Shown in pieces: positions 1-24,000 of a stretch of 24,000 nt of DNA (positions within the stretch are counted from its first letter, which is position 1; each line of letters opens with the position of its first letter). The stretch comes from Soehngenia longivitae. GTDB lineage: Bacteria > Bacillota > Clostridia > Tissierellales > Tissierellaceae. The DNA lies in contig NZ_SRIB01000010.1 in the NCBI RefSeq assembly GCF_004684055.1, positions 72,026-96,025 of the forward strand. Direction: 5' to 3'. Under the pieces are notes generated by a model, which saw only the letters and a program-made list of their open reading frames with translations, had not been told where the DNA came from and ran no database searches. The position numbers were made by a program, and so were the translations under genes.

Positions 1-51
1 CAACTTAATAATAGTTTATCTTAATATTCTTTTTTTGTAAAGGTTTTTTTA

Positions 52-86
52 AGATATTAAAAGCTGTGTTTTAAAACACAGCTTTT
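52..86 (-). terminator. Probable intrinsic terminator after the 85..1236 gene
   Basis: A perfect 22-nt palindrome AGCTGTGTTTT/AAAACACAGCT lies at 62..83, immediately downstream of the stop codon (85..87) on the minus strand. A T/A-rich tract follows it. Confidence 0.6.
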
Positions 87-1236
87 AATATCTTAAAATT
101 GCTACTATAGGTTTTTCAATTGGTAAGTTTTCTTTTTCTAAAACATAGACTTTGCCACCATTAAACAGAGTCTTTAGCGCTATGAAATCAAATAAGTCTG
201 TGTTTAAAGCTGTTTCTTCATTTGTAACTTCGACTTCAAATTTTTCTTCATCAAATCTCCCAAATAACTGATAGTCCTCTGCAACAAACAATATTTCAAT
301 ATTTCCTGCAAAACTTAACTTAACTAATTCTTTTACATCTTCACTCACTAATTGGGGATTTGCATTTTTTAATTCTAGAAATTTATTCTTATCTTCTTCT
401 ATTTTCTTTTCTATTAATTTTGAATTTATTACCGTAGCTTTTTCATGAATTTCTTTTTCTTTAACTTCCATAGGGCTTCCTTTTATATATTCATCTAAAA
501 TATTTTTATACGAACTTACCTCTTTATACATCGAATATATATATTCAACACTATAGATGATCAAAGGTTTTCTAGTATCATCAATCAATTTACAAACTTC
601 TTTATCTATATTTCTCAAGAAATTTGATATTTCGATTTTTTCTGTTTTACTCAACTCATGAAGGCTGTGCAATCTCCCCCCAAAGCCTCCTCTTGCTGCT
701 CCTTTTGGACTTGTAGCTTCCTGATGAAGTTCATTCCCAGGAACAAAGTTTTTTACTATTTCGTCTATTTGAGGAGAATCAATTTTATTTATTTCAAATG
801 GAGTAGCTTCATACAAATTCACATCTTCTAAACTGAGTGTCAATACATAAAATTGAGATAGTTGAGTAAAGTATTTCAATAAGGGTCTTATATAGAACCT
901 ATTGGACACAATTGACATCTCTTTAAATTTAACAGGTAAAGTGAAGTAAGTAAAAAAGTCATCAGAAATAAATATTGCTAATCCATCTTCTTGATATTGC
1001 CAAAAAATAGTTTCATCGACAAGTCTGTAGGCTGGTTTTAATAGGTTTTCTACATCCCTTTTTGTATATCCTAAACTAGAAAGCTTATCTTCCACCTCAT
1101 TGAGTCTATTTTTTAGTATTATCCTGTTTTGATTTACTTCAATGCCTGCTCTATAAGTAGGCATATAAATAGACACCAATGCCTTACCTTCAAAGTTAGA
1201 TAAATTGATGATTGTGTTTAGTTCTAGTTTTTTCAT
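85..1236 (-). CDS. Conserved cytoplasmic protein resembling the bacterial eRF1-like (baeRF, family-3-like) release-factor-fold proteins
   Basis: Long ORF (track 85..1242). I prefer the third-codon ATG at 1236 because the AAGGGGGAG SD abuts the first ATG but sits 6 nt from the second. N-terminal '...VSIYMPTYRAG...NRIILKN', central 'FYVLTLSLEDVNLYEAT', and C-terminal '...GGKVYVLE...IVAILRY' match my recollection of baeRF3-type proteins. The family call is from memory only. Confidence 0.5.
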   Translation of the reverse strand: MKKLELNTIINLSNFEGKALVSIYMPTYRAGIEVNQNRIILKNRLNEVEDKLSSLGYTKRDVENLLKPAYRLVDETIFWQYQEDGLAIFISDDFFTYFTLPVKFKEMSIVSNRFYIRPLLKYFTQLSQFYVLTLSLEDVNLYEATPFEINKIDSPQIDEIVKNFVPGNELHQEATSPKGAARGGFGGRLHSLHELSKTEKIEISNFLRNIDKEVCKLIDDTRKPLIIYSVEYIYSMYKEVSSYKNILDEYIKGSPMEVKEKEIHEKATVINSKLIEKKIEEDKNKFLELKNANPQLVSEDVKELVKLSFAGNIEILFVAEDYQLFGRFDEEKFEVEVTNEETALNTDLFDFIALKTLFNGGKVYVLEKENLPIEKPIVAILRY

Positions 1237-1328
1237 CAGCATCTCCCCCTTATTGTTTTGTAGTCAATATCTTATGTCTTATATTATAGTTACCACTTTT
1301 ACTCCAACATAAACATTTATAATAATGA

Positions 1329-1357
1329 TTGTATAAGAAAAAAATATATGTTAGAAT
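1329..1357 (+). promoter_or_regulatory. Sigma-A-type promoter for the MerT-like gene
   Basis: TTGTAT (1329..1334), a 17-nt spacer, then TAGAAT (1352..1357), about 30 nt upstream of the ATG at 1386. Confidence 0.45.
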
Positions 1358-1385
1358 AACCCCATAGGGGTATAGGAGGTGTGAA

Positions 1386-1685
1386 ATGAAAGAAAAATTG
1401 ATGGGAGTATTATCTGTCTTTACGGCATTGTCTGCAAGCCTTTGCTGAAGTGGAACGCTTATATTAGCTACCCTAGGTCTAGGGTCAGTGGGAAGTGCTT
1501 ATTTTTCAAATTTGACAAAGTTTAAACCATTGTTTGTATTGTTAACTGGTTTGTTGATTTATAAAGGTTATGTTTCACTTGAAAAAAAGAAAGCATCAAA
1601 ATTTACTAAATTATTCTTTTATATATCATCTTTTGTAGCAATAATTATGCTATACCTTCCAACGATTATAAACTATTTAAGTTAG
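1386..1685 (+). CDS. MerT-like small membrane protein, candidate selenoprotein (in-frame TGA at 1446..1448 read as Sec); alternatively a nonsense pseudogene
   Basis: SD AGGAGGT at 1374..1380 and ATG at 1386. After 20 codons comes TGA at 1446, and the same frame continues into the track ORF 1488..1685 (1488-1386=102, divisible by 3). The read-through product is MKEKLMGVLSVFTALSASLC-U-SGTLILATLGLGSVGSAYFSNLTKFKPLFVLLTGLLIYKGY..., about 99 aa with predicted TM helices. The CU pair aligns with the MerT TM1 CC pair. The 1488 GTG has no SD of its own. Confidence 0.6.
1467..1488 (+). other. SECIS-like stem-loop downstream of the in-frame TGA
   Basis: Stem ACCCTA (1470..1475) pairs with TAGGGT (1480..1485), loop GGUC (1476..1479). 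The stem is extendable by T1469-A1487 and C1468-G1488 with C1486 bulged. The loop G/U lies 30 nt from the U of UGA, within the range generally described for bacterial SECIS elements. Confidence 0.45.
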
Positions 1686-3457
1686 TTTTCTAATTTTCTG
1701 TATAATGTTGCTAAGCTTATATCTAGCCTTTTGGCTAGATTTTTCTTTTCCTCAACACTATCTCCTATTAGTAAAATTTCTTTCTTTAAAAATTCTTTCT
1801 CAAATTCCTTTACAACCTGCTTTAAAGTCTTATCATTTACAATATTGTTTTTCTTAGAACTGATTTTCTTTAAAACCTTACTTTCATCTATTATGTCATT
1901 ATTTTCAAATATGACACAGTACTCTACTATATTTTTTAATTCACGGACATTCCCAGGGAACGAATACTCTAAAAGCAATTTCTCTGCTTTTGTTGTAAAT
2001 CCTTTTATGTTTTTATCATACACTTTATTAAAATTGTCTAGAAAATATCTCGCTAATAATAAAACATCATATCCTCTTTCTCTAAGTGGAGGTATATTTA
2101 TCTGAATTATATTCAACCTATAGAAAAGGTCTTCTCTGAATTCATTCTTTTCCACTAGTAAAGATAAATTCTTATTAGTAGCAGCGATAATCCTAGGATT
2201 TGTTTTTATTGTATTTGTAGAACCTATTCTCTTTATTTCTTTTTCTTCTAAAGCTCTCAATAATTTAACTTGGGTTGAATACTTCAATTCACTTATTTCA
2301 TCTAGTAAAAGTGTCCCATTTGTAGACACTTCAAAAATCCCTTTCTTTCCACTAGCCAAAGCTCCTGTGAACGAGCCCTTCTCATACCCAAACAATTCGC
2401 TCTCTATTAAACTATCTGCTATCGCACCACAGTTTACAGCCATATATATGTCTTTGGATCGATTGCTTGAAAAATGTATAGCTTTTGCAAACACTTCTTT
2501 TCCAGTACCAGTTTCTCCATATATCAAAACCGGTACATCCACCTTGGCACTTTCAATAGCTTGAAGTCTAGCTTGTCTTATAGCTTCACTCTCGCCGACT
2601 ATATCATCAAATGTGGTAAACTCCTTATATCTATCCGATTTCATAATGGAGTCTTTCATCTTTTTGAAATCTTTAAATACAAATACATGCCCTTTTCTCT
2701 CACTACTAAAATAAAATGTATTGATTTGAACCATATATTCATTACCATTTATGTACACTGGTCCTAAATCGCCACAAAATCCTTCAGTAATTTTATCCAA
2801 TATTTTATCTGGTAAAATATCCGATAGCTTGTAATCAAAGTTCTTTTTTAGCTCAAATCTCTTTACTACATATTCATTTGTGCTTTGAATATTTAAGGAG
2901 TTATCAGCGACAATAATGCCTTCATTTATTGAGTTAATGAGTGTTTTAAACTCTAAATGTCTATATTCTAAAAGCTCAGCATAATCCCGTCTTTTTAAAA
3001 TTTCCTCAATTATGCCTCTGATCCTAATTTCTAAATTATAGAATCTGTCCTTATTTAAAACGAAACTTTCTTTTGTCTTTTCATCGAAAGCGCAAAGACC
3101 AATGACTCCAATTATCATATTATCATACTTTATTGGCAAACACATCTCAACTAATTCATTGCATTCAAGTAGATTCTCGCATTGTGTGCAAAACTCATTT
3201 TCTCTAGGATTTACTATAAAATAACTCTCTGCTGTTAATAAGCACTTGTGAAATAACGAATTTAGTGGTGCTTTTTCTCCTATTGTATTTGCCAGCACCC
3301 CAGTAGCGGCTACTCTAAATAATTCCTCATCAACTATTGCCATATCCACATTAGTCACGTCGTGTAAAGATTCAATTATTTCTTGAAGCTCAGATTTTAT
3401 ATCATATAAAAGCGTCACGGTATCACCTACTATATATTTATAATAGTAAGTTATCAT
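1682..3457 (-). CDS. Sigma-54-dependent transcriptional activator (N-terminal Cys-rich sensor/GAF-like domain, PAS, AAA+ sigma-54 interaction domain, C-terminal Fis-type HTH)
   Basis: Walker A 'GETGTGKE', 'ESELFGYEKGSFTGA' (GAFTGA variant), 'LLLDEI', 'FREDLFYRLN', 'GNVRELKN', and a C-terminal HTH 'LAKRLDISLATLYRKL'. An alternative GTG start at 3418 is preceded by AGGTGA, whereas the ATG at 3457 has no clear SD. The stop codon overlaps the stop of the convergent 1386..1685 gene. Confidence 0.9.
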   Translation of the reverse strand: MITYYYKYIVGDTVTLLYDIKSELQEIIESLHDVTNVDMAIVDEELFRVAATGVLANTIGEKAPLNSLFHKCLLTAESYFIVNPRENEFCTQCENLLECNELVEMCLPIKYDNMIIGVIGLCAFDEKTKESFVLNKDRFYNLEIRIRGIIEEILKRRDYAELLEYRHLEFKTLINSINEGIIVADNSLNIQSTNEYVVKRFELKKNFDYKLSDILPDKILDKITEGFCGDLGPVYINGNEYMVQINTFYFSSERKGHVFVFKDFKKMKDSIMKSDRYKEFTTFDDIVGESEAIRQARLQAIESAKVDVPVLIYGETGTGKEVFAKAIHFSSNRSKDIYMAVNCGAIADSLIESELFGYEKGSFTGALASGKKGIFEVSTNGTLLLDEISELKYSTQVKLLRALEEKEIKRIGSTNTIKTNPRIIAATNKNLSLLVEKNEFREDLFYRLNIIQINIPPLRERGYDVLLLARYFLDNFNKVYDKNIKGFTTKAEKLLLEYSFPGNVRELKNIVEYCVIFENNDIIDESKVLKKISSKKNNIVNDKTLKQVVKEFEKEFLKKEILLIGDSVEEKKNLAKRLDISLATLYRKLEN

Positions 3458-3478
3458 TTTTGAGAAATTTAAGCAACA

Positions 3479-4051
3479 TCATTCCCTGAAAATAATAGAT
3501 CCGTCTTTAACTCCATCAATAATCACGAGTGATTCTAAATCTAGACCTTTTTCTCTAATAATATCCCCACCTTTTTGAAATCCTTTTTCTATAACTATAC
3601 CTATGCCTTCTACTTTTGCATTAGCCTGATCAATAATGTCTATCAGTCCTTCTAAAGCCTTTCCATTTGCTAAAAAATCATCTATAATTAATATTTTGTC
3701 TTGTTTATTTATAAACTTTTTAGCTACTCTTACAGTATACGTTTCATTTTTTGTATATGAGTTTACTTTACTTTCATATGTATTATCATCTAAATTAGTT
3801 GACAAAGTTTTTTTAGCAAATACTACATCAACATCAAAATACTGTGCTGTAATAGCAGCAATTGCAATTCCAGAAGCTTCAATTGTCAATATTTTGTTGA
3901 TGTTTTTATCTTTAAATCGTTCATAAAATTCTTTGCCAATTTTATTTAATAGCTTGATATCTAATTGATGATTTAAAAATGAATCAACCATGATTATATT
4001 ATTGTCTTTGACTGTGCTATCCTTAATTATTCTGTTTTTAAGATATTCCAT
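3479..4051 (-). CDS. xpt: Xanthine phosphoribosyltransferase
   Basis: 190 aa, collinear with B. subtilis Xpt as I recall it: 'VDSFLNHQ', 'TIEASGIA', 'VVFAKK', the PRPP motif 'ILIIDDFLANG', and 'GIGIVIEKGFQ'. SD GGAGGAG lies upstream. Confidence 0.93.
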   Translation of the reverse strand: MEYLKNRIIKDSTVKDNNIIMVDSFLNHQLDIKLLNKIGKEFYERFKDKNINKILTIEASGIAIAAITAQYFDVDVVFAKKTLSTNLDDNTYESKVNSYTKNETYTVRVAKKFINKQDKILIIDDFLANGKALEGLIDIIDQANAKVEGIGIVIEKGFQKGGDIIREKGLDLESLVIIDGVKDGSIIFRE

Positions 4052-4126
4052 TTAATCTCCTCCATATAATTTTATTATATACTAATACAATTCAGGACAA
4101 TAATCAACAGAAAGAGAAAGTTGTGT

Positions 4127-4144
4127 ATTCTCATATTTGAGAAT
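4127..4144. promoter_or_regulatory. Candidate enhancer (UAS) palindrome for the adjacent sigma-54 activator
   Basis: ATTCTCA-TATT-TGAGAAT, perfect 7-bp arms, about 100 bp upstream of the -24 element. A second inverted repeat AAGATTT-N5-AAATCTT lies at 4163..4181. Confidence 0.35.
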
Positions 4145-4230
4145 TCATTCTAATTTATTATAAAGATTTTTCATAAATCTTACTAAAATCGTCCTAATAC
4201 AATGTTTTGAGCTTTTTAACAAGCGAATGT

Positions 4231-4250
4231 TTAGGCATGATTATTGCATA
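4231..4250 (+). promoter_or_regulatory. Sigma-54 (-24/-12) promoter
   Basis: TTAGGCATGATTATTGCATA compared with the consensus TGGCACG-N4-TTGCW. GG lies at 4234..4235 and GC at 4246..4247, separated by exactly 10 nt. The predicted TSS is near 4259, just before SD GGAGGGG and the TTG start at 4274. Confidence 0.65.
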
Positions 4251-4273
4251 TTATATCTTTGGAGGGGATATAA

Positions 4274-5533
4274 TTGGAAGAAAAATTATTATCTATATTG
4301 AAAAATCAGGTTGTAAAAGCTTTGGGATGCACAGAACCAGCAGCAGTAGCATTAGCTGTTGCAAAAGCTAGAGAAATATTAGCTGAAGATATAGAGAGCT
4401 TAGAAGTAAATGTAAATACTAATGTATTAAAAAATGGAATGTGTGTAGGTATACCCTTTACTAATGAGAAAGGACTTGTTATGGCTTGTGCTATAGCCAT
4501 GATACATGGTAATTCTTCTGATGGCCTCGAGGTACTAAATAATATAGATGATGATACTTTACAACAAGCTAGGTGCATTGTAGATAGAGACTCTATAAAA
4601 ATAAAAGTGGATTTTGAAAAAGACTTCTTCTATATTGATGTAAGAGCGTATTCAAAAAATAATTATTCACAGGTTATTATTAAAGATAATCACACAAACA
4701 TTTGCTATGAATCTTTGAATGGAAAGGTTATTAAGAATGAAAGTAGTTTAGAAAATAAATTAGACTTAAAAAACGAGATAAAAAATTATGATATAGATGA
4801 TTTAATATATTTCTCAAGGAATATAAATATCGAGAAAATATATTTCATTAAAGAGGGAATAGCTGTCAATTTAAATTTAGCTCAAATCGGAGCAAGTAAA
4901 GATCTCGGAATTGGATTATGTAAGGTGTACATAAGAGATGCTGATGATGTATATAAAAAGGCAAAAGCACTTACCGTGTGTGCATCTGAAGCTAGAATGT
5001 CTGGCTATCCATTATCTGTCATGAGCTCAGCAGGAAGTGGTAATCATGGTTTAGTAGCTATTATACCTCTAGCAGTCATTGGAGAAGTACTTAAAAAAAC
5101 AGAAGAAGAAATAATCAGGGCTATAACTTTAAGTCATTTAGTGACAATTTACGTGAAAGCACATATTGGCACTCTCACTCCTGTATGTGGTTGTTCAGTA
5201 GCTTCCGGTTTAGGCTTAAGTGCAGGGCTTACAATGCTTGAAAATGGAAATGACCAAAAAATAAAGGCAAGTATAAATAACACACTTGCCGGTATCTCTG
5301 GTATGTTTTGTGATGGGGCAAAAGAGGGATGCGCTTACAAATTGTCAATATCTGTTACAGCCGCAATAGAAGCATCTCATTTAGCTCTATCAGGTGTTCA
5401 AATTCCCTATGATAATGGCATACTCGGTGAAACAGTTGAAAAATCAATAAAAAACCTTCATAAAGTGACATCAGAAGGCATGAAAAATGTAGATAGAGAA
5501 ATTCTAGAAATAATGCTTAATAAGCTTAATTAG
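4274..5533 (+). CDS. UPF0597 / L-cysteine desulfidase (YhaM-like, serine dehydratase alpha-like) family protein
   Basis: 419 aa, TTG start with SD GGAGGGG. N-terminal 'VKALGCTEPAAVALA', 'SSAGSGNHG', and 'GMFCDGAKEGCAYK' are collinear with E. coli YhaM motifs (ALGCTEP, SNSGSGNQG, GMICDGASNSCAMK) as I recall them. Confidence 0.85.
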   Translation: MEEKLLSILKNQVVKALGCTEPAAVALAVAKAREILAEDIESLEVNVNTNVLKNGMCVGIPFTNEKGLVMACAIAMIHGNSSDGLEVLNNIDDDTLQQARCIVDRDSIKIKVDFEKDFFYIDVRAYSKNNYSQVIIKDNHTNICYESLNGKVIKNESSLENKLDLKNEIKNYDIDDLIYFSRNINIEKIYFIKEGIAVNLNLAQIGASKDLGIGLCKVYIRDADDVYKKAKALTVCASEARMSGYPLSVMSSAGSGNHGLVAIIPLAVIGEVLKKTEEEIIRAITLSHLVTIYVKAHIGTLTPVCGCSVASGLGLSAGLTMLENGNDQKIKASINNTLAGISGMFCDGAKEGCAYKLSISVTAAIEASHLALSGVQIPYDNGILGETVEKSIKNLHKVTSEGMKNVDREILEIMLNKLN

Positions 5534-5993
5534 CATTTTCTATATCTAGGAGGGCTTTCTTAATTTCAAGTCCTCCTTTGTATCCGACTAATGATTGATC
5601 AGAACCTACTACTCTATGGCATGGGACTATGATAGGAATCGGGTTTTTGTTATTTGCTCTTCCAACAGCTCTATAGGCTTTCTTGTTTTCTATGTTCATT
5701 GCGATTTCTTTATAAGTCTTAGTTTCTCCATATGGTATTTTTAACAATTCATTCCAAACTTTGACTTGAAATTCAGTTCCATACAGTTCAATAGGCACAG
5801 TGAAGATTTTTCTATTACCATTTAAATATTCTTCTATTTGTCTTATTGCATTTTCTATCGTTGGCGTCATCTCAAATTTATATTCTTTATCTATCTTTTC
5901 TTCATTGTACTCAATTCTAAATATTTTTCTGTTTGTCTCGTAAATATTTAAATTCCCAATTTTACTTTCAAAAGAAAAAACATATTTAGGCAT
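5526..5993 (-). CDS. ogt: Methylated-DNA--protein-cysteine methyltransferase
   Basis: 155 aa with 'PCHRVV' active site, 'YGETKTYKEIA', and 'RAVGRANNKNPIPIIVP'. The SD AAGGAG is embedded in the end of the upstream gene. The 3' end overlaps the convergent 4274..5533 gene by 8 nt. Confidence 0.92.
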   Translation of the reverse strand: MPKYVFSFESKIGNLNIYETNRKIFRIEYNEEKIDKEYKFEMTPTIENAIRQIEEYLNGNRKIFTVPIELYGTEFQVKVWNELLKIPYGETKTYKEIAMNIENKKAYRAVGRANNKNPIPIIVPCHRVVGSDQSLVGYKGGLEIKKALLDIENAN

Positions 5994-5994
5994 T

Positions 5995-6792
5995 TTAATT
6001 TGCTCCTTTTTTGATGTTTTTATATCTTTGAATGTTTTCTTCTGTTAAAAATTCATAAGCATCATTGATCTCTTGAAATCTTCTAGTTGCATCTGGCGCT
6101 TTGTTTAAATCAGGATGGTACTCTTTCGCTTTTTTTCTATATGCCAATTTCACTTGATAAATGTCAGTTTCTGGTGATACTCCCAATAGTTCACAGCTTT
6201 TTTCATATTTACTAATAAATTCAGTCGTAGGGTTTTGATATGTTGCACCTCTGTATTGCCCATTTCCATTCTGATAGTAGCCTTGATATCCCCTGTTGAA
6301 ATTTTGATATTCTTGCCACTGCCTAAATCTTTCTTCCCACTCTTCTTTTTCTCTTCTCTGCCTTTCTTCCCTCTCTTTTCTTTCCCTTTCTTCTTCCATA
6401 TTTCTATATTTTCTGCTGAATTCATCAAAAGACTTGTACTCTGTTTTTCCTTCGATCAAATATTCACTTAAGTCAAATAAATATTCAGTTGTTATATATT
6501 TTAGATATTGTAGATATGAAATAAATTTCTTCCCTAAAATCGGAATTACAATAAATAGAAATATTGTAATAATAGTTATCGGATTAAATAATAGTGCTAT
6601 TCCTAAAGGTGAGAATAAAAGAAATATTACTAATATGCCACCCATCGCTATCAATGTCAATAATATTTTGCCTAGTCCCACTATTAAATCCACTATGGTT
6701 GTAAATATCCAAATCAGTCCGTCAAAAATTATAGAAATCACTTTTGCTAAACCGTAAATAAATTTTCCTGCAATTTTTTTTAAAAAGTTCAT
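5995..6792 (-). CDS. Membrane-anchored J-domain (DnaJ-like) protein
   Basis: N-terminal hydrophobic helices, an E/R/K-rich then Q/N/Y/G-rich linker, and a C-terminal J domain 'YQVKLAYRKKAKEYHPDLNK...FQEINDAYEFL' with the HPD motif. I prefer the start at ATG 6792 (MNFLKK...) because SD AAGGGGA lies 5 nt upstream. The track start at 6831 lacks an SD. Confidence 0.75.
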   Translation of the reverse strand: MNFLKKIAGKFIYGLAKVISIIFDGLIWIFTTIVDLIVGLGKILLTLIAMGGILVIFLLFSPLGIALLFNPITIITIFLFIVIPILGKKFISYLQYLKYITTEYLFDLSEYLIEGKTEYKSFDEFSRKYRNMEEERERKEREERQRREKEEWEERFRQWQEYQNFNRGYQGYYQNGNGQYRGATYQNPTTEFISKYEKSCELLGVSPETDIYQVKLAYRKKAKEYHPDLNKAPDATRRFQEINDAYEFLTEENIQRYKNIKKGAN

Positions 6793-6860
6793 CACAATCC
6801 CCTTTAATTTTGTATAAATTATACTATTCATACTAACTTAATGCTCTTAAAAATACAACT

Positions 6861-6899
6861 AAAAAAACTAAAGGCTCTGAAATTATTCAGAACCTTTAG
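6861..6899 (-). terminator. Intrinsic terminator of the CBS-domain gene operon
   Basis: A 14-bp stem with one mismatch, CTAAAGGCTCTGAA (6868..6881) / TTCAGAACCTTTAG (6886..6899), overlaps the stop codon. On the minus strand it is followed by T7 (complement of 6861..6867). Confidence 0.7.
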
Positions 6900-7344
6900 G
6901 AAATAAGTAATTCATGATATCTTTTCTAGATATTATACCCACTAATTCATGATTATCGTTTAAAACCGGAATCCTTTTTATCTTCTTTTCAACCATCAAT
7001 GTTGCTGCTTCTTCAACTGTTGCATTTTCATTTATTGTTATGACCTCATCTGTCATTACATCTTGCACGAAAATTCCTAAGTCTTTCTTCAACTCTTCAA
7101 AAAATTTTTTAGGTGTATCTAAGTAAATTAATCCACCTAAAATTTCTATTGCCTTAGGCCCTTTGATATTGGTACCCCTTCGGATTAAATCTCCTTCAGT
7201 TACAATTCCCTTTAAATTTCCCTCATCATCTACAACTGGTGCTCCGCTTAGATTTTTATCTGTGAATAGCTTAGCACATGCTTCCACAGTATCATCTAAT
7301 TTGACAGTATATACATTTGTTGTCATTATGTCTTTTACTAGCAT
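6883..7344 (-). CDS. CBS domain pair protein
   Basis: Two CBS repeats ('VKDIMTTNVYTV...GAPVVDDEGNLKGIVTEGDL', 'VQDVMTDEVITI...RIPVLNDNHELVGIISRKDI'). Start moved to ATG 7344 (MLVKDIM), which has SD AGGAGGG 5 nt upstream. This also removes the overlap with the upstream gene. Confidence 0.88.
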   Translation of the reverse strand: MLVKDIMTTNVYTVKLDDTVEACAKLFTDKNLSGAPVVDDEGNLKGIVTEGDLIRRGTNIKGPKAIEILGGLIYLDTPKKFFEELKKDLGIFVQDVMTDEVITINENATVEEAATLMVEKKIKRIPVLNDNHELVGIISRKDIMNYLFPKGSE

Positions 7345-7360
7345 AATATCCCTCCTTGTG

Positions 7361-7915
7361 TTAGATAATTTCAACACCTAATTCTCTAAGCTCTTCTATA
7401 TTTTTAATATGATCTTTCTCATCTACATATCCTAAGCCATTCAATAATAATTTAACTTTTCTCTCGCTTTTTAATAAATCAAGTACTGTCTCTCTAACAC
7501 AAAATTCACTAGCAATCCCGCAGACTATAACTTCATTTGATAAAGTCTTATTTAATATTATCCCATTGATGTTCTTCGCATTAAATGCTGAGTACTCCTC
7601 GATATCATCGTTTATACCTTTGTAAAACATATTTTTTTCATTTGGTCTGTCTTTTATATCTTGGACTTTTTCATAAAACACGTCATCTAGTTTTGATCCT
7701 TTTTCATCTTTCACACAATGAACAGGCCAGATTCCTCCATTAATTTTAAAACTCTTATTACTCTGATTGTGCCAATCCAATGAATAATAAACATTTAAGT
7801 CATGTGAATTTATAAAATCTACTATATTCTTCACTGCCTCTTTTGCATGTATACAAGCTAAACTTCCTTCTATAAAATCGTACTGACAATCGATCACTAG
7901 TAAATCTTCCTTCAT
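7361..7915 (-). CDS. Isochorismatase-family cysteine hydrolase (nicotinamidase/pyrazinamidase-like)
   Basis: 'LLVIDCQYDF', 'WPVHCV', and 'VCGIASEFCVRETVLD' are typical of PncA-like proteins. Start moved to ATG 7915 (MKEDLL), which has SD AGAGGTGG 5 nt upstream. Confidence 0.8.
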   Translation of the reverse strand: MKEDLLVIDCQYDFIEGSLACIHAKEAVKNIVDFINSHDLNVYYSLDWHNQSNKSFKINGGIWPVHCVKDEKGSKLDDVFYEKVQDIKDRPNEKNMFYKGINDDIEEYSAFNAKNINGIILNKTLSNEVIVCGIASEFCVRETVLDLLKSERKVKLLLNGLGYVDEKDHIKNIEELRELGVEII

Positions 7916-7926
7916 TAAATCCACCT

Positions 7927-8412
7927 CTAATAAGTTTCTCTCTTGCCAAATTCAGCTGACTCAACCCATTCTTCCGATTTTCTCAATAACTCAACTATAT
8001 TGTTAAATATTCTATAATGATTTTCTTCCTGTTTAATCAAAAAATCAACCAGTGCTTTTTCTTCTTCATCACTAGCTTCTTCTTTCATCTTTTGATAGAG
8101 TTCTATACTTTCTTTTTCTTTTTGAAGAGCCAATCTATAAACATCAATTTGTTTCGGTTCAACTGCTGTTTCTAATTTAAAATCCTTTTCATCTCTAAAA
8201 ATACTTTCAAATTCTATTTCAGAATCTGTTTCTGGAATAGTATAATCGAGTTTTTTAGATAAATTCTCTAAAAGTTCTCTATGCTTTCTCTCTTCATTTG
8301 CAAGTAATCTAAAAACTCTTTCGATTTCACTTCCACTATTTTTATCAGCTTGCTCAAGGTAAAATGTCTCCCCTTCAGTTTCTAGTTTAATTGCCATATC
8401 TAAATAATTCAT
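7927..8412 (-). CDS. Ferritin-like / rubrerythrin-family protein
   Basis: 161 aa. Two ExxH-type diiron-like motifs ('ANEERKHRE', 'KQEENHYR') lie in a four-helix-bundle-like sequence. SD AGGAGG lies 7 nt before the ATG. Confidence 0.7.
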   Translation of the reverse strand: MNYLDMAIKLETEGETFYLEQADKNSGSEIERVFRLLANEERKHRELLENLSKKLDYTIPETDSEIEFESIFRDEKDFKLETAVEPKQIDVYRLALQKEKESIELYQKMKEEASDEEEKALVDFLIKQEENHYRIFNNIVELLRKSEEWVESAEFGKRETY

Positions 8413-8555
8413 AATAAAACCTCCTAAAGTTTATATCATTTATATAAATTTTTATACCCAATATTTTTTTTAATAACCCTAGAAGCTAACACTATTTTAG
8501 TTAATCAATTTATGTGATATATTATTGTTATCATTAAAAATAAGAGGTGCTAAGT

Positions 8556-9401
8556 ATGAAATTTAATTTAAAGAGATTTGTATATATAAATATAGGATTG
8601 TTAATAATGACTGTTGGCCTTTATTTTTTCCTTATGCCTTCAAATCTTGCAGTTGGTGGGGCGACAGGTTTAGCAATGATACTTAACTACTTAATCCCAT
8701 CCATACCAATGGGTATTATATTAGCAGCTCTAAACGTCATATTATTTATCGTTGCATTTGTAGCCATAGGAAAAGATTTCGGTGGATATACTATATATTC
8801 TTCATTTGCTTTCTCAGCGATGATCGCTATCTTTGAATATATCATACCCATGAAAGCCCCTTTTACAGATGATTTGTTCATAAATTTAATCTTCGGAATA
8901 CTGATTTCTGGTGTCGGAATGGGAATTGTATTCAATGAAGACGCCTCTACTGGGGGCACGGATATCATTGCTAAAATTATAAATAAATACACTGGCGTTG
9001 CCATGGGTAAATCACTTTTGATATCAGATTTCTTGATAGTTATATTTGCAAGTTTTGTATATGGCGCAAGATTGGGAATGTATGCGCTACTAGGTATAGT
9101 AATCAACTCATTTGTTATAGATAAAATAATATCTGGTTTCAATGTGAAGATGAATATGATGATCATCTCTAAAGAACTTGATAGTATTAATGACTTCATA
9201 CTAAATGAAATAGGCAGAGGCACAACAATTTATATTGCAATGGGTGGATATTCAAAAGAAGAAAAGAGAATAATAAACACGATAGTTTCAAGAGATGAAT
9301 ATGTTAGGATAAGAGATTATATTAGAAGTGTAGATAATAAGGCATTTATCTCGGTTTCGCATATCACAGAAGTTGAAGGCGAGGGCTTTACATATGATTA
9401 G
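8556..9401 (+). CDS. YitT family membrane protein (DUF2179-containing)
   Basis: Multi-TM N-terminus with 'VGGATGLAMIL' and 'STGGTDIIAKI' repeats and a C-terminal soluble domain. ATG 8556 is preferred (SD AAGAGGTG 7 nt upstream) over the track GTG at 8547. Confidence 0.88.
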   Translation: MKFNLKRFVYINIGLLIMTVGLYFFLMPSNLAVGGATGLAMILNYLIPSIPMGIILAALNVILFIVAFVAIGKDFGGYTIYSSFAFSAMIAIFEYIIPMKAPFTDDLFINLIFGILISGVGMGIVFNEDASTGGTDIIAKIINKYTGVAMGKSLLISDFLIVIFASFVYGARLGMYALLGIVINSFVIDKIISGFNVKMNMMIISKELDSINDFILNEIGRGTTIYIAMGGYSKEEKRIINTIVSRDEYVRIRDYIRSVDNKAFISVSHITEVEGEGFTYD

Positions 9402-9410
9402 AGGTGAATT

Positions 9411-10148
9411 ATGAGAAATATAAAGATGGTTTTAGAATATGATGGAAGTAAATATCAAGGTTGGCAAAGATTAGGAAATACCGAAAACACCATTCAAGAA
9501 AAAATCGAAAAAACTATAAAAATGATAATAAATGAAGATGTAAATTTAATTGGTTCAGGCAGAACAGATGCTGGAGTCCATGCCAAGGGTCAAGTAGCTA
9601 ATTTCAAAACAAACAGCGAAATTGAACTAAATGATCTTTTATATTACATGAATATTTATTTGCCTAAAGATATAATTGTAAAAGATATGAGGGAAGTGTC
9701 AGAAAGATTTCACGCTAGATACAACGTAAAGAAAAAGTATTATATCTATTATATTTATAATCATTCTTATCAATCTCCTTTTTACAGGAAATACAGCTAT
9801 CATGTGCCAGAGAAATTAAATGTAGAGAATATGAATAAAGCTAGTAAAATACTAATTGGTACTCATGACTTCAGAGCTTTTACTTCTTCTAAGAGCAAGA
9901 AAAAATCCACCATTAAAAGTATTGAGTCAATAATAATAAATAAAAATGATCCCATAATATCAATACAATACGCAGCAGATGGTTTTCTATATAATATGGT
10001 CAGAATATTAACCGGAACCCTTATCGAAATCGGGAATGGCACTAGAGAAATAAATGACATCTATTCTCTTCTTGACTCAAAAAACAGAGCCGAAGCTGGT
10101 TTTAAAGCTCCGGCACATGGTTTGTTCCTAGAAAAAGTCATATACTAA
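9411..10148 (+). CDS. truA: tRNA pseudouridine(38-40) synthase
   Basis: 'LEYDGSKYQGWQ', catalytic 'GSGRTDAGVHAKGQVANF', and 'GTHDFRAF'. SD GAGGTG upstream. Confidence 0.93.
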   Translation: MRNIKMVLEYDGSKYQGWQRLGNTENTIQEKIEKTIKMIINEDVNLIGSGRTDAGVHAKGQVANFKTNSEIELNDLLYYMNIYLPKDIIVKDMREVSERFHARYNVKKKYYIYYIYNHSYQSPFYRKYSYHVPEKLNVENMNKASKILIGTHDFRAFTSSKSKKKSTIKSIESIIINKNDPIISIQYAADGFLYNMVRILTGTLIEIGNGTREINDIYSLLDSKNRAEAGFKAPAHGLFLEKVIY

Positions 10149-10149
10149 T

Positions 10150-11220
10150 TTATTCCATAGTAACAGTATCGTTTTTTAACTTTTTTCTATATTCAATGAT
10201 GTAATTTCCTATTGTTATAAGGATTGCCATAAGAGGCACTCCTCCTATCATTCCTACTATCCCAAAGGCTGATCCAAAAAATAAAACTGAAAACATTACA
10301 AGTAGAGGGTGAAGCCCAACAGAGTGAGACATTATCTGAGGTGATATCAAATCACCTTCTCCTTGTTGAATCACTATAATTGCTATTACCATCCACAAAG
10401 CTCTTACAGGACTTATCATGAGCGCTAGTATGACTGGCAATATTCCTCCAATCCAAGGTCCAAAGTAAGGGATGATGTTCGTTATACCCGCTTGTATCCC
10501 TATTGTAATTGCATATGGCACTCTAAGTATTGCAGCTGCAATACCCGTCAATACTCCAATTATAAGAGCTATGATAAGTTGCCCTCTAATAAACCCACTT
10601 AATATCCTATTTATATCATTCCCAAGCTTATAAAAAGTTGGTTTTATCTTCTTAGGTATTAGATTTGTAGCTATGCTCAGTATCTTATCTTTCTCCTTCA
10701 AATAATAAAAAGTAATTATCGGTGTCATTAGTAAATCCAATAAAGTTGCAGTAGATGCTACTAAAAATGAAACGATGTTTTCTAAACTGGATCTGATGTA
10801 TTCTGATATGCTGTTTAATTGCTCGTCTAAGTTAATATACTCTTCTAGTTTTTCTACAATATCCCCAAAATTGCCCGACCTCAAATCATTAAACCAATCT
10901 TGAAGAAATTTTACAATGTTCGGTATATCCTTAATAAAATTTGTTAAATCATTTACAGCGTTAGGAATAATCAAAGCAAAAAACAGAGATAAAAATATCA
11001 GTATTATAGCAAAAACGATTAAAACTGCCCATCTTCTTTTTATCCTTTTCCTCTCGAAAAAATTTACCAGTGGATTTAATATATAAGCTAAAATTAGCGC
11101 ATATACAAAAGGACTAATAACTCTAGAAAAATTATTCCAAAATCCTATAACCAATATCAATGAAATTATAATCAACACTATATCCAATATCCATATTTTT
11201 TTTATCTTTATGGCTCTCAT
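10150..11220 (-). CDS. AI-2E family transporter (PerM/UPF0118-like)
   Basis: 356 aa polytopic membrane protein. 'GFIRGQLIIALIIGVL', 'IPYFGPWIGG', and 'GDLISPQIMSHSVGLHPL' are typical of the family. Confidence 0.85.
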   Translation of the reverse strand: MRAIKIKKIWILDIVLIIISLILVIGFWNNFSRVISPFVYALILAYILNPLVNFFERKRIKRRWAVLIVFAIILIFLSLFFALIIPNAVNDLTNFIKDIPNIVKFLQDWFNDLRSGNFGDIVEKLEEYINLDEQLNSISEYIRSSLENIVSFLVASTATLLDLLMTPIITFYYLKEKDKILSIATNLIPKKIKPTFYKLGNDINRILSGFIRGQLIIALIIGVLTGIAAAILRVPYAITIGIQAGITNIIPYFGPWIGGILPVILALMISPVRALWMVIAIIVIQQGEGDLISPQIMSHSVGLHPLLVMFSVLFFGSAFGIVGMIGGVPLMAILITIGNYIIEYRKKLKNDTVTME

Positions 11221-11305
11221 CTAAATTTCATCTCCTTTCTGAAAACCTTCTAATTTAGATAATAGTAGTTTATCACTATATCTAACATATTTCAATCAAT
11301 TATGC

Positions 11306-11334
11306 TTGTAGAATAAATGTAAAAATGCTAATAT
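11306..11334 (+). promoter_or_regulatory. Sigma-A-type promoter for mnmA
   Basis: TTGTAG (11306..11311), a 17-nt spacer, then TAATAT (11329..11334), with TGC immediately upstream of the -10 (extended -10-like). Confidence 0.5.
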
Positions 11335-11350
11335 AAATAAATAGTAGATT

Positions 11351-11374
11351 TATCACTTCATTAATGAAGTGATA
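11351..11374. promoter_or_regulatory. 24-bp perfect palindrome in the mnmA leader (operator or RNA hairpin)
   Basis: TATCACTTCATT/AATGAAGTGATA is perfectly self-complementary. It lies between the predicted -10 and the SD (AGAGGGA at about 11387) and is followed by TTTAATTT. Confidence 0.5.
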
Positions 11375-11397
11375 TTTAATTTAAAAGAGGGATGTAA

Positions 11398-12496
<1,099 letters not shown>

Positions 12497-12498
<2 letters not shown>

Positions 12499-12529
12499 AA
12501 TGCTGTATGGAATATTCATACAGCATTTT
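12497..12529. terminator. Bidirectional intrinsic terminator between convergent mnmA and 12531..12995
   Basis: AAAATGCTGTATG (12497..12509), 7-nt loop, CATACAGCATTTT (12517..12529). The flanking A and T runs allow it to function on either strand. Confidence 0.8.
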
Positions 12530-12530
12530 G

Positions 12531-12995
12531 CTATTCTACAACCACTTTTCCATCTTCAATTAATTTATCTGCAACCCATTCTGCAACTCTTCCAGTTATT
12601 TCAACACAGTGCTTCTTCCTTTCAGGGCTTTGGAAATTGTCCCCAGCCCATTTCCTTGTCATAACTCTACAGCAAGTTGAGCCGTATTCATCTTTTATAA
12701 AATCATGCAAGTCAGCTGAAATTGGAAACATGGAATCATCCATTTTTTCACCATAATTTCTGCCATAAACCATTCCCAAAGCCATAATTCCACCACTTAC
12801 CGCTCCACATAGACAACCCGATTTACCAATCCCTATCGGAAATCCTGATGCCATTTTTACTACATTATCTTCATATGGTTTCCCAAGCAAATTATTAATT
12901 GTTCTTACAACTGCTTCAGAACAGAAAAATTCTCCTCTTTCAAAATACCCTTCAGCCTCATTTTTAACTTGATTAACTAATTCTTCTCTGGTCAT
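12531..12995 (-). CDS. C_GCAxxG_C_C family (putative redox-active) protein
   Basis: 154 aa. 'FCSEAVV', 'GCLCGAVSGGIMALG', 'STCCRVM', and 'KHCVE' give the characteristic Cys pattern. SD AGAGGTG upstream. Confidence 0.78.
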   Translation of the reverse strand: MTREELVNQVKNEAEGYFERGEFFCSEAVVRTINNLLGKPYEDNVVKMASGFPIGIGKSGCLCGAVSGGIMALGMVYGRNYGEKMDDSMFPISADLHDFIKDEYGSTCCRVMTRKWAGDNFQSPERKKHCVEITGRVAEWVADKLIEDGKVVVE

Positions 12996-13005
12996 ATTAT
13001 CACCT

Positions 13006-13929
13006 CTAATTAGATTTTACATTGAAACTTAAAAACGAAATGTATCTTATTAAAACATATACTACCAATAAAACCGCAATTATCTCTTCAATCAATGCAA
13101 CTGAAGATAAAAACTTTAATGATTCATTTACTCCTTTTAAGTAGTTGGCCGCTCCCTTTAAACCAATAGCTGTAATGACGGTTGGAAAAGTGAAAGCCGA
13201 GTACGATGGATAAAACTTTAAACTCAAAAGCTTTGGCAGCTGAGTCAACACATAGATATAAAGAATTTGTGAAATAATTAAAAGTGCAAGTACTGCTACA
13301 TAGCTTTTGTTTTCAAATGCATTCATATATCCTGCAAGCAACAGCCCTGCAGGTGCAGTCATTATTGTTATCGTAGGTAAAGCTGGTTCAGGTATACCCT
13401 TTACAACAAAGACTCTTTTAATTACAACTGGCAAGATCACTATAAAGCTAATAAGTCCAAAATAGAACAACCATCTTCCAACTTCTTCATATCCGAAAGC
13501 TTTAGAAGAAACTGATCCTGCTACAATTCCTACATATACGATAAACCATGAAGGAAATACTTTTTTAATATCAAATTTTGATATGAACTTCATTGAAAAC
13601 CAGACAATCAATATGATATGAAAAATTAATCCAATGACCCATATAGCTCTAGCAAGTAAATCTGAATAAGGTATTAAATATGTACTTAAAATCATTATCG
13701 ACATGCTAAATGCTGGAAAAGTACTAGCTATTACGGGGTTTTCTAAATCTTTTTTTGTCTGTTCAAATGAAGTAAATATCTTGATAATTAAAAGCACTGC
13801 AAATATAGCACTTATAGCCCCAAATATGTTGCGATAAACTTCTCCATGGCTTTGTACTAAGTTTCCACATGCAGCAAGTCCGAGTATAAGCCCTGAAATT
13901 GGCAATGGAATTTTCTTTATTCTCTCCAT
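13006..13929 (-). CDS. TDT (TehA / tellurite-resistance / dicarboxylate, SLAC1-like) family transporter
   Basis: About 10-TM protein starting 'MERIKKIPLPISGLILGLAACGNL'. ATG 13929 is preferred (SD GGAGGTG 4 nt upstream) over the track start at 13953. Confidence 0.78.
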   Translation of the reverse strand: MERIKKIPLPISGLILGLAACGNLVQSHGEVYRNIFGAISAIFAVLLIIKIFTSFEQTKKDLENPVIASTFPAFSMSIMILSTYLIPYSDLLARAIWVIGLIFHIILIVWFSMKFISKFDIKKVFPSWFIVYVGIVAGSVSSKAFGYEEVGRWLFYFGLISFIVILPVVIKRVFVVKGIPEPALPTITIMTAPAGLLLAGYMNAFENKSYVAVLALLIISQILYIYVLTQLPKLLSLKFYPSYSAFTFPTVITAIGLKGAANYLKGVNESLKFLSSVALIEEIIAVLLVVYVLIRYISFLSFNVKSN

Positions 13930-14100
13930 AAAACACCTCCTTATCTTAGTCATAATCTAGTTTAACACAAAAATATATAATAGCTCATTGAATTTTTTTA
14001 TGTATTTCTTTGTTCTAATAAAATTTTCTATAGTAGTATTTAGTTAATTGCATAAATCCTTCGCAAACGCAACACTATCATGGTGTAATTGAAGAAAATG

Positions 14101-14109
14101 TGCTATAAT
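14101..14109 (+). promoter_or_regulatory. Possible extended -10 element for the HTH-hsdMSR operon
   Basis: TGCTATAAT (TGn + TATAAT) lies about 30 nt upstream of ATG 14138. The -35 at 17-bp spacing (TGGTGT) is poor. Confidence 0.3.
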
Positions 14110-14137
14110 GGAAAAAATATATAAAGAGGTGACCAAG

Positions 14138-14359
14138 ATGACCGTTAGCTATAAAAAGCTTTGGAAATTGTTGATAGACCGCGACATGAAGAAGAAAGAT
14201 TTACAAGCTGCTGCAGGAATAAGTCCATCGTCAATTTCAAAGCTTTCTAAAAATGAATATGTCAGCATGGACGTTCTTGTAAAAGTTTGTACGGCGCTTG
14301 GCGTTGATTTTAAAGATATCATGGAATTGGTGCCAAATACAGCTGAAGAAAGGAAGTAA
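14138..14359 (+). CDS. XRE/Cro-C1-type helix-turn-helix transcriptional regulator
   Basis: 73 aa. 'LLIDRDMKKKDLQAAAGISPSSISKLSKNEYVSMDVLVKVCTALG' is a classic HTH_XRE. ATG 14138 is preferred (SD AAGAGGTG) over the track start at 14108. It ends 3 nt before hsdM. Confidence 0.85.
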   Translation: MTVSYKKLWKLLIDRDMKKKDLQAAAGISPSSISKLSKNEYVSMDVLVKVCTALGVDFKDIMELVPNTAEERK

Positions 14360-14362
14360 ATT

Positions 14363-15931
14363 ATGGAAAACAACAGAAAAGAACAGGAACGAGCAGAATT
14401 ACACCGTACCATATGGAATATTGCAAATGATTTAAGAGGTAGCGTAGATGGATGGGATTTTAAACAATATGTTCTCGGTATGTTATTTTACCGCTACATA
14501 TCTGAAAATATCACTAGTTTCATTAATGCTGGCGAATGGGAAACTGGCAATACAGAATTTGATTATGCTAAGTTATCAGATGAGGAAGCAGAACAGGCAC
14601 GAGAAGATCTAGTCAACACGAAAGGTTTCTTCATTTTACCCAGTGAACTTTTTGAAAACGTCCGCAAGCGTGCAAAAGACGACGAAAACTTAAATGAGAC
14701 GTTGGAGCTGATTTTTAGCAATATTGAAGCATCTGCACAAGGAACAGAAAGTGAAGATAATTTCAAAGGCTTGTTTGACGATATTGACGTTAACAGCAAT
14801 AAGCTAGGCAACACTGTAGCAAAGCGCAATGAAAAGCTAGTTAAACTACTTAATTCTATTGGAGAAATGAAATTAGGAGATTATAAAGACAATACCATAG
14901 ATGCATTTGGCGATGCCTATGAATTTTTAATGAGTATGTATGCCTCAAGTGCCGGAAAGAGCGGCGGAGAATATTATACACCACAGGAGGTTTCTGAACT
15001 CCTTACACGGTTAACAATAGTAGGAAAAACTGAAGTCAACAAAGTATATGACCCAGCTTGTGGTTCGGGCTCTTTGTTGTTAAAGTTTGCAAAAGTCTTA
15101 GGAAAAAATAAAGTGCGTCAGGGTTTTTTCGGTCAAGAAATTAACATCACAACCTACAACCTGTGCCGAATAAATATGTTCTTACACGATATTGATTATG
15201 ATAAATTCGACATTGCCCTTGGTGATACGCTAACGGATCCTCAACATTGGGATGATGAGCCTTTTGAAGCTATTGTTTCAAATCCACCTTACTCTATTAA
15301 ATGGAAGGGCGACAGCGATCCTATTCTCATTAATGATCCTCGTTTTTCACCAGCAGGAGTATTGGCTCCAAAATCCAAGGCAGACCTTGCATTTATAATG
15401 CATAGCCTCTCTTGGCTTGCAACGAATGGTACAGCGGCTATTGTTTGTTTCCCCGGTGTAATGTACCGCGGTGGCGCTGAAAAGAAAATCAGACAATACT
15501 TAATTGACAACAACTACATCGACTGTATTATTCAGTTGCCAGATAATCTGTTTTTCGGCACTAGCATAGCTACCTGCATTATGGTACTCAAAAAGTCTAA
15601 ATCAGAAAACAGCACCTTATTTATCGATGCATCACAGGAATTTGTCAAGGTCACAAATAATAACAAGCTATCACAGGAAAATATCGAGACTATTCTTAAT
15701 GCATTTAAAGATAGAAAAGATATTGAGCATTTTGCTAAGCTTGTGCCAAACAATGAAATCGCTGAACATGAATATAATCTTTCAGTATCAAATTATGTTG
15801 AAAAAGAAGACATGCGTGAGAAAATAGACATTAAGAAGCTTAACGCTGAAATAGAAGAAATAGTAGCAAGGGAGCAGATTTTAAGAGATGAAATAGACAA
15901 GATCATCGCAGAAATTGAGGTGGAGAAATGA
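14363..15931 (+). CDS. hsdM: Type I restriction-modification system, DNA methyltransferase subunit M
   Basis: 522 aa. HsdM N-terminal domain ('[10 protein letters not shown]...[16 protein letters not shown]'), AdoMet motif '[13 protein letters not shown]', and catalytic 'VSNPPYS'. Confidence 0.95.
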
Positions 15932-17130
15932 GTAGATTGGATGAGTTGATTGAGGAACTTTGCCCTGATGGGGTGGAGTATAAACCTTTATGGGAAGTAA
16001 CAATTTGGGATAAGAAGTTTAATGCAGTTGAACGGTATAAGCAAAAAAAGGTTTATACCTATCCATATATGCTCGCTAGTGATTTGTTTAAATTGGAAAG
16101 AAAAGAAGGAGATGTATATTTATTATCAACAGGTGAAAAAACTGGATGGACAACAGAAGATCTTGCAGGTGATAATCTATGCAAAGGTGAAGTTGTAGCT
16201 ATTCCATGGGGCGGTACACCAAACGTTAAATATTACAACGGTAAATTTGTTACAGCTGACAATAGGATTGCTACGTCAATTGACACAACAGTTCTTTGTA
16301 ATAAATTTCTTTATTACTGGATGCAAAATAACATTGATACTATTGCAAGCTTTTACAGAGGCTCAGGCATTAAGCATCCTAACATGAAAAATATCTTGGA
16401 TATGGAAATCCCCCTTCCCCCTCTGCCTGTACAGCAGGAAATTGTCCGCATACTGGACAATTTTACAGAGCTTATAACAGAAATTGAATCTGAAATTAAG
16501 CTAAGGAAAAAACAGTATGATTATTATAGAGATTCGTTGCTAAGTAGAGAAGAACTAAATAAACTATGCCCAGATGGGGTGGAATATAAAAAGATAAAAC
16601 AGGTCTACAAAAGGCTCAAGGGTACTCCTATTACTGCTGGAAAAATGAAAGAAATTGATAATCCTTATGGTGAAATCAGAATCTTTGCAGGTGGAAAAAC
16701 TGTAATTAATGCAATGGAAAAGGATATTCCAAACGTAAATATTACAAGAGTTCCAGCAGTCTTGGTACAATCCAGAGGTGTAATTGATGCTGTTTATTAT
16801 GATAAGCCTTTTACATTTAAAAATGAAATGTGGGCATATACAGACGATAATACAATAGCTGTGAAATATTTATATTATGTGCTAAAAAACAACCTCTCAC
16901 ATTTTAGAAAAACTGCATCGAGTATGGGTTCATTGCCACAGATTTCTCTTCCTGATACAGAAGAATTTGTTATCCCTCTCCCCCCTCTGCCTGTACAGCA
17001 GGAAATTGTGCGTATATTAGACAATTTTACAGAACTTATAGAGGAACTTACAGCCGAACTAGAAGCTCGCCAAAAGCAATATGAATATTACAGAGATAAA
17101 CTTTTGTCTTTTAAGGAGGTGTCGTCATGA
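15928..17130 (+). CDS. hsdS: Type I restriction-modification system, specificity subunit S
   Basis: 400 aa with two target-recognition halves, each opening with 'LCPDGVEYK' and closing with '[22 protein letters not shown]...YYRD.LLS'. ATGA start/stop overlap with hsdM. Confidence 0.93.
16408..17040 (+). repeat. Internal direct repeats of hsdS (central and distal conserved regions)
   Basis: The 69-bp copies at 16408..16476 and 16972..17040 are 62/69 identical by my count, including the 29-bp identical run CCCCTCTGCCTGTACAGCAGGAAATTGT. A second pair lies at 15961..15984 and 16567..16590. Confidence 0.85.
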
Positions 17131-20100
17131 GTATATACAACATTGTAGCAAGTACTGATGAAGTAACAGTTGTTGCCGAATATGCAGCAGAATATAATGT
17201 ACGCTCTGAAAAGTATCAGAGTGAAGCAGAACTTGAAAGAGAATTTATCTTCCAGTTGACTTCACAGGGGTATGAATATATTTCAGTGCACAACGAATCT
17301 GCATTGATAAAAAACCTCCGAAAACAACTTGAAATACTCAATGACTTCACCTTTACTGATAGTGAATGGGATAAGTTTTTCACAGAGTGCATTGCAAATA
17401 CTAATGAGGGAATTGTTGAAAAGACCAGAAAAATTCAGGATGATCATATACAAATTCTAAAACGTGAAGATGGAACAACGAAGAACATATACCTTTTAGA
17501 TAAGAAGAATATCCACAACAATCGCCTGCAGGTCATTAATCAATATGAAGAAGAAGGCGGTAAGCATGAAACCCGATATGATGTAACTATACTTGTCAAT
17601 GGGCTTCCTCTTGTTCATGTAGAATTAAAGCGTCGCGGAATTGCTATCCGAGAAGCCTTCAATCAGATAAATAGATACCAGCGAGACAGCTTTTGGGCGG
17701 CTTCTGGTTTGTTTGATTATGTGCAGATTTTTGTCATATCCAATGGAACTCACACAAAGTACTATAGTAACACCACAAGAAACGCTCATATCAAGGAACA
17801 AAGTAGCGGTGAACGCCAAAAAAATAAAAAAACGAGCAACAGTTTTGAGTTTACAAACTATTGGGCAGATGCAAATAACAAAATTATTCCTGACCTTGTA
17901 GACTTTACTAAAACTTTTTTTGCCAAACACACACTTTTAAATATTTTAACAAAATATTGTGTTTTTACTTCTGAAGATCTACTTCTTGTAATGCGTCCTT
18001 ATCAAATCGCTGCTGCAGAACGTATATTATCACGTATTGTAGTATCAACCAACTATAAGAAAATGGGTACAACTGCTGCAGGAGGATATGTCTGGCATAC
18101 CACAGGCTCTGGAAAGACATTGACAAGTTTTAAGACAGCACAATTAGCGTCGGCTTTACCTTACATAGATAAGGTACTATTCGTTGTTGACCGTAAAGAT
18201 CTGGATTATCAGACTATGAAAGAATATGACCGCTTTGAAAAGGGAGCAGCTAACGGTAACACGTCTACAAGAGTTCTTCAAAGGCAATTAGAAGACAAAG
18301 ATGAAAAAGGAAACCCTCACGAATACAAAATTATTGTAACCACAATTCAGAAACTAGATATATTTATCCGTAAAAACAAACAGCATGATATCTATAAGAA
18401 ACACGTAGTATTGATTTTTGATGAGTGCCACCGTTCCCAGTTTGGAGAGATGCATCAAGCCATCACTAAGAACTTTAAAAACTACCATATTTTTGGATTT
18501 ACAGGAACACCGATTTTTGCTGCAAATGCCAGCTCAAGTGGAAACCCGCTGTTTCGTACAACCGAGCAAACTTTCGGAGAAAAGCTTCATACTTACACCA
18601 TTGTCGATGCTATAAATGATGGAAATGTTCTACCTTTTAGGATAGATTTTATCAATACAATTAAAATGCCTGATTATTTAAATGATAAAAAAGTCTATAG
18701 CATTGACCGAGAGAAAGCTTTAGCAGATCCACAGCGAATTAGTGAAATCGTCTCTTACGTTCTTGAGCATTTTGACCAGAAAACAAAACGCAATAGTTAT
18801 TATACATTCTCAGCAAAATGGGAAGAAATAGATAAAAAAAATCCTAAGAATATAATTGAAAAGCGCGAAACAAGACGTGTTGCTGGTTTTAACTCCATAT
18901 TTGCTACCGCATCGATTCCAATGGCGATCAGATACTATAATGAGTTTAAGAAGCAGATAGCGGAAAAAAACCATAACCTTATCATTGCAACTATTTTCAG
19001 TTTTAGTGCAAATGAAGAAGAGCCAGATGGACTGTTGCCTGAAGAGGATTTTAATATGGAAACCCTTGACCAGAGCTCCAGAGATTTTCTTGAATCGGCT
19101 ATAAGGGATTACAATATGACATTCAACACAAATTATGATACTTCTTCTGACAAGTTTCAGAATTACTATAAAGACATCTCTCTTCGTGTAAAGAATCGGG
19201 AGATTGATATTTTGATTGTTGTCAATATGTTCCTAACAGGCTTTGATGCAACAACACTGAATACACTGTGGGTAGATAAAAACCTAAGGCAACATGGACT
19301 GATTCAAGCTTTTTCAAGAACAAATCGCATTTTAAATAGCGTTAAGACCTATGGCAACATCGTTTGTTTTAGAGATTTGAAAGAAGAAACAGACAAAGCT
19401 ATTGCACTATTTGGCAATAAAGATGCTGGCGGTATTGTACTGCTAAAAACATTCGAAGAATACTACAATGGCTATGATGATAAAGGTGAGTATAAACCTG
19501 GCTATGCTGAACTGATTGAAACTCTTACAACAAAGTATCCCCTTGGTCAAGCTATCCTAGGAGAGGAAGCAGAAAAAGACTTCATAAGGCTATATGGTGC
19601 AATCCTTCGACTCAGAAATATTCTTACTTCTTTCGATGACTTTGAAGGCAATGAGATTTTATCTGAAAGGGATTTTCAAGACTATCAGAGTATTTATATT
19701 GACCTGTATCAGGAATATAGAAAAGGAACTGATGCAGATAAAGAAACTATCAATGACGACATAATTTTTGAGATCGAACTGGTCAAACAAATAGAGGTAA
19801 ATATTGACTACATCCTCATGCTTGTAGCTAAATATCAACAATCCAACTGTAAAGATAAAACGATTCTTACAACTATTGATAAAGCGATTAATTCAAGTAT
19901 TGAACTTCGAAGTAAGAAAGAGCTTATCGAACGTTTTATTGAACAGGTCAATGTATCTACCAAAGTGGATGAGGATTGGCGCAAATTCCTGAATGAGCGT
20001 AAGGAAGAAGATATTTCAGCAATTATAGAAGAAGAAAAATTAAAACCTCAAGAAACCCGCCACTTCATTGACAATGCTTTTCGAGATGGAATGCTTAAGA

Positions 20101-20228
20101 CAACTGGTACAGCTATTGATAAAATCATGCCTCCTGTATCGCGCTTTGGAGGAAACAGGGCTGCTAAAAAGCAAGGAATTATTGAAAAGTTAATGTTACT
20201 CTTTGAGAAGTATTCAGGGTTAGTGTAG
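17127..20228 (+). CDS. hsdR: Type I restriction endonuclease subunit R (ATP-dependent helicase/nuclease)
   Basis: 1033 aa. N-terminal PD-(D/E)xK region ('YDVTILVNGLPLVHVELKRRG'), helicase motif I 'TTGSGKT', motif II 'IFDECHRSQ', 'GFTGTPI', and 'FLTGFDA...QAFSRTNR'. ATGA overlap with hsdS. Confidence 0.95.
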   Translation: MSIYNIVASTDEVTVVAEYAAEYNVRSEKYQSEAELEREFIFQLTSQGYEYISVHNESALIKNLRKQLEILNDFTFTDSEWDKFFTECIANTNEGIVEKTRKIQDDHIQILKREDGTTKNIYLLDKKNIHNNRLQVINQYEEEGGKHETRYDVTILVNGLPLVHVELKRRGIAIREAFNQINRYQRDSFWAASGLFDYVQIFVISNGTHTKYYSNTTRNAHIKEQSSGERQKNKKTSNSFEFTNYWADANNKIIPDLVDFTKTFFAKHTLLNILTKYCVFTSEDLLLVMRPYQIAAAERILSRIVVSTNYKKMGTTAAGGYVWHTTGSGKTLTSFKTAQLASALPYIDKVLFVVDRKDLDYQTMKEYDRFEKGAANGNTSTRVLQRQLEDKDEKGNPHEYKIIVTTIQKLDIFIRKNKQHDIYKKHVVLIFDECHRSQFGEMHQAITKNFKNYHIFGFTGTPIFAANASSSGNPLFRTTEQTFGEKLHTYTIVDAINDGNVLPFRIDFINTIKMPDYLNDKKVYSIDREKALADPQRISEIVSYVLEHFDQKTKRNSYYTFSAKWEEIDKKNPKNIIEKRETRRVAGFNSIFATASIPMAIRYYNEFKKQIAEKNHNLIIATIFSFSANEEEPDGLLPEEDFNMETLDQSSRDFLESAIRDYNMTFNTNYDTSSDKFQNYYKDISLRVKNREIDILIVVNMFLTGFDATTLNTLWVDKNLRQHGLIQAFSRTNRILNSVKTYGNIVCFRDLKEETDKAIALFGNKDAGGIVLLKTFEEYYNGYDDKGEYKPGYAELIETLTTKYPLGQAILGEEAEKDFIRLYGAILRLRNILTSFDDFEGNEILSERDFQDYQSIYIDLYQEYRKGTDADKETINDDIIFEIELVKQIEVNIDYILMLVAKYQQSNCKDKTILTTIDKAINSSIELRSKKELIERFIEQVNVSTKVDEDWRKFLNERKEEDISAIIEEEKLKPQETRHFIDNAFRDGMLKTTGTAIDKIMPPVSRFGGNRAAKKQGIIEKLMLLFEKYSGLV

Positions 20229-20272
20229 CAGATAATAAATAAATCAGACATAATTATTTTTTTATTTTTCTA

Positions 20273-20301
20273 TTGTACTAACCAACATAATGATGTATCA
20301 T
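20273..20301 (+). promoter_or_regulatory. Sigma-A-type promoter upstream of the cobalamin riboswitch
   Basis: TTGTAC (20273..20278), a 17-nt spacer, then TATCAT (20296..20301). Confidence 0.45.
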
Positions 20302-20318
20302 AATATCAACTTCATATT

Positions 20319-20467
20319 TTTTTAAGGTGTATTACTTAATAGGGAAATGCGTGAAACGCTGCAGCCCCCGCTACTGTATATGGTATGCTTATCATTTATC
20401 CACTGTAGATTTACTATGGGAAGGTTTGATAAGTTTAAGCCACAAGCCAGGAGACCTGCCTTAAAAA
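20319..20467 (+). promoter_or_regulatory. Cobalamin (B12) riboswitch aptamer
   Basis: Conserved core 'AATAGGGAA..GTGAAA...GCAGCCCCCGCTACTGT', 'CCACTG...TGGGAAGG', and B12 box 'AAGCCAGGAGACCTGCC' (20444..20460). The closing P1 pairs TTTTTAAGG (20319..20327) with CCTTAAAAA (20459..20467). Confidence 0.88.
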
Positions 20468-20527
20468 TTATGTTCTACTTTCGGAGGGAAAGGAGGAAAC
20501 AAATTAACAAGTATTTTTGTTTATTTT

Positions 20528-20551
20528 GCTCCTTTTTAGGAGCTTTTTTTT
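20528..20551 (+). terminator. Riboswitch expression-platform intrinsic terminator
   Basis: GCTCCT (20528..20533), TTTT loop, AGGAGC (20538..20543), then T8. The upstream GAAAGGAG (about 20488..20495) could form the alternative antiterminator with CTCCTTT. Confidence 0.8.
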
Positions 20552-20574
20552 ATAGTAATTTAGGAGGATAGTAA

Positions 20575-21078
20575 ATGAAACCAGATTATGATTTAATAAG
20601 TTACCCATTTTTAAATGAAGATGCAAAAGTCGTAGACCATGAAATTTTGACTGATAAGCTTTCTGCAAGTTTAGGTCATATATTGTCTCAAAATACCCCT
20701 TTAGAAAAAGAAACTTGGTGGTTATTAGAAAGAGTTTTACATCTAAATGGATCATTACGAGGTAAAATGGCAATTTCGGATGCTGATGTCAAAGAAGGGC
20801 TATTAATGTATCATGTGTTAAAAGAAAGAAATAAGGGTAGAGTGGTTAATTTTGTCTACCCAACAGGTTCTAGCATTGCAACTCTGTACCATAACGCAAG
20901 ATGTGAAGCAAAGATAGTTACACGAAATTTACATTTAATTGAAAAATCTGGTGTAGTTGTACCACAGATTTTAATTGATTTTTCAAATCTAGCAGCAAAT
21001 CTATTGTTTGCATTTGCGATAGAAACTAACAGGTTAGAAAATATTGACGAAATAGAATTCATATCAAAATCTTATTAA
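20575..21078 (+). CDS. Uncharacterised soluble protein, first gene of the B12-riboswitch operon; weak resemblance to the PduO-type corrinoid adenosyltransferase helical bundle
   Basis: 167 aa, SD AGGAGGA 6-7 nt upstream. 'NFVYPTGSSIATLYHNAR' resembles PduO 'KFILPGGTQLASALHVAR', and 'LIDFSNLAANLLFAFA' resembles 'LIFINRLSDYFFAAA'. The N-terminal KxGDxGxT ATP loop and the RRAER motif are absent. The comparison is by eye against a remembered sequence. Confidence 0.35.
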   Translation: MKPDYDLISYPFLNEDAKVVDHEILTDKLSASLGHILSQNTPLEKETWWLLERVLHLNGSLRGKMAISDADVKEGLLMYHVLKERNKGRVVNFVYPTGSSIATLYHNARCEAKIVTRNLHLIEKSGVVVPQILIDFSNLAANLLFAFAIETNRLENIDEIEFISKSY

Positions 21079-21097
21079 TTGGAGGAATTGACGTAAA

Positions 21098-21538
21098 ATG
21101 AATAATACTAAAAAAGTTATATTAACAATACTGGCAATAGCAGTAGTTTTAGGAGTATTTTTTGGAATTAATAGTTACTTTCAAGGTAGTGATTTAGATA
21201 AGACTATTTATATAACTATAATTGATGATACTACTGGAGAAGTATTGATGGAAAAAAGTAAATTTACAACTGAAAAAGCAACTCTTGGTGATTTTCTAGA
21301 AGAGAATAAAGAAAAATTAGATGTAAAAATGACTGATACTCAGTTTGGAAGATTCTTAGATGGTTTATTGGGAATAGAAACAGCAGATATGACAAATGGC
21401 CCTTGGTGGATGTATTCATATAAGTCTACTGAAAAAGGTCTTGACATGAAAATAGGAGAAGCCCCAGGTGTTGATTCTATTGGACTTAATGATGGTGATG
21501 AAATCGAATTTCACTATACTATAATGTCTGGAATGTAA
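21098..21538 (+). CDS. Membrane-anchored DUF4430 (transcobalamin beta-domain-like) protein, probable extracytoplasmic corrinoid binder
   Basis: N-terminal signal-anchor 'KKVILTILAIAVVLGVFFG', then 'GPWWMYSY...IGLNDGDEIEFHYT', which is typical of DUF4430. It lies downstream of a cobalamin riboswitch. Confidence 0.65.
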   Translation: MNNTKKVILTILAIAVVLGVFFGINSYFQGSDLDKTIYITIIDDTTGEVLMEKSKFTTEKATLGDFLEENKEKLDVKMTDTQFGRFLDGLLGIETADMTNGPWWMYSYKSTEKGLDMKIGEAPGVDSIGLNDGDEIEFHYTIMSGM

Positions 21539-21539
21539 A

Positions 21540-22034
21540 ATGAGTAGTAGGAAAATCACAAAAGTAGCTATGTTAGCTAGCATATTGTATATCATACAAT
21601 TTATAGGGTCTGGACTATTATATATCGAGCTTGTGAATTTTACTATTCTATTATATGGTGTGAGCCTAAAAAGAGATGAATCCTATTTAGCAGTTACCAT
21701 ATTTTGCTTATTGGTGATGTTAACTCGAGGCTTTGGGCTATGGACAATAATGTATTTAATTGTTTTTCCGCAATATGCTTTAATATATTCAACTTTAGGC
21801 AAAAAAATAAATTCACTTATTGTACTTGCACTGTTAGGGTTTATACTAGCTTTTATTTGTGGAACATTAATTGACATACCGTATATTGTCGCTGCAAATT
21901 TGGATTACAGAGGCCTTTTAATCAGATTACTTCTTGGATTTCAAGTTTCTATTGTAAATGCTTTAGTTACTTTCATTGCAACATTATTTTTGCTAAATCC
22001 TTTAAAAAAGCTTCTATTGAAGCTCAATACCTAA
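21540..22034 (+). CDS. Small polytopic membrane protein, ECF-transporter S-component-like (CbrT-like candidate)
   Basis: 164 aa with about 5-6 hydrophobic helices and the N-terminal 'RKITKVAMLASILYI' typical of S components. It is translationally coupled to the DUF4430 gene (1-nt gap) and sits in a B12-regulated operon. Confidence 0.5.
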   Translation: MSSRKITKVAMLASILYIIQFIGSGLLYIELVNFTILLYGVSLKRDESYLAVTIFCLLVMLTRGFGLWTIMYLIVFPQYALIYSTLGKKINSLIVLALLGFILAFICGTLIDIPYIVAANLDYRGLLIRLLLGFQVSIVNALVTFIATLFLLNPLKKLLLKLNT

Positions 22035-22036
22035 AA

Positions 22037-22057
22037 AGTAGAGCTTAAAGCTCTACT
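22037..22057. terminator. Hairpin between convergent 21540..22034 and 22053..22325
   Basis: AGTAGAGCT (22037..22045), TAA loop, AGCTCTACT (22049..22057). A T6 run follows shortly on the plus strand. Confidence 0.55.
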
Positions 22058-22325
22058 TACCCCCTTTTTTCCTCATGCGAATTGTCAAATAAACAATTGT
22101 AGAAACTATAAATCCAACTAATCCTACAGTTACAAGAGTTCTAACCTCATCAGTAAATTCTGCCCCATTTATAATCACTGGAAGGTAATTATAAATGGCT
22201 ATAATTAAAAAAGTTATGGGTAAGATAAGCCCTGTGAACTTACTCTCTTTTAATGCAAAACCTATTTCTAAGAAAAATACCATAAACCCAATTAAAAAAT
22301 AGACTAAAATCATATTGCTTTCCAA
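22053..22325 (-). CDS. Small hypothetical membrane protein (3 TM)
   Basis: 90-aa ORF, strongly hydrophobic with a basic C-terminus 'RMRKKGGK'. I recognise no family. Confidence 0.5.
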   Translation of the reverse strand: MESNMILVYFLIGFMVFFLEIGFALKESKFTGLILPITFLIIAIYNYLPVIINGAEFTDEVRTLVTVGLVGFIVSTIVYLTIRMRKKGGK

Positions 22326-22403
22326 AGTATCACCTTCAATTTTATAAATTCATTGTATTTATAAATTATAATTGTATTCATAAGAAAATACAACTTAGCT
22401 GTT

Positions 22404-22441
22404 AAAAACACCCCAATTAACATATGTCAATTGGGGTGTTT
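22404..22441 (-). terminator. Intrinsic terminator of the PTS operon
   Basis: ACACCCCAATT (22408..22418) pairs with AATTGGGGTGT (22429..22439). On the minus strand it is followed by a T run (complement of A-run 22404..22407) and lies directly after the IIA stop. Confidence 0.8.
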
Positions 22442-22442
22442 G

Positions 22443-22778
22443 TTATTTGTTCTCTAAATCATATACTCTTTTGTATAAATTTATCAATCTACTGATTAAA
22501 TTTTTCTCAGCAAGTGCTGTCATTAACTGGTCTTGAGCATGTACTACAAGAAAATTTGGAACTTGGCTTTGCTTACCTTGCACTAATTTGTTCTGATAAT
22601 CATGCCCTTCATAAAATTCCTCATCGGCTTTTTCTAAATGTTTCTTTGCGTCTTCAAATCTACCTTCTTCTGCTGCCTCTAGCGCTTCATAAGCTTCTGC
22701 TCTTGCATTCCCACCATGTAGCACTAGATTATATATAATTTCTTCTAATTCCATCATTTCTATATTATCATTACTCAT
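22443..22778 (-). CDS. PTS lactose/cellobiose-family EIIA component
   Basis: 'LVLHGGNARAEAYEAL...AKKHLEKADEE...VHAQDQLMTA' is typical of ChbA/LicA-type IIA. ATG 22778 is preferred (SD GAAGGAG 9 nt upstream) and overlaps the IIC stop (ATGAGTAA). Confidence 0.88.
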   Translation of the reverse strand: MSNDNIEMMELEEIIYNLVLHGGNARAEAYEALEAAEEGRFEDAKKHLEKADEEFYEGHDYQNKLVQGKQSQVPNFLVVHAQDQLMTALAEKNLISRLINLYKRVYDLENK

Positions 22779-24000
22779 TTGCAACTACTCCTTCTTGTTC
22801 TGAATTTATTAGCTGTTTTTCATACATTTTAAAAAATGGATAATATATGATCCCTGCTACAACTATGTTCACTAGCTGCAACACTATCGCCTTCCAGTCC
22901 CCACTGCTAGAGATAAATCCACTTAAAAATACAGGTACTGTAAATGGAAGCTGTAACAATGGTTTAGCAACTATATTTGTAGCAAATGCAATGTAGTTTA
23001 TTGTTACCGCTGCAATAGGTGCTAACATGAACGGTATCATCAATATTGGATTTAATACTATTGGTGCTCCGAAGATCACTGGTTCGTTTATATTAAATAC
23101 TGAAGGTACTAACGATGCTCTGCCTATGGTTTTCAGCTGTACTGATGCGGAAAACATAAACATGATAACTAAAGGCCAAGTCAATCCTGAACCGCCTAGA
23201 TGTGTAAATACATGAAAAAATGGTTCTGTTATAATCCCAGTTAATTCTGCTCCGGATGCCGCAGCTTCAGCGTTTGCAGCCAATTGGCTCATCCAAAATG
23301 GATATGCTATAGATGATACTACATTCATTCCGTGTATTCCCAATGACCACAATAGCATCATTAAAATTGTTTCAGCTATAGCTGCCGGGTAACTATTCGA
23401 TGCAACAACCAGCGGTTGGAATATCTGTATCACTAGTTGTGGCAAAGTTATTTGATATCTAGACCAAACTATCCATTCTGTTCCCCATGCAAGTATGATC
23501 ATAGTAAACATAGGAATTAAGGCTATAAAGCTTCTAACTACATATGGAGGTACTTGCTCAGGCATCTTTATTACCAAGCCTCTTTTATTGAAAAATCTAA
23601 CTACAATAGGAGTAATAATCCCAAAGATGATAGCGATAAATAGTCCTTGTCCTCCTAAATAATTCAGCACTTCTCCAAAACTAATTTTAGTTATATCTGT
23701 TGCTGGAAAACAGCTAATTAAAAAAGCGAGCATAGCTGTCAATCCTGTCATTGACTCATCTAAATCCCAACGTGAAGCAAGGCTATAAGCAGTACCAAAT
23801 GCTACCATCAGTGCCATTACTCCAAAGGTTAAATTAAATGGTATCAAAATTTGTGCCATTATTGGTTTTACTGCATTTTCCCATGCTATTATCGGAGCCC
23901 AGTTGATCCCTGTAGGAGGATTTGCAATAATTAAGAAAATTGCTCCAGTTAATATTACAGGAAGTGCAAAACTGCTAAATGCATCCCTAATTGCTTGCAA
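22771..24000 (-). CDS. PTS lactose/cellobiose-family EIIC permease (5' end lies beyond the window)
   Basis: Polytopic. '...IRDAFSSFALPVILTGAIFLIIANPP', 'GGQGLFIAIIFG', 'GIHGMNV', and 'NEPVIFGAPIVLNP' are characteristic. The ORF is open to the window edge, so it is N-terminally truncated here. Confidence 0.88.
   Translation of the reverse strand: MQAIRDAFSSFALPVILTGAIFLIIANPPTGINWAPIIAWENAVKPIMAQILIPFNLTFGVMALMVAFGTAYSLASRWDLDESMTGLTAMLAFLISCFPATDITKISFGEVLNYLGGQGLFIAIIFGIITPIVVRFFNKRGLVIKMPEQVPPYVVRSFIALIPMFTMIILAWGTEWIVWSRYQITLPQLVIQIFQPLVVASNSYPAAIAETILMMLLWSLGIHGMNVVSSIAYPFWMSQLAANAEAAASGAELTGIITEPFFHVFTHLGGSGLTWPLVIMFMFSASVQLKTIGRASLVPSVFNINEPVIFGAPIVLNPILMIPFMLAPIAAVTINYIAFATNIVAKPLLQLPFTVPVFLSGFISSSGDWKAIVLQLVNIVVAGIIYYPFFKMYEKQLINSEQEGVVANE

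Follow-up and report, generated by a model that had tools for sequence, protein, structure and literature searches.

Does an in-frame TGA close to the start of a small membrane-protein gene in Soehngenia longivitae encode selenocysteine (Sec), or does it mark the point at which the gene was broken? The gene lies in a stretch of 24,000 nucleotides, referred to below as the window, and the mechanical ORF list of the window contains only a 65-aa ORF with a GTG start (1488–1685) at this MerT-like locus, just as the original prediction had described. That prediction placed the true start further upstream, behind a strong Shine-Dalgarno sequence, and proposed that the TGA takes the place of the second cysteine in the Cys-Cys pair of the mercuric-ion transporter MerT. 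From comparative sequence analysis, we put a probability of about 0.8 on the reading that positions 1386–1685 are one intact gene, coding for a MerT-superfamily membrane selenoprotein of 99 residues and three helices that has the role and regulation proposed below.

A reading frame that spans the TGA

Direct reading of the sequence bore out the proposed start of the TGA-interrupted frame. A Shine-Dalgarno sequence, AGGAGGT (1374–1380, plus strand), is located 5 nt 5' of an ATG (1386–1388), and its GGAGG is kept in most orthologues. The coding sequence that opens at this ATG (1386–1685, plus strand) comprises 99 codons, including the putative Sec codon at position 21, and closes with a TAG stop codon at 1683–1685. 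Its translation is uninterrupted from the TGA (1446–1448) to the stop. Cys20 (TGC, 1443–1445) and the predicted Sec21 (both on the plus strand) make up a C-U pair that is the counterpart of the CC pair in the first transmembrane helix (TM1) of MerT, and the peptide around it reads SASLC-U-SGTLILATLGLGSVGSAYFSNLTK. Helices are predicted at approximately residues 2–29, 33–67 and 72–98. The AF2 model of the protein consists of three long helices, with a low mean pLDDT of 65.7, and a three-helix bundle is an unspecific fold. On the same strand, 36 nt past the stop codon, the sequence ATCTAGCC-TTTT-GGCTAGAT and the T-run after it form an intrinsic-terminator-like hairpin (1721–1750) that lies within the 3' end of a convergent gene for a sigma-54 activator. 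The scan for such sites found one, with 0.3 expected.

Taken alone, a frame bridged by one TGA is nothing out of the ordinary. The window contains 21 of them, the MerT-like frame included, and the other 20 were dismissed, all being within or antisense to longer ORFs. It is conservation that lifts the MerT-like frame above chance.

Conservation of the TGA and of both its flanks

The comparison set consisted of 40 collinear orthologous loci (39 other species) with identities down to ~46%. Codon 21 is TGA in every one of them, while the Cys codon in front of it drifts between TGC (22 orthologues) and TGT (18). Estimates of dN/dS were 0.12 for codons 2–20 and 0.14 for codons 22–95, indicating purifying selection on either side of the TGA. 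The N-terminal MKEK and Cys20 are invariant among the orthologues, and none of them shows frame decay. The expectation that homologues would keep the downstream frame, with TGA or a Cys codon at the aligned position, therefore held, with TGA as the codon throughout and the upstream frame conserved as well. The first 20 codons, whose membership in the conserved protein the original prediction had treated as a point on which it could fail, belong to that protein by the same measures.

Metagenomic proteins were examined in the same way. Among the matches listed, 37 of 37 full-length family members read 'CW' at the pair and none reads 'CC'. Spot checks of four 'CW' proteins, two from the 99-aa family and two distant relatives, found the W to be a TGA codon in each case. 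Every sampled member of the 99-aa subfamily is a Sec form. On this comparative evidence, the MerT-like gene is almost certainly intact and Sec-encoding.

A SECIS-type hairpin downstream of the UGA

In bacterial SECIS elements the apical loop is found 16–37 nt from the UGA (PMC10778597), and a 'minimal' element is a hairpin of 5–6 bp (PMC4607533). The original prediction suggested that such an element be sought downstream of the UGA, and a candidate is present. Minimum free energy folding together with a comparison of the 40 sequences identified a SECIS-type hairpin at 1467–1489 (plus strand), in which a core stem (1470–1475 paired with 1480–1485) closes an apical GGUC loop (1476–1479). A lower extension pairs 1467–1469 with 1487–1489 and leaves C1486 bulged. 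The hairpin is 3' of the UGA, its loop is 27 nt away and within the 16–37 nt range, and the loop contains both G and U.

A hairpin with a GG(U) loop at this fixed distance is found in every orthologue (40 sequences), the Gudongella clade retaining it via a 1-nt register shift. The four core pairs 30-41, 31-40, 32-39 and 33-38 are compatible in 40/40 sequences. The closing pair 28-43 occurs as five standard types (CG 9, UA 9, AU 3, GU 2, UG 1), and this variety is achieved by paired substitutions of the residues that codons 29 and 34 encode. Across the orthologues, the hairpin carries wobble and compensatory changes. The synonymous rate over the hairpin (codons 28–35) is depressed (dS = 0.70, as compared with 1.8–2.7 elsewhere), and 36 of 39 sequences use GGT for Gly31. 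The stem corresponds to Leu-Gly-Leu-Gly codons, which are also under constraint at the protein level. The same hairpin recurs in two distant TGA forms, and it is absent from three of four Cys forms. Because the single-sequence fold energy of the region is unremarkable (z = -0.15, not significant), it is these comparative data that argue for the hairpin. Neither the hairpin nor the leader matched an Rfam family at gathering thresholds, and an E-value scan of 1250–1760 gave a snoRNA as its sole entry (E = 2.7), which was rejected as spurious.

A predicted Cys-Sec pair at the position of the MerT Cys-Cys pair

The protein scores under the curated cut-off of every MerT model. Its match to Pfam MerT (PF02411) has E = 1.5e-4 and 22.2 bits, below the gathering threshold of 32.9. 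The best NCBIfam match, to merT_RC607 (NF033560), has E = 6e-9 and 36.2 bits, below the cut-off of 130, and is nearly full-length (residues 2–90 on profile positions 1–90 of 97). The match to NF045683 reaches 26.5 bits vs a cut-off of 375 and covers the MerT module only (profile positions 14–74 of 235). Although the Pfam score is under threshold, homology is clear from the profile search combined with a collinear full-length alignment to Pfam-passing MerT proteins, in which the TM1 CC of these proteins lies over Cys20-TGA21. The alignment agrees with the original placement of the UGA on the second Cys of the pair, and the Cys anticipated at this site in relatives is found as the CC of distant MerT proteins. 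We regard homology to the MerT superfamily, with CU replacing CC, as very probable. The loop between TM2 and TM3 reads SLEKKKASKFTK, is free of Cys and appears as a gap relative to canonical MerT. Searching PDB sequences with the family profile gave chance matches only (E >= 0.49).

The original prediction left it undecided whether a Sec-containing MerT-like family had already been catalogued. One has: MerT-family 'CU' selenoproteins have been described (Haft 2022, and a review table), and NCBIfam NF045683, a 235-position profile, represents a MerT/CopZ fusion-like heavy metal transport selenoprotein. By the count given in Haft 2022, two membrane transport selenoprotein families had been validated earlier. 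Since MerT has one vicinal CC only, we infer that the known CU motif occupies the same TM1 site as the pair studied here. The protein is therefore a known kind of selenoprotein, and the 99-aa subfamily extends the described family.

Putative promoter and operator-like palindrome

An extended -10 element, TGTTAGAAT (TGnTAGAAT; 1349–1357, plus strand), was recognized from the sequence and its phylogenetic footprint, and a weak -35-like TTGTAT (1329–1334) is situated 17 nt 5' of it. The pattern TGnTAnAAT is found at the equivalent place in ~17 orthologous loci. A consensus promoter scan made no call at 1349–1357, where 8 of 12 positions match, and it is solely from the footprint that we infer a promoter at this site.

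Between the -10 box and the Shine-Dalgarno sequence is a C/G-tract pseudopalindrome, AACCCCATAGGGGTA (1358–1372, plus strand), with an operator-like (A/T)AC-N9-GT(A/T) frame. Its first base directly follows the -10 box, and 1 nt separates its end from the Shine-Dalgarno sequence. The motif is specific to this gene: it occurs 20 times in ~413 kb (window plus loci), each time upstream of the MerT-like gene, and the distance to the start codon is 20–32 nt in 20/20 occurrences. Type-2 CsoR operators have the form TAC-N9-GTA with G/C tracts and the consensus ATATACCCCTNAGGGGTATAT (PMC3902906). The palindrome in the window is AAC-CCCATAGGG-GTA, so that one half-site is one base off the published TAC. 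A six-frame search of the window and loci for R-x-x-G-Q, the hallmark of DUF156 (CsoR-family) proteins, did not find it. We tentatively assign a CsoR-type operator to 1358–1372, at slightly below even odds; the palindrome could just as well be a site for another DUF156 paralogue or an RNA element.

The last of these options would make the palindrome a hairpin in the 5'-UTR of the mRNA, acting as a stabilizer or tuning access to the Shine-Dalgarno sequence and not as an operator. It would account for a nearly constant distance to the Shine-Dalgarno sequence and start (-20 to -32), whereas the -10 box lies anywhere from 0 to ~12 nt away. The palindrome does fold into a 5-bp GC hairpin (-7.2 kcal/mol), and no CsoR-family gene was found nearby. 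However, the fold has a z-score of just -0.8, and the likely transcription start in the window is inside the palindrome, given that it abuts the -10 box. The frame is fixed at 15 nt and its C/G tracts vary in length, which fits type-2 CsoR sites, and a Cys-type relative that lies directly 3' of a PF02583 repressor gene has a C/G-tract palindrome of its own. On balance, we find a 5'-UTR hairpin somewhat unlikely.

Genomic context and proposed function

The statement that merR, merA and merP are missing from the vicinity agrees with our scan of the window, and none of the three was found at any of the 40 loci. Nor is there a conserved metal-related neighbor, mer and cop partners included, across the loci. 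In relatives, the gene adjoins ArsR and zf_CopZ genes, a gene for an HMA protein, MerR and MerF genes, or a gene for a PF02583 CsoR-family repressor; one distant Sec form is part of a MerR-MerF-MerT-like operon. In the window's own clade, rhodanese and UPF0597/SDH_alpha (cysteine-desulfidase-like) genes occur within 2–3 kb. The sigma-54 activator, baeRF, UPF0597 and rhodanese neighbors were rejected as functional evidence, being confined to one clade.

With an operator retained as the tentative reading of the palindrome, the following mechanism can be proposed. Translation would begin at ATG 1386 behind the strong Shine-Dalgarno sequence, and at UGA 1446–1448 the ribosome would insert Sec and not terminate, the mRNA hairpin at 1467–1489 (GGUC loop, 27 nt 3') recruiting a SelB-type factor. 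The product would carry a vicinal Cys20-Sec21 in TM1, at the site of the essential Cys-Cys pair of MerT. This thiol/selenol pair could bind a soft thiophilic ion of the Hg(II) or Cu(I) class and, by exchanging ligands, move it through the membrane or along it. As the second, cytoplasmic Cys pair of canonical MerT is missing, the ion would be handed directly to a cytosolic acceptor. The gene would be expressed as a stand-alone transcription unit from the extended -10 promoter, and a CsoR/RcnR-family repressor encoded elsewhere in the genome would probably bind the palindrome at 1358–1372. Homology and the context of the relatives put soft-metal binding or transport at even odds. The most specific version, an obligately Sec-dependent, minimal MerT-type carrier with a single C-U site, placed in a CsoR/RcnR-family regulon instead of a mer operon, we consider unlikely as a complete description.

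The same selenoprotein might instead have a different job. One candidate is a canonical importer for mercury resistance, for which the homology to MerT and the distant Sec form in a MerR-MerF-MerT-like operon would speak, but merA, merP and merR are absent from the window and all 40 loci and the cytoplasmic Cys pair for hand-off to MerA is deleted. The other is a sulfur/selenium (persulfide/selenide) carrier controlled by a CstR-like member of the CsoR family. CsoR-family operators serve non-metal sensors too, CstR among them, and a carrier of this type would suit the rhodanese and UPF0597/SDH_alpha genes within 2–3 kb in the window's clade. These genes vanish outside that one clade, however, and so point to common descent, not to a link in function. 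Taken together, these other jobs seem unlikely.

If the Sec-dependent carrier in a CsoR/RcnR-family regulon is true, a selenoprotein would be wired into copper (or other soft-metal/persulfide) homeostasis in Tissierellales, and the selenol would compensate for the missing second Cys pair by faster ligand exchange. A DUF156 sensor and a selenoprotein would then be linked through regulation for the first time, and MerT-like proteins would gain a new functional class. As a lead that can be tested, the gene-specific CsoR-like palindrome points to the inducer and, through it, to the substrate.

Decoding of the UGA

Whichever substrate is carried, the argument requires that UGA be read as Sec in this lineage. 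A Sec-type MGMT gene, with the motif P-UGA-HRVI and a hairpin of its own, is located within a few kb of the MerT-like gene in 12 of the 40 loci examined; the MGMT copy in the window is a Cys form. Use of Sec is documented for Tissierella creatinophila, which has GrdB and SAO selenoproteins. Sec decoding in the lineage is indicated by the Sec-type MGMT in 12 genomes and by the T. creatinophila proteins. Within the 24-kb window, selA, selB, selC and selD were not found, and a tRNA scan detected no tRNA in the window and no tRNA-Sec in the window or the 40 loci.

A non-Sec reading of the codon, through genome-wide reassignment (code 4/25, Trp or Gly) or a near-cognate tRNA (Trp/Cys) stimulated by the hairpin, would agree with the Trp ('LCW') given by public gene callers and with Sec machinery not being seen in the 24-kb window. 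Yet 3 of the window's 23 long ORFs end in TGA, which means that UGA has not been reassigned, and homologues align Cys, not Trp, at the codon. The position of the hairpin and its G/U-containing loop fit a bacterial SECIS, and in the same genomes UGA also takes the place of the catalytic Cys codon of MGMT, a position at which no residue other than Cys or Sec can function. A non-Sec reading is therefore very improbable. Least credible is the competing explanation named in the original prediction, a pseudogene in which one TGY-to-TGA substitution killed the MerT-like gene and left the 65-aa GTG ORF or nothing expressed: in a single sequence a TGA one mutation from Cys does resemble a nonsense mutation, and the gene is given as truncated in public gene calls (P0005, P0013, P0124), but we rejected it on the TGA fixed in 40/40 species beside a drifting Cys codon, the frame and purifying selection kept on both sides, the conserved Shine-Dalgarno sequence and ATG, and the conserved SECIS-like hairpin.

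With Sec as the preferred reading, public protein sets misrepresent the gene, which is truncated, named 'hypothetical protein' or has its UGA mistranslated as Trp. In at least one NCBI record, an orthologue still appears as a 'hypothetical protein' of 77 aa (P0124). The 40 loci could serve as a clean seed from which to build a family model and a SECIS alignment. Selenoproteins that act in membrane transport are rare, and a subfamily in which every sampled member is a Sec form is well suited to the study of a selenol in a transmembrane metal site. Current knowledge is extended by the 99-aa subfamily and not overturned by it.

Comparison with known systems

Like the E. coli fdhF-type SECIS, the candidate SelB site described here is a short hairpin located within the coding sequence, and its apical loop contains G and U. 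It differs in having a longer spacing (27 nt, as compared with ~18 nt in fdhF) and in having no Rfam model. The palindrome shares with the type-2 CsoR operators of B. subtilis copZA and S. lividans csoR/copZA the 15-nt xAC-N9-GTx frame at the promoter or transcription start, and can be set beside their consensus core as AACCCCATAGGGGTA vs TACCCCTNAGGGGTA (PMC3902906). Unlike at those loci, one half-site is AAC, and csoR, copZ and copA were not found nearby.

Among proteins, the closest parallel is with the recorded CU selenoproteins (including WP_250634603.1), which are likewise MerT-superfamily membrane proteins with a UGA-encoded Cys-Sec pair and which, too, are usually truncated at the UGA in sequence databases. 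In contrast to the NF045683 type, the 99-aa protein is without a CopZ/HMA domain, and the profile score sets it apart. With canonical MerT (PF02411; Tn501/Tn21-type; NF010314) and the Bacillus RC607-type (NF033560) it shares a predicted three-helix topology and the TM1 pair; it departs from canonical MerT in having Sec for the second Cys, in the deletion of the cytoplasmic-loop Cys pair and in lying outside any mer operon. The family profile also retrieved MerTP/MerT-HMA fusion proteins (NF033556; P0032, P0042), whose MerT module is homologous and has the TM1 Cys pair. These fusions are Cys-only and have a loop Cys pair and a C-terminal HMA domain (GMTCxxC), whereas the MerT-like protein of the window is the bare module of three predicted helices.

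An in-frame UGA codon is conserved in a MerT-like gene

Direct reading of the sequence places the MerT-like gene at 1386–1685 on the + strand, where a Shine-Dalgarno AGGAGGT (1374–1380) precedes an ATG at 1386 and a frame of 99 codons runs to a TAG stop (1683–1685) with a single TGA at codon 21 (1446–1448), immediately 3′ of the TGC codon for Cys20 (1443–1445). The ribosome-binding site, start and lone TGA are as the original prediction had them; the sole entry at this locus in the mechanical ORF list is a 65-aa GTG-initiated ORF (1488–1685). TGA-bridged frames are unremarkable per se, with 21 in the window and all except this one lying within or antisense to longer ORFs, and the case for the MerT-like gene therefore had to rest on comparative data.

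A scan using one genome per species returned 40 orthologous loci, 39 of them full-length, mostly from Tissierellales (Soehngenia, Gudongella and Tissierella) with a few from Clostridium and Alkaliphilus. Codon 21 was TGA in all 39 full-length orthologues as well as in the window, in a conserved frame, in keeping with the original expectation of TGA or a Cys codon (TGY) at this position. The Cys codon before it varied synonymously in the same sequences (TGC 22, TGT 18). Because dN/dS values (Nei-Gojobori, all pairs) were alike on both sides of the TGA, at 0.12 for codons 2–20 and 0.14 for codons 22–95, the 20 upstream codons are selected at the protein level just like the remaining codons and form part of the conserved protein. 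A protein search found full-length homologues of 99–101 aa, all reading 'LCW' at the critical position, together with shortened forms of 65–77 aa that start 3′ of it. Among the further full-length metagenomic family proteins listed, 37/37 read CW and none CC. The contigs encoding the 'LCW' homologues carry TGA at the W, which is a gene-caller artefact in which TGA was translated as Trp. The competing explanation raised at the outset, a pseudogene created by one TGY-to-TGA substitution, is excluded by the presence of TGA in 40/40 sequences and by purifying selection on both sides of it. Genome-wide recoding of UGA is also excluded, because 3 of the window's 23 long ORFs still end in TGA and UGA is thus not reassigned in this organism. 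The comparative sequence data indicate that the MerT-like gene is intact and that UGA21 is decoded rather than read as a stop.

A SECIS-type hairpin follows the UGA

The sequence downstream of UGA21 is predicted to form a SECIS-type hairpin (1467–1489, + strand), with a core stem of 1470–1475 paired to 1480–1485 and a lower extension in which C1486 is bulged. Its apical loop, GGUC (1476–1479), starts 27 nt after the UGA, inside the 16–37 nt range given for SECIS elements of bacteria (PMC10778597), and the stem of 5–7 bp is short like that of a 'minimal' SECIS (PMC4607533). The fold energy calculated from one sequence was unremarkable (z = −0.15), whereas the comparative signal is clear. The four core pairs were compatible in 40/40 sequences, including wobble variants (U-A to U-G and A-U to G-U), and the loop GG was invariant. 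The closing pair (alignment columns 28 and 43) was represented by five standard types (CG 9, UA 9, AU 3, GU 2, UG 1), and most of the 'unpaired' cells in this count came from the Gudongella clade, in which the stem is 5 bp, the register is moved by 1 nt and the loop is UGGGUCU. These columns hold the first bases of codons 29 and 34 (window 1470 and 1485), and the two encoded residues change together (Thr/Ser, Ser/Thr, Pro/Ala, Ala/Ser) such that the RNA pair is maintained. Since those bases close the stem, RNA structure here drives what looks like protein covariation. The Gly31 codon was GGT in 36/39 sequences while the remaining Gly codons varied freely, and dS was 0.70 over codons 28–35 versus about 1.8–2.7 elsewhere, the high values being near saturation. 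Two distant TGA-type relatives (loci L051 and L052) form a comparable hairpin, with a GGU loop and the same spacing from the UGA, whereas three of four Cys-type relatives lack it and in the fourth it is reduced to a weak stem of 4 bp; the sample is small (n = 2 versus n = 4) and the direction is as expected.

Selenocysteine decoding in the host lineage

No sel genes or tRNA-Sec were found in the window or flanks. In 12 loci (L011–L020, L023 and L024), a gene for O6-alkylguanine-DNA alkyltransferase (MGMT) a few kb from the MerT-like gene carries TGA precisely in place of the catalytic Cys codon (P-UGA-HRVI; e.g. L020:6574–7044, − strand, TGA at 6681), with a conserved downstream frame and its own GGU-loop hairpin about 15–18 nt after the UGA. 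The window itself encodes the Cys form (MGMT/Ogt, PCHRV; 5526–5993, − strand), as do loci L006, L008 and L036, so that MGMT switches between Cys and Sec among close relatives within a known selenoprotein family (PMC9312934). Another of the loci (L041) is from Tissierella creatinophila DSM 6911, which encodes the selenoprotein GrdB and a multi-selenoprotein SAO system (Haft preprint).

Elsewhere in the window, a C_GCAxxG_C_C putative redox protein (12531–12995, − strand) adjoins a SLAC1/TehA-type anion channel (13006–13953, − strand). TehA-type proteins have been connected with the handling of tellurite and selenite, and the pair may be relevant to chalcogen metabolism, though it lies 11 kb from the MerT-like gene. 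A cobalamin riboswitch (RF00174, 91 bits; 20308–20477, + strand) precedes three small genes (20575–22034), the last encoding a multi-pass membrane protein, which may constitute a B12-related uptake module. Between these features lies an apparent type I restriction-modification operon (14108–20228, + strand), comprising a Cro/C1-type HTH gene (14108–14359) followed by genes read from their translations only: a methylase with an NPPY motif (14363–15931), a specificity subunit with two repeated halves (15928–17130) and a helicase/nuclease subunit of 1033 aa (17127–20228).

The UGA aligns with the second Cys of the MerT CC pair

Searching the family profile against 1.84 billion representative proteins identified only 81 relatives at E ≤ 1e-3, most of them Cys forms whose aligned residues are 'CC'. 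Several exceed the Pfam MerT threshold (P0062, 78.6 bits; P0037, 76.4; P0027, 65.2), and in a joint alignment the TM1 CC pair of these MerT proteins falls on Cys20-TGA21, as had been proposed from the sequence. The comparative evidence thus places a Cys-Sec pair in the product where MerT has its essential Cys-Cys pair of TM1. With the conserved TGA, CC in relatives and the SECIS-type hairpin, the proposed selenoprotein reading holds. The window protein itself scores 22.2 bits against Pfam MerT (cut-off 32.9), 36 bits against NF033560 (merT_RC607; cut-off 130), though that match is nearly full-length, and 26.5 bits against NF045683 (cut-off 375). The AF2 model of a 92%-identical orthologue has three long helices, at a pLDDT of only 66.

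Gene context and a candidate CsoR-type operator

The MerT-like gene forms a unit of its own. Throughout the window's clade it is placed between a divergent upstream baeRF-family gene (bacterial archaeo-eukaryotic release-factor-like, PF18849/PF18845; 85–1242, − strand) and a convergent sigma-54-dependent activator (1682–3457, − strand), whose stop overlaps the TAG of the MerT-like gene and whose C-terminal HTH coding region contains a terminator-like hairpin (1721–1740). The baeRF-family gene is kept upstream in 17 loci; it is curious to find a release-factor-like gene next to one that recodes UGA, but the linkage is confined to one clade. Outside this clade the neighbors are entirely different (FtsH, TetR, AcrB-like, HtpG), and the synteny therefore reflects ancestry, not function. 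No adjacent mer, cop or csoR gene was found, in agreement with the earlier view that this is not a canonical mer operon.

An extended −10 element, TGTTAGAAT (1349–1357), is conserved in about 17 loci and was not called by a consensus promoter scan. Immediately 3′ of it is a 15-nt C/G-tract palindrome, AACCCCATAGGGGTA (1358–1372). The pattern has 20 matches across about 413 kb (window plus loci), in every case (20/20) 20–32 nt 5′ of the start codon of the MerT-like gene. Its (A/T)AC-N9-GT(A/T) frame and its tracts of C and G resemble those of described type-2 CsoR operators (TAC-N9-GTA, consensus ATATACCCCTNAGGGGTATAT; PMC3902906). The palindrome may instead act as an RNA hairpin. The window and flanks yielded no DUF156 gene, and as an operator the palindrome would serve a CsoR/RcnR-family repressor encoded elsewhere. 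The family is apparently regulated differently in different clades. A Clostridiaceae MAG leader (L030:860–945) has another, long perfect inverted repeat, GATATATCCTATAGT...ACTATAGGATATATC, at the palindrome's place, and in Tissierella loci a TetR-family gene is often close upstream.

Cys-type and distant Sec-type relatives occur in four different metal-type contexts: a CsoR/RcnR-family repressor (PF02583), with its own C/G-tract palindrome before the Shine-Dalgarno, directly upstream of the Cys-type MerT P0027 (L049:238–946); MerT-like, ArsR and zf_CopZ (L046:1501–2648); MerT and an HMA protein (L050:1501–2273); and an operon of MerR, MerF and a TGA-form MerT-like gene (L051:283–1239). These contexts add support for a metal-related role, and the small MerT module seems to have been reused with several types of metal sensor. 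We propose that the protein would bind a soft metal ion of the Hg(II) or Cu(I) class and relay it through ligand exchange at the thiol/selenol pair, and that hand-off would be direct to a cytosolic acceptor because the cytoplasmic Cys pair is absent.

Comparison with known MerT-type selenoproteins

Sec-containing MerT relatives are already catalogued, as a review table entry ('Putative mercuric transport protein, pfam02411, ABB16073.1') and as NF045683 ('MerT/CopZ fusion-like heavy metal transport selenoprotein'), and the kind is therefore known. The window subfamily matched no curated model above cut-off and is probably uncurated. At least one orthologue (NCBI record P0124) is annotated as a truncated 77-aa hypothetical protein, and 'LCW' proteins are present in public sets (P0001, P0002, P0004, P0006–P0011, P0017, P0097, P0099–P0123 and P0125), presumably because metagenomic callers choose table 4 on short contigs and read the Sec-UGA as Trp. 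Other callers cut the gene to 65–77 aa. A database 'CW' can therefore hide a 'CU' selenoprotein. The value of the MerT-like gene lies mainly in this annotation correction, in an exclusively Sec-type transmembrane metal site (every sampled member of the subfamily is a Sec form) and in the CsoR-like operator lead. Compared with the MerT/CopZ fusion type of NF045683, the window subfamily is a bare 99-aa module without the CopZ domain; compared with canonical MerT, it has a deletion at the cytoplasmic-loop Cys pair (e.g. CRPGEAC) in the joint alignment and is unlinked to mer or cop genes.
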